Source: an uncultured Christensenella sp. (lineage in GTDB: Bacteria; Bacillota; Clostridia; Christensenellales; UBA1242). From it: a stretch of DNA of 64,000 nucleotides. The stretch lies in contig CASFBJ010000016.1 in NCBI GenBank assembly GCA_949292875.1, positions 31-64,030 of the forward strand. Direction: 5' to 3'. The translations under genes were made by a program, and so were the position numbers. The notes below the pieces were generated by a model. The model saw only the letters and a list, made by a program, of their open reading frames with translations, had not been told where the DNA came from and did no database searches. Of this stretch, positions 1 through 64,000 are shown one piece after another. Every line of letters starts with the position of its first letter. Position 1 is the stretch's first letter.

Positions 1-101
1 AAAAAAATAGTAGGACCATTTTGTTTTTTAATCGTTAAATCGCTTTATTTATATAGTAATTTTATGGTGGGTATAAAATACCATTAAAAATGAACTCAAT
101 T

Positions 102-146
102 TTGGTAATGTTGAGGTCGGCAGTTCGAATCTGCTCGTTAGCTCCA
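102..146 (+). mobile_element. 3' half of tRNA-Thr(GGT), probable att site (core duplication) of an integrative element
   Basis: TTGGTAA anticodon loop, GAGGTC, T-arm GGCAG-TTCGAAT-CTGCT and GTTAGC-T-CCA end. No 5' acceptor strand (GCTAAC) or D-arm upstream. Confidence 0.75.
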
Positions 147-147
147 A

Positions 148-240
148 ACAATAAAAACCCTTTAAAATAAAGGCATTTAGCCACTTTAAAGGGTTTTTAT
201 TGTAATATAAAACTACCAAAATCTGGTAGTTTTATATTAC
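148..240. terminator. Two adjacent inverted repeats after the tRNA fragment
   Basis: ACAATAAAAACCCTTTAAA...TTTAAAGGGTTTTTATTGT and GTAATATAAAACTACCA-AAATC-TGGTAGTTTTATATTAC. Confidence 0.6.
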
Positions 241-282
241 AAAACAATTAACAAATCAACTTTTCCAATTTTTATTATTTTA

Positions 283-857
283 TTATAGCTCCTTTTCTTC
301 ATCTAGATATGTTATTTTTTCATTGAATCTATAATTTTTTCTTTACAATATTTATAATTTCATAAGTAAAATTTAAAGCAATATTTTTAATTTGTTCATC
401 TATAGTATCTATAGTATATTCTCTTTCCTCGTTATATTATTTATTTGAGATTGAATATCTCTTAATTCACTTACTCTATATTTTTTATTAACCAAAGCTT
501 CTTGACATATTCACTTAATTTCCAAATAAAATCTTTCATTATCTGCACCTTCTTTTATACTTTCAATATCTTCATTATATCCCTTCGCTATAGATTTCAA
601 TTCATTTTTTAAAAATCGTAAATCAATATTATTAGCACTAATTTCTTTTATTGCAAACATTTTTTCATCTATTTTACTAATTAATTTTAGTATTTTTTGA
701 AATATATAATTACTTTCACAAGTTACTTCCAGAATGCATTTCTATAATCTGAACAGACAATTTTTGTTTGTTTTTTATCTGTGCATACTTTATAGTATGC
801 TTGCAACTCTTTAATTAGTTCGTTTATTTGTTCTTTAATCTCTATATAATATATCAT
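283..857 (-). pseudogene. Decayed hypothetical gene with frameshifts and stops
   Basis: AAGGTG RBS then MIYYIEIKEQINELIKELQAYYK...; protein-like segments continue in shifted frames (LEVTCESNYIFQKILKLISKIDEK...; ...RFNEKITYLDEEKEL*). Confidence 0.45.
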
Positions 858-1475
858 AATTTCTAAACACCTTGCATATATATGCTATCAATTTTTTAAT
901 TTTGCCAATATTGGTATTATAATTTATTTATTGTCAATACAAGTCAATACAAAATCTATTATTAATAATTTATTATTTTTATACCGCAAGATAGTATACA
1001 AAATATTTATTCTAAAAAAATGTAGTAGAATATTCTCCACTTCAAATATTTTAGCAATTTAAAATATCACAACATTGTTTGATTATTTATTTTACTAATT
1101 ATACGACTTGTCTTCGGTATAAAGTACAATATTACGTAAAAAATTTTTAAGCTTTGCTTTTTATATTTATTTGACTAGAAAAGTTTCTTTTAAAATATAC
1201 CCATTATTAATCAAAACAACTATGTGATAAATATAACTTTCTTTCATAGCATTTTATGAATAAATTTTGTGTAGACTCAAGTTTAATTTTATCATAAAAA
1301 GTTTCTAAATAGGTTAAACAATCTAGAATTCTTGTGCGATACTTTATTTTATAAAAAAATTCGCCAATATTAATGGCGAAATTTTAAATATCTATTATTT
1401 TTAATTCAAATAATCTTGTTTATTATAGCATTTTAAATTTAATCACTTTAATTGAAATCTAGCGAGTAAACAGTG

Positions 1476-4400
1476 TTATAAACTTTCAGGACTATCTGCA
1501 AATACAAAATAGATTGGGAAATAAACATCTTCAAATACGTTTAAGTACACCATAGCATACTTTGCTCCAGATACTTGCGAAACAGAGCCATCTTCATCTG
1601 TATTCAAATCTAAAGAAATATTGCTTAAGTCAGTTATTGGAGTTATTTTATCTTGTTGAAATAATTTATTTATATAAGGAGTATTTCCAGTTAATTGTAC
1701 TGTGTCTATTTCTCCATTTACCAATTCTCCAAAATAAGCATAAAACTTAGAAAAACCATTTTCTTCTGGTACAACATAGACATTGCCTACAGGTCCATCT
1801 ACTCCATTTTCTAGATACAACCTAGTATCGTTGTAGTAAACTTCAAATATTAAAGATTGAACTTCTTCTACATTAATTATAATCTCTCGTCTGTTTGAAT
1901 TATCTGAAGAAATAATCTCTATCTTATATGTACCTGCATTATTTATATACAAAGTTTTAGAATTAGAATCTTGCTCAATAATCACATTATTAAAATACAC
2001 TTTTACTTCAGCATTTTGATCTTCTGTTATAATATCTATTGAACCAGAAATAATAACACTTTGAATAGTATATTCATTTCCCACAATTAAATCAGTGATA
2101 TTTTTTTCATTAATTTCATCAGAATAAATAAATTCAGCATTTATATTATTTGAAATATCTCCACTGGTGAATAGATAGATTCTATATACTTTTTCCCCAT
2201 CAAGAGTTGAAATTTTATATTCTAAATACGTTAATTGATTGTCTTGTATTATTATTTCTTTTGATAAAATAGATACATCTGATTTACACACAATAGTTAT
2301 ATCATCGCTCTCCACTCTAGTTAAATCATATAAAGATGTACTGTAAGTGTATATGTTTGTATCCACATCATCTATCCGCCATTCATTATTTGAACCATAA
2401 CTGATAGTAATAGATTCAATGTAGTTTGATGGTTCAACTGCAAAGTATTCCACAATCAAATCAAAGGTATATGTTATATCATAACCCACAACAGTGGCAG
2501 TATAAACTGCATTGATTTCATTTTTACCTTCATTTAATTCAATGCTTGACTCATTATTAAATGTTATTGATTGATTCGTGTAATATGATGTATTTTCATA
2601 AGAAGGAGGAGTTAAAGTATTGTTTGTAACTTTTAATACTGGTATATTTGCATCTTTTACGAATTGCATCTCTTTTAATATAAATGGAATTTCATAATTT
2701 ATATATAAACTAGTTGTATAAAACACATCGCCGTTTCTATATACTTTAATGGTATAATTTCCGCTTTGAATAGTTGTAAAATCCTCTATCTCAGTGCCTT
2801 CAGGATTGAAGATTTGATAAGTACAATCTTCATAGCCTGAATTAAAAACTATATTAAAATCGGATATAAATCCATCTATTGATATAAATTGCAAAGGTTG
2901 TGCAATCCCTTCAATACTGTCTGAATATTCATTATTCAAGTTTACGATTTTGATATCTATCATATCAATTGGCGTAAATTCTGCAAAATTAATAGTCAAA
3001 ACTCCATAATAACCACTTTCGCCTGTTTTAAGTGAAACGTGAAAATATGTTCCAATATCATCTATAGACAAGTTTAATACACTTTGATTCAATTCATTTA
3101 AAGATTCATTAACTTCAGTAGAATAATACAACCCAAACTTTGATATTGTTTGTTCATCAAATTCTAGAATAAATGAACTCTCATTTTCTTTTTTTTCATA
3201 AACAAAATAATTATCGTCTACACTAAAATTTTGATTATTTATTTTTACATTATCAAACATTTTAACACTAAAATTTAGATTTATAGTAGACATTAGAACA
3301 TTATCTTGAATAATTATTTGTAAATTATCATTCATATTATTAAATAAAAAGCTATAACTATTTGCGGTTATTTCTACATTCTCCTGATAATTTACATTTA
3401 CATAAATGGTATAACTTTCACTAAATGCAGGATTAATATCAAATGACAGTTCACTACCATATAATGCTCTTTTTTGAGGATCTAAACAAAAATCTTCATA
3501 GCTAACACTATTACCATTAAACTTTATATTTGTTAAAATGTCTTCACATACTTTCAAAGTTAAGTCAATAGAATTTGCATATACATTTATGTAATCTATA
3601 CTTTCAGCAAGTTGATAATTTAGCCTTATATTCATACTTTGACCAATTGAAAGAATAGTATTCTCAGGCAATTCTACATATAAACCATCACTATTTTCGT
3701 ATAATATAGACCAAGAGCCAAAGTCACTTGTCAAATTAGAAAATAAACTTAAAACATTGTCAGTAGCATATACCATAACATCTTTTGGTTGATAACTACT
3801 AAAATATTCATAATCTATTTGTTCATTTTCATTAGCAACACTATTTATAATTGCCCAATGTGTACCAGCATAATCAGTTACTTGATTTGCATTTAGTATA
3901 TATTTATTTGTCAATATAGCATAATCAGTTACAATGTCTTCATAATCAGCACTTGTCTCTATTTCTAAACGACAACATAGATAATAACTTTCCGCATCTT
4001 CAAAACTAAATTTTGTATTAATAATTATCTTATAATAATCTTGGTCACTTTCATAATCCGTAATAGTATAAGTGATATCACTTATTGAAACATTAGACAT
4101 AGCAGATTGATAACTATCTATTCTAATTAATGAAACTTTTTCTTCTGTCAATGTAGCATTAAAATATGCTTTTGGAACAATACAAACAATTTCACCATAG
4201 CCGTTTTCATCTACAGTTAAGTTATCAGTAATAAAATATCCACCCTCATTTACTGAATTTTGATTTATATTTATATTTAAAGTCAAATGACTTGTCCCGT
4301 ATTGTTCACCCAAATATCCCCAATTATAATTAACATTATCTTTTAACCTAAATTGAAGTTTATATGTACCAATAGCATTTTGTTCAATCTCTACTTTTAC

Positions 4401-5789
4401 ATCATAACAATCTTCGCTTCCATTTTTATATAAGACAACTCTAATAGGACCGTCATAATCGTTATTTATAAATAATGAATTGTCTTCATAATAAATATTA
4501 ACTTTTTTATCATTATTTGCATCTGTTACATCATACAATTCTACAACATTAAAATATTTCTCAAAATATGATAGAGTATCGGTAAAATCTTGTATGTATA
4601 AATCTTCAAGTATTTTTATTTCTGCAATAGATTGTTTTTCAAATGATATAGTATTTTCAGTAAGAAACTCTTGACTAGGTTTTGCAAAAATAGGATACTT
4701 TACATTTCCTTTTTGCAAATTAATTTCAACCATTTCGCCCAATGCTTCACCAATAAGGTTAAAATTGTTTTCGTCATATATACTAGACAACTTAAAATTT
4801 ACTTTTTTCTCTATTGGAGATTGCGAACAATTAATTGTTTCACTTGGATTTTCCCAATTGCCAATATTCAAAGATACTAGGTAATCTGGAAAATTTTGAT
4901 TAAATGCATAAATATTTGTACCCATTAAGACAGGTGTTATTGCGCTTAAAGGAACATTATTAACAAATTCTCCATTAAAAGTATATTCAGCATTAATCGT
5001 ATAAGATGAACTTGAATCATTTAATATTGAATCAAGATTTGTCTTCGTTACAGTTATAGGATAAGGTTTTGAAAGCTGTGCATGATAATTATTTGTAAAT
5101 GGCACAAAGGCAATAAGATACCAATTTCCAGCCGGTATCTTCTTAGATATTTCAGTAGCAACAATATGATTATCTTGCAATTCACTAGGTATGTTATAAG
5201 CATCATTAAAAGCTTCAGGATTTTCACTTAAAATGTTTTGATAAACATCTCTATCTATGTAATAAAAATTTACTACACTATCTAAACCAGTATAATTTTG
5301 CACAACTACATTCTCTGATAAATATGGCATATTAAGGTAATCCCAAGTGCTATTTTCCATATGCAAAGTATAGTTAGCATCATCGCTAGCTTCTATATGA
5401 AATGATACTTCTGCATAAATGGTACTATTATCATAAGTATAGAGAACAACATAATTACCACAATCTAAAATTGAAGGAAATGATTCAATCGTCTCATCAT
5501 TAAACTTAATAGTGTACTTTACACTATCTGCACTAGTTTTAACTTCAATTTTTGAATCGTCAGTATACTCTATTTCAAGCGACAATTTGTCTAACTCTTG
5601 TAGTGCTGGTTGTACAGGATTCGTAGTATATTCAAATCCACCTAAATTACGACTAATTTCAACACTATCACCAATTTTTGTATAAATGTTTCTAATTTGC
5701 TTTTCTCCACATGAACAAGCACTTAAATAAATTGCACATGGTACAATCATCATGATAGCTAAAACTAAACAAAAAAACTTATTTTTCAT
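1476..5789 (-). CDS. Large acidic beta-rich surface lipoprotein, probably with Ig/cadherin-like modules
   Basis: 1437-aa ORF, GGAGG RBS, signal peptide with lipobox-like LSAC, rich in N/Y/I/E/D, beta-sandwich-like C-terminal segments. Confidence 0.7.
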   Translation of the reverse strand: MKNKFFCLVLAIMMIVPCAIYLSACSCGEKQIRNIYTKIGDSVEISRNLGGFEYTTNPVQPALQELDKLSLEIEYTDDSKIEVKTSADSVKYTIKFNDETIESFPSILDCGNYVVLYTYDNSTIYAEVSFHIEASDDANYTLHMENSTWDYLNMPYLSENVVVQNYTGLDSVVNFYYIDRDVYQNILSENPEAFNDAYNIPSELQDNHIVATEISKKIPAGNWYLIAFVPFTNNYHAQLSKPYPITVTKTNLDSILNDSSSSYTINAEYTFNGEFVNNVPLSAITPVLMGTNIYAFNQNFPDYLVSLNIGNWENPSETINCSQSPIEKKVNFKLSSIYDENNFNLIGEALGEMVEINLQKGNVKYPIFAKPSQEFLTENTISFEKQSIAEIKILEDLYIQDFTDTLSYFEKYFNVVELYDVTDANNDKKVNIYYEDNSLFINNDYDGPIRVVLYKNGSEDCYDVKVEIEQNAIGTYKLQFRLKDNVNYNWGYLGEQYGTSHLTLNININQNSVNEGGYFITDNLTVDENGYGEIVCIVPKAYFNATLTEEKVSLIRIDSYQSAMSNVSISDITYTITDYESDQDYYKIIINTKFSFEDAESYYLCCRLEIETSADYEDIVTDYAILTNKYILNANQVTDYAGTHWAIINSVANENEQIDYEYFSSYQPKDVMVYATDNVLSLFSNLTSDFGSWSILYENSDGLYVELPENTILSIGQSMNIRLNYQLAESIDYINVYANSIDLTLKVCEDILTNIKFNGNSVSYEDFCLDPQKRALYGSELSFDINPAFSESYTIYVNVNYQENVEITANSYSFLFNNMNDNLQIIIQDNVLMSTINLNFSVKMFDNVKINNQNFSVDDNYFVYEKKENESSFILEFDEQTISKFGLYYSTEVNESLNELNQSVLNLSIDDIGTYFHVSLKTGESGYYGVLTINFAEFTPIDMIDIKIVNLNNEYSDSIEGIAQPLQFISIDGFISDFNIVFNSGYEDCTYQIFNPEGTEIEDFTTIQSGNYTIKVYRNGDVFYTTSLYINYEIPFILKEMQFVKDANIPVLKVTNNTLTPPSYENTSYYTNQSITFNNESSIELNEGKNEINAVYTATVVGYDITYTFDLIVEYFAVEPSNYIESITISYGSNNEWRIDDVDTNIYTYSTSLYDLTRVESDDITIVCKSDVSILSKEIIIQDNQLTYLEYKISTLDGEKVYRIYLFTSGDISNNINAEFIYSDEINEKNITDLIVGNEYTIQSVIISGSIDIITEDQNAEVKVYFNNVIIEQDSNSKTLYINNAGTYKIEIISSDNSNRREIIINVEEVQSLIFEVYYNDTRLYLENGVDGPVGNVYVVPEENGFSKFYAYFGELVNGEIDTVQLTGNTPYINKLFQQDKITPITDLSNISLDLNTDEDGSVSQVSGAKYAMVYLNVFEDVYFPIYFVFADSPESL

Positions 5790-6006
5790 TATTTGCCTCC
5801 TTGTGTTATACGCAAGTAAGTGTGATAATTGAAATCTTAAAAATTTTTATGTATAACTAAAAATAGTATACACAAATACATAAAATAAATCAAATATTTC
5901 TTATAAATAATAAAAAATTGAACTATTTTTCATAAAAAATTTTCATAAAATATATTTATGCCAAATGTATTAGTTTATTTCTTTTAAATAATAAACTTGA
6001 ATTTAA

Positions 6007-6034
6007 TTGACAACAATATAATTTCATATATAAT
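6007..6034 (+). promoter_or_regulatory. sigmaA promoter
   Basis: TTGACA-16 nt-TATAAT upstream of GAGG RBS and ATG 6051. Confidence 0.65.
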
Positions 6035-6050
6035 ACTTTTTGAGGTAAAA

Positions 6051-6764
6051 ATGAAAGATATAGAATTTTTAAAAAATGTAGTTTTAGAAGCAAGTAAATT
6101 GATAAATGAAAATAAAATAGTAAAAAATAAAGGTGAATATGGCGATTTAGTAACCAACTTTGATTATGAAATAGAAAATTTTATAATCAATAAAATAAAA
6201 GAAAACTATCCAGAATTTGATATAGTTAGCGAAGAATTTAATTCAAATAAAGAATTGACAAAAAATTGCTTTACCATAGACCCAATAGATGGTACTGTGA
6301 ACTTTGCACACAACTTACCTATTTGGGCAATACAAATAGCTTGCATAAGAAAAAGTAAAACTTGTGCAGCAGTCATTTATTTCCCAATGTTTAATCAAAT
6401 GTTTTGGGCAGATGAAAGCGGTTCTTATCTTAATGACAAAAAAATACATGTAAATAATAAATCAAAAGAAAAATGCTTGTACACAGTTGAAGGTAATGCG
6501 CGTATGAAGTATATTATGGAAATGTGCAAATATAACCCAAATTATAGAATTTTTGCTTGCGCAGCTTTGAATTTCGCTTATGTAGCTTGTGGAATTCTTG
6601 GAGGAACAATTTTTATTCATGATACATTATGGGATTATACTCCTGGACAATATTTAGTTAAACAAGCAGGCGGATGTATTTATAACGAAAAAGGGTGCCA
6701 TATAGCAACCAATAACAAAGATTTGGCAATGTTATTTAAAAATATAGTCAAAAACACTAAATAA
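6051..6764 (+). CDS. Inositol monophosphatase (SuhB) family protein
   Basis: DLVTNFD, SEE, IDPIDGTVNF, LWD motifs; start moved to ATG 6051 behind the RBS. Confidence 0.9.
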   Translation: MKDIEFLKNVVLEASKLINENKIVKNKGEYGDLVTNFDYEIENFIINKIKENYPEFDIVSEEFNSNKELTKNCFTIDPIDGTVNFAHNLPIWAIQIACIRKSKTCAAVIYFPMFNQMFWADESGSYLNDKKIHVNNKSKEKCLYTVEGNARMKYIMEMCKYNPNYRIFACAALNFAYVACGILGGTIFIHDTLWDYTPGQYLVKQAGGCIYNEKGCHIATNNKDLAMLFKNIVKNTK

Positions 6765-6819
6765 GATAATAAAGCAATCAATTTTATCATTTTAAAGTAG
6801 AAACTTATGCCTAAAGTTT

Positions 6820-7617
6820 CTACTTTTTTAATAATCTCTTTATAATCTTCAATTGCAATTTATCCGGTAAGGCATTTAACATTTTAAGATAAATATTTGC
6901 ATTTACACTATAAACAAGTTTTGGTTTTTTAGCTATTAATATCTTTTCTACAAGTTTAGCTACTTTTTCAGATTCTATAGTCTTTGCCTCAACGGAATTT
7001 ACTATATTTTTAAATTTTTCAGTATTGTATCTATACAACTGCGTTTTTTCACACATTTGATTAAGAGCTTTCGTAGAGGCAGATATCATATTTGTCTTCA
7101 CTGCACCAGGACGCAAAATGCAAACTTTAATTCCTAATAAATTTAATTCCATACGCAATGAAAATGCATATTTTTCTATTGTAGATTTTGTTATAGCATA
7201 TAAACCAGTAAAAGGCAATGGATCTAACGGTGCAAGTTCACTTGATGTTATAACTATTCTTCCTTTTTTATTTAAAAGTAAAGGTAAAAAAATTTTATTA
7301 ATGCGATACACTCCATTTACATTTATATCAAAAATCTTTTTAAAATTTTCTTCTTCTATTTCTATCAAAGAATCCATCACATAGATGCCAGCAAAGTGTA
7401 TAATTGCATCTAAACCATTTGTAATTTTACATATTTCTTCATACACTTTCTTTATTTCATCCATGTTCGTAACATCAACTTTAAAAGGGATAATATTTTT
7501 GTATTGCTGCTGTTCTGCCACATCTAAAGCAAATACTGTATAGCCATTATCTGCTAAATAATGAGCAGTAGACATTCCCATTCCATTTCCTGCTCCAGTT
7601 ATCAAAATGTATTTCAT
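6820..7617 (-). CDS. Short-chain dehydrogenase/reductase
   Basis: TGAGNGMG Rossmann motif, YAITK catalytic motif, PGAVKT. Confidence 0.9.
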   Translation of the reverse strand: MKYILITGAGNGMGMSTAHYLADNGYTVFALDVAEQQQYKNIIPFKVDVTNMDEIKKVYEEICKITNGLDAIIHFAGIYVMDSLIEIEEENFKKIFDINVNGVYRINKIFLPLLLNKKGRIVITSSELAPLDPLPFTGLYAITKSTIEKYAFSLRMELNLLGIKVCILRPGAVKTNMISASTKALNQMCEKTQLYRYNTEKFKNIVNSVEAKTIESEKVAKLVEKILIAKKPKLVYSVNANIYLKMLNALPDKLQLKIIKRLLKK

Positions 7618-7973
7618 AGTATTATTTTAGCATAGTAATAAAACTTTTTTCTACTAATTAAGTAAAAAATATTTCTATTTGTAAAAATTAAATCACAAAT
7701 ATTTTTTAATAAACTTTTGAGAGCAAAAACTATTTTTTTAATAATTTTTAGAACTAAAACAATCACTAATAAACAAACAATTTAATTAGAATAAAATAAA
7801 CATGTACCCTCGCTTTTTTATTCACAAAAAAACTTAAATACTTTAGATTATAAAACTACTTAAATCTTTTACTAAAACAAATTTATACTAAATTATTATG
7901 ATTATAATAATCATAAATTCAACAACAATTTTTACTAATTTACACATTTTATTTTAAAAAAACTAACCACATT

Positions 7974-8813
7974 TTACATAGTTAGTTCTTTTTCTGTTAC
8001 TAACATCCTATTTTTAGCAAATCTAACCGTTTGATTATTTTTCCCAAAAAAATCTTCTAATATTTCTATTTCATCTTCTGTAAATTTATTAACATTTGAA
8101 TATAATACTGAACCCATAGTAGGATTTGTTGCATAATTCTCTCGTCCATCAGGCGTAAAAACAGGCCTATCACCATAAACTCTATCAAGCATATAATCTA
8201 ACACTATACCCTTGTTTACTACACGCAAAACGTCCATAGCCAAAAGAATATGCACTCTATCTTTCATTTTTTCTTCTTCGCTAAGTTTTTCATAAGGCAC
8301 CATTAAAGACTCATCTATCCATGCATCTGGGTTTTCTTTCCTTTCCTGTTCTCTTCTTTCTACCCACATATTATGAACTTTTTCTGCATATTTTTCCACT
8401 TTTACTTCATCAAAATTTTTACAATCACTTTTTTTTGATTTTAAACCATTAAATTTAACACCAAAAAGTTCCTCAAATAATGCGATATAATTAAGCCCCC
8501 AGTATACTTTATCTAATCCTAAGATCTTCTCTACTGCAACTCCAGCTTCAATATTTTCTTGTTTCCATTTATTTGAAAGTTCTTCATAAGGCATATTTAA
8601 TATATCTATCTTAACTTGTCCATCTTCCACTTTAACATATTCAGGCTTTTTACCACTAGATATAAGTTCTAGCATTTTTTTGTCATATTCATCATCGCCT
8701 GTATCCTTCCAAACTTGCGCAAAGGGCTTATTAGTTTTTGGGTCTATCTGCTTTCTTTTATTCATAGCCCATGTTTCATGAAATTTTTTAGCAAAAATAT
8801 TACTTAATGACAT
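7974..8813 (-). CDS. Hypothetical protein with two RyR (ryanodine-receptor repeat)-like units
   Basis: AKKFHETW...MPYEELSNKWKQEN and AEKVHNMW...LMVPYEKLSEEEKMKDR match the RyR pattern HxxW...VPYxxLxExEKxxDR; TTGACA-17-TATAGT promoter. Confidence 0.7.
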   Translation of the reverse strand: MSLSNIFAKKFHETWAMNKRKQIDPKTNKPFAQVWKDTGDDEYDKKMLELISSGKKPEYVKVEDGQVKIDILNMPYEELSNKWKQENIEAGVAVEKILGLDKVYWGLNYIALFEELFGVKFNGLKSKKSDCKNFDEVKVEKYAEKVHNMWVERREQERKENPDAWIDESLMVPYEKLSEEEKMKDRVHILLAMDVLRVVNKGIVLDYMLDRVYGDRPVFTPDGRENYATNPTMGSVLYSNVNKFTEDEIEILEDFFGKNNQTVRFAKNRMLVTEKELTM

Positions 8814-8887
8814 AATACACCTCTTTTTATTTTTTCATTTTAACTATACTACATAGTTATATAATTGTCAACACCTGTAAAAAACTT

Positions 8888-9772
8888 TTAATCAACTTCA
8901 ATTAGCTCATACATTGTAGTTCCTATTCCCAACTTTTCTGCACACTCAATTGTAAAAACACCATTTCTACTTTCAACTCTTTCTATAAAATGTTTTTTAC
9001 CTTCATCTTTTGAAGAATATACTAAGTCAAGGCAGGCTTTATCTAACGCAACAGGGTCTAAAGATGCCAAAATTCCAACATCTTGCAAACATGGATTTTC
9101 CGCAACAGCACAGCAATCACAATCTACAGACATATTTGCCATGATATTTATAAAAACAATGTTATTTTTAAAATAATTTGTTATTGTACTTGCCGACTCA
9201 GCCATTGCTTGTAAAAAATCATTTTGCCTTGCAAGATTATCCCATAATATATTTTGGTCTTTAGTCACACCACCTGAGTGTATCCAACTTTTACCCCTTG
9301 ATGATGCACAACCTATAGACAACTGTTTTAATGCTCCGCCAAAACCACCCATAGGATGCCCTTTAAAATGAGACAAGACAAGCATACTGTCATACTTTTG
9401 CAAATGATTACCTACAAAATTTTCTTGTATAATTTTACCTTTAGGTATAGGTAAGCAAATATCTTCGTCACAATCATCCATTATGTCAACATTAAAATAT
9501 TTGGTCCACCCATGCTTAACAATAAGCTTTTTATGTTTCTCAGTTTCATTTCTTTGTCCACTATATGCGGTATTGCACTCTACTACAGTTCCTTGAACAA
9601 AATCTATAATGCTCTTAAAAAACTCTGGCTTAATAAAGTTTTGATTTCCTTTTTCTCCTGTATGCAATTTTACAGCAACATTTCCTGGAAGCTTTTTTCC
9701 TAAAATTTCATATAATCTCACAAAAACATTAGAATTAATGCTTTTACTAAAATATACTTTTGATTTTTTCAT
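8888..9772 (-). CDS. DUF362 family putative Fe-S protein
   Basis: VAVKLHTGE, ECNTAY, HFKGH-GFGGALK, SVDCDC, DPVALDKAC motifs. Confidence 0.85.
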   Translation of the reverse strand: MKKSKVYFSKSINSNVFVRLYEILGKKLPGNVAVKLHTGEKGNQNFIKPEFFKSIIDFVQGTVVECNTAYSGQRNETEKHKKLIVKHGWTKYFNVDIMDDCDEDICLPIPKGKIIQENFVGNHLQKYDSMLVLSHFKGHPMGGFGGALKQLSIGCASSRGKSWIHSGGVTKDQNILWDNLARQNDFLQAMAESASTITNYFKNNIVFINIMANMSVDCDCCAVAENPCLQDVGILASLDPVALDKACLDLVYSSKDEGKKHFIERVESRNGVFTIECAEKLGIGTTMYELIEVD

Positions 9773-9838
9773 ATTTACTCCTTATTTTATTTTTTTATTG
9801 TAATTTAAAATTAAAATATATATAAATCTTTTAAAACA

Positions 9839-10141
9839 TTAATTTTCAATGTTTAACAGGTATTTTTTATTAAATCCACCATTTCGCATTAATTTTTCAT
9901 TTCTTATAATTTCAAACTGAGCTAAAGAAACTTTCTTGTTTTTAAGTATTGCATAAATAACTTCTATTATATCTGCAAGTTCTTCTATTTCCTTACTTTG
10001 CATATATTCATTTACTTCTTCTATTAACTTTTGATTTAAAGCTTCTTTGTATTCATCATCATTTAATATTTCTATCTTGCATTTACCACCATTACTTTTA
10101 ATTATATCAGGTATATTATCTCTTACAAGTTTACTACTCAA
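9839..10141 (-). CDS. MazG/HisE-like NTP pyrophosphohydrolase
   Basis: KLVRDNIP, KLIEEVNEY, EELADIIEVI, K..RNGGF motifs; TTG start with GGAG RBS. Confidence 0.85.
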   Translation of the reverse strand: MSSKLVRDNIPDIIKSNGGKCKIEILNDDEYKEALNQKLIEEVNEYMQSKEIEELADIIEVIYAILKNKKVSLAQFEIIRNEKLMRNGGFNKKYLLNIEN

Positions 10142-10233
10142 TTATTATACTCCTTCACCTAGTACTTAAATACATATTAACACGATATAAAACATTTATC
10201 AAATATAAAAAGGCAATATTAATAATGATTTTA

Positions 10234-10548
10234 TTAACATTGCCCTTTATTTCTTTTTAGTTCTTTACTTCGTTGCATATCTCTTTCTTCTTTTAACTTT
10301 CTACTCTCTTCTGTTCTATCTAAATATTTTTGTAAATCTGCATTAAATCCAGGGAAGTATTTTTCTAAAGTTTGTAATTTAAATTCTAGTTCATTATCTT
10401 CCCATTTAGGTTTCAAATCCCCTGTTACATGTTTACGACATCTAGTTAAAAACTTTGTTTGGTCAGAACATTGCCCTAATCTTTGATAAGCCATACAGCT
10501 TACAACAAAATTTTTACTATTAAAATATTTTTTAGTTATATTTGCCAT
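10234..10548 (-). CDS. Hypothetical protein
   Basis: 104-aa ORF just downstream of alaS; no recognised motif. Confidence 0.55.
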   Translation of the reverse strand: MANITKKYFNSKNFVVSCMAYQRLGQCSDQTKFLTRCRKHVTGDLKPKWEDNELEFKLQTLEKYFPGFNADLQKYLDRTEESRKLKEERDMQRSKELKRNKGQC

Positions 10549-10584
10549 TTATCTTTTCACTCTTTTAATATTATTATATCTTTT

Positions 10585-12411
10585 TTAATCAAGTATTGCT
10601 TTTATTCTTCTTATACCGCTACTACTACTTTCTTCCTTTACAATCTTAAAGTGATGAAGTTCTTTAGTATTTTTTACATGAGGTCCACCACATATCTCTT
10701 TACTTACATTTCCAATAGTATATACTTTTACTTTTTCACCATACTTACTATCAAAAACTCCTAATGCGCCTTTACTTTTAGCTTCTTCCACACTCATTTC
10801 TTCACAAATTACATCTATTTCATCTTTTATTGCATTATTGACAAACTCTTCAACTTTTGCTATTTCTTCACTTGTTAGTTTATGGTCGCAATTAAAGTCA
10901 AATCTTAGTCTTTCTTCTGTGATATTACTTCCTTTTTGCCTAATATCCTTACTTACAATATTTTGTAGTCCTGCTTGAAGAAGATGTGTTGCAGTATGCA
11001 ATCTTGTAGTTTGCTCACTATTATCCACAAGTCCACCTTTAAAACTTCCAGCACTAGTAGTTCTAGCAAGTTCTTGATGTTCTTGACTAGCTTTTTTAAA
11101 TCCTTCCATATCTACACTAAATCCACGCTCTTCAGCCATTTCTTTAGTAAACTCTATAGGAAATCCAAATGTATCATAAAGTCTAAAAGCAGACTTACCA
11201 TTTATAATTTTACTAGGTATATCTTGATTATTATTTTTAGCAAATTCTATATGTCTTTCAATTCCAGACACAACTTTTTCAAATTCTTTTATACCTTGAT
11301 TTAAAGTTTTCAAAAATTTTTCTTCTTCTAATGAAAGTTCTTTTAATATCTTTTCTTCATTTGCTTTAATTTCAGGATAAAAATCTGCAAAATAATTGCA
11401 ATAAACTTTAGCAAGTTCTATAAGTTTGCCATCTTGTATGTCTAACTTTTTAGCATGTCTAATCGCCCTTCTAATAAGTCTACGCAAAACATATCCTGCG
11501 CCTGTATTTGATGGAGAAATTCCTTTTTCATCACCTAAAATAACTACTGCGCTTCTTATATGGTCTGCAACTATTCTAAAACTTGATGTAAACTCATCGC
11601 CTAAGTCATTATATACTTTGCCACTTAGTTCTTCAATCTTTTTCATAGCATCTTCAAATACATCAGTAACAAATACACTATTTGCGCCATTTAGCACAAC
11701 AAGACATCTTTCAACCCCAAATCCTGTATCCACATTTTTTTGCTTTGCTGGAACATAATCTGTATCAGATATCCTATTGTATTGCATATAAACATCATTA
11801 CCTATTTCCATATATTTACCGCAATCACAAGCAGGCGAACATTCTTCACAACATTTTGGTTTTCCAGTATCTAAAAACATTTCACTATCAGGTCCACAAG
11901 GTCCTCTATTTAGTTCCCACCAATTTTCACTCTTAGGTAGAAAAAATATTCTATCTTCTGGAACGCCTTGTTCTTTCCATAGATTATATGTTTCAGTATC
12001 TTTTGGCGCATATTCATTACCTTCAAAACAAGTAACAGCTATTTGGTTTTTAGATAATCCTAAATACTCTGGACTAGTTAAAAATTCGTAACTCCAAGCA
12101 ACTTTTTCCTTTTTGAAATAGTCCCCCAAACTCCAATTTCCCATCATCTCAAAAAAAGTAAGATGGAAGTTATCTCCCACTTCATCAATATCACCTGTAC
12201 GAATGCACTTTTGCACATCTGTAAGTCTTGTACCCATAGCATGCTTTTCGCCCAACAAATAAGGCACTAAAGGTTGCATTCCTGCAGTAGTAAAAAGACT
12301 ACTAGGGTCATTCTCTGGCAAAACAGAAGCAGATTTTATAACTTTATGTCCTTTACTTTGATAAAAAGTAAGCCACATATTTTTCAACTGCTTTGAAGTA
12401 AATTTTTTCAT
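10585..12411 (-). CDS. alaS: Alanine--tRNA ligase, short form without C-Ala domain
   Basis: LFTTAGMQP, QKCIR, FFEMMGNWS, VDTGFGVER, editing HTATH and CGGPH; ends at GIRRIKAILD. Confidence 0.95.
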   Translation of the reverse strand: MKKFTSKQLKNMWLTFYQSKGHKVIKSASVLPENDPSSLFTTAGMQPLVPYLLGEKHAMGTRLTDVQKCIRTGDIDEVGDNFHLTFFEMMGNWSLGDYFKKEKVAWSYEFLTSPEYLGLSKNQIAVTCFEGNEYAPKDTETYNLWKEQGVPEDRIFFLPKSENWWELNRGPCGPDSEMFLDTGKPKCCEECSPACDCGKYMEIGNDVYMQYNRISDTDYVPAKQKNVDTGFGVERCLVVLNGANSVFVTDVFEDAMKKIEELSGKVYNDLGDEFTSSFRIVADHIRSAVVILGDEKGISPSNTGAGYVLRRLIRRAIRHAKKLDIQDGKLIELAKVYCNYFADFYPEIKANEEKILKELSLEEEKFLKTLNQGIKEFEKVVSGIERHIEFAKNNNQDIPSKIINGKSAFRLYDTFGFPIEFTKEMAEERGFSVDMEGFKKASQEHQELARTTSAGSFKGGLVDNSEQTTRLHTATHLLQAGLQNIVSKDIRQKGSNITEERLRFDFNCDHKLTSEEIAKVEEFVNNAIKDEIDVICEEMSVEEAKSKGALGVFDSKYGEKVKVYTIGNVSKEICGGPHVKNTKELHHFKIVKEESSSSGIRRIKAILD

Positions 12412-12426
12412 TATAATTCTCCTATG

Positions 12427-13863
12427 TTAAAAGATATCATCTATATCTTCATTATTTTCAAGTGGCTCATATGTAACCGCTTCATTATTTTTCTTACTAT
12501 AATCTGGAGGCGCAGACTTTTCTAAGCTTTCTTCATTTCTATCCCTATTTACAGAAACAAAAGTAGTATATTCTCCTCTCCAAATAAGTGGAACTCGTCC
12601 TTGTTGACCATTACGATGTTTTGCTATAACAAGTTCTGTTAGGTTATCACTTGCTTTTGAATCTGCATATTGATCTGGTCTATTTATGAAAAGCACAATA
12701 TCAGCATCTTGCTCTATAGAACCAGACTCTCTTAAGTCTGAAAGCATAGGAGTATGGTCTTTTCTTGATTCCACTGCACGATTTAATTGAGACAAAAGCA
12801 AAATAGGTATCTCCAAATCTTTTGCAGCAATCTTTAATGCTCTTGTAAACTCACTAATAACTACTTGCCTAGTTTTATCTTGCCCGCCATCAGTATCCAT
12901 CAGTTGCAAATAGTCTATCATAATCATATCTAATCCCTTTTCATGCTTTAATCTTCTACACTTTGCCGTAATACTTAATGGATTAGAATATGAATTGTCA
13001 TCAATATATATGTCTAAATCTTTTAGCTTATTGCTTGCTTCAAACAATCTTTGCCACTCTTCGCTATTTAAGTCACCGCTAAGCGCTTTCGCCATATTTA
13101 CACAAGCAAGTGAACATAGCATTCTTTGAGTAATTTGTTCTTTAGGCATTTCAAGAGAAAATATAGCACATTTATGCCCCGCTAAAGCAGCATTTGTAAT
13201 AACATTCATAGCGAAACTCGTTTTACCAAAACCTGGTCTTGCAGCAAGCAAAATTAAATCACCTTTTTGAAAACCATTAGTTAATTTATCTAATCCGTAA
13301 AATCCTGTTGTTATTCCTCTTAGTTTTGACTTGTCTTTTTGTATGTCTTGCAATTCTTTTATAACAGGGTCAACATTATCACTAATCTTAATCAAAGAAG
13401 ATTTTATGCCATTATCCGCAATATCAAATATAAGTTTTTCTGCATAAACTAATGGTTCTCTTGAATTTGATTCATAAGCAGAAGAAATTATCTCTTGCCC
13501 AGCATTTATAAGTTGACGAAGTAGACTATCTCTTTTTACTATATCTACATAATACTCATAATTAAAAGCACTAGGTAACATATTAGAAAGTTTTGCCAAA
13601 TACTCTATATCACCAACACTTTCAAGCAGTCCGCTTTTTTCTAAACTATCTGAAAGCGTTATAAGGTCTATAGGCTTATTATCCATATAAAGATTTAGCA
13701 TAGCTTCAAATATTATCCCGTGTGATTCTATATAAAAATCTTCTACTTTTAAATCACCTAAAATACCTGCAGGCGCATTACTATCTATAAGAACACAACC
13801 CAAGCAACTTTGTTCCGCTTCTATATTGTGCGGAAGCGTTTTCCCTTTTACAGCTTTTGCCAT
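12427..13863 (-). CDS. dnaB: Replicative DNA helicase
   Basis: PHNIEAEQ, AARPGFGKT, IDYLQLM, LSQLNR, DLRESGSIEQDAD; start at ATG 13863 behind GGAG. Confidence 0.95.
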   Translation of the reverse strand: MAKAVKGKTLPHNIEAEQSCLGCVLIDSNAPAGILGDLKVEDFYIESHGIIFEAMLNLYMDNKPIDLITLSDSLEKSGLLESVGDIEYLAKLSNMLPSAFNYEYYVDIVKRDSLLRQLINAGQEIISSAYESNSREPLVYAEKLIFDIADNGIKSSLIKISDNVDPVIKELQDIQKDKSKLRGITTGFYGLDKLTNGFQKGDLILLAARPGFGKTSFAMNVITNAALAGHKCAIFSLEMPKEQITQRMLCSLACVNMAKALSGDLNSEEWQRLFEASNKLKDLDIYIDDNSYSNPLSITAKCRRLKHEKGLDMIMIDYLQLMDTDGGQDKTRQVVISEFTRALKIAAKDLEIPILLLSQLNRAVESRKDHTPMLSDLRESGSIEQDADIVLFINRPDQYADSKASDNLTELVIAKHRNGQQGRVPLIWRGEYTTFVSVNRDRNEESLEKSAPPDYSKKNNEAVTYEPLENNEDIDDIF

Positions 13864-13873
13864 AGCATCTCTC

Positions 13874-14179
13874 CTATTCACCAAAAATATCTATATCTTC
13901 TTCCTTTGGTATAGCTCTCTTACCTTTTCTTTCATTTTCTTCTTTCTCAGCCTTTTCATACAAACTTTGCACATAAAGACCTATTACTCCCGCTATAGTT
14001 AGACATACGGCAGTAACAACCCAGATAACCCATTCATGAGTTGTACCTATAAGAATGTACAAAAGCACATCAATTATAAGCACAGGAATAAAAGATATGA
14101 GCATTACCCTAAAAAAGTATTTAAAATACCCTTTATACATAGATTTTTTTTCATAAAGATTGTTGTTTTTTTTAGACAT
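13874..14179 (-). CDS. Small two-TM membrane protein
   Basis: Two hydrophobic segments; tightly packed between typA and dnaB. Confidence 0.7.
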   Translation of the reverse strand: MSKKNNNLYEKKSMYKGYFKYFFRVMLISFIPVLIIDVLLYILIGTTHEWVIWVVTAVCLTIAGVIGLYVQSLYEKAEKEENERKGKRAIPKEEDIDIFGE

Positions 14180-14181
14180 AA

Positions 14182-16002
14182 TTATTTACCTTTAAATTTG
14201 TTTTTCATTCTTTGGTCATGATCAAGTATTATTTTTCTCATTCTTAAACTTTTAGGTGTAACTTCCAAATACTCATCATTTGCTATAAAATCTAAACAAT
14301 TTTCAAGTGATGGTGCCTTAATAGGCGTTAATCTTAATGCTTCATCAGATGAAGAACTTCTGCAGTTTGATAAATGCTTTTTCTTACAAACATTTACAAC
14401 CAAATCATCACTCTTTGCATTTTCACCTACTATCATTCCAGCATATACAGGTGTACCAGTAGTAATAAAGAGTCTTCCTCTATCTTGCGCATTGTATAAC
14501 CCGTATTGAATAGCTTCTCCAGATTCAAAAGAAATAAGTGAACCATTTGTTCTTCTTTCTATGTCACCTTTATATGGCTCATATCCCATAGGCACAGTGT
14601 TAAGTATACCTTCTCCCTTTGTATCTGTTAAAAATTCGCTTTTGTAACCAAAAAGACCTCTAGCGGGTATAGAAAACTCTATCCTCATTCTATTTTGATG
14701 TGGCATCATATTTAAAAGTTCACCTTTTCTTGAACCCATTTTTTCCATTATTACACCAACGCTTTCTTCCGGCACATCTATTATTGCTTTTTCCATAGGT
14801 TCACATTTCACACCATCTATTTCTTTGAAAAGAACCCTAGGCATACCTACTTGAAACTCGTATCCCTCTCTCCTCATATTTTCAATTAAAATAGACAAGT
14901 GCATTTCACCTCTACCACAAACTTTAAAACTTTCACTAGTTTCACCATCTGTAACCCTTAAAGATAAGTCTCTATCCGCTTCTTTGTAAAGCCTATCTCT
15001 TAAATGTCTACTAGTTAAAAATTTTCCTTCCTTACCAGCAAATGGACTATCATTTACTGTGAAAGTCATTTCTACACTAGGTTCACTAATCTTAACAAAT
15101 GGAAGAGCCTCAACTTGTGAAGAATCACAAATTGTATCACCTATTTGTACGCCTTCTGCACCAGCAACCAAAACAATATCTCCAACCGTAGCACTCTCAA
15201 CAGGCACTCTCTTCAACCCTTCAAATTGAAATAGTGTCGCAATCTTTGTTTTAATATTTTTTTCTTCATTGTGATAGTTACATAATGTAATAGGTTGATT
15301 AACACGAATGTTTCCTCTTGTTACTTTTCCTATAGCAAGTTTTCCAACAAAGTCATTAGGCTCAGTTGCTGAAACTAGCATTTGTAAAGGTGCGTTTTCA
15401 TCTCCTTCTGGAGCTGGAATGTAATTTATAATAGTTTCAAACAAAGGCTTAAAGTCTACTGCATTATCATCCATATTAGTCTTAGCAACGCCATTTCTTG
15501 CACTAGCAAATATGAAAGGACTTGCTAATTGTTCTTCACTAGCATCTAAATCCATAAGTAAAAGTAAAACTTCATCTATTACTTCTGTTATTCTTTCATC
15601 TGGTCTATCAATCTTATTTATAACAACTATTACTTTATGATTAAGTTCCAATGCTTTTTGCAAAACAAATCTTGTTTGTGGCATTGGGCCTTCAAATGCA
15701 TCTACAACAAGAAGTACGCCGTCCACCATTTTCATAACTCTTTCAACTTCTCCACCAAAATCGGCGTGTCCAGGCGTATCTATAACATTTATTTTAACAC
15801 CATTGTACATACATGAAGTATTTTTTGCGAGTATAGTTATTCCTCTTTCTTTTTCTTGAGCATTATTATCCATTACTCTATCAGAAACTTCTTGATTTTC
15901 TCTAAAAACATTACCTTGTTTTAGCATTTCATTAACAAGCGAAGTTTTGCCGTGGTCTACATGGGCAATAATCGCTACATTTCTTACCTTATCATTTTTC
16001 AT
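14182..16002 (-). CDS. typA: Translational GTPase TypA/BipA
   Basis: AHVDHGKT, ERGITI, DTPGH, NKID, GRGEMHLSILIENMRREG. Confidence 0.97.
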   Translation of the reverse strand: MKNDKVRNVAIIAHVDHGKTSLVNEMLKQGNVFRENQEVSDRVMDNNAQEKERGITILAKNTSCMYNGVKINVIDTPGHADFGGEVERVMKMVDGVLLVVDAFEGPMPQTRFVLQKALELNHKVIVVINKIDRPDERITEVIDEVLLLLMDLDASEEQLASPFIFASARNGVAKTNMDDNAVDFKPLFETIINYIPAPEGDENAPLQMLVSATEPNDFVGKLAIGKVTRGNIRVNQPITLCNYHNEEKNIKTKIATLFQFEGLKRVPVESATVGDIVLVAGAEGVQIGDTICDSSQVEALPFVKISEPSVEMTFTVNDSPFAGKEGKFLTSRHLRDRLYKEADRDLSLRVTDGETSESFKVCGRGEMHLSILIENMRREGYEFQVGMPRVLFKEIDGVKCEPMEKAIIDVPEESVGVIMEKMGSRKGELLNMMPHQNRMRIEFSIPARGLFGYKSEFLTDTKGEGILNTVPMGYEPYKGDIERRTNGSLISFESGEAIQYGLYNAQDRGRLFITTGTPVYAGMIVGENAKSDDLVVNVCKKKHLSNCRSSSSDEALRLTPIKAPSLENCLDFIANDEYLEVTPKSLRMRKIILDHDQRMKNKFKGK

Positions 16003-16283
16003 CTTTTATCTACCTTACTTTTAATCAAATTTTGTTTTTTTTGGAAATTATCCATGTTTCTATAGTATAGCATACTATACTATCTTTGCATAGTACTTTA
16101 ATAAAAATAGTTGCAAATATTTTTTAATACGCTTAAAAAAAGTAAGCAATTTTTATAAATTCTTTAAGTTAAAATTTTTATTTGCAAAATATTTTTTATT
16201 TTATTTTTATAACAAAAACTAAAATTAAGTTATATTTTATACAATTAAATAACTAATTTTATCAAATTTACATCTCTCAAACA

Positions 16284-17201
16284 CTAATTTAGAAACCCTT
16301 GAATAATTGTATCTACAGCTTGTTTTTCATCAAGTCCTAAAGTCATAAGTTTTACAACTTGCTCAGGTGCAAGTTTACCAATCACTGCTTCATGTACAAG
16401 GTTCGCACCGCTACACATCGCACTTATTTCTGGAGTTGATGTAACTTTTGCCATATCATCAATTATTGCATCACATTCAACATGTCCAAAACACTCTTTT
16501 TCTCCAACTAATTTACTTGTAAAAGCTTGTTCACTATTATCTGTTGCAAAACTCCTACTAGTTATATGACAAGAACTTTTTTCTCCTTTTAGCCTTACTT
16601 CAAAATCTGTTTTACAAACTTGTTTTAGATTAGTACTAATACTTTCTTTTATTATTAAATTAGCATTCTTTAAAACTTCTGCATAAGTTTTTCTATCGCT
16701 ATCATCTATACCGTTTAGTTGATGAGTTTCCATAATAAATGAAGAACCTTCTTCCAAGTATATTTTTGTATTAGGATTCATTATTTTTTTTGCACTTATA
16801 TCTCCATAAGCAATATGCTTTTCCACGTAACGAACTTTACTATTTTTACCTACACGGAAAGTATGCTCTCCACTATGCTCACTAGTTTCTTTTCCAGTAC
16901 AATGTATACCACAGCCTGCAATTATTAAAATGTCGCAATCATCACCTATATAAAAATCATTATAAACTATATCTTTTAATCCTGATTTAGTTAAAACAAC
17001 AGGAATGTGTATACTTTGATTTTTTACCCCGCTTTTTACATATATTTCTATACCATCTTTTTCTTTTTGCGGAACAATATTTATTTCTTTAGTGCTTTTT
17101 CTTTTATCAAGCTTACCATTAACTCTTATATTATAAGCTCCTTGCGGAACTTTTTCTAGGTTCGCTATCTCTTTAAGTATATTTTTCTTGATTTCATCCA
17201 T
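16284..17201 (-). CDS. SufB/SufD-family Fe-S scaffold (SmsB-like)
   Basis: AGCGIH, GHVECDAII, HEAVIGK, KLMTLGL motifs; start at ATG 17201 behind GAGG. Confidence 0.85.
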   Translation of the reverse strand: MDEIKKNILKEIANLEKVPQGAYNIRVNGKLDKRKSTKEINIVPQKEKDGIEIYVKSGVKNQSIHIPVVLTKSGLKDIVYNDFYIGDDCDILIIAGCGIHCTGKETSEHSGEHTFRVGKNSKVRYVEKHIAYGDISAKKIMNPNTKIYLEEGSSFIMETHQLNGIDDSDRKTYAEVLKNANLIIKESISTNLKQVCKTDFEVRLKGEKSSCHITSRSFATDNSEQAFTSKLVGEKECFGHVECDAIIDDMAKVTSTPEISAMCSGANLVHEAVIGKLAPEQVVKLMTLGLDEKQAVDTIIQGFLN

Positions 17202-17202
17202 A

Positions 17203-17877
17203 TTATTGCACCTCACAAAGAACTTTCATTGGAGTACCTTGTTTAACAATCTCTCCATCACTCATAACTATAAGTCTATCCATAACGCTAATAAGTTTTT
17301 CTTGATGAGAAACTATCATAATCATAGGATTCCCTTGAAATCTTAAATTTTGAAAAACTTGAATTAGTTTACTAAATGACCACAAATCTATACCTGCTTC
17401 AGGTTCATCAAAAATCAAGCATTTACTTTTCTTGAAAAGTATACTTGCTATTTCTAATCTTTTTAGTTCCCCACCAGACAAATTGCTATCTAATTCTCTA
17501 TCTAAGTAAGAATTAGGACAAAGACCTAAAGTTGAAAGTACTTTGCATTGCTCTTTTCTATCTAATTTTCTTCCCGCAGATATCTCAAACAATTTACTTA
17601 TAGATACACCTTTAAACTTAACAGGTTGCTGAAAAGCAAAACTAATACCTAATTTAGCTCTTTCTGTTATACTTAAATTAGTAATATCTTCGCCATCAAA
17701 AAACACTTGTCCACTTGTAGGTTTTTCTATTCCCATCACAACTTTCATTAAAGTAGATTTACCACTTCCGTTTGCGCCAGTGATAGCAACCATTTCTCCA
17801 TAATCAATTGAAAGATTAATATTTTTTAATATTTTTTTACCTTCTTTTTCAACACATATATTCTTAAATTCTAACAT
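17203..17877 (-). CDS. SufC-like ABC ATPase (SmsC-like)
   Basis: GANGSGKST, ITERAKLGI-FQQP, LSGGELKR, DEPEAGID; adjacent to the SufBD gene. Confidence 0.88.
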   Translation of the reverse strand: MLEFKNICVEKEGKKILKNINLSIDYGEMVAITGANGSGKSTLMKVVMGIEKPTSGQVFFDGEDITNLSITERAKLGISFAFQQPVKFKGVSISKLFEISAGRKLDRKEQCKVLSTLGLCPNSYLDRELDSNLSGGELKRLEIASILFKKSKCLIFDEPEAGIDLWSFSKLIQVFQNLRFQGNPMIMIVSHQEKLISVMDRLIVMSDGEIVKQGTPMKVLCEVQ

Positions 17878-17968
17878 AAGGCTCCTTTTATGAAGAATTA
17901 TAACACGATACATCATTTTTTTCAAGAGTTTATTATACAAGAATTAAAAAAAAGGATATGTATCCTTT

Positions 17969-19414
17969 TTATAATCTTGAAATAGTATTTTGCATTCTTC
18001 TTAGACTTTCTTCTTTTCCAAGAACATGCAATATTTCACCGCTTCCACAAGGAGTAACAGTTTGCCCAGAAACTGCAATACGAACAGGCCACATTACAAA
18101 CCCTAACTTATAACCTTTTTCGTTTGCATATTTGCTTAATATGTTGTTTAATTTTTCTTGTGTCCAATCTTTCTCGCCTTGCAAAAGAGTGACAACATCT
18201 ATAAGTACTGCTTTAGAATTTTCTAAATTTGTTTTATTTTTCTTATTTATTAAAAGTTCTAAATCAAAATCTGGATATTTATAAAAGAACTGTAATTTTT
18301 CTTCAAGTTCATTTGCATTACTTATTCTTGTTTGCATAAAATCGCTTAAAAATAACCAATTATCTTTGATAATATTAGGCAATTTTTCAATATATGGTGC
18401 TGTATAGTCTAAAAATTCTTGTTTACTTAACCTAGTTATATATTCGCTATTAAACCAATTCAACTTTTTATAATCAAATATTGAATCAGATTTTACTAAA
18501 CCTTCTAAAGTGAATAAATCTACAAGTTCATTTAGAGAGAAAATTTCTCTTTCCAATTTTGAACTCCAACCTAAAAGAGCAACATAATTGATTATAGCTT
18601 GAGTTAAATATCCTTCGCTTACTAAATCTTCAAAACTTTTTGCACCATGTCTTTTAGATAATTTTGAAACACTTCCATCTTCATTTTGTCCTAAAATTTG
18701 AGAAAGATGTGCAATTTTAGGACTTTCCCAACCAAAAGCCTTATATAAAAGTTCATACTTAGGAGTAGATGAAATATATTCTCTACCTCTCATCACATGA
18801 GTTATACCCATAAGATGATCGTCAATTACATTTGCAAAATTGTATGTAGGCATTCCATCACTTTTTAATAATATCTGGTCATCAAGCGTACTATTTTCTA
18901 CTCTTATTTCGCCATAAACTTCATCATAAAAAACAGTTTCACCATCAAGAGGCATTTTTTGTCTTATAACATAAGGTTTTCCGTTTTTTAAGTTTTGCTC
19001 TACTTCTTCTTTGCTAAGATTTCTACAATGTCTATCGTATCCAGCAAAATTATTTTCTTCTTTACTATCGTGTTCATGAGTTTTTTCACAAAAACAATAA
19101 TAAGCAAACCCTTTGTCTACTAACTCATGTGCATATTTTTTATATATATCTACCCTTTCACTTTGCACATATGGTCCATAATTTCCGCCTTTATCAGGGC
19201 CTTCATCATAGTCTAGATTTGCCATTTTTAATGAATTATATATTACATCTATAGCATCATCTACATACCTACTTCTGTCGGTATCTTCTATACGCAATAT
19301 ATATGTACCGTTATTATGTCTAGCAAAAAGATACGCATATAATGCAGTTCTAAGATTTCCTATATGCATATACCCAGTAGGACTAGGAGCGTATCTAGTT
19401 CTTACTTTCATCAT
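17969..19414 (-). CDS. gltX: Glutamate--tRNA ligase
   Basis: RYAPSPTG, HIGN, RIEDTD, KLSKR. Confidence 0.96.
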   Translation of the reverse strand: MMKVRTRYAPSPTGYMHIGNLRTALYAYLFARHNNGTYILRIEDTDRSRYVDDAIDVIYNSLKMANLDYDEGPDKGGNYGPYVQSERVDIYKKYAHELVDKGFAYYCFCEKTHEHDSKEENNFAGYDRHCRNLSKEEVEQNLKNGKPYVIRQKMPLDGETVFYDEVYGEIRVENSTLDDQILLKSDGMPTYNFANVIDDHLMGITHVMRGREYISSTPKYELLYKAFGWESPKIAHLSQILGQNEDGSVSKLSKRHGAKSFEDLVSEGYLTQAIINYVALLGWSSKLEREIFSLNELVDLFTLEGLVKSDSIFDYKKLNWFNSEYITRLSKQEFLDYTAPYIEKLPNIIKDNWLFLSDFMQTRISNANELEEKLQFFYKYPDFDLELLINKKNKTNLENSKAVLIDVVTLLQGEKDWTQEKLNNILSKYANEKGYKLGFVMWPVRIAVSGQTVTPCGSGEILHVLGKEESLRRMQNTISRL

Positions 19415-19487
19415 TTTATCTCCTTCAATTAATTATGTTCAAAATAACTATTTATAACATTTTAAAAATTTATATCATACAATTACA

Positions 19488-20072
19488 TCATACGAAATGT
19501 TTTATAAAAGTTTTCCTATGTATAGGACAAGCACCATATTTCTTAAGTAATTCTATATGTTGTTTTGTCCCATAACCTTTATGCTTTGCAAATGCATACT
19601 CTGGATAAATCTTATCATATTCTTTCATCTTTCTATCCCTATATACTTTTGCAAGTATAGATGCTGCAGCAATACTATAACTTAGAGCATCGCCATGAAT
19701 TATATTTTCTTGTTTTATACTTGTATCTATACTAACCGCATCTATTAAAACAATTTCAGGTTTAATGCTTAAACTCTCAATGCAATTTTTCATACCAAGT
19801 TTTGTAGCATTTAATATATTTATCTCATCTATTGTTTTTTCATCAACTTCACATATTGCATAATCTATTGCTTTTTCTATAATTTCATCATACAACTTTT
19901 CACGCTTTTTTTCAGTAAGTTTTTTACTATCATTTATTCCTTCAATTATATCTTCACTATCTAAAGGCATGACTACACAAGCGCAAACGACAGGACCTGC
20001 AAGAGGACCACGACCGGCTTCATCTATACCCGCAATTATGCAATCTTTGTACTTTTCTTCGTATTCAAACAT
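19488..20072 (-). CDS. rnhB: Ribonuclease HII
   Basis: GIDEAGRGPLAGPV, DSKKL, IAAASILAKV.RD, HKGYGT. Confidence 0.96.
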   Translation of the reverse strand: MFEYEEKYKDCIIAGIDEAGRGPLAGPVVCACVVMPLDSEDIIEGINDSKKLTEKKREKLYDEIIEKAIDYAICEVDEKTIDEINILNATKLGMKNCIESLSIKPEIVLIDAVSIDTSIKQENIIHGDALSYSIAAASILAKVYRDRKMKEYDKIYPEYAFAKHKGYGTKQHIELLKKYGACPIHRKTFIKHFV

Positions 20073-20085
20073 ACACTCTATACTT

Positions 20086-20109
20086 AAAAAAACGCATAAG
20101 CGTTTTTTT
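20086..20109 (-). terminator. Intrinsic terminator after rubrerythrin
   Basis: AAAAAAACGC-ATAA-GCGTTTTTTT. Confidence 0.65.
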
Positions 20110-20110
20110 A

Positions 20111-20647
20111 TTAATAATTTTCCTTTCTTATTTCAAAAAAACTTTGTGGGTGGTCGCAAACTGGACAAACTTCAGGCGCCTTAGTTCCTACAACTATATG
20201 TCCGCAATTTCTGCATTCCCAAACTTTTACTTCAGACTTTTCAAATACTTGCTTAGTTTCAACATTTTGCAAAAGTTTTCTATATCTTTCTTCGTGCATT
20301 TTCTCTATTTCACCAACTGCACGGAACTTTTTAGCAAGTTCAGGGAAACCTTCTTCTTCAGCAGTTTTTGCAAATCTTTCATACATATCTGTCCATTCGT
20401 AATTTTCGCCACTTGCAGCCTCAGTTAAGTTTTGCACTGTATTACCTATTCCTTGCAACTCCTTGAACCATATCTTTGCGTGTTCTTTTTCATTATCAGC
20501 AGTATTTTGGAATAATGCAGATATTTGTTCGTATCCTTCTTTCTTTGCAACACTTGCAAAATATGTGTACTTATTTCTTGCTTGACTTTCACCAGCAAAA
20601 GCCTCTAAAAGATTTTTTTCAGTTTGAGTTCCTTTATATTTGTTCAT
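20111..20647 (-). CDS. rbr: Rubrerythrin
   Basis: [21 protein letters not shown]-terminal CRNCG...CPVCDHP. Confidence 0.95.
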
Positions 20648-20735
20648 TGTATATCTCCTTAAAAAAATGTACTAATACTAGAGTATAGCACATTTTCTAA
20701 AAAAACAAAATATTTTCAAAAAATTTTTAAAATTT

Positions 20736-21419
20736 TTATCTGTACATTTCCATTTCTTTATATTTATCATCTTTTTTAGTAATAGGAGTATTTTGAATAG
20801 CAATAAAATTATCTGCATAATCAATTATCTCGCCTATTTGACTCTGTAAAAATTCTTTTAATTCTTCTATTCTTTCTTGCAATTTATAAACCTTAAAAAT
20901 GATATCACTATTTTTACAAGTTATACTATCCATATTTTCTGTATTGCCAATAGGTTCATTATTTTCTTCGCTTTCACCTTGTTGATTATTATCATTTTCT
21001 TTTAATACATCTTCTTCATTTTTTTCATTATTATTATCTTCTATTGCAACATAACTTTCATCTTTACCAATGCTATTAATAGCACTTTCTATATCTATAT
21101 CAATATCATCTCCAACACTTATCATTTTTGCTGTTGCAATTTTATTAAAAACTTCTTGCATATACTCTTCAGAAGGTAGCAACGCTTGATGATTTAACAA
21201 AATTTCATACATAGCAAGATATCTTAATTTTTGTGTTTTAAGTTTAAATCTTATATTTCCCAAGTTAATAAATTCTCTCAATAATGTTGCGTAATTAAAA
21301 TTTTCATATTCTGATAAATATGCACAAAATTGCATTTGATTTTTATTTATCAATAAAAGCTCTCTTGGAGAAAAGTAGAAATCTAATGCACTTGCTTCTG
21401 GATACACTGTCTTTAACAT
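20736..21419 (-). CDS. Hypothetical protein with an acidic Asn/Glu-rich linker
   Basis: 227-aa ORF, AAGGAG RBS, TTGACA-17-TAAAAT promoter. Confidence 0.7.
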   Translation of the reverse strand: MLKTVYPEASALDFYFSPRELLLINKNQMQFCAYLSEYENFNYATLLREFINLGNIRFKLKTQKLRYLAMYEILLNHQALLPSEEYMQEVFNKIATAKMISVGDDIDIDIESAINSIGKDESYVAIEDNNNEKNEEDVLKENDNNQQGESEENNEPIGNTENMDSITCKNSDIIFKVYKLQERIEELKEFLQSQIGEIIDYADNFIAIQNTPITKKDDKYKEMEMYR

Positions 21420-21690
21420 AAAAAATCTCCTTAAATAAACTATAATTATTTTATCACATTAGCAATAATATGTCAAGACTTGTTTTAAACTATAAGAATT
21501 ACCTATTAAAAGCAAAATTTTTTCTTTACACAACAAGTTTTAAAGAATATTGACAATTTTAATTTTAATTAAATTCTAAAAACTAAAATTAAAACTTATT
21601 AATAATAAAAATTTAAAAATAATAAAAATTTTTGCATTATATTTTATTTTTGCTATAATTATATATGAAAAATATGTATGGATGGTAAAT

Positions 21691-22764
21691 ATGAAAATAA
21701 TACACACTGCAGATTTACACATAGATAGCAAAATGGAAAGTAACTTAAGTGTAGAAAAAGCAAAAGAAAGAAGAAATGAGATAAAACAAACTTTTGTAAG
21801 GCTTATTGAATACGCTAAAAAACATGAAGTGAAAATTATAATTATAGCAGGCGACCTTTTTGATACTAACGAGATATCTAATAGAACAAAAAATCTCATT
21901 CTTGATTTAATAAGACAAAATACAGATATTTCTTTCCTATTTTTAAACGGAAACCATGATGAAAGTATATACAAAGAAGAAAATATCCCTGAAAACTTTT
22001 TACACTTTGAAAACAACTGGACTTACTTTAATTTTGATGATATAACAATAGCAGGTATAACGCTTGGAGAAAAATATAATGAAAATATTTTTGACAACTT
22101 ACACCTAAGCGAAAATAGAAAAAATATAGTTGTACTTCATGGTCAAATAACAAAAGGGAGCATAGAATATGTACCTTATGGCATCAATCTCAATTTATTA
22201 AAAAACAAAAACATAGACTATCTTGCATTAGGACACATTCACGAGTATAGTTTTGGTAAACTTGATGACAGAGGTTACTACGCTTATAGCGGAGCATTAG
22301 AAGGTAGAGGTTTTGACGAATGTGGTGAAAAAGGTTTTGTTTTTTTAGAGTTTGAACAAGATGGTTTAAAACATCTTTTTGTTCCTTTTGCTACACGAAA
22401 ATTTTATGAACTAGAAATAGATGTTTCTCACTGCTCAAATATGGTTGAAATGATGCAATTAATAAATGAAAATACAAAAGACATAGGAAAAGAAAATCTA
22501 ATTAAAATCATATTAAAAGGTGAACTAGAAAAAGATTTTGAAAAAGATATAGATTACTTACTCACCAACTTAAATGAAAAATATTATTTTGTAAAAATAG
22601 AAGATAAAACAAAAATAAAAATTGACTTACAGGCACTACAGGCAGACATATCTTTAAAAGGCGAATACATTAGGCAGGTACTAGGTAGCAATGAAATACC
22701 TGAAGAAGATAAAAATGACATAATCATGTATGGAATAAAAGCTTTAGAAGGAGAAGATTTTTAA
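21691..22764 (+). CDS. SbcD/Mre11-like metallophosphoesterase (YhaO family)
   Basis: HTADLH, AGDLFD, GNHD, LHG, ALGHIH, YSG.LEGRGFDE.GEKG. Confidence 0.9.
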   Translation: MKIIHTADLHIDSKMESNLSVEKAKERRNEIKQTFVRLIEYAKKHEVKIIIIAGDLFDTNEISNRTKNLILDLIRQNTDISFLFLNGNHDESIYKEENIPENFLHFENNWTYFNFDDITIAGITLGEKYNENIFDNLHLSENRKNIVVLHGQITKGSIEYVPYGINLNLLKNKNIDYLALGHIHEYSFGKLDDRGYYAYSGALEGRGFDECGEKGFVFLEFEQDGLKHLFVPFATRKFYELEIDVSHCSNMVEMMQLINENTKDIGKENLIKIILKGELEKDFEKDIDYLLTNLNEKYYFVKIEDKTKIKIDLQALQADISLKGEYIRQVLGSNEIPEEDKNDIIMYGIKALEGEDF

Positions 22765-22767
22765 TAA

Positions 22768-24927
22768 ATGAAAATTCATCAAATACATATAGAAAATTTT
22801 GGAAAACTACATGACTTTACACTAAATTTTGAAGATGGTATCAATGAAATAAATGAAAAAAATGGTTATGGTAAAACTACACTTATGGCATTTATAAAAT
22901 CTATGCTATATGGCTTCCCTTCTACTACTAGTAAAAACATTCAAAAAAATGAACGCCTACGCTATTTACCTTGGAACAAGCAAACTTATGGCGGATATAT
23001 GATTTGCGAGTTTGAAGATAAACAATATAGAATAGAAAGAACATTCTCTACAAAAAATAGTGACGATGAGTGCGGTATATACAACTTAAAAACTATGGAA
23101 AAACTAAATATTGAAGATATAGGTCTACATTTTTTAGGTTTAGATGCAAGCAGTTTTGAACGCAGTGTGTATATAGGCGGAAATATGCTTGAAACAAGTG
23201 CGAACTCAGTCTTAATAGGAAAATTAACAAAATTAAATGCAAGCAGTCAAGAAAGCATAAGTAATTATGAAAATGCACTAAAAATACTAGATACAAAAAG
23301 AGCATATTACTTAAAAACAGGCAATCGTGGAGCAATATATGACAAGAAAGAAAAAATAAGTACTCTTCAAAGAACTTTAAGCGAAATTAAACAATCTATA
23401 GAATTTAGCAAAAAATATGATGAAGAAATAAAAGATTTGCAAAAAGAAGAAAAAGGAATAATAGACAAAATCAAATTAATAGAAGAAAATATCACAATTG
23501 CATCAAAAGAAAATGAAAAACAAGCTACAAGAAAACATTTTAATTCGCTTGTAAGTAACAAAGAAAAAATAATGCAAGAAATAACAAAAATAGAAAATTG
23601 TTGTCCAAACGGCATACCAAGCGATGAAGCAATACAAATATGCACAGAAAAACTTGTTGAAAAAAATAAACAATTAGCATTACAAGAACAATCTTTTAGA
23701 AAAATGAAAGATTTAGAAGAAAATCAACCAATCTTAAAAGATTTTAAAGAACAAGAAAAAAAAGCACAAATGCTCATTCAAAACACATCGCAAGTAAACA
23801 AAAACAATAAACCAATATTATTTGCAATAATAGGATTAGGAGTATTGTTTGTGTTAGCAGGATTAATATTTGCACCATTAATAAATGTAATCTTAGGCAT
23901 AGGTTTTTGCATTATAGGAATATTTACTATATGTTTTAGTTTGTGGAAGTTGTCAAAAATTAAAAAACAATGTTCAAACATTACAAATAATAGAAAAGAG
24001 TTGCAAATATTACTTAATCTAGATAAAAACTACTCTACTCAAGATGCTCAAAAGGCACTGATTAAACTTGAAAGCATATACGAAATATATAACGAAGAAA
24101 AAGAAAATAACATAGAATTTGAAAAGAATATAAATAAATTAGAACAAGAAATTAATCTATTCTTTTCAAGTTTTAAAAATATTCCAACAGATAAAAATAC
24201 CGCTTTAGAAGTGATTAAAAAATATAAAATACGATATGATGATTTAAACAATGAATTACAATCTTTTATTAAACAAATAGAAGATTTTGACACAGAAAAA
24301 TTAGACACACCTGACATAAAGTTTGACTTATACACACTTAATAAGCAAAAGACAGAATGTAATAATGAATTAAATGAAATAAGAAAATTAATCATAGATA
24401 AAAGCAACAAAAAAGCAAATGAAGATATAAAGGCAGATAGTTTATTTGAAGTAAATGCAGAATTAAACAAAACATACGAAGAATTAAAACTTTATGAAAA
24501 AACTTATTCAAATATCATGTTTGCTTATAACTACTTGAAAAAAGCAAAATTAGAATTAGGAAATAGATACATCACTCCTACACAAAACAAACTTAATGAA
24601 CTTGTAGAACTTTGTCCATACCTAAAGCCATACTCTCCTATTACTTTAAAAGAAGATTTGACACTAATGTATGAAGAACAAGGCAAACTTAGAGATGAAC
24701 AAACATTTAGTAGTGGACTTTTAGTTTCATCTTCAATTCTTGTTAGATTTGCACTTGCAAGCATAATTTTTGATAAAGAACCTTGTACTATATTTCTTGA
24801 TGACCCTTTTACAAGCCTAGATAAAGAAAACTTTAACTACATAAAACAAACTATTTCTACTCTTTCAAAACAATATCAAATTATTTACTTTACATGTGCT
24901 CAATCTCGTTCACTAATAACAAACTAA
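22768..24927 (+). CDS. SMC-like AAA ATPase (YhaN family) with central TM hairpin
   Basis: NFGK, NGYGKTT Walker A, long coiled coil, two TM segments, FSSG signature, LDDPF, YFTC. Confidence 0.85.
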   Translation: MKIHQIHIENFGKLHDFTLNFEDGINEINEKNGYGKTTLMAFIKSMLYGFPSTTSKNIQKNERLRYLPWNKQTYGGYMICEFEDKQYRIERTFSTKNSDDECGIYNLKTMEKLNIEDIGLHFLGLDASSFERSVYIGGNMLETSANSVLIGKLTKLNASSQESISNYENALKILDTKRAYYLKTGNRGAIYDKKEKISTLQRTLSEIKQSIEFSKKYDEEIKDLQKEEKGIIDKIKLIEENITIASKENEKQATRKHFNSLVSNKEKIMQEITKIENCCPNGIPSDEAIQICTEKLVEKNKQLALQEQSFRKMKDLEENQPILKDFKEQEKKAQMLIQNTSQVNKNNKPILFAIIGLGVLFVLAGLIFAPLINVILGIGFCIIGIFTICFSLWKLSKIKKQCSNITNNRKELQILLNLDKNYSTQDAQKALIKLESIYEIYNEEKENNIEFEKNINKLEQEINLFFSSFKNIPTDKNTALEVIKKYKIRYDDLNNELQSFIKQIEDFDTEKLDTPDIKFDLYTLNKQKTECNNELNEIRKLIIDKSNKKANEDIKADSLFEVNAELNKTYEELKLYEKTYSNIMFAYNYLKKAKLELGNRYITPTQNKLNELVELCPYLKPYSPITLKEDLTLMYEEQGKLRDEQTFSSGLLVSSSILVRFALASIIFDKEPCTIFLDDPFTSLDKENFNYIKQTISTLSKQYQIIYFTCAQSRSLITN

Positions 24928-24976
24928 AAAATGTAAAATAAAATATGATAACTATATTTAAAATTTAGGAGAACAA

Positions 24977-26299
24977 ATGACAAATTTTTACTTAGCACAA
25001 ATAGTAAGTATTGTAACTATATTATCAACTGTATTAGGACTATTTCAAAAAGAAAAGTTTAAAACTATGCTACATTTTACTATTTCAAACATTTCTATGA
25101 TTGTAACATACGCTTTACTTGAAAGGTATCTATCAATAATTTTAGTTGCTATTGCAACTATAAGAACTATTGTGTACTATATATACGCATACAAAAATCT
25201 TAAACCAAATACCTTAGTTGTAGTTAGTTTTGAAATCGTATTTGTACTAGTATGTATGTTTTTATGGACAGATTATGTAGACTTACTTATGCTTATCAAT
25301 CTATGTATGCTTGCATATACGACATGGCAAGACAATATGAAGATTTTAAGGATAGGATATCTTATCTCTGCTATACTACTTATAGCATACAATCTTTTAG
25401 TCGGTGCATATGTTAGTTCAATAAGTGAAATTATTTTATTAGTTTTCTCAATATTAGCAATTATAAAATATGACATAAAAAACAAGATAGACAATGTAGT
25501 TTTAGACTTTTACACAACTATATCAAAAACATATGAAATTGATATAAAAGACAATGAAAATTATATTAGTGTGTTTTCCAATAAAATTAAAGATGTTTTT
25601 AATAATTTTATTTATGTAAAAAAACCTTTAGAATACAAAAAAGATATAGAAATATATGAAAACTATTTGATAGAACTCAACAGGAAACCCGCTATTTATT
25701 TTGAATCAGTAGATAATGAAAACATACAAACTATAATGGAAATAGCAAATAAAAATGTAATGCTTTATCATGATGTCTGGATGAAACTTAGAACAGGATA
25801 CAACACAAGACATAAAAAATGCTTATTAGAAAATCTAGAATTTAAAGAATGTGATGCAACTTATAAAAAAGATATATTGCATTTATTTGATAAAGGTTTT
25901 ATTCATTTTAATAGCAAAAATATATATAAATATGAAGAAGAATATCTTCAAAACTATGAAGAAAAACTAGATAATGAATACTTAATAGAAAATCATATGG
26001 TACCTTATATGGCATTTTATAATAATGTACCTATTTGTCTACTTTTTATATATAGACATGGTACTAATGCATACATATGCCAAATAACAACACTCGAGCA
26101 GTACAGAAGAAAAGGTGTTGCATCTGCGCTTATTAGATACGCTATACAATGCGAAAGAAAAAATAATATAGAAGACTTTTATCTAGTTACAGAAAAATAT
26201 ACATTCTTAGAAACTTTTTACTTAAAAAATAACTTTGTTGAAATTTCTCAAGGAATATGTATAGAACCAAAGAAAAAACCAAAAAATATAAACGAATAA
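24977..26299 (+). CDS. YgjV-like membrane domain fused to a C-terminal GNAT acetyltransferase
   Basis: N-terminal ~165 aa multi-TM (LAQIV...FQKEK...R...WQDNMKILR...YNLLVGAY...E); C-terminal ITTLEQYRRKGVASALI acetyl-CoA motif and FYLKNNF. Confidence 0.75.
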   Translation: MTNFYLAQIVSIVTILSTVLGLFQKEKFKTMLHFTISNISMIVTYALLERYLSIILVAIATIRTIVYYIYAYKNLKPNTLVVVSFEIVFVLVCMFLWTDYVDLLMLINLCMLAYTTWQDNMKILRIGYLISAILLIAYNLLVGAYVSSISEIILLVFSILAIIKYDIKNKIDNVVLDFYTTISKTYEIDIKDNENYISVFSNKIKDVFNNFIYVKKPLEYKKDIEIYENYLIELNRKPAIYFESVDNENIQTIMEIANKNVMLYHDVWMKLRTGYNTRHKKCLLENLEFKECDATYKKDILHLFDKGFIHFNSKNIYKYEEEYLQNYEEKLDNEYLIENHMVPYMAFYNNVPICLLFIYRHGTNAYICQITTLEQYRRKGVASALIRYAIQCERKNNIEDFYLVTEKYTFLETFYLKNNFVEISQGICIEPKKKPKNINE

Positions 26300-26314
26300 A
26301 AAGGAACTCAAAAT

Positions 26315-26776
26315 ATGAATAAATACATGAAAATAGCAATAGATGAAGCAAGAAAAGGCATACAAAACGCACATGGTGGCCCTTTTGGAAGTTGCATAGT
26401 AAAAGACGGAAAAGTTATAGCAAGAGCACATAATAAAGTACTTCTAAAAGGCGACGCTACTTGCCATGGAGAAATGGAAGCAATACGACAAGCAAGCAAA
26501 AAACTTGGCACTTACGACCTTACAGGTTGCGAAATATACACAACAGGCGCCCCTTGTCCTATGTGTGCTTGCGCATGTCAATGGGCAAATATAAGCAAGA
26601 TTTATTATGGTTGTACCATTACAGACAATGCAAATATAGGATTTAGAGATGAAAGATTTGAAAAAATATTTCATGAAATATATAAGAAAAACAGTTATTT
26701 TTTAGAAGTAGATAGAGATGCATGTTTAAAATTATATGAAGAATATATGAATATGGAAAATAAGATAAACTATTAA
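26315..26776 (+). CDS. Nucleoside/guanine deaminase (cytidine-deaminase fold)
   Basis: GGPFG, HGE, PCPMC motifs as in B. subtilis GuaD-type enzymes. Confidence 0.88.
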   Translation: MNKYMKIAIDEARKGIQNAHGGPFGSCIVKDGKVIARAHNKVLLKGDATCHGEMEAIRQASKKLGTYDLTGCEIYTTGAPCPMCACACQWANISKIYYGCTITDNANIGFRDERFEKIFHEIYKKNSYFLEVDRDACLKLYEEYMNMENKINY

Positions 26777-26883
26777 TGTAATTCTATTAAATATGAGTAT
26801 ATAAAATATGCTAAAATTTTTTATATAAATAATTACTTTAATGATATTATATACATACATTTATAATAAATTTGCTTGTAACA

Positions 26884-26922
26884 AAAAAAGAACTTTATCG
26901 CAAAATTTGATAAAGTTCTTTT
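26884..26922. terminator. Bidirectional terminator
   Basis: AAAAGAACTTTATC...GATAAAGTTCTTTT between convergent genes. Confidence 0.7.
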
Positions 26923-26966
26923 TACATTATATCTAGTTTTATTATAACATTAAAAACAAGAAATAT

Positions 26967-27563
26967 TTATTTTTGTCTTTCATCAGTTGCTATTTTTGCT
27001 TTTTTACCTCTATAAAATAGTTCACCATCTCTTATTTCAAAATTTGTAACAACTTTTTCAGGTTTGTCGTCTTCTTTTTTACTCTTTGTATCACTATTTG
27101 TTCCAACATATGCAGGGCTATCTTCAGTACTTGAATATTTATTACTTTCTTCTTTTTTTACACCAAATCCATCAAAATCTTTTTTTTCATTTTCTTTGTT
27201 AAATTCTACTTTATTTGGATTTTCTCGCTCTACTCGTTTTTCTTGTACTATTTCTGGCTCTACACCCTTACTCAAATCACTGTCTTGCTTTTTGCTTCTA
27301 CCTTTAAAAAGTATTTTAGACTTTTTTTTGCCTGCTAATCTTGCTATCTCTACAGCACCTATAGCAACTCCACTACAAACAAGTGCAGATATACCAAAGG
27401 TAGCAGTATAAGCAAGCGCAGTAGCACCACCAAGATAACTATTTGCTAAAACTAATACTAGTGGACTTGCAACGCCTGTAAGCACTGCAGCAAAAGCAAC
27501 TGCTGAAACAACAGCAATAGTCAAAGCTTTCCAATGTCTTTTTGCAGATTTTTTAACACTCAT
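26967..27563 (-). CDS. Hypothetical membrane protein with two N-terminal TM helices and a charged tail
   Basis: GGAGG RBS before ATG 27563; TTGACA-17-TATAAT promoter. Confidence 0.7.
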   Translation of the reverse strand: MSVKKSAKRHWKALTIAVVSAVAFAAVLTGVASPLVLVLANSYLGGATALAYTATFGISALVCSGVAIGAVEIARLAGKKKSKILFKGRSKKQDSDLSKGVEPEIVQEKRVERENPNKVEFNKENEKKDFDGFGVKKEESNKYSSTEDSPAYVGTNSDTKSKKEDDKPEKVVTNFEIRDGELFYRGKKAKIATDERQK

Positions 27564-27741
27564 AAGTATACCTCCTTGTATACATTTATCATTGTTACAC
27601 ATATTATAGCATTAAAACATATATATGTCAATACCATTGATTTAAAAATGATTTTATTCTCTCTATCATGCAATCAAACTAGATTTGATATACACTTATT
27701 AATTGAATTACAAGTATAGATACAAATCTATTATATGGAAT

Positions 27742-29727
27742 TTAACAAACAATAATTACTGGTTTTCTATTTACTTTCTTTACAAAATAATTAGTTAAGT
27801 TTTTTCTAACAAAAGCTCTTATCTCGTTTCTATCCATACTCTTTATGCTACTATTTTGCAATGACTCAAAAACGAACTTTCTCGCTTCACCTATTACTTC
27901 ACTTTGTTCATCATTGTATATGAAACCCCTTGTTAGCAAATCTGGCATTCTGTATTGTTTCTTGCTATTATCGTCTATATGCAAAACTGCAACACATACT
28001 CCGTCTACTTCAAGTTGCTTTCTGTCTCTTATAACTGCACTTTCTTTATCTCCTACTCCGTACCCGTCTATAAGTCTACTGCCACTAGTTATATCTTTTG
28101 CTTGAGTCATAGCATTGTGCGAAAACTCTACTACATTTCCTAAATCGGCAATAAAGACATTTCTTTCTTCCATACCCATACTAACTGCCAAATCTTTATG
28201 CAATTTTAAGTGCCTATATTCACCATGAATAGGTATGAAAAACTTAGGTTTTACTAGATTGTGCATTATGCGAAGTTCATCTTGACAAGCATGCCCAGAA
28301 ACATGAACATCTGCAAGTTCATGATATATGACTACACAACCTTTTTTGTATAGATTATTTATAACATTATATACACTCTTTTCATTTCCAGGTATAGGGC
28401 TTGCAGATATTATTACACAATCTTCACTTGTTAGTTTTACCTTAGAAAAATCGTCATTTGCCATTCTAGAAAGCGCACTCATAGGCTCTCCCTGACTACC
28501 TGTACTAACTATAAGTAGTTCACTATTTTTGTACTTGCTAATGCTATCTACATCTATAATAATGTTCTTATTAAATGTCATTTCCCCTATTTTTAGCGCA
28601 GTTTCTGCTACATTTATCATACTTCTTCCGCTAAAAACTATTTTTCTTCCATATTTTTCCGCAAGGTCCATTATTTGTTGTAGTCTATGCACATTTGATG
28701 CAAAAGTTGCAACTATTAATCTCTTTTCTTTATACGCTTCAAAAAGTTTGTCTAGCGTTTCGCCTACGCTTCTTTCACTCATACTATATCCTTTACGCTC
28801 TACATTTGTAGATTCACAAAGCATTAGTTGTACACCTTTCTTACCTATCTCTGCAAGTCTTGTAAGGTCTGTAGTTTCGCCCTTTATAGGACTAAAATCT
28901 ATTTTAAAATCGCCAGTGTGTACAACCATTCCTACAGGTGTAGACACAGCAACCGCAAAAGCACCAGATATACTATGATTTACATTTATAAACTCTATTT
29001 CAAAACAACCTAACTTTATCTTTTGCCCAGCCTTAACAATCTTTGAGCCATACTTAACTTTCTTATGCTCTTTCATTTTGTTTTCAACTAGTGCTATAGT
29101 AAGTTTGCTACCATATATGCTAGTCGGTATCTCATTAAGGACATATGGCAAACCGCCTATATGGTCTTCATGCCCGTGTGTAAGTACTATTCCCCTTACC
29201 TTTTCTCTATTCGCTACAAGATATGTTATGTCTGGTACTACTATGTCTATACCTGGCATTTCATCATCTGGAAATGTAAGTCCACTATCTATAACTATAA
29301 TATCATCTTCATACTCTAAAGCATACATATTTTTTCCAATCTCACCTACTCCGCCTAAAAACACTACCTTTAATTTTTTGTTTTTATTTGTTGTATTTTT
29401 TAACTTAGTAAGTTTGTCCATGTGTGTAGTAAGCGTGTACTCTACTACTGCCTTCTTATGCTCATTATTTGCATTTGTATTTGTATTTGTTTGCTCGTTT
29501 TGCTTCTCCTGCACATTTTCTTTTAAAACCTTATTTTGCTTTGCTTGTTTATTAAAAAATCTTTTTCCTTTATTATTTTCTCCATTTTTGTTATTTGAAA
29601 AAGATTTTGATTTTGCATCAATGCCTACTTTATTATCAATGCTTCCATTTTCATTGTTTTTTGCTTTATTACTAGTTTCTAAACTAGAAACTTGTTCATT
29701 ATTTAAAATATTTCTATTGTCTTCCAT
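27742..29727 (-). CDS. rnj: Ribonuclease J with a low-complexity N-terminal extension
   Basis: LGGVGEIGKN, THGHEDHIG, HTGDFK, TFASN, GSQGEP, HVSGH, PIHGEYRH. Confidence 0.95.
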   Translation of the reverse strand: MEDNRNILNNEQVSSLETSNKAKNNENGSIDNKVGIDAKSKSFSNNKNGENNKGKRFFNKQAKQNKVLKENVQEKQNEQTNTNTNANNEHKKAVVEYTLTTHMDKLTKLKNTTNKNKKLKVVFLGGVGEIGKNMYALEYEDDIIVIDSGLTFPDDEMPGIDIVVPDITYLVANREKVRGIVLTHGHEDHIGGLPYVLNEIPTSIYGSKLTIALVENKMKEHKKVKYGSKIVKAGQKIKLGCFEIEFINVNHSISGAFAVAVSTPVGMVVHTGDFKIDFSPIKGETTDLTRLAEIGKKGVQLMLCESTNVERKGYSMSERSVGETLDKLFEAYKEKRLIVATFASNVHRLQQIMDLAEKYGRKIVFSGRSMINVAETALKIGEMTFNKNIIIDVDSISKYKNSELLIVSTGSQGEPMSALSRMANDDFSKVKLTSEDCVIISASPIPGNEKSVYNVINNLYKKGCVVIYHELADVHVSGHACQDELRIMHNLVKPKFFIPIHGEYRHLKLHKDLAVSMGMEERNVFIADLGNVVEFSHNAMTQAKDITSGSRLIDGYGVGDKESAVIRDRKQLEVDGVCVAVLHIDDNSKKQYRMPDLLTRGFIYNDEQSEVIGEARKFVFESLQNSSIKSMDRNEIRAFVRKNLTNYFVKKVNRKPVIIVC

Positions 29728-29761
29728 TATTTTCTCCTTTTATTATTTATTTTTGTTTCAT

Positions 29762-29938
29762 ATTTCAAAAAGCACTATACCTACAAACTAAACTATACTA
29801 AAAAATAGAATAACAAAAATTATACGCTTTAGCGTAGTTGTCTTTACAACTTGTAATAATATAATTATTGCTTAAATATTTAAGAAAGAAATTTTGTATA
29901 TTTTTTATAATTAAAAAAAGTAATAGCACTTTTAAAAT
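29762..29938 (-). ncRNA. Putative structured 5' leader of rnj
   Basis: Long closing helix plus four inner hairpins read by eye; TTGATT-17-CATAAT promoter at 29981-29953. Confidence 0.4.
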
Positions 29939-30298
29939 TTTTCGTTAATATGATTATGCACTATCACTAAAAAAAAATCAAGTCTTTTTATTTTATTTGT
30001 TTCATTTATTTTTTTATTTTATATTTCGCTTTTTTACTACAGAATAAAATAGTAGAGAAAATTTTTGAAAAAATATTTTGATATCTATAGATAATAAATA
30101 GATATATATTAAATTTATCTTATATTTTAGATTACCTTATACATGCACTTTTATCTTATATCTATTAATAAATAGAAATACGATTTAGACATTGAATATT
30201 AGAATATTAAATTTAAAACATATTTATTAAACACATATTACTGATTTTAATATATTCTCTAAAATAATGAAAAAATTTTTATTTTATAAATATACATT

Positions 30299-30355
30299 AA
30301 AAAAACACTCAAACGCAGGAGTTTAGTTCTCTAAATGACTGCCTTTGAGCATTTT
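30299..30355 (-). terminator. Long hairpin/terminator downstream of the Cys-rich gene
   Basis: AAAUGCUCAAA/UUUGAGUGUUU, GCAG/CUGC and UUUAG/CUAAA stems followed by a U-run. Confidence 0.55.
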
Positions 30356-30418
30356 CAGTAAACGCAGTAAGAAAATATTTTTACATATTTTCGTTCGCGC
30401 CGCTTTTTAAAGCCGATT

Positions 30419-30667
30419 TTACATACAGCATGATAATAATAAGTATAACACTATTATATTGCACCAATCTATATCACAACCACAGCAACAAGTAAGTAAT
30501 AATAAGATTAGTATTATAGAACAGCAATCAAATCCACAGCCTTTATCACAACAATCGTTACAATCATTGCAATCACAGCCACATTGCTTTCTGTTTCCAA
30601 AAAGTTTTCCACCAAAGCCACGGTTACAGCCACAGCCACAGTTTCCAAATAATCCGTTCATTTGCAT
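30419..30667 (-). CDS. Small Cys/Gly-rich protein, probably spore coat/crust
   Basis: GGAGG RBS; CGCGC, CDCNDCNDCC, and two short hydrophobic stretches ending in CC. Confidence 0.7.
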   Translation of the reverse strand: MQMNGLFGNCGCGCNRGFGGKLFGNRKQCGCDCNDCNDCCDKGCGFDCCSIILILLLLTCCCGCDIDWCNIIVLYLLLSCCM

Positions 30668-30979
30668 TCCTCCTGTATTTTTCCTGCGTATGCGCTTATT
30701 TTGTTTTTATGTATATCTAGCGCTTTCATCTTTTGTACGACTTCTTCCTTTTGTACTTTTCATTCTTTTGCGTCTTAAAATCTTATGTATTTTACAAATA
30801 TTTTTTTCTTTCGTATATTTCATTATATATTGCTCATACTACAAATGTGCATATTAAAATATATATTTCTTATTTTAATATCTCATCAACCTTTTTTCAT
30901 AATCATATATGCTTAATATTTATAGAATGCAATACAAAAAATGCAAAATATTTCTTTTTTAAAAAACTTGCATTTTTAT

Positions 30980-31008
30980 TTGACATATATCTGCTTTTTT
31001 CGTAGAAT
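30980..31008 (+). promoter_or_regulatory. sigmaA promoter
   Basis: TTGACA-17-TAGAAT. Confidence 0.65.
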
Positions 31009-31070
31009 ACAAGCGTAGATGATTATTAATCTATACTTTTTGTTTCTAAAAAAAATATAAGGAGAAAAAA

Positions 31071-31796
31071 ATGTTAAAGAAAACAAAAACAAACAAGAAA
31101 ACGATTGCTATTGTTGTGCTTGCTGTCCTACTAGTAGCATTACTAGCATTCAATGTAACTTATGCATACTTTACTGATAAAGATAGTGGCTCAGGTACAC
31201 TTAACTTCGGTATAGTAGACTTCACATTAGAAGATTTTGGTACTACAATTGCTCACACTTCTAATGGTACACATTTGACAACTTATGTTATGCCTGGAGA
31301 TAAAGTAACACTAGCTGGAACTATAACAGTTTCATCTGCTGAAAACGCAGATGATATTTGGTTTAAAGTAGATGTTCCTGCAGACCAAATCAAAATACAA
31401 TATGATGGTACTGATTTAGTATTTGATGGTACAGTAACTAATGCTACTACTGGACACCAATATCAAACAGGTGATGAAGCAACTATGAAAAATGCAGTTA
31501 CTACTGCTGTACAAACTGCCATAATCAATGCTTTCAAAGGCTTATCTGAAGCAAATGCTGTTTGGAAACTTGCTGATAATGGTATATCTGCAAATAAAGT
31601 TCCTAAAAGTTCATCATTAAACTTAAATACTATTAGTTTCACTTTAGATGCTACTCAGTTTGGAAACTTATTCCAAGATACAACAATACTATTTGGTATA
31701 GAATTCCAAGCAATTCAAGCAACTAATGTTGCTGATAACGCTGCTGCTGAAACTTTGTGGCCAACAATAAACTTTGATACAGGTTTAACTGCTTAA
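31071..31796 (+). CDS. TasA/CalY-like protein with SipW-type signal peptide
   Basis: Basic N-region, hydrophobic core, TYA-YFTD cleavage motif, MPGD, C-terminal FQAIQATN. Confidence 0.8.
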   Translation: MLKKTKTNKKTIAIVVLAVLLVALLAFNVTYAYFTDKDSGSGTLNFGIVDFTLEDFGTTIAHTSNGTHLTTYVMPGDKVTLAGTITVSSAENADDIWFKVDVPADQIKIQYDGTDLVFDGTVTNATTGHQYQTGDEATMKNAVTTAVQTAIINAFKGLSEANAVWKLADNGISANKVPKSSSLNLNTISFTLDATQFGNLFQDTTILFGIEFQAIQATNVADNAAAETLWPTINFDTGLTA

Positions 31797-31832
31797 TCAA
31801 AAACATATACATATAGTAGGAAATGTATATAG

Positions 31833-31860
31833 AAAATGCGACTTTTGGTCGCATTTTTTT
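31833..31860 (+). terminator. Intrinsic terminator
   Basis: AAAATGCGAC-TTTTG-GTCGCATTTTTTT. Confidence 0.75.
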
Positions 31861-32160
31861 AATTATATTTTTTGTTTTTTATTCTAATCGTTTAGCTTAC
31901 TTGCTTGTATTCCTATCATAACAAAAGCACATATTTTTCATATTTTACTTTGTTTGCAATATTCATTATTTTGCTTTCGCATTATCTACAAAGAAGTATA
32001 TCATTTTAGCATTTTTACTATACATGTAATGCATTTTAATTAAAGTAAATATTTTTTACTTAATTATATTTAAGTTAAACAATTTGTAGTTATAATAGAT
32101 TAATATAACACAAGAATATTAGATATTACATTTGCAATTTATCATATATAAAATAAAGCA

Positions 32161-32189
32161 TTGACAAAAACGCACTTATAAAGTAAAAT
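32161..32189 (+). promoter_or_regulatory. sigmaA promoter
   Basis: TTGACA-17-TAAAAT. Confidence 0.7.
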
Positions 32190-32215
32190 GAGAAAAAATG
32201 TATAAGGTGGTATAT

Positions 32216-32596
32216 ATGAAGATAGCTGAAGCGGAAAAAGATGCTAAACTTTTATGGAAAGACAAAAAGCGAATATTTGGTATGCCTATATCTTTTACGA
32301 CATATGGCATATATGAAAAGGAAAACGAATGGACAAAACTTTTTGTACAAACTGGTTGGTTAGATACGAAAGTAGAAGAACTGCACATATATAGAATAGA
32401 TGACATTTCACTAAATCAAACATTAGGTGATAAAATGTATGGTGTAGGTTCTATAAAGATATATTGTCAAGATGCTTCTAATAACGAAGTAACGCTTAAG
32501 TGCATAAAAGAGCCATATAAAGTTAGAGCGCTTTTAAATGACTTAATAGAAAGAGAGAGAACAAAGAGAAAAACTGTATATGGAGAATTTCAATAA
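32216..32596 (+). CDS. Bacterial PH-domain (bPH_2-like) protein
   Basis: LWKDKKRIFGMPISFTTY...GWL...EELHIYRIDDISL.QTL..KMYGVGSI. Confidence 0.8.
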   Translation: MKIAEAEKDAKLLWKDKKRIFGMPISFTTYGIYEKENEWTKLFVQTGWLDTKVEELHIYRIDDISLNQTLGDKMYGVGSIKIYCQDASNNEVTLKCIKEPYKVRALLNDLIERERTKRKTVYGEFQ

Positions 32597-32643
32597 TTGT
32601 ATATAGTATTATATAGGTAAATGTTTACTTTTATATAGATGAC

Positions 32644-32677
32644 AAAAGGACTTATTTTTTACATAAGTCCTTTTTTT
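32644..32677. terminator. Bidirectional terminator
   Basis: AAAAGGACTTAT...ATAAGTCCTTTTTTT. Confidence 0.7.
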
Positions 32678-32775
32678 AACAAATAAAGTTAAATATTTTT
32701 GTATATTTTATTATTATTAAAATACAATCAAAACAAAATAATCTTATATCAACTTATGAGATGTGATAAAGTAAA

Positions 32776-33693
32776 CTAATAAACATCTTGTGCATTTTCA
32801 CTTAATTCTTGCAAGATAGCATTATTGTTTTTCCAATTTTCCTTTACTTTCACAAAAAGTTCAAGATAAACTTGCTTACCTAGCATTTTTTCTATATCTA
32901 AACGAGAAAGTTGACCTATCTTTTTAAGCATTTGTCCTTTTTTACCTATTATAATGGACTTATGAGATTGCTTTTCGCAAATAATATCGGCATAAACTTT
33001 TGCAAGAGTAGAATATTCTTCAAACTTTATAATGCTTACCGCCACCCCATGCGGTACTTCATTATCTAGAGCATAGAGCATTTTTTCTCTTATTATTTCG
33101 CCACAAATAAACTTAGTAGACTTTGTAGTGTACACTTCTCTATCAAAAAGCAAATCATTTTCATCAACTTGCGGTAAGTATTTTTTAATCATTGATAAAA
33201 GTACATCTAAGTTTCTATTTTTATGGCTTGATATAGGTAATATCTCTTTTAGAAATGTTAGTTCGTTTAACTTTTGCAAATGCGGATACAATTTTTCAAA
33301 AGTAGTTAAGTCTGTTTTAGTTACGAGTAAGATAACATTTTCATATTTTTTAAAGCTTTGTATAAAAGTAAGCGTTTTGTCATCTATGCCTTTGCTACCG
33401 TCTACAAGAAGTAATACAAGGTCTACATCAATACTTGCAAGTGCTACATTTTTGTTCATTATATCGCCTAGTTTGCTATCGCTATGATGAATGCCTGGGG
33501 TATCTACAAAAACTATTTGACTATCTTCATCATTATATATGCCTACTATATTATCTCTTGTAGTTTGTGGCTTAGGGGACACTATGCTTACTTTTTCTTT
33601 TATAAGTGCATTTATAAGCGAACTTTTACCAGCGTTTGCCTTACCTACAACGCACACAGTGCCTAAATAGTATTTTTTATCCTTTTTATCCAT
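32776..33693 (-). CDS. era: GTPase Era
   Basis: GKANAGKSS, PQTTR, DTPG, TKTD, KH domain IIIGKKG. Confidence 0.96.
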   Translation of the reverse strand: MDKKDKKYYLGTVCVVGKANAGKSSLINALIKEKVSIVSPKPQTTRDNIVGIYNDEDSQIVFVDTPGIHHSDSKLGDIMNKNVALASIDVDLVLLLVDGSKGIDDKTLTFIQSFKKYENVILLVTKTDLTTFEKLYPHLQKLNELTFLKEILPISSHKNRNLDVLLSMIKKYLPQVDENDLLFDREVYTTKSTKFICGEIIREKMLYALDNEVPHGVAVSIIKFEEYSTLAKVYADIICEKQSHKSIIIGKKGQMLKKIGQLSRLDIEKMLGKQVYLELFVKVKENWKNNNAILQELSENAQDVY

Positions 33694-33703
33694 AACTCAC
33701 CTT

Positions 33704-34201
33704 TTAGTATTTTTCTTTTATTTCTTCTACTCTATCTAGTACATTTTCTTCTATTTCACGCATAACTTTTTTTTCTTCATCTTGCATATGGTCGTAACCT
33801 AAAAGGTGAAGAAGTCCATGCAAAAAAAGGTACGCATATTCTCTTTCTTGACTATGTCCATATTCTAGTGCTTGTTCTTTTGCTATATCATCGCATATAA
33901 CTATGTCGCCTAGTGATAGTTCGCCAGTTTGCATATCTATATCAAATGGATACAAATCGGGGTTTACTATATCGCCAGCTTTTAGATTAAGTAAAGGAAA
34001 AGAAAGTACATCTGTAGGTTTGTCTACATTTCTCATAGACGCATTTAGAGAATGTATGTATTCTTTACTTACAAAATCTAGTGAGCAAGTTAGTTTATCA
34101 TAAGTTTGATTAGTTACTATCATGCAGTTTTGAAAAACCTTTTCAAGTAATGAAACTAAGTTTTTGTCAAGTTCTTTATTATCGTTTAAATATTCTATCA
34201 T
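33704..34201 (-). CDS. ybeY: rRNA maturation endoribonuclease YbeY
   Basis: DKPTDVLSFP, LGDIVIC, HGLLHLLGYDH. Confidence 0.96.
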   Translation of the reverse strand: MIEYLNDNKELDKNLVSLLEKVFQNCMIVTNQTYDKLTCSLDFVSKEYIHSLNASMRNVDKPTDVLSFPLLNLKAGDIVNPDLYPFDIDMQTGELSLGDIVICDDIAKEQALEYGHSQEREYAYLFLHGLLHLLGYDHMQDEEKKVMREIEENVLDRVEEIKEKY

Positions 34202-35328
34202 AATTGCTCCTTAGTTGCTATATTTTTTCTTACTTCAAGATATGTAGTTATATGGTACACGCCGTCTATTTCTATGGTTTGAGTGCTTTGACTAACCACT
34301 TCAAAATTTGATTTTATATTTTCATATGCTTTATATAGAGATTCTTTTTCAAGGGCTACTCTATCTCTTTCATAGTTTGCCTCGCCTATGTCGCCAATCT
34401 CATAATATATAGTATCTTGCATAATTATAGGTACTATTCCGTTCATAGTTTGAGTAATAGTTTCCACTTCATATGTAGATTGAAGTATACTTTCATCTCC
34501 TTGTTGTGAGCATGGCACATTCATTCCTAAAATATTCATTGTCCTTTTTATGTACACATTGCCCGTTCTGCCTTGAAGTGGTTTATTTGTATCATACACT
34601 ACTTGACCTTTAATGTAAGTACGAGCATACACTTCGCCTTTAGCCTGCACAGGTATGCTTTTATCTCCGTCAAGCACATAAGGCGCTATGAGCATTTGAC
34701 CCTTTTTTACTATATCTCCTACTTTTACAAGCGGTGTACCTTGCTGTACTTTCATCTCAGATATTACACCTGTGAATTCGGCATATATTGGTGAAAAAAG
34801 TGTAGTGTCTGTTTCTTCATCATAATCTTTCTCTTTTATATGTAGTACTAGCGTATTTCCTACAACTAGCGCACTAGCAAAAGAAATATCGGGAAAATGA
34901 GAAAGAATAAGCGGTTCTATATCTTCTACATTTAGTGAAAAAGAAAGACTGCCTATATTATATCCATTTTCTTTTAGTAAGTCAATTATTTCGCTTTTTT
35001 CTACTCTATTTAATCCTTTAATATCATAGACTAAAAGAACATTTGAAAAAATAAGTATGAGCAAAAATGAAATACATAGCCCAACTATAAGACCTATTCT
35101 ATTTCTCATAAACTGTAAAAAACTTTCTAATCCTATCGTTTTAGTTTGCATATCATTGCTTTCGTGTTGCAAAATCTCTTTAACTTGCTGTTCATGCTTT
35201 TTATCTACAGAAAAAGAAAGAGAATGCTCGCCTTTCTCTATGTCATAAGTTTGTATGCCTCGACTATGCAATGCGTTTAACTTGCGCTCTGCATTTAGTG
35301 GCTTAACTGTAAAGCGAATAGTACGCAT
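34198..35328 (-). CDS. yqfD: Sporulation protein YqfD
   Basis: Single TM, POTRA-like segment, GTPLVKVGDIVKKGQMLI...AKGEVYART; yqfC-yqfD-ybeY-era synteny. Confidence 0.88.
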   Translation of the reverse strand: MRTIRFTVKPLNAERKLNALHSRGIQTYDIEKGEHSLSFSVDKKHEQQVKEILQHESNDMQTKTIGLESFLQFMRNRIGLIVGLCISFLLILIFSNVLLVYDIKGLNRVEKSEIIDLLKENGYNIGSLSFSLNVEDIEPLILSHFPDISFASALVVGNTLVLHIKEKDYDEETDTTLFSPIYAEFTGVISEMKVQQGTPLVKVGDIVKKGQMLIAPYVLDGDKSIPVQAKGEVYARTYIKGQVVYDTNKPLQGRTGNVYIKRTMNILGMNVPCSQQGDESILQSTYEVETITQTMNGIVPIIMQDTIYYEIGDIGEANYERDRVALEKESLYKAYENIKSNFEVVSQSTQTIEIDGVYHITTYLEVRKNIATKEQL

Positions 35329-35588
35329 TATTTAACCTCCGTACTTGTTATTTTTCCACAAATAAGTATGCCTTGTTTACTTATCTCCTTTATGTAAAGT
35401 TCTGTTCCTAATATTTCTAGCACCTTATTTTTTTTTAGTGATAAAACAATAGTATCTGTTTGAAATTTAAGTATTTTTGATATACCCATTACATACAATT
35501 GTTCTCCGCCTAAGTTAAGCATTTTATATGGATAAAGCGCTTCATTTATTCCGCTTGAAGAAAGCAGATTTTGAGTTACATTTAGCAT
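35328..35588 (-). CDS. yqfC: YabP/YqfC family sporulation protein
   Basis: GGEQLYVMG..KILKF...I.GTELYIKEI...ILICGKI; upstream of yqfD. Confidence 0.8.
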   Translation of the reverse strand: MLNVTQNLLSSSGINEALYPYKMLNLGGEQLYVMGISKILKFQTDTIVLSLKKNKVLEILGTELYIKEISKQGILICGKITSTEVK

Positions 35589-35711
35589 GATATATATGTA
35601 TGTTTTAAAATGTAAAATATTACTTTCACACATAAACAAGTGCGTAAATATAATGAAATATAAGCGATTTTTTACCAAACAGCAAAAGCAAAATACTAAG
35701 GAGAACACAAT

Positions 35712-36470
35712 TTGAAAAAAATACTTGAGTTTAAAGATGTTTCACTAAATTATTTTACATTGGAAAGTGAAACAAGAGCACTTGAAAATATAACATTTGA
35801 TATAAACGAAGGCGAATTTGTATCCATTGTAGGGCCTAGTGGTTGCGGTAAAACAACCATACTTTCACTTATAGCAGGACTTATTAAGCCTAGTAGTGGT
35901 GAAATAAAATTGTATAGTAATAGCGACCACGCCTGCGGATATATGTTTCAAAGAGATTTATTATTTGAGTGGCGTAACATTGAGCAAAACATAACACTAG
36001 GACTTGAAACACAGCACAAGAAAACAAAAGAAAATGTTGCTTACATTAAGGAACTTGCGACCAAGTACGGACTTGGCGACTTTTTGAAGCATTATCCTAA
36101 TCAATTAAGTGGCGGTATGCGTCAAAGAGTTGCACTTATAAGGACACTTGCGCTTAAACCGGACATTCTGCTTCTTGATGAGCCTTTTTCCGCTTTAGAC
36201 TTTCAAACAAGGTTAAATGTTTGCGATGATGTATACGAGATAATAAAGAAGGAAAAGAAAACTGCAATACTTGTAACTCACGATATAAGTGAGGCCATAT
36301 CAATGAGTGATAGAATAATCATACTAAGCAAAAGACCTGCAAAAGTTAAGCAGATAATGGATATAGAATTAAATACATTTACACCATTTCAAAGACGAGA
36401 AAAACCTACCTTTAGCAAATATTTTGAAAAGATATGGAAGGAGATGAACAGTGATGAAGAAAAAAAATAG
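35712..36470 (+). CDS. NitT/TauT-type ABC transporter ATP-binding protein (YtlC-like)
   Basis: GPSGCGKTT, LSGGMRQR, LLDEPF, VTHD. Confidence 0.9.
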   Translation: MKKILEFKDVSLNYFTLESETRALENITFDINEGEFVSIVGPSGCGKTTILSLIAGLIKPSSGEIKLYSNSDHACGYMFQRDLLFEWRNIEQNITLGLETQHKKTKENVAYIKELATKYGLGDFLKHYPNQLSGGMRQRVALIRTLALKPDILLLDEPFSALDFQTRLNVCDDVYEIIKKEKKTAILVTHDISEAISMSDRIIILSKRPAKVKQIMDIELNTFTPFQRREKPTFSKYFEKIWKEMNSDEEKK

Positions 36471-37263
36471 TATTGTTGTGAGTAATGAACACAACAACTT
36501 TATAAAAAGTGTAAAAAGATATAAAGGATTAGTAATAGGGTTACAAATAACACTTTTTGTTGCTTTTTTTGGATTATGGGAACTTTTTACTTATGTAGGA
36601 ATATTAGACGCTTTTTTTGTTAGTAGTCCTAGCAGAATGATAAGTACAATCATAGAACTAGCGCAACAAAACAACTTGTGGCAACACATTTTTACTACAT
36701 TATACGAAGCCTTTTTAGGTTTTTTAATAGCAACAGTTTTAGGATACATCATTGCAGTACTTTTATGGAGTAGTAAGTTAGTTAGAAATGTTCTTGAACC
36801 ATACATTGTAGTTCTTAATAGTTTGCCTAAAATAGCATTAGGGCCAATAATCATTGTATGGTTTGGTGTAGGCACAAAAGCAATAGTTGTAATGGCAATA
36901 CTCATTCTTATTATTGTTACCATTCTTTCTATGCTTAGTTCATTTTTATCTGTAGATAAAGACAAAATACTACTTATGCAATCTTTAGGTGCAAATAAAT
37001 GGCAGATTTTAACCAAATTAGTTATACCTAATAGTATGGTTGATTTTATATCTGTTCTAAAGATAAATGTAGGTTTAACATGGGTAGGAACTATAATGGG
37101 CGAATACCTTGTAAGCAAAGCAGGATTAGGATACCTTATAGTTTATGGTGGAACGGTATTTAATCTAGATTTAGTTATGGCAAGCACGCTTATACTTTGT
37201 ATACTTGCTGGGGGTATGTACGGACTAGTAGTGCTTATAGAAAAAAGATTTAAAAGAAACTAA
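36451..37263 (+). CDS. NitT/TauT-type ABC permease (YtlD-like)
   Basis: SSPS, NSLPKIALGP, GANKWQ, GEYLVSKAGLGYLI. Confidence 0.9.
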   Translation: MMKKKNSIVVSNEHNNFIKSVKRYKGLVIGLQITLFVAFFGLWELFTYVGILDAFFVSSPSRMISTIIELAQQNNLWQHIFTTLYEAFLGFLIATVLGYIIAVLLWSSKLVRNVLEPYIVVLNSLPKIALGPIIIVWFGVGTKAIVVMAILILIIVTILSMLSSFLSVDKDKILLMQSLGANKWQILTKLVIPNSMVDFISVLKINVGLTWVGTIMGEYLVSKAGLGYLIVYGGTVFNLDLVMASTLILCILAGGMYGLVVLIEKRFKRN

Positions 37264-37305
37264 TTCATATGTTTTTAGCGGGTATTTTTAAAAATTTTAT
37301 CATTT

Positions 37306-38283
37306 TTACCGCATTTTCTTTACAATAATAACAAGCACTATAAAACATGACATAAGTCCTAATATTATGTAAGAATATTCTACTATTTTTGAAAAACCTA
37401 ATAGCGAGCATACAAACATAAGAGCAAACAAGATAGTTAGATAAAAGTACGAATTAGTACTTTTTTTAATCTTTGCATAAAGAGCATACGCACTAGAAAG
37501 AAAAGAAGATAGCATTGCAAGAAAAGTTACAATAAGTGTGAGAATGTATAGTGCTGGAATATTTTTTGCTATATCTACAAGAGGCATATCTATGTTTGTT
37601 ATATTTTCATGTTGCAATATATATATTTGCACAAATATAAAAAGTACAAGTATAGCACAAGAAAGCAGGCAACTAAGAATAATTTGTTTAGTAGTCATTT
37701 TATTAGATAGTTGCAATACACTACCACAAAGAAGTACAACATTAAGCGTAACATAAGGAAAAATATTTAGATAATTAGTTGTGCTTATATCTACAATATT
37801 TTGTGTAGCGTTTGGGTGATATATACTTACATACAAAAGGCCTAAAAGATATAGTATTACAAGCGGAAAAAGTATGACATTTACTTTAACAATACCTGAC
37901 AAATCAAACTGCAACAAAACAAAACTAAAAGCAAGAGTTATAAGGCAAAATATTGTACCAAAAAGTTCATTTAAGCCAGATATCATTAGAGATGCAAAAG
38001 TAAAATATGTAAGATAAGAAAGCAATGTAAAAACTATATTAAAAATAGACTTCTTCCCTTTTTTATTATTACAAACATCAAGCATATTTGAAATATTTGC
38101 CTTTTTAAACTTTATAAAAAGAATAATAGATGTAGATAAAAAAACTATAGCGCATAATAAAAGCAAATAAAGTGCATGATTTCCAAATTTTGCAAAATAG
38201 TGATATATCTCATTACCAGTAATAAAACTTGCACCAATTATGGTACAAATATATACACAAACAAAACTAATTACATTCTTCAT
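37306..38283 (-). CDS. YkvI-like multi-TM membrane protein
   Basis: TIIGASFITGNEIYHYF resembles the family GAGFASG.E..FF motif; about 10 TM segments. Confidence 0.7.
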   Translation of the reverse strand: MKNVISFVCVYICTIIGASFITGNEIYHYFAKFGNHALYLLLLCAIVFLSTSIILFIKFKKANISNMLDVCNNKKGKKSIFNIVFTLLSYLTYFTFASLMISGLNELFGTIFCLITLAFSFVLLQFDLSGIVKVNVILFPLVILYLLGLLYVSIYHPNATQNIVDISTTNYLNIFPYVTLNVVLLCGSVLQLSNKMTTKQIILSCLLSCAILVLFIFVQIYILQHENITNIDMPLVDIAKNIPALYILTLIVTFLAMLSSFLSSAYALYAKIKKSTNSYFYLTILFALMFVCSLLGFSKIVEYSYIILGLMSCFIVLVIIVKKMR

Positions 38284-39100
38284 TGTTTTCACTCTTTAAA
38301 AATATATTTTCAAATTCATTTTGCATTATTAGTTTTTTAACTTTATTATTCTCATCAAATACTAAAAGTGCAGTATAGTAATTTTGGTTTAGTATCTTAT
38401 GTATACACATTTTGTCGCTATCTTGAGTAATACAAAAAACTTTTAGTGGCATAGGTTTATTTTTTGATAAAACTTTGCTTTGTAGCGTTAATATGCTCTC
38501 ATATGAGTACAATTCTTTATCATCAAATGCTCCAAATAAAATAAAGAAAGACATAATACCAAAACTAAAGTTTGGACTATAAAATAATGAAATAATAAAT
38601 AGAATAAAAAGCAATATAGAAGATATAATATTTAAAATGCAAAGTACTTTATAACAAATGCTTCTTTTCTTGTATTTACTGCTTAATGCTAGCAATATTC
38701 TACTTCCGTCTAGTGGTAAAAGTGGCAAGAAATTGAATATTGCTAAAGAAATATTTGAATATACAAAAATATCTGTATAAGCATAACTTTCAGGATATAT
38801 CCACCATAAGCATATAGTCAAAATGCCTACAAAAATATTTGCTAATGGTCCTGATATTGCAATCTTTATATCATCTTTGTAATTAAGATTAGATGAAGAT
38901 AAACTAAGTTGAGCACCATAAGGAAGTAGACAAAAGTTTTTTAGCCCTACCCCTATTTTCCTCGCTACTATATAATGAGCATATTCATGTATAAAGACTG
39001 CAGATAAAAAGCAAATAAAATAAAAAGCATTTACAAATACACACATAAATATTGCTAATACTATAAAAAGTGGGTGCAGGATAAATATATTTTTATTCAT
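38267..39100 (-). CDS. spoIVFB: Site-2 protease, SpoIVFB-like (M50)
   Basis: LHPLF, HEYAH, LPYGA, AISGPLAN, FNFLPLLPLDG; sigmaE-type promoter. Confidence 0.82.
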   Translation of the reverse strand: MNKNIFILHPLFIVLAIFMCVFVNAFYFICFLSAVFIHEYAHYIVARKIGVGLKNFCLLPYGAQLSLSSSNLNYKDDIKIAISGPLANIFVGILTICLWWIYPESYAYTDIFVYSNISLAIFNFLPLLPLDGSRILLALSSKYKKRSICYKVLCILNIISSILLFILFIISLFYSPNFSFGIMSFFILFGAFDDKELYSYESILTLQSKVLSKNKPMPLKVFCITQDSDKMCIHKILNQNYYTALLVFDENNKVKKLIMQNEFENIFLKSENNEECN

Positions 39101-39106
39101 GTACTA

Positions 39107-39135
39107 AATGTATGCTTGTACAATAAAAAATATAA
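39107..39135 (-). promoter_or_regulatory. sigmaE promoter, 6 nt before the spoIVFB ATG
   Basis: TTATATT-14-CATACATT on the minus strand. Confidence 0.7.
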
Positions 39136-39268
39136 TTAAGTTAAAATAAAAAGGAAAAGTTATAGCACACAAAACAAAAAAAGGACTCTTTTTGAAGTCC
39201 ATTTTTATATTTGAAGTTATATTATCTTTAATTTTTTTAATTAATATTTAGTTTTGATTTGTGTTTAA

Positions 39269-40726
39269 TTATGAAAGCAATGCACCTTCCTCTGTATCTA
39301 CAACTTTCATTATTCTTTCTTCATCGCCATTGTAGGCATTTATATATATATAATAATGTCCGCCATTGTATTCACAATCAAATTCATATGCAAGCACTTC
39401 GCCACCATATTCAAGTGGTATAATGCAAAGTTTTTGAGTATTTATATTTATAGTCTTTTCTATAAGTTCTCTTGCTTCTGTAGCACCTACACTAGGAGTT
39501 GTTTTAGTCCTTTCTACATGATTATATGCGTAATTTTGTGCTTCATATCCTATAACCAGCCCAGTAGTCATATCTACTTTTATCTTAATTAAGTCTGGAT
39601 AATATATAATATTGTTAATAACAGGCGCCATATTTATAACTGCTATACCTTTAGATGTTTCATTCCACACCATTTTCATATCACTTATTCCACAAGCAGT
39701 TAAAAAGTTTTTCGCAATTTCTGCACATTCATCTATAGATTTAGTAGGCGTTTCACTTTCACTTGCTTCACCTACAAAAGTGAGTAAAAATCCTCCTCTT
39801 TTCGCCATTTGCACCATAATGCTTTTATTATCGTTTAATTTTACTGTAAAATCATATGTGTCAAAATTAGCACTTGTAGTACCTTCGTAAACTATTTCAC
39901 TATATTCGTATTTTTCATTTAATACTGCTTCTAGTTTTGCTTGTGCATCTTCTTTTGAAACTTCTTCTTTAGGTAATCCTTTTATCTCTTTGTTATATAA
40001 GGAATCAGAAAATGGTCCATCAAATATCATACTAGGATAACTTATACTATCTGAGCTAAAGCCTTCAAAATTTGAACTAAAATCATCTATACCTAAGTTA
40101 GCATTTGCACTTCCTTCAAGTATGCTATATCCTTGTATAACCTTATCAATTAGTGCGTTAAGAACAAGTTTTAATTCACCTGTTATATCTATAAGTTCTT
40201 GCAACTTTTCTTTTTGTTCACTAGTTAGACTAGCATTTGTTGAAATAAGGCTTGTACAGTATCCGTCCATTTGATTTATAAACTTCACGCCTTCCCTTGT
40301 TGCAGATATATTTACAGGTAGATATGCCAAATTACTTTGCGCATATTTACAATTATCACATACTAGTTGCAAATATTTCTTTTGCAAACTTTCAGAACTA
40401 CTTACTTTAGATTTGTTTAAGTTTAGTTCTATATCATTTACATTATCCACAAGTTCATATACAGCTTTATTGTATGAAGATTCAAGCGAATTTCCGTATT
40501 CATTTTTCATTAAACTTGAATTTGTATACAAAATGCCTAAAGTTATAGCACAAGTTAGAAACACTATACTAAAAACTATACATACCATATACTTATATTT
40601 TAAATCTTCATATCTACCTTCAAATTTCATTTTTTTAAAGTTACTATCATTATTTGCATCAGTTTTTGAAATTAAAGTTTCATCTTTAACATCATTATCG
40701 TAATTGTTATTTACATTTTGTTCCAT
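39269..40726 (-). CDS. ypeB: Germination protein YpeB
   Basis: N-terminal TM, KFINQMDGY, YPSMIFDGPFSD, YPDLIKIKV, YINAYNGDEE; follows sleB. Confidence 0.92.
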   Translation of the reverse strand: MEQNVNNNYDNDVKDETLISKTDANNDSNFKKMKFEGRYEDLKYKYMVCIVFSIVFLTCAITLGILYTNSSLMKNEYGNSLESSYNKAVYELVDNVNDIELNLNKSKVSSSESLQKKYLQLVCDNCKYAQSNLAYLPVNISATREGVKFINQMDGYCTSLISTNASLTSEQKEKLQELIDITGELKLVLNALIDKVIQGYSILEGSANANLGIDDFSSNFEGFSSDSISYPSMIFDGPFSDSLYNKEIKGLPKEEVSKEDAQAKLEAVLNEKYEYSEIVYEGTTSANFDTYDFTVKLNDNKSIMVQMAKRGGFLLTFVGEASESETPTKSIDECAEIAKNFLTACGISDMKMVWNETSKGIAVINMAPVINNIIYYPDLIKIKVDMTTGLVIGYEAQNYAYNHVERTKTTPSVGATEARELIEKTININTQKLCIIPLEYGGEVLAYEFDCEYNGGHYYIYINAYNGDEERIMKVVDTEEGALLS

Positions 40727-40735
40727 TGTTACCTC

Positions 40736-41431
40736 CTATCTAGCAAAAGTATGTCTACCTATAACTACAGTTACTTCACGAGAAAATATCCATGAACTAC
40801 TTGCTGTCGCAGGGTTATAATAGTATATACTTCCATAAGTTGGGTCCCAGCCATTCAAAGCATCTCTTGCCGCTTGATAAGCGGTACTATTTGGTTCCAA
40901 ATTTATTTGTCCATCATGAACAGCGGTAAATGCCCAAGGTTGATAAATTACCCCACTTATTGTATTTGGAAAAGAACTACTTTTAACTCTATTTAATATA
41001 ACCGCACCAACAGCTACTTGTCCTACATAAGGCTCACCTCTAGCTTCTGCATATATGCATTTTGCTAGAAGATATAAGTCAGAACTACTATTACTAGATG
41101 ATGAACCACTATATAGATAAGACATACCTAACGCTTTCGCCGTGATAGGACCTACTGTACCTGTTTGTTCTATACCATTTACTCTTTGAAAATATTTAAC
41201 AGCTTCAGTAGTTAAAGGGCCATAATATCCAGTTATAGGACCATCAAAATATCCCCATCTTTTAAGTTTTTCTTGTACCGTCATTACATCTTCAGTAGAA
41301 AGTGCAGTTTGTACAACATCTGCTTTAGTATAATCATTTCTATTTGCAATAAGAATAACAGCATATATAGCTAAAAAAGCCATAACAACTAGCGTAATTA
41401 AAACTATAGAAAACTTTACTTTATAATTCAT
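40736..41431 (-). CDS. sleB: Spore cortex-lytic enzyme SleB
   Basis: PG-binding domain plus EARGEPY.GQVAVGAVILNRV, FPNTISGVIYQP, YYYNP. Confidence 0.93.
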   Translation of the reverse strand: MNYKVKFSIVLITLVVMAFLAIYAVILIANRNDYTKADVVQTALSTEDVMTVQEKLKRWGYFDGPITGYYGPLTTEAVKYFQRVNGIEQTGTVGPITAKALGMSYLYSGSSSSNSSSDLYLLAKCIYAEARGEPYVGQVAVGAVILNRVKSSSFPNTISGVIYQPWAFTAVHDGQINLEPNSTAYQAARDALNGWDPTYGSIYYYNPATASSSWIFSREVTVVIGRHTFAR

Positions 41432-41432
41432 A

Positions 41433-41978
41433 CTAATCTCCTTGTTTAAAAAACTTTTCAATTATTTCCAAAATTTTAGATTTATATACTACTAAACTTT
41501 TACTTGCGTTATCATTAGGCACAAAACATAAAGGCGGATATACAACGCACCACCAATTATCACCCTTTGCTTCACCTAACTCACATATAAGAGCATCATA
41601 ATACCCACTTTCAACTATTTCTCCCTCATAATACCTATCTGGAAAATACTCATTACATATCTTGACATTACTTTTATAATCAAAGTTGTGTTTTTCCAAA
41701 ATATAATCTGCTATTTGCTCTAATGTATGAGAAACTCTTTTAGTCATTTCCATTGCATCTTCTTTAGACTTGCACTCTGCTACATATGGTGTAAGAAAAG
41801 AAACAAAAGCTTCTTTAATTTCATACTTTACATTTTGGTCTATATCAGCATTGCTATTTGCCCTTATATGTAACCTAAAGATTTTTGTTTCTTTCTCATT
41901 ATCCGCTTCTTGACCACTTAACAAAATAGCACCTATACAAAGTATCACAGCAACTAATATACAAAAAGTTTTTTTCAT
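41433..41978 (-). CDS. spoIIR: Stage II sporulation protein R
   Basis: RLHIRANSN..DQ.VK, FP.R.Y, G.YDAL, G.NWWCVVYPPLCF. Confidence 0.95.
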   Translation of the reverse strand: MKKTFCILVAVILCIGAILLSGQEADNEKETKIFRLHIRANSNADIDQNVKYEIKEAFVSFLTPYVAECKSKEDAMEMTKRVSHTLEQIADYILEKHNFDYKSNVKICNEYFPDRYYEGEIVESGYYDALICELGEAKGDNWWCVVYPPLCFVPNDNASKSLVVYKSKILEIIEKFFKQGD

Positions 41979-42189
41979 AAACGCTCCTATATTTAATTTA
42001 ATTTTTAACTTTAAAATTAAAATTAAAATGCGTTTAATGTCGTTAAAACAACAATAAACGCATATTTTAGATATTTTTAAATTCTATTTATATGTATGTA
42101 AATATTTAATATAAAATATTTCAAAATACATAGCGTAAAACATTATTATTACAAATATAAAAAAAGACTACGCCATAAGCGTAGCCTAG

Positions 42190-43500
42190 TTATGCAACAA
42201 CTGTAGAAGTATCTGCATTTGCCAACTGTTCATTTTCTACATCAAATGTAGTTTCTGCTAAATCTTTCCTTTCATATATCGGTTCACTTTTACCAAGTAC
42301 TACATCTTTTGTAATAGTTATACCGCATATCGTTTTATCACTAGGAACAGCATACATTATAGGTAACATTATTTGTTCAAGTATAGTTCTTAGTCCTCTA
42401 GCACCTGTTTTTAACCTTATAGATTGCTTTGCAACTTCTTCCAGTGCCTCATCTTCAAAATTAACTTTCACACCTTCTATGTTAAACATCTTTTTGTATT
42501 GTTTAGTTATAGCATTTTTAGGTTCTTTAAGTATATTTATTAGCGCCTCTTTTGTAAGTCCATGAAGTCCTACAACTATAGGTAATCTTCCTACAAATTC
42601 AGGAATTAGTCCACATTTTACTAAGTCTTCAGGTTGCAATTTACTCATAAACTCTGACATAACTTTTTCATCTATAGTCTTTACGCTTGCATTAAATCCA
42701 AGACTATTACTATTAGTTCTAGCATCAACAATTTTATCTAAACCAACGAATGCACCACCACATATGAAAAGTATATTTGTTGTATCCATTTGTATAAGTT
42801 CTTGATTAGGATGCTTTCTACCTCCTTGAGGTGGTATTCCAGCTATAGTTCCTTCCAAAATCTTTAACAATGCTTGTTGTACACCCTCACCGCTTACATC
42901 TCTTGAGATAGACACATTTTGGCTCTTTTTACATATCTTATCTATTTCATCAATGTATATAATGCCTCTTTCTGCTTTTTTTACATCAAAATTTGCATTT
43001 TGCAATAATTTTTGCAATATACTTTCTACATCATCACCTACATATCCTGCCTCAGTAAGCGTAGTTGCATCACAAGAAGCAAATGGTACTTCTAAAATCT
43101 TAGCAAGTGTTTTAGCAAGCAAAGTTTTTCCTACACCAGTAGGTCCAATCATTAGCACATTGCTTTTTTCTAATTCTATTTCATTATTTTGATGAACAGT
43201 CATGTTGTAATTAATTCTCTTATAATGATTATAAACAGCAACAGAAAGTACTTTTTTAGCCTCATCTTGACCAATTATAAACTCATCTAATTTTGCCTTA
43301 ATTTCGCTTGGTGGAAGTAGATTAATTTTCCCTAATTTTTCTGCTTTGGTTTTTATTTCCTCTTGCATAATTTCGGAACAAACAGCTATACATTCATCAC
43401 ATATATAGCAACCACCTTTAGAACTTACAATCATTTTTTTTACAGCCATTTGACTTTTGCCACAAAAACTGCATACCATTTCTTCATTAATTTTTGCCAT
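42190..43500 (-). CDS. clpX: ATP-dependent Clp protease ATPase ClpX
   Basis: CSFC...CDEC zinc finger, [30 protein letters not shown]. Confidence 0.97.
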
Positions 43501-43518
43501 AATCCCGCCTTAAATATT

Positions 43519-44100
43519 TTATTCTCTTTCTACAAAAACTTTATCAATTAGCCCATAAGCTTTCGCTTGTTCTGCAGTCATAAAATTATCTCTATCCGTA
43601 TCTTTTTCTATTTTCTTTATGTCCTGACCGCTATTTTCACTCAAAATCTTATTTAACTTTTGTCTAGTATCTAATATATGTTCTGCAGCAAGTTTTATAT
43701 CTGATGCTTGACCTTGAGCACCGCCCAAAGGTTGATGTATCATTATTTCACTATTTGCTAGTGCAAATCTTTTTCCTTTTGTACCGCTACTAAGTATAAC
43801 GGAAGCCATAGAGGCAGCAAGTCCTACACATATGGTACAAACATCACATTTTATATATTTCATGGTATCATATATTGCCATACCTGCAGTAACTACTCCA
43901 CCTGGACTATTTATATATATAGATATATCCTTATCAGGATTTTTTGCTTCCAAATATATAAGCTGTGCTACTACTAAATTAGCAGTTTGGTCATTTATTT
44001 CACCAGTAATAAAAATAATTCTGTCTTCTAATAATCTAGAATATATATCATAACTTCTTTCACCGCTAGAAGTTTGGTCTACTACCATAGGAACTAACAT
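43519..44100 (-). CDS. clpP: Clp protease proteolytic subunit
   Basis: [31 protein letters not shown]. Confidence 0.97.
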
Positions 44101-44164
44101 AATATCACTCCTTTTCAAGACATTAGTATTATTTTACCTAATACTTTGATTTATTATGAAAATA

Positions 44165-45451
44165 TTATTGTATAATTTTGTTGTTTTCCTTTAGAAAAGC
44201 AATTAATTTGTCCATTAATATTTCATTTTTAATGTAAGACAAATCTTGTTCTCCTATATTTTTCTTCATATCCTCAGTATTTAAACCATACATTTTTGCA
44301 ATTTCTTCAATCTTAGCATCAACTTGCTTATCTGTTACTTTTATTTTTTGTTTTTCAATAATGTTTTCTAAAACAAGTCTTATACCGCAGTTTGCTTTTG
44401 CTATACTTTTTTGCTCATCTCTTATTTCTTGCATAGTTTTTTTAGCATACTTTAGATAGTCATCTAGTTTCATGCCTTGCATAGAAAGTTTTCTTTCAAA
44501 ATCATTTAATATAAAATCTATTTCATCTTCTATCATGCAATCAGGTACTTTAAACTTAGATTTTGCAACTATTGCATCAATAAGTTTATTCATATTTTCA
44601 GTATCAACTTGTTTTTGAGCTTGTTCTTGAAGATTTTTTTCTACATCTTTTCTAAAATCTTCTAAAGTTTCAAACTCGCTTACCATACTTGCCCATTTAT
44701 CATCAATAACAGGTTGTTCTTTAACAAATATTTTATTTATTTTAACATCAAATACGCTTGGTTTACCAGCCAACTCTTTACTATGATAGTCTGCTGGAAA
44801 TGTTACATTTATAGCCTTTTCTTCGCCTATTTGCATTCCTACTAATTGTTCTTCAAAGCCTTCAATGAAACTATGAGAACCTATCTCTAATTCATAGTTT
44901 TCAGCTGTTCCGCCGTCAAACTTTTTGCCATCTACACTCCCAGAAAAATTAATATTTGCTATATCTCCATTTTGAACAGCTCTATCAGTTACTTCTACTT
45001 TTCTAGCATTTCTATTAGCCATATTTTGTATATATTCATCTATATCTTTTTTCTTAACGCTTGCTTTTTTACCTTTAATCTCTAATCCTGTATAATCTCC
45101 CAATTCTACTGTTGGTCTATTTTGAAATGTAAGAGTCATTTTAAACCCAGTTTCGTCAAACTTATCAAGAGCCATAGATGGACTTGATACTGGATACAAT
45201 TTCTCTTTAGTTATTATAGCAAGATAATGTTCCTTATACACAGCATCTATAGCATCATCTACAAAAATCATGCTACCATACGCATTTTCTATAGCCTTTC
45301 TAGGTGCTTTTCCTTTGCGGAATCCTTGAACTTCATATTTTCCTTTGTTTTGTTCATATGCTTTTTCCATAGCATTTGTCCATTCTTCTTTGTTTAATTC
45401 TATAGATAAATCTATTAAGTCATTTTCTTTTTTTACTATATTATATTTCAT
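44165..45451 (-). CDS. tig: Trigger factor
   Basis: GFRKGKAP, FKBP domain (FIEGFEEQLVG, FPADYH); tig-clpP-clpX order. Confidence 0.96.
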   Translation of the reverse strand: MKYNIVKKENDLIDLSIELNKEEWTNAMEKAYEQNKGKYEVQGFRKGKAPRKAIENAYGSMIFVDDAIDAVYKEHYLAIITKEKLYPVSSPSMALDKFDETGFKMTLTFQNRPTVELGDYTGLEIKGKKASVKKKDIDEYIQNMANRNARKVEVTDRAVQNGDIANINFSGSVDGKKFDGGTAENYELEIGSHSFIEGFEEQLVGMQIGEEKAINVTFPADYHSKELAGKPSVFDVKINKIFVKEQPVIDDKWASMVSEFETLEDFRKDVEKNLQEQAQKQVDTENMNKLIDAIVAKSKFKVPDCMIEDEIDFILNDFERKLSMQGMKLDDYLKYAKKTMQEIRDEQKSIAKANCGIRLVLENIIEKQKIKVTDKQVDAKIEEIAKMYGLNTEDMKKNIGEQDLSYIKNEILMDKLIAFLKENNKIIQ

Positions 45452-45556
45452 GTTTTTCTCCCTTTATGTAATTCGTAAATCAAATATATTATTATATATA
45501 TGTATATAATCATAGCACATATAATCATTTTTAGTCAATTACTTATGTCAATTAGT

Positions 45557-46408
45557 TTATGGTTTTTCTTTTACTTCTACTTCAAATACAGCTTTCATTT
45601 CTGGTTCTTCTAATTCATAGTCATCGCCAACATATAATATGGTTACTTGATATTCGCCAGGCTGAGTAGTATCTATAGTACGACTTATTTGTATATCATC
45701 GCCCATAAGTATTTTTTCTTCACCATTGTCTAAAGTTACTCCTAAATGAATTATGTTATAATTAATCACATCACCAACATAATAAATACTACTAATATCT
45801 CCTGTAGGATGCATCTCTTTTATTTTAAGTTTTACAACTTCTATAAAAAATGTAACCTCATGTCCCTCGTAGGATACTGTTACTATTTTTTCTCCCAAAA
45901 CAGATGTATCTATCTCACTAAACTCAAGAGATTCTGCTTTTATTTCAATTTCTTCACCATCGTTATAAACCACTTTTGCTACAATATTAGATGTATCAAA
46001 TTCATCATATTGTTTAATAGTTTTAGGTAATGTTGACTCAATTAAAGAAAATTCTTTTATTTCTGGGTTTACAACCATTATTTCTATATTTTGATAAACT
46101 TTATGATTTATATCTTCGCCATACACAACTGTTAGTGTTTTCTTACCTGCCACATCGGTGCTTAAAGTTTTTATATTAGATGTTATGTTTTTATCATCTA
46201 TATACACCTCTTTAGTAGTATCATTAGAAAAATGCACAACAAATTTTGCGCCTTGCAGATCTATCTTTTCACCAACAAAATATTGTGTCTTTAATGTAGC
46301 ACTAATAACCTCTATCTTAGTAGGATAAACCTCACCACAACCTACAATTAAAAACATAGAAAAAAATAATAAAATTGATGCAATGCTTAAACTAATTCTT
46401 TTTCCCAT
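45557..46408 (-). CDS. Lipoprotein with three bacterial Ig-like repeats
   Basis: Lipobox IVGC; repeats Y.VGE.ID...DT...G.K.VTV.Y. Confidence 0.8.
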   Translation of the reverse strand: MGKRISLSIASILLFFSMFLIVGCGEVYPTKIEVISATLKTQYFVGEKIDLQGAKFVVHFSNDTTKEVYIDDKNITSNIKTLSTDVAGKKTLTVVYGEDINHKVYQNIEIMVVNPEIKEFSLIESTLPKTIKQYDEFDTSNIVAKVVYNDGEEIEIKAESLEFSEIDTSVLGEKIVTVSYEGHEVTFFIEVVKLKIKEMHPTGDISSIYYVGDVINYNIIHLGVTLDNGEEKILMGDDIQISRTIDTTQPGEYQVTILYVGDDYELEEPEMKAVFEVEVKEKP

Positions 46409-46507
46409 ATAATCTCCACTTCCAATTACTATAGTTTATACCAATTTGTAAAATCTATTATAAATAGAAAAAATGTGTCAACTAATATAGTTTACACATA
46501 ATTTTCA

Positions 46508-46732
46508 CTATTTTTTAGCTTCTAAATAATTTACTATATCTTGTATAGTTTTCAAGTTTTGAGCATCTTCATTAGATATTTGAATACCATATTCATCTTC
46601 TAAAGCCATAAGCATTTCTAAGGTATCTAATGAATCTACACCCAAATCTTCTACAAGTCTAGATTCTAAAGTTATTTTATCTTCAGATATATTAAGTTGT
46701 TCTGCAACTATTTTTTTTACTTGCTCTAACAT
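46508..46732 (-). CDS. acpP: Acyl carrier protein
   Basis: EDLGVDSLD phosphopantetheine motif; own TTGTCA-17-TATACT promoter. Confidence 0.95.
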   Translation of the reverse strand: MLEQVKKIVAEQLNISEDKITLESRLVEDLGVDSLDTLEMLMALEDEYGIQISNEDAQNLKTIQDIVNYLEAKK

Positions 46733-46816
46733 TTTGTATCTCCTTGTATATTTTACCTAGGTAGTATACAATATTTTTTTTTATTTGACAAGTATATTTG
46801 TATAGTTTGCAATTAT

Positions 46817-47425
46817 TTATTTATCTGTAAATGGTATATACTCAGATGGGTCTACTTTTGCGCCATCTCTAAAAAGCTCAAAATGTAGATGATTAGTATC
46901 TAAATGTTCTGCGTTAGCAGTTGCTCCAACTTTTCCTATAACTTGTCCTTGCTTTACTTCATCGCCAACAGCAACGCTTACATCTTCTTTAAGTGAACCG
47001 TATAGAGATTTCATTCCATCGCTATGCTCTATCACAACAACAGTACCTTCAAGATAATTAGTATAAACTTGGGTTACTTTGCCGTCAGCTATAGCCATTA
47101 CTTTAGCGTCTTCAGATGCAGACAAGTCTAGACTTTTGTGAGCTTCCCATCTTTTTAATGATGCATTATACATTAATTCTGTTTCGTTATACTCTTTTAG
47201 TATTGTAAATGTTTCTAAAGGCACTCTAAAATCTTCTACGCCTGGAGTAACAACCTCTGTAGAACCACCTTTATCATCATCTACATCAGTATTTACATTT
47301 TGAGCATTAGCAGAACTAGTGAGCGCTATGACTGTAACCATTATGGCAAGTGCCAACACCACTAAAATATAATACACATTAGATTTTAAAAACTTTAAAA
47401 ATTTGTTTCCTTGATTCTCACTCAT
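46817..47425 (-). CDS. M23/LytM peptidase, SpoIIQ-like
   Basis: N-terminal TM, HKSLD and HLHFE zinc motifs; next to a ywmB-like gene as in spoIIQ loci. Confidence 0.75.
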   Translation of the reverse strand: MSENQGNKFLKFLKSNVYYILVVLALAIMVTVIALTSSANAQNVNTDVDDDKGGSTEVVTPGVEDFRVPLETFTILKEYNETELMYNASLKRWEAHKSLDLSASEDAKVMAIADGKVTQVYTNYLEGTVVVIEHSDGMKSLYGSLKEDVSVAVGDEVKQGQVIGKVGATANAEHLDTNHLHFELFRDGAKVDPSEYIPFTDK

Positions 47426-47502
47426 CTTTCTTTTTAAACCTCCCTGCACTAATCATTGACACATTTTTTTTATTTAAACATTTTTTTAAAAATTTTTTTT
47501 TA

Positions 47503-47961
47503 TTAAAATGAACCCACAATCATTGGATATCCCACAACTAATAATTTTTCACTAATAGATATTTGCAAATTGACTTTTTTCCCATCTATAAACTCATACT
47601 TTGGTAATAAATGTGTATACATATAATAAATCTCTCTATCTGCCACATTTTCGCATTTCACTATATAGCAATGCATACCTTGAATAAACTCGTTTAAATC
47701 AAAATTTTCACTATCTGTAACAAAAGTTTCACCATATACTTCTATATCATATATATCGCCTTGCTTTATATTTTGTAATTCATTTTCATATGCAAGGTTA
47801 GGCTCTTTACTTTGTAATTGCATATTATCTGCATTAGATGAATAGGCAAAAATTTCTCCACCTGTAAAAATGCTTTTTAACATAGACACAAAATCTTCTT
47901 TCATTAAACCAGCGCATAAAAAACATATGATAAACATACTAAATAAAAAAAATCTTCGCAT
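47503..47961 (-). CDS. YwmB-like protein
   Basis: C-terminal YMYTHLL...GKKVNLQISI...VVGYPMIVGSF. Confidence 0.65.
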   Translation of the reverse strand: MRRFFLFSMFIICFLCAGLMKEDFVSMLKSIFTGGEIFAYSSNADNMQLQSKEPNLAYENELQNIKQGDIYDIEVYGETFVTDSENFDLNEFIQGMHCYIVKCENVADREIYYMYTHLLPKYEFIDGKKVNLQISISEKLLVVGYPMIVGSF

Positions 47962-48019
47962 AATAAAAACTCCATTATGCGAAAATTATAAACATTATTT
48001 TTACTTTTATACTCATTAA

Positions 48020-49249
48020 TTACAAATAATCTAATACACCAAAATCTCTCACTAGTTTTATAAAACAATCGCCCTTAGTAAAATCTGGTGTAAAATATAT
48101 GGCTTTAAGTGCAGTATCGTTGTGCATTTTTTTACTAAAAGAATACCCACTATCATTATACAAATCTAATGCCTTATCTATCATATGGTCTAAAATAATT
48201 GAAAAATTTGCACACTTTTTCACTAGTTTTTTCTCAAATCTTCTAACTAAATAGTTCATTTTTTCTGCTTTTAAAGTATCAAATTCATCAATCTCATAAT
48301 CAACATTATGAAATAAGTTATCTATTAATCTAATTTTCTTTTCTATATCATAGTAACTATAAGATAATGTTGGCAAATTTTTGAAAAACTCCGCATATAC
48401 TTTTGCCATTGCTTGAACTCCAACTAATCTTATTTCATCATAAGACAAATCACTTTTAGGCTCAAAGTACTTATACAATTTTCCAAAAACATTTTCCTTA
48501 GTGTCAAGATTGATTTTAGATTGAATTAAAAATTTTGAAAAATCTTCCATAAAGCAAAGATAATTATCTAAAAACTTATCATGCAAAAACACTACTTCAC
48601 TTAGCAAATTGTTTAATCTATAAGCATAGTTTACAAATTCACTTTTTAAGTCTATATAATAATTAGATTTATAAATGTAAGTATCTAACATTAGTTCCAA
48701 AAACGAACCAAAATATACAATGGTTGAAAACACACTTGCTACAAGACTCTCTCTATCTATTTCATTACCACATTTATAAGATATAATGTAGTACTTCATA
48801 GGCTCACACTTCTCATATGTGAGCATTCCCTCTTTTGTAACATAACATAAAGGTAAAAAAGCATCTAAACTAGGCATATTTTCCATGTAGTATACACAAT
48901 CTTGCCCACAATCTCTACTTACCATCTTTGCATAAGAAATACTATCTATATCCAAACAACACAAGAGCGAAACATTATCTACTACCTTGTATACACTTTT
49001 CGCATTTTGCAGTGTCGCTTTATCATCACTAAAAAGATAGATAGGTTTTACACCTGTTTCATCTAACGCTTTTTTCATTTTTACATACAACTCACTCGTA
49101 CATATAAAACAAACTTTACAGTTTACATAATTACTTTTTAAATATTCTTTAAAAGCAGATAATGCATCATCATATAAGCCACTTTCTATACAAGCAATTT
49201 TACTAACTTTATTTGATTTTTCTTCTTTTTCTTCTACCATTTCATTCAC
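48020..49249 (-). CDS. Degenerate glycerol-1-phosphate dehydrogenase (AraM/EgsA)-like protein
   Basis: Order and spacing of segments follow the G1PDH fold (..YAKMVS..PSLDAF..P..II..SLVASVFS..), but GGG and the catalytic D/H residues are missing. Confidence 0.5.
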   Translation of the reverse strand: MNEMVEEKEEKSNKVSKIACIESGLYDDALSAFKEYLKSNYVNCKVCFICTSELYVKMKKALDETGVKPIYLFSDDKATLQNAKSVYKVVDNVSLLCCLDIDSISYAKMVSRDCGQDCVYYMENMPSLDAFLPLCYVTKEGMLTYEKCEPMKYYIISYKCGNEIDRESLVASVFSTIVYFGSFLELMLDTYIYKSNYYIDLKSEFVNYAYRLNNLLSEVVFLHDKFLDNYLCFMEDFSKFLIQSKINLDTKENVFGKLYKYFEPKSDLSYDEIRLVGVQAMAKVYAEFFKNLPTLSYSYYDIEKKIRLIDNLFHNVDYEIDEFDTLKAEKMNYLVRRFEKKLVKKCANFSIILDHMIDKALDLYNDSGYSFSKKMHNDTALKAIYFTPDFTKGDCFIKLVRDFGVLDYL

Positions 49250-49255
49250 CTCTAT

Positions 49256-49609
49256 CTATTTGCTATGAAATATGTACTTACTATCTTGTATGTGCTCTAC
49301 TCCATTCATCATTATTTCATTAACTTTATCATTAGCAAGTGAATAATATATTACCTTTCCATCTCTTTTATACTTTACCATACTTAATGATTTTAAAAGT
49401 TTTAACTGATGACTAACCGTTGTTTGATTAATATTTAGCATATTGCTTATATCTGTTACACAAAGTTCTGCCATACTAAGCGCAGACAAAATTTTAATCC
49501 TTGTTTTATCACTATACGCTTGAAAATAGTTTGCAAGAAGTTCTAAAACTTCGCTACTAGGCATATAATGAAGTATTGCTGATTTTGTTTTCTCTTCTAT
49601 ATTCGGCAT
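49256..49609 (-). CDS. ArsR/SmtB family transcriptional regulator
   Basis: SDKTRIKIL..ELCVTDI..QTTVSHQLKLLK..RDGKVIYYSL. Confidence 0.92.
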   Translation of the reverse strand: MPNIEEKTKSAILHYMPSSEVLELLANYFQAYSDKTRIKILSALSMAELCVTDISNMLNINQTTVSHQLKLLKSLSMVKYKRDGKVIYYSLANDKVNEIMMNGVEHIQDSKYIFHSK

Positions 49610-49757
49610 ACACCCTCCTTAAATGATATATTGTAAAATAATTTGCACATATTACCATACATTATCATCATAAGGCAAACTTAAAATTGTAACAATCGCT
49701 AATCGTGTCGCATATTAGATATTAAGCAAAAAAAATATCATATAGGAGAGAAAAATA

Positions 49758-49952
49758 ATGTCTACTTGGTATGTTTTAATTGTGATTATTCTAGGTATAG
49801 TCGTAAGCGCTACAAATATAGATTTAGCAAACAATACTATTATACTTTTACTTATATTATTAGCTTTAGCAGGAACAACCAACAATGGTTGTTGTCATAA
49901 CAATAACCAATGCGGTTGCCCCGGTTTAAACTTTAATAACGCTTTTGTATAA
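49758..49952 (+). CDS. Small hydrophobic protein with a Cys/Asn-rich tail, probably spore-associated
   Basis: AGGAG RBS, 64 aa, GCCHNNNQCGCP; upstream CATATTA (mother-cell sigma-like -10); terminator follows. Confidence 0.65.
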   Translation: MSTWYVLIVIILGIVVSATNIDLANNTIILLLILLALAGTTNNGCCHNNNQCGCPGLNFNNAFV

Positions 49953-49991
49953 CGAAATACTTAAAATACAAACAATAAAAACTTTAAAAAC

Positions 49992-50021
49992 AAAAAAGGA
50001 ACTCTGCAAAGTTCCTTTTTT
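49992..50021. terminator. Bidirectional terminator
   Basis: AAAAAGGAACT-CTGCAA-AGTTCCTTTTT. Confidence 0.7.
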
Positions 50022-50070
50022 ACTATATTTGTAAGTTATGAAATATATAAGTATTATATGCAATTATATT

Positions 50071-50595
50071 TTACAAACCTAGTATTTGTGTATTTTTTAT
50101 ATTCACAAATTTTATTCCCCTCTCATCAGGAAAATTTTCCCATACAAAATCTGCAGACTCACCTGCTATTGTTTCTATAGGTAATTTCATATATGTAGCT
50201 TCTGCACTCGCAAGCAAGTTACCATTTTCGTCTTCTATACCACCTACTCCAACAAAACCAAGTTGTGTATTTTTTACTATTCTTGCAAAACACTTTATAC
50301 TTTCATTTAGTGGAACAGGTTTACGAAACTTAACTTCTATTTTAGTAGTAACTCCCCAAACTGTCGGTTCTTTTATAAGTATAGCTCTACCTATTGTTTC
50401 ATCAAGTAGCGCAGTTATCATACCGCCATGCATTCTATTAGGGTAACTTTGATGTTCCTCTCGTCCAGAGGTTATAGTACAAAGCACATCTTTTTGTAAT
50501 TCATAAAATTTTGCACCTAAAGAAAACAAACTTTCAAGTCCACAAATCATACACTTATCCGAATTGTTTTGTAATTTTAACGCTTTTAGTTCCAT
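50071..50595 (-). CDS. PaaI-like hot-dog thioesterase
   Basis: CMICG, HQSYP..MHGGMITALLDE, KFRKPVP. Confidence 0.88.
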   Translation of the reverse strand: MELKALKLQNNSDKCMICGLESLFSLGAKFYELQKDVLCTITSGREEHQSYPNRMHGGMITALLDETIGRAILIKEPTVWGVTTKIEVKFRKPVPLNESIKCFARIVKNTQLGFVGVGGIEDENGNLLASAEATYMKLPIETIAGESADFVWENFPDERGIKFVNIKNTQILGL

Positions 50596-50810
50596 TTAAA
50601 CCTCGTATTTTAATTTTATTTTTTACTATATTTTTAAAATTAGATTTTAATTAAATATATTTTCAGTATAATAATACTAGTTTTTGCGTACTTTTGCAAG
50701 TATTTACTAAAAATATTTTTCAAATATTTATCAAGTTATACATATTGCTTTTTATTGACTTAATTTACATATTGTGGTATATAATATTATAAGATTTAAG
50801 GAATGAAAAA

Positions 50811-51899
50811 ATGTATATAAAAGAATTATCAGTATCAAATTTTAGAAACTATGACAATGCTTATATTAATCTTAGTAATGGTTTAAATGTTTTTGAAGGT
50901 CAAAATGCACAAGGCAAAACAAATCTATTAGAAGCAATATATATATGCGCAATAGGCAAAAGTAATAGAACAAGTAAAATAAAAGATTGTATAAACTGGA
51001 GCAAAAGTTTTTCTATAATAGACATTAAAGTACAAAAAAAGATAGGAACAATTCATATACAATTTAAAATTTTAGAAAACGGAAAAAAAATTATACTTAT
51101 AAATGGCTCTCCTATAAAAAGTTTATCTCAATTACTTGGAGAAATAAATATAATATATTTTTTCCCAGACGATTTAAAACTTATAAAAGAAGCTCCAAAC
51201 GATAGAAGAAAATTTATGGATATAGATATATCTCAAGCATCAAAAATATATTTTAACAATCTTATGAAATACAATCTTGCACTTGCTCAAAGAAATAAGC
51301 TTTTAAAGTCTGCTAAAACGCTTACAGAGTTAGAACAAACTATAAATATTTGGGACGAGCAACTAAGTAGTTATGCGAGTAAAATAATAATGTCTAGAAT
51401 AAGATTTTTAGCAAAGCTTGCTCCACTCGCAGAAAAAAGCCATTTTGAGTTAAGTAACAATCAAGAAACTTTAAAAATATCTTATCAAGGCGAAACAGGT
51501 GATAGTGTTGATGAAATAAAAAACAAACTATTAAAACTTTACAAAGAAAATCTTGAAAAGGATTACAACTTAGGATACACAAGTATAGGCCCACATAAAG
51601 ATGATATATATATAGAATTAAACGGTGTAGATTTGCGTTCTTTTGGTTCTCAAGGACAACAACGCACCGCATCACTAGCACTAAAATTTGCAGAAATAGA
51701 ACTTTTCAAAAGTGAATCAGGCGAAGAACCTATAATACTATTAGATGATGTTTTAAGTGAGTTAGATGAAAAAAGAAGACAAAATCTCATTAAAATGAGT
51801 GAAAAACTTCAAACTATAATAACTTGCACTGAGTATACTGAAAATGCAAAAAATGCCCAAGTTTTCAAGATAAAATCAGGAAAAATTACCAAAAACTAG
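50811..51899 (+). CDS. recF: DNA replication/repair protein RecF
   Basis: NFRNY, GQNAQGKTN, RRKFMD, GPHKDD, GSQGQQR, LLDDVLSELD. Confidence 0.96.
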   Translation: MYIKELSVSNFRNYDNAYINLSNGLNVFEGQNAQGKTNLLEAIYICAIGKSNRTSKIKDCINWSKSFSIIDIKVQKKIGTIHIQFKILENGKKIILINGSPIKSLSQLLGEINIIYFFPDDLKLIKEAPNDRRKFMDIDISQASKIYFNNLMKYNLALAQRNKLLKSAKTLTELEQTINIWDEQLSSYASKIIMSRIRFLAKLAPLAEKSHFELSNNQETLKISYQGETGDSVDEIKNKLLKLYKENLEKDYNLGYTSIGPHKDDIYIELNGVDLRSFGSQGQQRTASLALKFAEIELFKSESGEEPIILLDDVLSELDEKRRQNLIKMSEKLQTIITCTEYTENAKNAQVFKIKSGKITKN

Positions 51900-52031
51900 T
51901 AATTTTTTATGAAAATAAAGCCAAAAACACCTTAAAATGTAACAAATTTGTTGAAATCCTTTGCTTTTTCGTATTATTTTGTTATAATTATAGTAGCAAA
52001 ATTTGCTAATACATTCATAGGAGAAAAAAAG

Positions 52032-52307
52032 ATGAATAAAACAGAATTTATAAAAGAAATTCAAAAAGAAGGCGATTTTAGTTCTCTAAAAGATGCTGAA
52101 AAAGCATACAATGCTTTCGTTGGAGCAATCTACAAAGGATTAAAAAATTCTGGCAAGATTATATTAGCAGGCTTTGGAACATTTGAACTTAAAAACAAAC
52201 CAGCAGGAACTGTAAAAAATCCAAAGACTGGTGCTGTAATCAAAACTGAAGCAAAAAGAGTTCCTAAGTTTAAGTTTAGTAGTAGCTTCAAGACTTTATT
52301 ATCATAG
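52032..52307 (+). CDS. hup: HU family DNA-binding protein
   Basis: MNKTEFI, GFGTF, NPKTG, PKFK; start at ATG 52032 behind AGGAG. Confidence 0.92.
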   Translation: MNKTEFIKEIQKEGDFSSLKDAEKAYNAFVGAIYKGLKNSGKIILAGFGTFELKNKPAGTVKNPKTGAVIKTEAKRVPKFKFSSSFKTLLS

Positions 52308-52314
52308 GAGCATA

Positions 52315-52341
52315 AAAAAAAGAGCAAATGCTCTTTTTTTT
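52315..52341. terminator. Bidirectional terminator
   Basis: AAAAAAAGAGCA-AA-TGCTCTTTTTTT. Confidence 0.7.
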
Positions 52342-52344
52342 ATT

Positions 52345-52569
52345 TTACATTATTTTAACATCTCCACAAAGTACATCTGAATACGAATAAGTTTTAGTAT
52401 TTCCCTCTACATCTTGAAAAGTGAAAACACTTGGATAAATGCTTTGTATACTTCCTGAAAAGGTTTTTATTCTCTTTCTTCCCGTATTTACTTCTATATC
52501 TATATTTACTCCTTTTAGTTCTTCTATTTGAGCTTTAATCTCATTTATCCCGCTTGGCATTTTTCTCAT
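52345..52569 (-). CDS. veg: Veg family protein
   Basis: NTGRKR...G.I..IYPSVF...YSYSDVLCG.V. Confidence 0.88.
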   Translation of the reverse strand: MRKMPSGINEIKAQIEELKGVNIDIEVNTGRKRIKTFSGSIQSIYPSVFTFQDVEGNTKTYSYSDVLCGDVKIM

Positions 52570-52588
52570 AAAGACAACCTCCAAAAAT

Positions 52589-52617
52589 ATTTTTGCCATT
52601 ATTTCCCATTTTTATAC
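52589..52617 (-). promoter_or_regulatory. sigmaF-like promoter of veg
   Basis: GTATA-15-GGCAAAAAT matches GYATA-15-GGnnAnAnT. Confidence 0.55.
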
Positions 52618-52728
52618 ATCTAAAAACAAAAATTTAAGTTTTGTATTATAACATTTATGAATAAATTGCAATCTTACACATACATATAAATAGCGCCAAA
52701 AGCGAAACTATGAAAAAAGGTGGAAGAT

Positions 52729-54243
52729 ATGGAGAATATAATATTAAATACTAAAAAACATTTAGGAAGAAAGCAAGTCATATTAGACTGCAAGTTTGGA
52801 ATAGATAACGGAAAAGAAGTAGATAAAATATTATCTGTTCAATCTAAACCCATAATTACAGAAACCAATTGTGTTAATGGTAAAATTAATTATGGCGGAA
52901 AGTTAGATACAAGTTTACTATACTCTACTACAAATGGTGAAAAGATTTCACTAATCGCCGTTTCCGACTTTTCCGAAACTTTTGAAAGTAATGAAATAGA
53001 TGAAGACTCTCTAGCAATAATAGATTGTAAATTAGTAGATATTACTACTCCTTCTATTAAAACAAACGAAGTTAAAGTTGCCTGTATAGTTGATGTAAAT
53101 GTGTGCACAATTTCAAAATCTGAAATAGATACAAATTACGAAAAAGAAAATATAATCATAAAGCAGAGTCAAAATTCTATAACTAGACATTTGTGCGATG
53201 TTGCAGACAACTTTGATATATGCGAAGAAATAAAACTTGAAGATACACTAAACCAAATTTTAAAAATAGATTACAACTTAAGTTTAAAAGATTGCTTTTG
53301 TGGTAACGGATTTCTCGTAGTTGATGCCGAATGTTTTGCTTGCATAACATACGAAGATGAAAATGCTGATACAAAATTTTTTAAAACTCATTTCCCGATA
53401 AAGCAAGAAATAGAATGCCCTAGTTCAACAAGTGAATGCTGTGCAAACATAAATGTCTGTGCTTTGAGTTACATAGCAAAAACAGTCGTAACACAAGCCA
53501 ATAATTACAACTTAATTAAATGCGATATCCCTATTCAAATAAGAGGAAATGTTTACGAAATAGCGGATATTTCATGTGTAGAAGATGCTTATTCAACAAG
53601 TGAAATAATAAGTTGTTCATTTGATTCAGTTAAAGCATTAAAATCAAGTTGTTCACATTTCTACGAAGACACTTGTAAAGGAAATGTACCAATAAAAGAC
53701 AATCTAGAAGATGTAAAAGTTCTAGCACTTCTTAGCTCAAACTGTGAAGTTGCGAACTACACTATAGATGAAGACAAACTAACTATAGAAGGAGTATTAA
53801 GCACTACTATTCTATACTCTACAGGAGCTGAAAACGAAGAAGAGAAAGCTATTATAACACCTGCAATTGCAGAGTTTGGTTTTGTAACTACCACAAACAC
53901 AACTAAGTTAAAAAATTGCACAGACTTAAATGTTCACTGCGGAATAAATGACTTAGACATCAATGTAAAAAATGGAGAGTTTGAAATATTATCTAAACTA
54001 GATTTCTGGATTTTTGGTACTTGCGAAGATGATATAAAAATTTTGAAAAAGGTAGACACTGTTTCTAAAAGACCTAATCCTGACTGTGCTATCCAAATAT
54101 TTTTTGCCGAAAAAAACCAAAACATATGGGAATTAGCTAAAGAAATAGGATTAAGTCAAGAAGAAATACTAAGACAAAATCCTACTTTGCAAGAAAATGT
54201 AGAGCAAGGCACAAAAATAGTTATATATCATAAAGTACACTAA
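52729..54243 (+). CDS. sipL: SipL-like spore coat morphogenetic protein (SPOCS/DUF3794 repeats plus LysM)
   Basis: Three repeats of the type KIL....I...G.L...LLY; C-terminal LysM IWELAK..G...EEILRQNP; upstream CATACATA sigmaE-like -10. Confidence 0.8.
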   Translation: MENIILNTKKHLGRKQVILDCKFGIDNGKEVDKILSVQSKPIITETNCVNGKINYGGKLDTSLLYSTTNGEKISLIAVSDFSETFESNEIDEDSLAIIDCKLVDITTPSIKTNEVKVACIVDVNVCTISKSEIDTNYEKENIIIKQSQNSITRHLCDVADNFDICEEIKLEDTLNQILKIDYNLSLKDCFCGNGFLVVDAECFACITYEDENADTKFFKTHFPIKQEIECPSSTSECCANINVCALSYIAKTVVTQANNYNLIKCDIPIQIRGNVYEIADISCVEDAYSTSEIISCSFDSVKALKSSCSHFYEDTCKGNVPIKDNLEDVKVLALLSSNCEVANYTIDEDKLTIEGVLSTTILYSTGAENEEEKAIITPAIAEFGFVTTTNTTKLKNCTDLNVHCGINDLDINVKNGEFEILSKLDFWIFGTCEDDIKILKKVDTVSKRPNPDCAIQIFFAEKNQNIWELAKEIGLSQEEILRQNPTLQENVEQGTKIVIYHKVH

Positions 54244-54246
54244 TAC

Positions 54247-54283
54247 AAAAAGCACATATTTACAAAAGTAATATGTGCTTTTT
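54247..54283. terminator. Bidirectional terminator
   Basis: AAAAAGCACATATT...AATATGTGCTTTTT. Confidence 0.75.
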
Positions 54284-54285
54284 CA

Positions 54286-55062
54286 TTATATTTCTTGCCT
54301 ATATTTTAACTTCACATTTGTAAGATACATTTTAGTAAACCCTGCAAACATCCTTTTACCAAAAACCTTATAAACAGCCTTTAAAAATTTTTCTTTTCGC
54401 TTCAACTCTTTCGTAAACCAAGACGCATCAAAATAGTGAATAGCATATGTATTTTGAGTTACATTAATTTCTTTAGTTGTAAAATTTATTGGACAAAAAT
54501 ATTCGTTATTATAAACAGACACACTATAATCGTGATTACCATCTAACGAATAAAGAATTTGATTTTTATTCTTCAATTCTAAACCATAATATTTTTTAAG
54601 AAACAATGTCCATACGGGAGTACTAGGTGTTAAATCCATTTTATCGCCACAAATAAAAGGATGAGTTTCATAAAATTTACACATCTTATCTAAAAACGGA
54701 TGACCTTTAACAGAACCTAAAAAAGCAGTCTCTAAATATGCTTCATTTTCAAAAGATATTAAAAAATCATTATCTAGCAAATCATCTAAAGGCTTAGTAA
54801 GTTCCACATCTGTATCCATGTATATACCACCATAATCATATAGTACTTTTGCCCTTATATAATCTGGAACAAATCCGTATTTTTTAGCTTGATAAGCTTG
54901 AGATGAAAATAAACTTTGATTAATATCAAAATTTGTTTCATTCCATTCTATTATTTTATAATCTGGACAATACTTTTTCCAACTCTCTAAACATCTATAA
55001 AAAAGTTCAGGCTTTGCTTTTTCTCCAACCCATACATAATGTATAATTTTAGGTATCGCCAT
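54286..55062 (-). CDS. Glycosyltransferase family 32 (OCH1-like)
   Basis: IPKIIHYVW, SWKKYCPDY, DYIR..LYDYGGIYMDTD. Confidence 0.9.
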   Translation of the reverse strand: MAIPKIIHYVWVGEKAKPELFYRCLESWKKYCPDYKIIEWNETNFDINQSLFSSQAYQAKKYGFVPDYIRAKVLYDYGGIYMDTDVELTKPLDDLLDNDFLISFENEAYLETAFLGSVKGHPFLDKMCKFYETHPFICGDKMDLTPSTPVWTLFLKKYYGLELKNKNQILYSLDGNHDYSVSVYNNEYFCPINFTTKEINVTQNTYAIHYFDASWFTKELKRKEKFLKAVYKVFGKRMFAGFTKMYLTNVKLKYRQEI

Positions 55063-55226
55063 ATTATTCCTCCTTATAACCTTATACATTATATCATAAA
55101 ATGTAAAAACATGTACTATATTTATTAAAATTTTTTATAAAATTATATTTTTTTTAACTAAAAAAGAACTCTACATTTAAGCAAAGTTCTTTTTGATTAA
55201 AATACTTTATAGAAACTATTGTTTCA

Positions 55227-55562
55227 TTACTTAATTAATGGCACGATTACACCAGCTATAACTAATAGCAAGCAAATCACATACAATACTTTCCAAACCA
55301 TTGGTTTAGCTTTTACATAACGCCAAGCAAGTATAGAAACTATAACTATCATAATAGCTGTTGCCAAAGCTTGTAAAACAGCAACAACTTTTAAGCTTAC
55401 TCCAGCTAGTGCCAATACCATAGAAACAGCATACAAAAAAGCAACCGCAACTATAGTATACATACTAATCTTATTTAAACCCCAAACATTGCTTCTTTTA
55501 GATGAAGACTTAGAACTTGAGCTTGAACTTGAGCTTGACTTATTTGAACTATTATTTGCCAT
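55227..55562 (-). CDS. Small three-TM membrane protein with a Ser-rich N-terminus
   Basis: GGAGG RBS at ATG 55562; TTGACA-18-TATACT promoter. Confidence 0.75.
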   Translation of the reverse strand: MANNSSNKSSSSSSSSSKSSSKRSNVWGLNKISMYTIVAVAFLYAVSMVLALAGVSLKVVAVLQALATAIMIVIVSILAWRYVKAKPMVWKVLYVICLLLVIAGVIVPLIK

Positions 55563-55691
55563 AAAGCACCTCCTTATATATCTACAATTAGTATACCCCT
55601 TATCTATAATATTTGTCAATACCTAAATTACAATTTTCTATATTTTTAGAGTATTTTTTTTGGCGTTTTATCTTTTTTATTTAGGTTATTA

Positions 55692-55953
55692 TTATATTAT
55701 TATAAGTAAAGGGTCATCAAATAAAAACATATTAGGAGGAAACGCTGTAAATGTAAAATAGCATACTAAAATTATTATCATGCCTACAATTGATATCACA
55801 TGTAGTATTTTATTTTGTCCTTTCCATTTCAATAGAAAGTAAGACACTATAAAGCCACTCAAAAAAGTGGAAACCTATACTACATACGAGAAATGGAAAA
55901 ACTTCCAAATGTAAAAAAAGTAATAAAGAAAAATAGTAAACAAAAAGAAAAAG
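55692..55953 (-). pseudogene. Remnant of a membrane-protein gene with a DUF6512-like C-terminus
   Basis: Reads ...FYIWKFFHFSYVV*VSTFLSGFIVSYFLLKW...FTFTAFPPNMFLFDDP with an in-frame TAG and no start. Confidence 0.45.
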
Positions 55954-56027
55954 TATTATAATTTTCTTACAATACTAAATCAAACTTTTATCAATTGAAA
56001 AACAATACCACTTAGTTTAAAATAATA

Positions 56028-56081
56028 AAAAAGTTCCTTATTGACTATCTCACTTATAAGCAGTCATTAAAGAACTTTTTT
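56028..56081 (-). terminator. Terminator of the ADH-ALDH-yhhN operon
   Basis: AAAAAGTTC.TTA.TGACT...AGTCATTAAAGAACTTTTT directly after the stop codon. Confidence 0.65.
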
Positions 56082-56083
56082 AA

Positions 56084-56839
56084 CTATTTATCTTCCCTAT
56101 TTTCTTCTTGCTCACTTTCCATTTCTTGTGCTTCAATACTTTCCTTAACTTTATTATCTTCATATGCAATATATATTGAATAAGCCAAAGCAAATTCTGC
56201 TGGATAGTAAAGAGATAGACAAAGCACTTGAGCAAGCATAATTCCACCACCAAAAACATTGAAAAGTAGCATTAAATCAGATAAGAAAAACAGTGTACTA
56301 CCTAAAAATACATATATATTTGTCATAGTTCTCTTTCCAATTAAGTTAGACAAAGCCTTACCTACCATTAAAGATATAACTACAGCGTACAAACAAGCAA
56401 CCACTTCCATAAGCACACTACCATAATCTAAGTTAGGGAAAAATACTACAACAAGTATAGAAGGTATACAAATACAAGCAAAACAAATTGCATCTCTTAA
56501 GCAAAGTTTACTAAGTTTTATGTATGAAATAAAATAGAATATATGAGCAACAGCAAAAAGTACAGCTCCTGTTATAAAATGTATTTCAAGTATGATATCT
56601 CCTAACATTGCAAAAAACAAACCAATACAAATAAGTATTCCAAAAATCATATGAGATTTATCTTTTTTAACAAGTAGGACATATAACAAATTTAGCACTC
56701 CTATAAGCACAAATATTACGCTAGTTACAGCTTTTAAAACCAATAATTCTGTGATTATATATGCTATATCTCCAGCAATAAGCAAAAGGAGCAAAACACT
56801 ATTTATTATATACATATGATTATCATTAATTTTATCCAT
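56084..56839 (-). CDS. YhhN/TMEM86 family lysoplasmalogenase
   Basis: LGDIIL, G..LF.VAH..Y, Y..VI..M, GSTLFFLSD..L, YYPAE; about 8 TM segments. Confidence 0.88.
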   Translation of the reverse strand: MDKINDNHMYIINSVLLLLLIAGDIAYIITELLVLKAVTSVIFVLIGVLNLLYVLLVKKDKSHMIFGILICIGLFFAMLGDIILEIHFITGAVLFAVAHIFYFISYIKLSKLCLRDAICFACICIPSILVVVFFPNLDYGSVLMEVVACLYAVVISLMVGKALSNLIGKRTMTNIYVFLGSTLFFLSDLMLLFNVFGGGIMLAQVLCLSLYYPAEFALAYSIYIAYEDNKVKESIEAQEMESEQEENREDK

Positions 56840-56871
56840 AATTTCACCTCAAAAATTATCTTTTAGTAATG

Positions 56872-58248
56872 TTATTTCATAAACATCTTTATCATTTTAT
56901 CTTTTTTGCTATTATATGGTTGATACCTTATAGGCAAATCTATCCATGTCTTTTTATCTACTATACTCTTATAATGCGTAAATGTGTCAAAACCCACCTT
57001 ACCATGATATGCACCCATTCCACTTTTACCTATGCCACCGAAACCCATTTCATGAGTTGCTATTTGCATTATAGTATCGTTAATACAACCGCCACCAAAT
57101 TTGCAATTTCTAATTACTTTTTGCTCATTTTCTTTTGATGATGAAAATATATACAATGCTAGTGGTGCGTCATTTGCATTGATAAAATTTATAGCTTCAT
57201 CTAATTCGCTAAAAGTTACAACAGGCAAAATAGGACCAAAAATTTCTTCCTTCATACACAAATCATCAAAATTTGCTTGTATAATTGTTGGCTCTATTTT
57301 TAGTCTTTCTTCATCATGTCTGCCACCAAATAAAATGTTATCCTCTTTTAAATGTCTCATAGATAAATCATAACTTTTTTTGTTTACCATTTTACCATAC
57401 AATTCATTATCTATAGGGTCTAAACCATATTGTAAAACTACTTGCCTTTTTACTTCTTTTAATAATTCATCTTTTATGCTTTCATCACAATACAAATAAT
57501 CTGGAGCAACACAAGTTTGACCACAATTCAAAAATTTACCAAAAACTATTCTTTTAGCCGCAAGTTTTAAATCAGCAGTCTTATCTACAATACAAGGACT
57601 TTTTCCTCCCATTTCAAGTGTAACAGGAACAAAATTTTCACTCGCTTTTTCAAGTACAATCTTTCCAACTCTAGTACTACCTGTAAAGAATATATAATCT
57701 ACTTTTTGTTCTAGTAACATTGTACTTTCTTCTACACCACCCAAAACATCATAGACATGCTCTTTTCTAAAAGTTCTTCTTATAAGTTTATCCATAACCC
57801 TTGTAACATTAGGAGAGTGTTCACTAGACCTACATATAACAGTATTGCCGGCAGAAATTGCATCTACTAAAGGTTGCATAGTAAGTAAAAATGGATAGTT
57901 CCAAGGGCTTAGTATAAGCACTACACCATAAGGTGAAGGCTTTACAAAACTTTTTGCACAAAATTGTGCAATAGGAGTTTTCACTCGTTTTTCTTTTGCA
58001 AACTTTTTTATATGTTTAATCATATATCTTATTTCAGACAATACCATTCCTACTTCAGACATATAAGCTTCAGTACTACTTTTACCTAAATCTTTGTACA
58101 GAGCCTCGCAGATTTCATTTTGCATAACCTGTATATTTGTATACAAATTCTTAAGCGAATCTAACCTATAAGATACATCTAATGTTTCTCCGGTTAGAAA
58201 AAAATCTTTTTGCATTGCAACTATGTTTTCTATTTCTTCTCTAGTCAT
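56872..58248 (-). CDS. Aldehyde dehydrogenase, family 3/YwdH (fatty-aldehyde) type
   Basis: PYGVVLILSPWNYPF, FFTGS, LEMGGKSP, NCGQTCVAPDY, EEIFGP, FGG.GKSGMGAYHG. Confidence 0.92.
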   Translation of the reverse strand: MTREEIENIVAMQKDFFLTGETLDVSYRLDSLKNLYTNIQVMQNEICEALYKDLGKSSTEAYMSEVGMVLSEIRYMIKHIKKFAKEKRVKTPIAQFCAKSFVKPSPYGVVLILSPWNYPFLLTMQPLVDAISAGNTVICRSSEHSPNVTRVMDKLIRRTFRKEHVYDVLGGVEESTMLLEQKVDYIFFTGSTRVGKIVLEKASENFVPVTLEMGGKSPCIVDKTADLKLAAKRIVFGKFLNCGQTCVAPDYLYCDESIKDELLKEVKRQVVLQYGLDPIDNELYGKMVNKKSYDLSMRHLKEDNILFGGRHDEERLKIEPTIIQANFDDLCMKEEIFGPILPVVTFSELDEAINFINANDAPLALYIFSSSKENEQKVIRNCKFGGGCINDTIMQIATHEMGFGGIGKSGMGAYHGKVGFDTFTHYKSIVDKKTWIDLPIRYQPYNSKKDKMIKMFMK

Positions 58249-59446
58249 TGCCTTTCACCTCATAATATATTTTCGCAAGTTCTTCTTTACCCCAAAGAAT
58301 AGGAACAGGATATAAAGGATTTGCTTCTTTTTCCGCCTTTTCCGCAAGCTCCGATATATCTTCTTTTTGTATTTGTGGTATATATTTACCTATATTCATA
58401 TATCTTAGCATATCCTCAAGTTTGTAAATGAAAAGTTTTGCACCTTCTTCAAAGCTTACTTCTTCTCCAAAAAGTCCAGCATAAGAACCTAGTTCCCACA
58501 ACTTTTTATATATTGCTCTATCATACTTTTTTAAAACATATGGCAATATGACCGCATTTGTGTAACCATGTGCAAGATTATATTTTCCACTTAATGAATG
58601 AGATATTGCGTGCACATAACCCACATAAGACTTAGTAAAAGCAAGACCAGCCATATAAGATGCTCTAAGCATATTATCTCTTGCTAATAGATTGCTTCCA
58701 TTATCATACGCGTCTAGCAGATTTTCAAAAATAAGTTTTGTAGCCTCTAACGCATTTCCCCTAGTTTCCTTTGTTGTACTTCTTCCTATGTATGCCTCTA
58801 CCGCATGAGTTAAAGCATCTATACCAGTTGAAGCAGTGATACTTTGTGGTAAACCTTCAGTTAATGTAGCATCTAATACAGCATATGAAGGTATAAGATT
58901 GAAATCATTAATAGTGTATTTGTGTCTAGTTTGTGCATCTACTATAACACTCGCAAGTGTAGTTTCACTACCCGTACCTGCAGTTGTAGGCACAGCAATC
59001 AAAAGAGGTAATTTCCTACCAACTTTTAAAAGCCCTTTCATTTTCGTCAAAGTCTTTTTAGGACGAGCAATTCTAGCACCCACAGCCTTAGCACAATCTA
59101 TTGCAGAGCCACCACCAAAACCTATAAGTGCTTCACAACCCTGCTCTATATACATAACTCTAGCATCTTCCACATTATCACTTGTTGGATTAGCAACTGT
59201 ATCATCATAAATACACACTTCAATATTTTGATTAGCCAAACTCTCTTCCATATCTTTTGTGAGTCCCAAACTACTTATTCCTTTATCTGTTACTACCAAA
59301 ACTTTTTTAATATTTTTTTCGTTTAACATACTTGCAAGTTCTTGCATATTTTGCAAAATTTTTGGTTGACTATATGGCAAAATCGGTATAGCCCATTTAA
59401 AAATAGTTTGAAATGTTCTACAATACATTTTTTTAAAAATATTCAT
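58241..59446 (-). CDS. Iron-containing alcohol dehydrogenase
   Basis: GGGSAIDCAK, PTTAGTGSE, DALTHAVE, HAISH, HG. Confidence 0.93.
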   Translation of the reverse strand: MNIFKKMYCRTFQTIFKWAIPILPYSQPKILQNMQELASMLNEKNIKKVLVVTDKGISSLGLTKDMEESLANQNIEVCIYDDTVANPTSDNVEDARVMYIEQGCEALIGFGGGSAIDCAKAVGARIARPKKTLTKMKGLLKVGRKLPLLIAVPTTAGTGSETTLASVIVDAQTRHKYTINDFNLIPSYAVLDATLTEGLPQSITASTGIDALTHAVEAYIGRSTTKETRGNALEATKLIFENLLDAYDNGSNLLARDNMLRASYMAGLAFTKSYVGYVHAISHSLSGKYNLAHGYTNAVILPYVLKKYDRAIYKKLWELGSYAGLFGEEVSFEEGAKLFIYKLEDMLRYMNIGKYIPQIQKEDISELAEKAEKEANPLYPVPILWGKEELAKIYYEVKGND

Positions 59447-59744
59447 ACCCTTCTTTCCCCCAACATTGTAAAATTAACTAAAAATTTTAAATAAATTAAA
59501 ACTAAATTTACTTTTTTCAACTCAAATATAACCTATTGCAAAATATTAAGCAACTATTTAATTAAAATACAATAAGTTTTACAATAAATGTAATATTATT
59601 TACTATAATGACACACTTTATTTACAGCGTTTTAAATTCATTTATTTATTTGATTTATTTAGAGTGTTAAATTAAAAAAAGATTATAGAAAACTATAACC
59701 TTTTTCTATCTATGATTTATCAAAAATAATGCAGATTTATAATA

Positions 59745-61115
59745 CTATTTTAACAAATTTTCCACAAAATTGATAACTTCTTCTATTGTCATTCTTTTTT
59801 GTTCCATTGTGTCCCTATCTCTTAGTGTAACTGTATTATTTTCTAAAGTATCAAAATCTATAGTTACACAGTAAGGAGTTCCTATTTCATCTTGCCTTCT
59901 ATATCTTTTTCCTATAGAACCTGCTTCATCATAATCGCAATAAAAATGCTTATTTAGTTCTGCATACATTTCTAATGCTTTTTCGCTTAAATTTTTTTGC
60001 AAAGGCAAAACAGCAACTTTATAACAAGCAAGCGTAGGGTGTAAATGCATAACTACTCTTGTATCTCCACCTTCAAGCTCTTGTTCTTCATAAGCATTAC
60101 ATAGTACAGCAAGCATTAATCTATCCGCACCTATACTATATTCTACAACTGTTGGAACATATTTTTCATTTGTAATAGGGTCCATATATAACATACTTTT
60201 ACCACTAAATTCTTGATGTCTACTCAAATCCCATGTTCCCCTGTGATGTATACCATTTAACTCACTCCAACCCATAGGATAATTATATTGAATATCACAA
60301 GCGCATTTTGCATAATGAGCCAACTTATCATGGTCCTTATATCTTAAAAAATCTTGCTTTATGCCTATAGATAGTAGGAAATCTAATGCTTTTTTCTTAT
60401 ACTCATTATAGAATGCAAAACTTTCATCTTCTTTACAGAAAAGTTGATGCTCCATTTGTTCAAATTCTATCGTTCTGTATGTGAAGTTTCCAGGTGTTAT
60501 CTCATTTCTAAAAGCTTTACCTATTTGCGCTATACCAAAAGGTACTTTTGCTCTCATAGTTCTTTGAACATTAAGAAAGTTAACAAATTCGCCTTGCGCG
60601 GTCTCAGGTCTAAGATAAACTATATCTTTGTTATCAGCAACCGTTCCCCTACTTGTTTCAAACATGAGTTTAAATTGTCTAATAGGTGTAAAATTTTTCT
60701 TACCGCAATTAGGGCATTTAATGTCATTATCATCTATAAACTTTTGCATTTCTTCATCAGTCATAGCATCTACATTAATTTGTAAACCTTTTTTCTTTGC
60801 ATAGTCTTCTATTAGGTTATCCGCCCTATGCCTTGTTTTACACTCTTTACAATCCATTTTAGGGTCACTAAAACTAGCAGTATGCCCACTTGCTTCCCAT
60901 ACTTTAGGATTCATAAGAATGGCTGCATCTAAACCATAAGTTGACTTATTATTATAAACAAAATATTTCCACCATGCTTTTTTAATGTTATTTTTAATCT
61001 CTACTCCTACTGGACCATAATCCCATGTATTTCCAAGTCCATCATATATCTCGCTTCCTTGAAAAATTATACCCCTTGATTTACATAAATTAGAAATCTT
61101 ATCCATTGTTACCAT
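59745..61115 (-). CDS. glyQS: Glycine--tRNA ligase (alpha2 type)
   Basis: DYGPVG, YLRPETAQG, GKAFRNEITPGNF, EFEQME, SIGKRYRRQDEIGTPYC. Confidence 0.96.
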   Translation of the reverse strand: MVTMDKISNLCKSRGIIFQGSEIYDGLGNTWDYGPVGVEIKNNIKKAWWKYFVYNNKSTYGLDAAILMNPKVWEASGHTASFSDPKMDCKECKTRHRADNLIEDYAKKKGLQINVDAMTDEEMQKFIDDNDIKCPNCGKKNFTPIRQFKLMFETSRGTVADNKDIVYLRPETAQGEFVNFLNVQRTMRAKVPFGIAQIGKAFRNEITPGNFTYRTIEFEQMEHQLFCKEDESFAFYNEYKKKALDFLLSIGIKQDFLRYKDHDKLAHYAKCACDIQYNYPMGWSELNGIHHRGTWDLSRHQEFSGKSMLYMDPITNEKYVPTVVEYSIGADRLMLAVLCNAYEEQELEGGDTRVVMHLHPTLACYKVAVLPLQKNLSEKALEMYAELNKHFYCDYDEAGSIGKRYRRQDEIGTPYCVTIDFDTLENNTVTLRDRDTMEQKRMTIEEVINFVENLLK

Positions 61116-61149
61116 ATTTTTTTATCTCCTTAACATTTTATATGCTTAC

Positions 61150-61320
61150 AAAGAAAAAGGCGACACTATATCCTTTTTCTTTACTATGGATATAGGGACG
61201 CCTTTAGCGCGGTTCCACCCTATTTATGCTTTATAGCATCACTTAATTAGTAATAACACTTACTTACGCGTACACCATTTTAGTGTAAACTCACGGCACG
61301 CCACGCCGGTCATAGTCTTT
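61150..61320 (-). ncRNA. T-box riboswitch (Gly), transcriptional, ultrashort Stem I
   Basis: AAUAGGG-UGGAACC-GCG...CGUCCCU antiterminator, Stem III, terminator with U-run, GGC codon in the Stem I loop. Confidence 0.9.
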
Positions 61321-61326
61321 AAATTT

Positions 61327-61355
61327 ATTATATATCTAAAATTTATCAATGTCAA
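61327..61355 (-). promoter_or_regulatory. sigmaA promoter of the glyQS leader
   Basis: Perfect TTGACA-17-TATAAT. Confidence 0.85.
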
Positions 61356-61520
61356 CATTAAACAACTATTATTTATCAATATTTTTCATTTTGTTATATT
61401 TTTTATCCATTATTTTTAAAGATGAAAACTTATTTTTAACTAAAATACATTTTTAGCATACCGCTACTTGACTTTTTTATAAAACTACTGTACATTTATA
61501 AAAAATAATAATAAGGATAA

Positions 61521-62675
<1,155 letters not shown>

Positions 62676-62761
62676 TAAAAACACATCATTAATTAAGAAT
62701 TTTATCTTTTTAATGATGTATTTTTTATTTAATTTTATTTTTACTATATTTTTTAAAATTA

Positions 62762-63274
62762 TTATTCTCTATTATCGTTTATCTCCTGTTTGTTGCATTC
62801 AGTAAACTGTCTTAAAAATTTTTCAAATATTTCTTTATGTTCTTTCTCATCTTCTATAATGCTTCTTATTCTTTCTATATAGTCTTGATTATCTGTCATC
62901 TTAATTAGGTTTTCATAAACTCTAATTGCGTATGCTTCACCTTTTATATTTGCTTGTAAAAATTTCATTATATTTAATTCATAATTTATGTATGTAGAAT
63001 TCCAAGGTCTATTCATATCATTTACTACATAAGGAATAATACCCATATCCACTAATATTTCATTCAAGCTTTTAAAGTGATGCATTTCATCTTCTGCTAT
63101 TTCTATAAGAGCATCTTTTAATGCAGAATATTTTTCACTATTTGGAAGAATAAGAGATTGAAAAGTATAAGTCATTATTGCCGACAATTCACCATTATTT
63201 CCATTTAATGCTGATAATATATTTGAAACAAATCTAGGGTTTTGACCCATTTTTAAAATTTTGTAGTATCGCAT
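62762..63274 (-). CDS. Ferritin-like/Mn-catalase-like protein, probably spore-associated
   Basis: GELSAIMTY.FQ, IAEDEMHH, GE..AI..Y, IIEDEKEH. Confidence 0.8.
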   Translation of the reverse strand: MRYYKILKMGQNPRFVSNILSALNGNNGELSAIMTYTFQSLILPNSEKYSALKDALIEIAEDEMHHFKSLNEILVDMGIIPYVVNDMNRPWNSTYINYELNIMKFLQANIKGEAYAIRVYENLIKMTDNQDYIERIRSIIEDEKEHKEIFEKFLRQFTECNKQEINDNRE

Positions 63275-63315
63275 ATTATGTTATATGCTTTTACATATTC
63301 AATGTGTGCAAACTT

Positions 63316-63999
63316 CTATTGTTTTAATGCAACAATTATAACAAATGATAACGCAATTGTAAGAATTAGTATTGATAAGAACCAATCATTTACATTATTC
63401 TCTACTAGATAATTAGATACAAAATTTACATTATCTTCTTTAGTCTCATTTCCTGAGTCTATCTCACCTTTATCATTACTCCCGCTATTTTCTATATTGT
63501 CATTATTCCCTGTATTGCCATTATTATCTTCACTATCTTCATTTTCCTCATTTCCATTTGAAGAGCTATCATTTTCATCTTCAACTTCTTCAAGTTCTCC
63601 AAATAACGCAACATTTACAACTTCTGCAAGTTCGGGTACAGTTTTTAAAACCAAATCTTTTTCAACTAAATGACTCCCCATTTCAAACAGCATCATATAT
63701 TCATTTAAGTTTTGATTATAATGACCTGAAGCCATATAGATATCTACAAAAAGCCAAGGTGCATATGTTTTGGATACAGACATTAAAAAAAGAGCAAATG
63801 CTTTATTTTTTGCATAATTAGGATTAGCTTTTCCAACAACCATTCTAACCATGCATCTTTCTTCACCATTAACTTCAGTAATGTAAAAACCTCTACTTGT
63901 CCCATCTCTATGTATATCAAATAACGCATCTACATTTTTTTGTAATAATTTTTTAGCAGTTGTGTTACTTCTTAAATACGCATAACTATCGTGTGGAAT
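63316..63999 (-). CDS. spoIIP: Stage II sporulation protein P (5' end outside the window)
   Basis: Frame stays open to the window edge: PHDSYAYLRS..TAKKLL...ALFDIHRDG...VRMVVGKANPNY...YNQNL....LFEMG; C-terminal TM. Confidence 0.85.
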   Translation of the reverse strand: MPHDSYAYLRSNTTAKKLLQKNVDALFDIHRDGTSRGFYITEVNGEERCMVRMVVGKANPNYAKNKAFALFLMSVSKTYAPWLFVDIYMASGHYNQNLNEYMMLFEMGSHLVEKDLVLKTVPELAEVVNVALFGELEEVEDENDSSSNGNEENEDSEDNNGNTGNNDNIENSGSNDKGEIDSGNETKEDNVNFVSNYLVENNVNDWFLSILILTIALSFVIIVALKQ

Positions 64000-64000
64000 A

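Follow-up and report, generated by a model that had tools for sequence, protein, structure and literature searches.

A predicted lysoplasmalogenase gene beside an alcohol-aldehyde dehydrogenase pair in an uncultured Christensenella: a putative route from foreign ether lipids to membrane fatty acids

Introduction

Three adjacent genes of an uncultured Christensenella sp. probably form a general unit that turns fatty alcohols and fatty aldehydes into fatty acids for fatty-acid kinase, to which this lineage has added a predicted lysoplasmalogenase. The genes encode an Fe-type alcohol dehydrogenase (Fe-ADH), a class-3 aldehyde dehydrogenase (ALDH) and a YhhN protein, and they lie in a window of 64,000 nucleotides, the whole stretch of DNA that was analysed (Table 1). 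Judged from sequence, the module likely cuts vinyl-ether (plasmalogen-type) lipids of other cells, the freed aldehyde becoming membrane fatty acid. By analogy, it is likely a bacterial counterpart of the human route of plasmalogen breakdown. Plasmalogens are plentiful in anaerobes of the gut and in the tissues of animals.

Table 1. Features of the three-gene locus (positions in the window).
Feature	Position	Strand	Description
Fe-ADH gene	58241-59446	(-)	401 aa; Pfam Fe-ADH + ADH_Fe_C
Class-3 ALDH gene	56872-58248	(-)	458 aa; Pfam Aldedh
yhhN	56084-56839	(-)	251 aa; Pfam YhhN PF07947
Long AT-rich hairpin, likely terminator	about 56020-56089	(-)	folding vs shuffles
Upstream intergenic region	59447..59744	(-)	hairpin, then AT-rich likely promoter region

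A compact unit of three intact genes

The layout given in the preliminary description, three co-oriented genes with an 8-bp overlap of the ADH and ALDH reading frames and a 32-bp gap before yhhN, agrees with the ORF coordinates. All three genes are intact and each is preceded by a Shine-Dalgarno-like site. The terminator proposed to close the unit is also likely: the hairpin 3' of yhhN folds at -26.2 kcal/mol (z -7.67) and 0 of 200 shuffles is as stable, although the consensus terminator scan made no call there. A second hairpin (about 59668-59712, -15.3 kcal/mol) lies behind the upstream glycyl-tRNA synthetase gene and sets the unit apart on that side. A sigma-70 scan gave 35 sites where 36.5 would be expected, and we therefore claim no promoter. 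The overlap, the short gap, the flanking hairpins and the fusions seen in relatives argue for an operon. The 8-bp ADH/ALDH overlap is shared by 27 of the 42 three-gene loci compared in relatives.

ADH, ALDH and yhhN each occur in one copy in the genome, an assembly of 1.04 Mb that is 94.8% complete, so single gene absences are soft. The GC3 of the three genes (0.18-0.20) is like that of neighbouring genes, and recent horizontal arrival of the module was set aside for want of a GC3 signal.

The three proteins

YhhN is predicted to be a TMEM86-family membrane protein and a candidate lysoplasmalogenase. It scores 86.3 bits against PF07947 (Pfam cut-off 25.6), and its structure model has eight helices (pLDDT 95.9). 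Both Asp motifs reported earlier are present, LGD at residues 79-81 and LSD at 186-188. Eight residues (K36, G80, D81, H99, G180, S187, D188 and Y211) are invariant across 61 clade members and match the list drawn up for TMEM86A (PMC11994398), the match being one of order, spacing and motif rather than of alignment with the human sequence. According to the same account, Ala changes at seven of the eight conserved residues impair TMEM86A/B (PMC11994398). The YhhN proteins of human, Legionella and M. tuberculosis are described as lysoplasmalogenases (PMC9052158). A Foldseek comparison of the model with the PDB, which offers no solved YhhN structure, gave no match at E <= 0.001 and weak rhodopsin/GPCR-like rows only.

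The ALDH likely converts fatty aldehyde to fatty acid. Its nearest solved relative is S. aureus 6K0Z (E 1e-137), followed by human FALDH 4QGK (E 1e-112), and N117, E212, C246 and E335 align with Asn112, Glu207, Cys241 and Glu331 of FALDH (residues as given in PMC4109017). With ALDH3 enzymes nearest and the catalytic Asn, Glu, Cys and Glu kept, the protein belongs to class 3. The alignment with 4QGK stops at residue 450, with the Lys matching, and is followed by a nine-residue basic/hydrophobic tail (hydrophobic moment only 0.48); the C-terminus may thereby reach into the position of the gatekeeper helix of FALDH (ALDH3A2). The protein ends at residue 458, and a C-terminal transmembrane anchor of the ALDH3A2 type is absent. 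The likeness to ALDH3A2 is therefore meant as a claim about how the enzyme would work and nothing further. Class-3 ALDHs are broad: cyanobacterial AldE is reported to prefer C8-C12 substrates (PMC3594298), and others use benzaldehyde, steroid or carotenoid aldehydes, as outlined in PMC12410373.

The ADH carries PF00465 and PF25137 (Pfam), which places it among the type III Fe-ADHs. It lies under the cut-off for all 17 NCBIfam families that it matches (best 267 bits vs 523) and by that measure fits no named equivalog (FucO, EutG, ErcA, GbsB, AdhE and others). A characterised member of its clade was not found in NCBIfam, among solved structures or in the literature search. GGGS 111-114, D54, D210, H214, H279 and H293 are invariant across 56 homologues; we take these to be the GGGS motif and the Asp/His/His/His metal ligands. 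The N-terminal extension is amphipathic (hydrophobic moment 0.71, residues 9-19). The protein is likely an NAD-linked long-chain alcohol/aldehyde oxidoreductase of an uncharacterised clade.

Linkage and fusion in relatives

The expectation that yhhN neighbourhoods would show the same pairing was borne out within the clade. A survey of the best 80 of 211 yhhN loci, the closest relatives of the query with 131 more distant matches left out, has ADH and/or ALDH adjoining yhhN in 68: both in 42, ADH in 18, ALDH in 8 and neither in 12. The linkage holds in 36 of 43 clusters at 70% identity, and the chromosomal settings are many and different.

Some relatives have gone further and joined the genes. 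Every one of the 15 long YhhN homologues carries this ADH as a fusion partner, and 14 YhhN-ADH fusion proteins were found. Among 274 long ADH homologues, the best 120 comprise 29 YhhN-ADH-ALDH, 73 ADH-ALDH, 10 PfkB-ADH and 8 ADH-AOR proteins. Of the 73 ADH-ALDH entries, some branch from within the triple fusions and could be gene calls that were cut short. One triple-fusion cluster has a member that occurs on 83 contigs, and fusions were also read straight from genomes (L031, L217 and L304-L307). Catalytic and metal residues are kept at nearly all positions in 43 YhhN fusions. An assembly artefact behind the fusions is ruled out by the many clusters and contigs with intact motifs. On the ADH tree the YhhN fusions require at least three changes, and a single clade is weakly rejected (p-AU 0.04).

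The neighbours of the module in relatives are degV/fakB, fab-acc, plsY or an AIG1-like Pr6Pr gene. In the best 80 (of 211) yhhN loci, degV occurs at 10 and Pr6Pr directly 3' of yhhN at 13; a lipid gene adjoins the ADH-ALDH pair in 8 of 12 clostridial genomes. A palindrome, TGTTGA-N4-TCAACA, lies upstream of 15 of 16 MarR genes that head the module, and also ahead of a yhhN that stands alone (L104), of one triple fusion (L304), of degV operons and of a patatin gene. In one relative (G442) it precedes both a triple fusion and a degV-DUF2229-HGD-D-BcrAD operon, which by domain make-up presumably resembles plasmalogen synthase PlsA/PlsR. MarR, the palindrome and Pr6Pr were not found in the present genome, and the palindrome is also missing from 59447..59744. 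Pr6Pr as a required part fails since it was not found here and its five family carriers are mostly yhhN-negative. A TTTGA-N3-TCAAA site of the streptococcal type was dropped for the region upstream of the module, where it stands ahead of ADH in one locus only.

Distribution and fatty-acid supply

Co-occurrence was scored with identity cuts of at least 41% for the ADH clade and at least 42% for the ALDH clade, chosen after score gaps had been seen. Family genomes with either clade have yhhN in 11 of 11 cases, against 5 of 25 without, kin here not being independent. In the class-wide sample of Clostridia the association disappears (3 of 21 ADH-clade carriers vs 19 of 228 others, p 0.41), and a metagenome scan, whose patterns came mostly from ADH/ALDH parts and whose loci are redundant, has yhhN in 1 of 79 loci. 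The ADH-ALDH pair is thus a wider clostridial unit, usually without yhhN, and is not plasmalogen-specific. This divides the earlier idea of a plasmalogen operon: the adjacency of yhhN, the fusions and the expected gene content uphold it, whereas the dehydrogenase pair reaches well beyond it. On the sequences compared, yhhN is probably a lineage-specific feeder of the ADH-ALDH unit.

Even within the family the module is patchy. There is no yhhN match in 20 of 36 family genomes or in the sole same-genus genome (92% complete). Yet the FabF domain (PF00109) was matched in none of the 36, so the module is dispensable. Moreover, four of the nine family genomes with ADH and yhhN (G007, G009, G019 and G034) have no ALDH3 match, which excludes a gain of fatty acid there unless another enzyme substitutes. 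YhhN is often tied to ADH alone, as these four genomes, 18 of the best 80 loci and the 14 fusions attest, which argues that a fatty alcohol branch is real. The idea that the ADH clade marks fatty-acid auxotrophs is a trend only. FabF is present in 9 of 21 ADH-clade genomes and missing in 12 of 21 vs 17 of 59; after a post hoc identity cut it is missing in 12 of 17.

The preliminary description had singled out fab, fakAB, plsX and plsA/plsR as informative genes, and the present genome has what a scavenger would need. FabF and FabH domains, acyl-CoA dehydrogenase and the plasmalogen synthase domain DUF2229 were without a match, DUF2229 occurring in 1 of 36 family genomes. FakA, five DegV matches (FakB), PlsX, PlsY and GDPD are present. 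Two patatins, unlinked to the module, and one Hydrolase_4 protein are also encoded.

A proposed route and its rivals

The route would begin with sn-2 deacylation of a host, dietary or neighbouring-anaerobe plasmalogen by a host phospholipase, an own patatin or an alpha/beta hydrolase. In the membrane, YhhN is predicted from its conserved residues to split the lysoplasmalogen, giving fatty aldehyde along with glycerophospho-ethanolamine or -choline. The class-3 ALDH would oxidise the aldehyde irreversibly to fatty acid, which FakA/FakB and then PlsY/PlsX would place in phospholipid. Surplus aldehyde may be reduced to fatty alcohol by the reversible Fe-ADH, re-oxidising NADH, and the same enzyme could admit free fatty alcohols to the route. 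GDPD would recover glycerol-3-phosphate.

A bolder version is tentative. Here, reduced-genome gut Clostridia unable to make fatty acids would strip ether lipids from host and neighbours through a dedicated membrane module, in some as a single YhhN-ADH-ALDH enzyme of 1,100 residues that channels the toxic aldehyde from the bilayer to its dehydrogenase domains. The lyso substrate would come from Pr6Pr (AIG1-like Thr/His), and the module would be coupled to fatty-acid kinase through a MarR regulon like that of FabT. As a third family of ADH/ALDH fusions, in reverse order, the ADH-ALDH core would turn fatty alcohols into membrane fatty acids in many gut Clostridia.

What if the module serves defence and not nutrition? 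YhhN would then destroy membrane-lytic lysoplasmalogens and the dehydrogenases would only rid the cell of toxic aldehyde, chiefly in the form of fatty alcohol, so that its lipids gain little carbon. Such a role has been proposed for the Legionella and M. tuberculosis proteins (in the accounts of PMC9052158 and PMC9471318), and both the patchiness of the module and the YhhN-ADH arrangements without ALDH fit it. However, the module is tied to fatty-acid uptake by the genes beside it (degV/fakB, plsY, acyl-ACP thioesterase and fab-acc) and by the palindrome that it shares with degV, and free fatty acid from the ALDH would be expected to enter FakAB. Defence in place of nutrition is therefore unlikely, and the two are not exclusive. 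Somewhat less likely still is that free long-chain alcohols from plant wax or other microbes are the main substrate that the unit oxidises to fatty acids, with YhhN acting on another lipid or as a membrane carrier or anchor. ADH-ALDH pairs and fusions are commoner without yhhN than with it, the ADH-AOR fusions suggest an alcohol-to-acid direction, many source records are titled as herbivore gut assemblies, and this YhhN shares no more than 26% identity with another of the same family. Nevertheless, a mere anchor would not need eight residues that are invariant in the clade and nearly so in the fusions, and YhhN beside or fused to ADH alone makes sense only if it supplies aldehyde.

Two further explanations are much less probable. 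The dehydrogenases might detoxify short-chain or aromatic alcohols and aldehydes, with yhhN linked by ancestry only. The top NCBIfam score of the ALDH is indeed to benzaldehyde dehydrogenase MdlD (396.6 bits, below the cut-off of 550) and, among solved ADHs, those for methanol, propanediol and ethanol come nearest. However, fusions recur, the gene order takes several forms, the genes co-occur also when unlinked, and the module has lipid-gene neighbours and a lipid-gene regulon, all of which makes this very improbable. The least probable explanation is turnover of the cell's own plasmalogens. It can draw on the palindrome common to the triple fusion and the PlsA/PlsR-like operon in G442, and is opposed by the lack of DUF2229 matches here and in 35 of 36 family genomes; at order level DUF2229 is found in 1 of 8 ADH-clade genomes vs 10 of 16 others.

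Relation to described systems

The favoured route, from foreign lysoplasmalogen to membrane fatty acid, would rely on two enzyme families of mammalian plasmalogen catabolism (PLA2, TMEM86A/B EC 3.3.2.2, ALDH3A2), acting in what is predicted to be an identical order. It differs in being one putative bacterial operon or one polypeptide, in its added Fe-ADH and in an ALDH without a transmembrane anchor. In addition, this genome yielded no marker of beta-oxidation, so the product would enter FakAB/PlsXY. Legionella Lpg1991 and M. tuberculosis Rv1401 are likewise bacterial YhhN proteins from organisms without detectable plasmalogen synthesis, so that the substrate would be foreign. They are described as single protective genes of aerobic pathogens, and the passages on them mention no operon or aldehyde dehydrogenase (PMC9052158). 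Here, in contrast, anaerobes of the gut have YhhN coupled to, and in relatives fused with, a pair of dehydrogenases.

A full-text search for YhhN, mostly without subscription papers and without supplements, gave no operon of this kind by title or start of abstract, and "yhhn" is absent among the matches listed in another full-text search. A bacterial route of plasmalogen breakdown was not described in the literature searched. The module would name candidate enzymes for an anaerobic bacterial plasmalogen sink and a concrete lipid source for uncultured gut Clostridia of about 1 Mb, with lysoplasmalogen, fatty aldehyde and fatty alcohol as candidate medium supplements. It also suggests a likely substrate class for a widespread uncharacterised Fe-ADH clade, and, as two- and three-domain fusions occur in nature, a single gene would suffice to test the whole pathway.

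The streptococcal FabT regulon has a MarR repressor, a degV member and the site ANTTTGATTATCAAATT (PMC10138225). Similarly, the module or a degV gene is led by a MarR gene in relatives, and a palindrome whose arms read TTGA...TCAA lies in front. The putative TGTTGA-N4-TCAACA site differs in being spaced one base wider, its targets are salvage genes, and the present genome is without both regulator and site. The S. aureus 6K0Z enzyme (4,4'-diaponeurosporen-aldehyde dehydrogenase) and AldE are, like this ALDH, bacterial class-3 enzymes that act on hydrophobic aldehydes, and AldE is reported to convert hexadecanal to fatty acid in vivo. However, they sit in other pathways (carotenoid synthesis and an acyl-ACP reductase shunt, respectively), in accounts that describe no ADH or YhhN partner.

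As in AdhE/BdhE (PMC12454647), relatives join Fe-ADH and ALDH into a single chain of some 860 aa that arises from adjacent genes. Unlike in AdhE/BdhE, the genes are separate here, and the fusions of relatives run in reverse order, ADH then ALDH, with an ALDH of class 3. Only five ADH-ALDH proteins were counted in InterPro in 2022 (PMC12454647), to be set against the 73 clusters, and 29 more with YhhN in front, among the 120 best-scoring long ADH homologues out of 274.

The Module Genes and Their Products

The preliminary description placed three co-oriented genes on this stretch, ADH and ALDH overlapping by 8 bp and yhhN following 32 bp further on, and minus-strand ORFs and Pfam matches bear this out. 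Ribosome-binding sites were found for all three ORFs. Each gene is single-copy, with the codon composition of the genome. A hairpin lies 3' of yhhN (-26.2 kcal/mol, z -7.67) and a second one 3' of the upstream synthetase gene. A consensus terminator scan called neither, and a promoter scan found no excess of promoters. The 130-aa ORF matched nothing in Pfam or NCBIfam. Two sporulation-type genes are also retained in this 1-Mb genome (see table).

Features of the window, and upstream regions of related loci (L-numbers) bearing the palindrome
Feature	Location	Strand	Remarks
Fe-ADH	58241-59446	minus	ORF; Pfam match well above cut-off
ALDH	56872-58248	minus	ORF; Pfam match well above cut-off
YhhN	56084-56839	minus	ORF; Pfam match well above cut-off
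130-aa ORF	55227-55619	minus	Serine-rich stretch, hydrophobic segments; downstream of module
SipL/SPOCS protein gene	52720-54243	plus	Sporulation-type
Ferritin-like Mn-catalase/rubrerythrin match	62762-63274	minus	Sporulation-type
TGTTGA-N4-TCAACA	L206-L215, L226, L304, L314, L324, L326, L328, L350, L354		Before MarR gene, degV, ADH-ALDH, yhhN, patatin genes

The YhhN protein is predicted to form eight helices, matching the architecture stated for the family in an excerpt of PMC9052158. Eight residues of its human relatives TMEM86A/B have been probed experimentally (PMC11994398, excerpt), and their counterparts are invariant among 61 members of the YhhN clade. The ALDH belongs to class 3, is nearest to S. 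aureus 6K0Z and human FALDH, and has all four catalytic residues in place. FALDH has a gatekeeper helix reported to favour long chains (PMC4109017, excerpt). The tail of the window ALDH reaches the same position, but the match there is ambiguous and the protein has no anchor in the membrane. In the ADH, the metal and NAD motifs are intact and the N-terminus is amphipathic. It reaches the threshold of no named family, and no characterised member of its clade was found.

Linkage and Fusion

The module is real and conserved. In a neighbourhood survey of species-level genomes, covering the best 80 of 211 yhhN loci, the proposed linkage holds: both dehydrogenase genes adjoin yhhN in 42 loci, ADH alone in 18, ALDH alone in eight (four ending at a contig edge) and neither in 12 (two ending at a contig edge). 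Among these 80, 36 of 43 clusters at 70% identity are linked. Gene order (ADH-ALDH-yhhN, ADH-yhhN, yhhN-ADH, yhhN-ALDH) and chromosomal setting both vary. Within the family, yhhN is present in 11/11 genomes with the ADH or ALDH clade versus 5/25 others, although these genomes are kin and not independent, which inflates the apparent significance; in those 11 yhhN frequently lies apart from the dehydrogenase genes, and in some it is a more distant form. In four family genomes ADH and yhhN are present and a matching ALDH was not found; here the aldehyde would more likely end as alcohol.

Other neighbours were also noted. A second, distant yhhN (L040:5123-8212, G015:C14) lies beside a Hydrolase_4 gene and an opposite-strand FGGY (glycerol-kinase-like) gene. 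TMEM164/YwaF-family genes occur beside or near yhhN (L028:579-1403, L116:7025-7783, L119), and an AdhE-like gene directly follows ADH-yhhN in two loci without class-3 ALDH (L054:1730-4333, L106:6916-9519).

Each of the 15 long YhhN homologues recovered is a fusion with the ADH clade, and two of them include ALDH as well. Of 274 long ADH homologues, the best 120 comprise 73 ADH-ALDH proteins (P0130-P0245), 29 YhhN-ADH-ALDH proteins (one incomplete), 10 that carry a membrane domain and PfkB kinase before ADH, and eight with an aldehyde:ferredoxin oxidoreductase behind it (P0219 and seven others), which may replace ALDH. The ADH-ALDH3 proteins, about 860 aa, differ from AdhE and BdhE in their reversed order. 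This family looks largely unrecorded, since five proteins of this order in InterPro are counted in an excerpt of PMC12454647. Fusions were read directly in genomes G015, G188, G544, G588, G559 and G442, and one triple-fusion sequence occurs on 83 contigs. The checked residues are kept across 43 YhhN-bearing fusions, save two substitutions and two gaps from one incomplete entry. Mapped onto a tree of 42 ADH sequences, the YhhN fusions imply five changes, of which strongly supported branches force no fewer than three; a single clade, a group named after a first tree was seen, is weakly rejected (p-AU 0.04). The PfkB-ADH proteins (P0214, P0238 and eight others; about 910 aa) have a GtrA-like membrane domain, below cut-off. 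At L221:4910-8392 the oxidoreductase is fused or adjacent to the Fe-ADH clade.

The link to yhhN, on which the plasmalogen-operon reading draws, is kept in the close loci, but across the class the ADH clade mostly occurs without yhhN. In 249 genomes spanning the class the ADH clade was found in 21, yhhN over cut-off in 22 and both in three, and of 79 mostly redundant metagenome loci retrieved with a triple fusion, one has yhhN. Therefore, the ADH-ALDH pair is a wider unit than the yhhN module. An order-wide sample has the yhhN clade in 9/350 genomes. The pair still looks lipid-linked: a lipid gene lies beside it in 8/12 genomes (degV, plsY, acyl-ACP thioesterase, psd/pss or a fab-acc operon) and FabF is missing from 12/21 ADH-clade carriers versus 17/59 controls.

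Lipid Economy and Proposed Role

The host genome is 1.04 Mb (94.8% complete, GC about 29%) in a family spanning 0.8-1.3 Mb. When it was checked for fab, fakAB and plsX, neither FabH, ketoacyl synthase (also not found in 36 family genomes) nor acyl-CoA dehydrogenase was found, and FakA, five DegV matches, PlsX, PlsY and GpsA were present. Because of this gene content, the host likely imports fatty acids and uses them to build membrane lipid, being unable to burn them. GDPD, two patatins and one Hydrolase_4 protein are also encoded. DUF2229, which we take to mark plasmalogen synthase, has no match in the host genome and is found in 1/36 family genomes. The close yhhN loci lie in records labelled Ca. 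Onthoplasma, Ca. Caccovivens and uncultured Clostridia; Onthoplasma is listed in family UBA1242 (Christensenellales), described as without lipid biosynthesis (PMC12306168). The host probably belongs to this family too.

Most likely, YhhN would free fatty aldehyde from foreign lysoplasmalogen and the ALDH would commit it to fatty acid for use by FakAB and PlsY/PlsX, while the ADH would buffer aldehyde as alcohol and let in free fatty alcohols. A gut substrate is plausible, since an excerpt of PMC9702350 reports high plasmalogen content in many anaerobes. The main rival is defence against lytic lysolipids, which may operate alongside salvage. Salvage would mirror mammalian plasmalogen breakdown, in which fatty aldehyde dehydrogenase is reported to oxidise the aldehyde from lysoplasmalogenase (PMC9471318, excerpt). 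That route and bacterial YhhN enzymes are already known. The preliminary description knew of no such operon-level pathway in gut Clostridia, and full-text searches of open-access literature likewise turned up neither the operon nor the regulon nor any of the two- and three-domain fusions.

Partner Genes and a Shared Palindrome

Within the best 80 of 211 yhhN loci, degV occurs in 10, six of them with a MarR gene alongside, and a gene for the membrane protein Pr6Pr lies directly 3' of yhhN in 13 (e.g., L041:6671-7345). Pr6Pr was not found in the host genome. Its residues Thr43 and His117 are invariant, and it is similar to FAR-17a/AIG1 (AIG1/ADTRP) proteins, animal members of which are reported to hydrolyse lipid esters via a Thr/His pair (bioRxiv 2022.07.06.498872; PMC8394805; excerpts). 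It is a candidate sn-2 deacylase, which gives an uncharacterised family a candidate function.

The palindrome TGTTGA-N4-TCAACA, a putative binding site, lies upstream of 15/16 non-redundant MarR genes heading the module and in 11/85 ADH-first upstream regions, and is almost absent from shuffled sequence. Further copies stand ahead of a yhhN on its own and of a triple fusion, and the palindrome is often doubled over the -35 region. Neither the site nor the MarR regulator was found in the host genome. Five genomes picked for having the module hold 11 exact sites versus one for the reversed control: six before the module, two within genes and three elsewhere (before marR-degV, a patatin gene and a degV-DUF2229-HGD-D-BcrAD operon). 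In the family, 41/121 genomes have a site; of 30 site loci, six precede a MarR gene (four with degV), one degV and two other genes, and 21 fall within genes. The arrangement recalls the FabT regulon (PMC10138225, excerpt) and likely represents a FabT-like regulon for lipid salvage in gut Clostridia that is not yet described. At L325:4306-8097 (G442:C8), degV stands ahead of individual DUF2229, HGD-D-like and BcrAD genes, behind the palindrome that also precedes the triple fusion; the arrangement resembles a split plasmalogen synthase.

Follow-up and report, generated by a model that had tools for sequence, protein, structure and literature searches.

Can a T-box riboswitch act on transcription without the long Stem I platform that contacts the elbow of the tRNA? 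This question is raised by the leader of glyS in an uncultured Christensenella sp. (assembly GCA_949292875.1), whose source genome comprises 1.04 Mb in 23 contigs and is 94.8% complete. The stretch of DNA analysed, hereafter the window, spans 64,000 nt of contig CASFBJ010000016.1 (positions 31 to 64,030), and coordinates are those of the window unless another contig is named. Working from the letters alone, the original prediction proposed a transcriptional glycine T-box with an ultrashort Stem I, the specifier in its apical loop and a small Stem II, and regarded it as a minimal T-box subclass in a Firmicute.

The glyS leader of the window

All of the elements proposed for the leader were located on the minus strand at the positions originally given to them. 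In the order of transcription, the leader and its gene are laid out as follows:

61327..61355, minus strand: sigma-70-type promoter, TTGACA at 61355-61350, 17-nt spacer, TATAAT at 61332-61327, scoring 12/12
61288..61317, minus strand: ultrashort Stem I, supported by the Rfam alignment, covariation and de novo RNAalifold
61317-61310 with UGA-GUU at 61293-61288, minus strand: K-turn, consisting of C-stem GAC/GUU, bulge UAU and tandem G.A
61308-61304 and 61298-61294, minus strand: Stem I helix CGGCG/UGCCG, 4-5 bp
61302-61300, minus strand: specifier GGC (glycine) in the apical loop UGGCG, with U before and the purine G61299 after
61271..61287, minus strand: mini Stem II, 5-bp UACAC/GUGUA with loop UAAAAUG and no S-turn internal loop
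61249..61270, minus strand: Stem IIA/B pseudoknot, IIA CGC/GUG, loop AGUAA pairing with downstream UUACU
61226..61244, minus strand: AAGUG purine string and Stem III (AUGCU-AUAA-AGCAU), then AA
61194..61221, minus strand: antiterminator (T-box sequence) with 7-nt bulge UGGAACC, UGGA at 61217-61214, fold -11.0 kcal/mol
61205-61156, minus strand: intrinsic terminator hairpin (-19.8 kcal/mol, ViennaRNA), then U-tract UUUUUCUUU at 61158-61150
61131-61125, minus strand: Shine-Dalgarno sequence AAGGAGA, 3′ of the terminator and unpaired, followed by the glyS ATG
59745..61115, minus strand: glyS, dimeric-type glycine--tRNA ligase of 456 aa (NF003211, 626.9 bits against a cut-off of 312)

Under permissive settings, the Rfam T-box family RF00230 matched 61322-61191 on the minus strand (67.9 bits, E = 1.6e-14, model positions 1-219), and this was the sole significant Rfam match in 60900-61600. 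Within the alignment, 76 model positions of Stem I are reduced to 7 nt; the K-turn, Stem II, IIA/B, Stem III and the antiterminator are kept. No distal Stem I, that is, neither the AG bulge nor the elbow-binding double T-loop motif, was found by this globally aligned model. A match of this significance over the full model, with stems that covary in relatives (see below), upholds the T-box identity, and the ultrashort Stem I was thereby recovered by a method independent of the one that had proposed it. At the gathering threshold, Rfam returned no matches across the 64-kb window, the leader reaching 67.9 bits against the required 93. This shortfall arises because Stem I is deleted, and routine annotation therefore overlooks the leader. 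Judged by the usual marks of a T-box, the leader has a UGGN-ACC antiterminator bulge, a specifier, host tRNA and discriminator base that agree with one another, and a terminator that is mutually exclusive with the antiterminator; what it lacks is the gathering-threshold score and a long Stem I with AG bulge and distal loop.

Among the 9 promoter-like sites of 60900-61700 (shuffles average 4.3), the promoter ranks first; being the perfect sigmaA promoter that had been claimed, it would place the start of transcription near 61320. Some 170 nt of intergenic DNA separates it from tgt, the divergent gene upstream of the leader. Further into the leader, the S-turn columns of Stem II (the GAA/AGUA part) are gapped in the Rfam alignment, which, with the loop UAAAAUG, bears out the description of a mini Stem II devoid of an S-turn. 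The adjoining IIA/B region reads CGC-GUAAGUAA-GUG-UUA-UUACU, which allows pairing between AGUAA and UUACU; the predicted pseudoknot is thus present. The arrangement 5′-RRRNG-Stem III-AA-3′, a motif described in TBDB, agrees with that of the leader.

Downstream, the T-box sequence AAAUAGGGUGGAACCGCG...CGUCCCU is aligned by Rfam with high posterior probability and is invariant in relatives. GUCCCUA is common to the antiterminator and the 5′ strand of the terminator; neither structure includes the Shine-Dalgarno sequence. A simple terminator scan that allowed loops of 3-8 nt found none; the loop of the terminator here is 14 nt.

The 33 tRNA genes that aragorn finds in the genome include a single tRNA-Gly(GCC) and a single tRNA-Gly(UCC). 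These two glycine tRNAs terminate in UCCA, complementary to the UGGA bulge, and tRNA-Gly(GCC) carries U73. The assignment to glycine accordingly held, given the position of glyS downstream, the match of tRNA-Gly(GCC) with its U73 to UGGA, and the GGC or GGA specifier found in 38/38 relatives. No K-turn-binding protein of the L7Ae family (YbxF/YlxQ-type, PF01248) was found in the 94.8%-complete genome, despite the consensus K-turn of the leader.

The sole other T-box of the genome precedes thrS (contig C18, 4254-4433, minus strand) and has a conventional long Stem I. It too scores below the Rfam cut-off (85.8 bits against 93). The thrS leaders of 12 other genomes of the family likewise retain a long Stem I, and the truncation is therefore specific to glyS. 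Elsewhere in the window, an open reading frame at 63316-63999 (minus strand) extends past the window end; by eye, its N-terminal part presumably resembles the sporulation protein SpoIIP, which would be notable in a 1-Mb genome.

Occurrence and covariation of the short leader

The regions upstream of glyS were inspected in 30 related genomes. The same short leader was found in several genera of the family to which the window belongs, and three genomes from other families of the order carried conventional glycine T-boxes with a long Stem I. Many family members had no recognisable T-box in these upstream regions, suggesting that the leader has been repeatedly lost or replaced. A covariance model, built from a seed of four leaders with a hand-given structure, was then used to search 151 genomes of the family. 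(With plain MAFFT, the middle region of seven full leaders was misaligned; seed and model-based alignments were used instead.) The leader is present in at least 39 of these 151 sampled genomes, representing 21 of 58 sampled genera, with GlyRS downstream in 38 of the 39 and a contig end in the remaining one. The best 30 loci of the model comprised 29 ultrashort leaders and one thrS leader. GlyRS lies directly downstream in 27 of those 29 and 622 nt away in one, and one is at a contig end. Where the GlyRS match is 622 nt downstream, another open reading frame lies in between. Twenty further short matches were divided between 8 ultrashort glyS leaders and 12 that are the 3′ parts of thrS leaders, with a long Stem I upstream. 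Two more leaders, known from the inspection of upstream regions, complete the 39.

Support for the structure was sought in the pattern of substitutions among these leaders. When 38 leaders were aligned to the model, 98.0% of cells were paired, compared with 36-52% when the partners were slid by 1-3 columns, and the observed covariation score was reached by 0/500 shuffles. Changes on both sides were seen in all 3 + 4 Stem I pairs and in all 5 Stem II pairs, in this set and also in a set of 31 leaders, bearing in mind that the genomes are related, so that genome counts do not equate to independent events. The covariation anticipated for related leaders thus extends to all 12 pairs of Stem I and Stem II. 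Model-fitted alignments are biased towards the structure that they are fitted to, and this was offset by an independent RNAalifold run on a plain MAFFT alignment (first 58 nt, 23 leaders), which recovered the two hairpins, both with loops of 7 nt, and showed compensatory changes at 9/9 predicted pairs. The ultrashort Stem I with its apical-loop specifier therefore stands on this hairpin as well as on the 76 Rfam positions that shrink to 7 nt.

The loop of Stem I reads U-GG(C/A)-purine in 38/38 relatives, with GGC in 33 and GGA in 5; a glycine specifier is thus kept in the loop throughout, in line with the original prediction, and the stems around it covary. One detail required refinement. GGC does lie in an apical loop with a purine after it, on top of the proposed 5-bp helix, and across relatives the loop is best given as 7 nt, N-U-GGC-R-N. 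Such a 7-nt loop, with U before the triplet and a purine after it, presumably resembles an anticodon loop. All five of the GGA-specifier genomes tested encode tRNA-Gly(UCC). We had considered whether the GGA specifier was a consequence of the loss of tRNA-Gly(GCC); this was ruled out, as GCC is retained in 4/5 of those genomes.

Other parts of the design are more variable. Reading the alignments by eye, we found a consensus K-turn in about 22/38 leaders and none in about 16/38. One subgroup within the family has no G.A tandem; there, Stem I is a continuous helix of approximately 8 bp, with Stem II immediately after it. Among the 26 rows listed with a Stem II, 12 have the loop UAAAAUG and 24 contain a run of AAA. 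A strictly defined pseudoknot, requiring IIA (CGN...NCG) and at least 4 bp of pseudoknot abutting the IIA 3′ strand, was detected in 22/31 leaders against a shuffled mean of 1.3%, and its strands vary between genomes (AGUAA/UUACU, UGCUG/UAGCA, GGCUU/AAGCC). By a strict script, 20 of the 38 leaders have both Stem II and the pseudoknot, as in the window, 4 have Stem II without a strict pseudoknot, 6 have the pseudoknot only and 8 have neither, although two of these 8 may have a looser pseudoknot. Some lineages can therefore do without whatever role Stem II plays. Stem II and the pseudoknot, put forward as parts of the design, belong to it in the copy in the window and are optional within the group.

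Beyond the family, sampling was small and gives only a guide to frequency. In an order-level sample (151 genomes), the best 21 non-family loci included ultrashort glycine leaders from three other families, with promoters directly upstream. Five of these leaders come from a single genus with genomes of 1.6-3.0 Mb, and the other two from genomes of 2.2 Mb and 4.2 Mb. The rest of these 21 loci were 2 conventional glycine leaders with a long Stem I and 12 loci before other genes. The leaders of the 1.6-3.0 Mb genus are about 110 nt long; their short specifier hairpin is mounted on an outer helix GCGUUUU/AAAACGC, with a 3′ internal loop in place of the K-turn, and they contain neither Stem II nor pseudoknot. 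At the level of the class, 1/25 inspected loci was ultrashort; it precedes glyQ, and the long version occurs in a genome from that family.

Species genomes were additionally scanned with a pattern, which provides examples and not frequencies. Among the 120 matches listed, at least 18 were ultrashort glycine leaders, 12 of the 18 with GlyRS within the 300-nt flank. The record titles of these leaders include uncultured Christensenella, Christensenellaceae, Clostridia, Clostridiales and Oscillospiraceae, as well as one 'Bacilli bacterium' and one 'Patescibacteria group bacterium'. Two of the leaders are identical, over the stretch compared, to those of two members of the window's family. In the Patescibacteria-titled leader, the hairpin after the antiterminator lacks a T-run and base-pairs with UAGGAG, the Shine-Dalgarno sequence; the design thus seems to occur here in a translational form. 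The notion of a minimal subclass in a Firmicute survives as regards its architecture, and its scope is wider than that of a one-off, the leader being widespread in the family and present beyond it.

Mode of action and competing readings

From its sequence and conservation, we consider it very probable that the leader is a working, transcription-attenuating and glycine-specific T-box riboswitch that controls glyS without the long Stem I elbow platform. We infer tRNA binding, a role for the adenines of the Stem II loop, and antitermination, and would picture them as follows. Transcription would start about 15 nt before the specifier. The K-turn would carry the 4-5 bp helix, whose anticodon-loop-like loop of 7 nt would offer GGC to the GCC anticodon of tRNA-Gly, the GGC stacking on its 3′ purine as it reads the anticodon. 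Complexes between complementary anticodons are known for their stability. The K-turn and the IIA/B pseudoknot may together set the 5-bp mini Stem II beside the Stem I helix, where the adenines of its loop would probably brace the codon-anticodon duplex as a substitute for the S-turn, by analogy with the ileS structures described in PMC7583486. When the tRNA is uncharged, its UCCA end would pair with the UGGA bulge, the antiterminator would be stabilised and glyS transcribed; otherwise the terminator would form.

A hairpin of -8 kcal/mol or lower that ends at a T-run was found in 35/37 relatives, nearly all of which include the 3′ strand of the antiterminator in it. This indicates that the group acts by transcription termination, and the proposed control through the terminator is in keeping with the -19.8 kcal/mol hairpin and U-tract of the window. 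The same terminators, together with the free Shine-Dalgarno sequence and canonical terminator in the window, argue against a tRNA sensor in which an extra factor (a protein, a paused RNA polymerase or the ribosome) replaces the elbow contact, or which acts partly on translation or mRNA stability. We hold such a sensor to be unlikely, even though published kinetics stress the elbow contact in co-transcriptional capture and the Patescibacteria-titled leader, which has no T-run, pairs its Shine-Dalgarno sequence.

Another reading is that a glyS T-box is decaying in this reduced 1-Mb genome and no longer functions, glyS being expressed constitutively by read-through. The small genome (1.04 Mb), the many family members that have no T-box before glyS and the Rfam score under the cut-off would all fit with decay. 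However, compensatory changes uphold the pairs of Stem I and Stem II and the pseudoknot over 21 genera, the specifier, UGGA bulge and terminator are retained in nearly all relatives, and the same design occurs in genomes of 2.6-4.2 Mb from other families. We therefore regard decay as very improbable.

Lastly, a promoter of at least 10/12 was found in 36/37 related leaders, its -10 box ending 14-29 nt (median 22) before the loop UGG, which leaves no room for a long Stem I. A start far upstream that would give a conventional Stem I, which the original prediction had singled out as fatal to its case, is excluded by this conservation. A conventional T-box, in which a far-upstream start and upstream sequence supply a long Stem I with an internal specifier loop, is thus scarcely credible: the 170 nt or so between promoter and tgt would offer space for it and the start near 61320 is a predicted one, but the promoters are fixed close to the loop, a distal Stem I is missing from the global Rfam alignment, the sequences on either side of the GGC loop pair together and covary, and the long Stem I detected in thrS leaders shows that the searches could have found one.

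Relation to known T-boxes

The working glycine T-box that we favour was compared with the published classes. Suddala et al. 2023 (PMC10482949) recognise four T-box classes, of which those with a short Stem I (III and IV) are exemplified by ileS and 'mostly' regulate translation. According to Zhang 2020 (PMC7583486), transcriptional T-boxes generally need a long Stem I with the elbow motif for fast capture of tRNA; a short Stem I mounts its specifier in the apical loop, and when Stem I is truncated there is hardly any tRNA binding unless Stem II is present. The need for a long Stem I and this dependence on Stem II weigh against the reading favoured above, as the mini Stem II here lacks an S-turn. 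The same source relates the absence of Stem II from glycine T-boxes to the strength of GGC:GCC pairing. An exception reported by Giarimoglou et al., in S. pyogenes, is without a pseudoknot. The K-turn is expected in a review to be needed to position Stem II, yet the subgroup of the family without a G.A tandem has a Stem II nonetheless.

The leader in the window shares much with the class II glyQS-type (e.g. Bacillus subtilis glyQS): both are glycine-specific, with GGC followed by a purine, both control a glycyl-tRNA synthetase, and both have a K-turn, Stem III, UGGA antiterminator and intrinsic terminator. It differs in having no distal Stem I and in carrying the specifier in the apical loop. 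Moreover, the single-stranded linker of the glyQS-type is replaced by a covarying mini Stem II and IIA/B pseudoknot. With class III ileS leaders (Nocardia farcinica, Mycobacterium tuberculosis) it has in common a short Stem I without an elbow platform, an apical-loop specifier positioned above a K-turn, and a Stem II followed by a IIA/B pseudoknot. Those leaders, in contrast, are isoleucine-specific, actinobacterial and act through a translational sequestrator, whereas the leader described here is glycine-specific, from Clostridia, and ends in a terminator. The Stem II of class III is long, with an S-turn that is required for binding; here it is either missing or a hairpin of 5 bp that lacks the S-turn. 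The loop likewise differs, being a penta- or hexanucleotide in class III (PMC10482949) and here 7 nt with U before the specifier.

On these sequence comparisons, the architecture appears to lie outside the four published classes (PMC10482949). The T-box kind itself is known; what would be new is a glycine-specific, terminator-type T-box with an ultrashort Stem I. In the literature searched, we found no description of a T-box, whether glycine-specific or transcriptional, that combines a short Stem I with an apical-loop specifier, although older T-box papers that we have not read may bear on the novelty. The TBDB text consulted states that sequences of less than 100 nt were removed and that leaders with 'truncated Stem I' were routed to a translational model. 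Whether the leaders amount to a fifth natural class, being transcriptional, glycine-specific and free of any elbow contact, with a loop-loop contact to the anticodon and the NCCA contact alone sufficing in the members of about 110 nt, is in our judgement an even question.

The views held in these papers are that transcriptional T-boxes need the elbow contact, that a short Stem I belongs to translational ileS leaders that depend on the S-turn, and that glycine T-boxes have no Stem II. The leaders described here combine these features differently, and do so in a form that is conserved and covarying over numerous genera. As natural test cases, they bear on the minimum contacts of a co-transcriptional tRNA sensor, on what can replace the S-turn, and on the loss and gain of modules. 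If the fifth-class reading is true, elbow contact and S-turn would both be dispensable for a transcriptional T-box, and the leaders would include the smallest tRNA-sensing switch found in nature. At 110-130 nt, such a sensor could serve as a compact engineering part. The leaders also show that the Rfam cut-off and length filters conceal a class of T-box in uncultured gut Clostridia.
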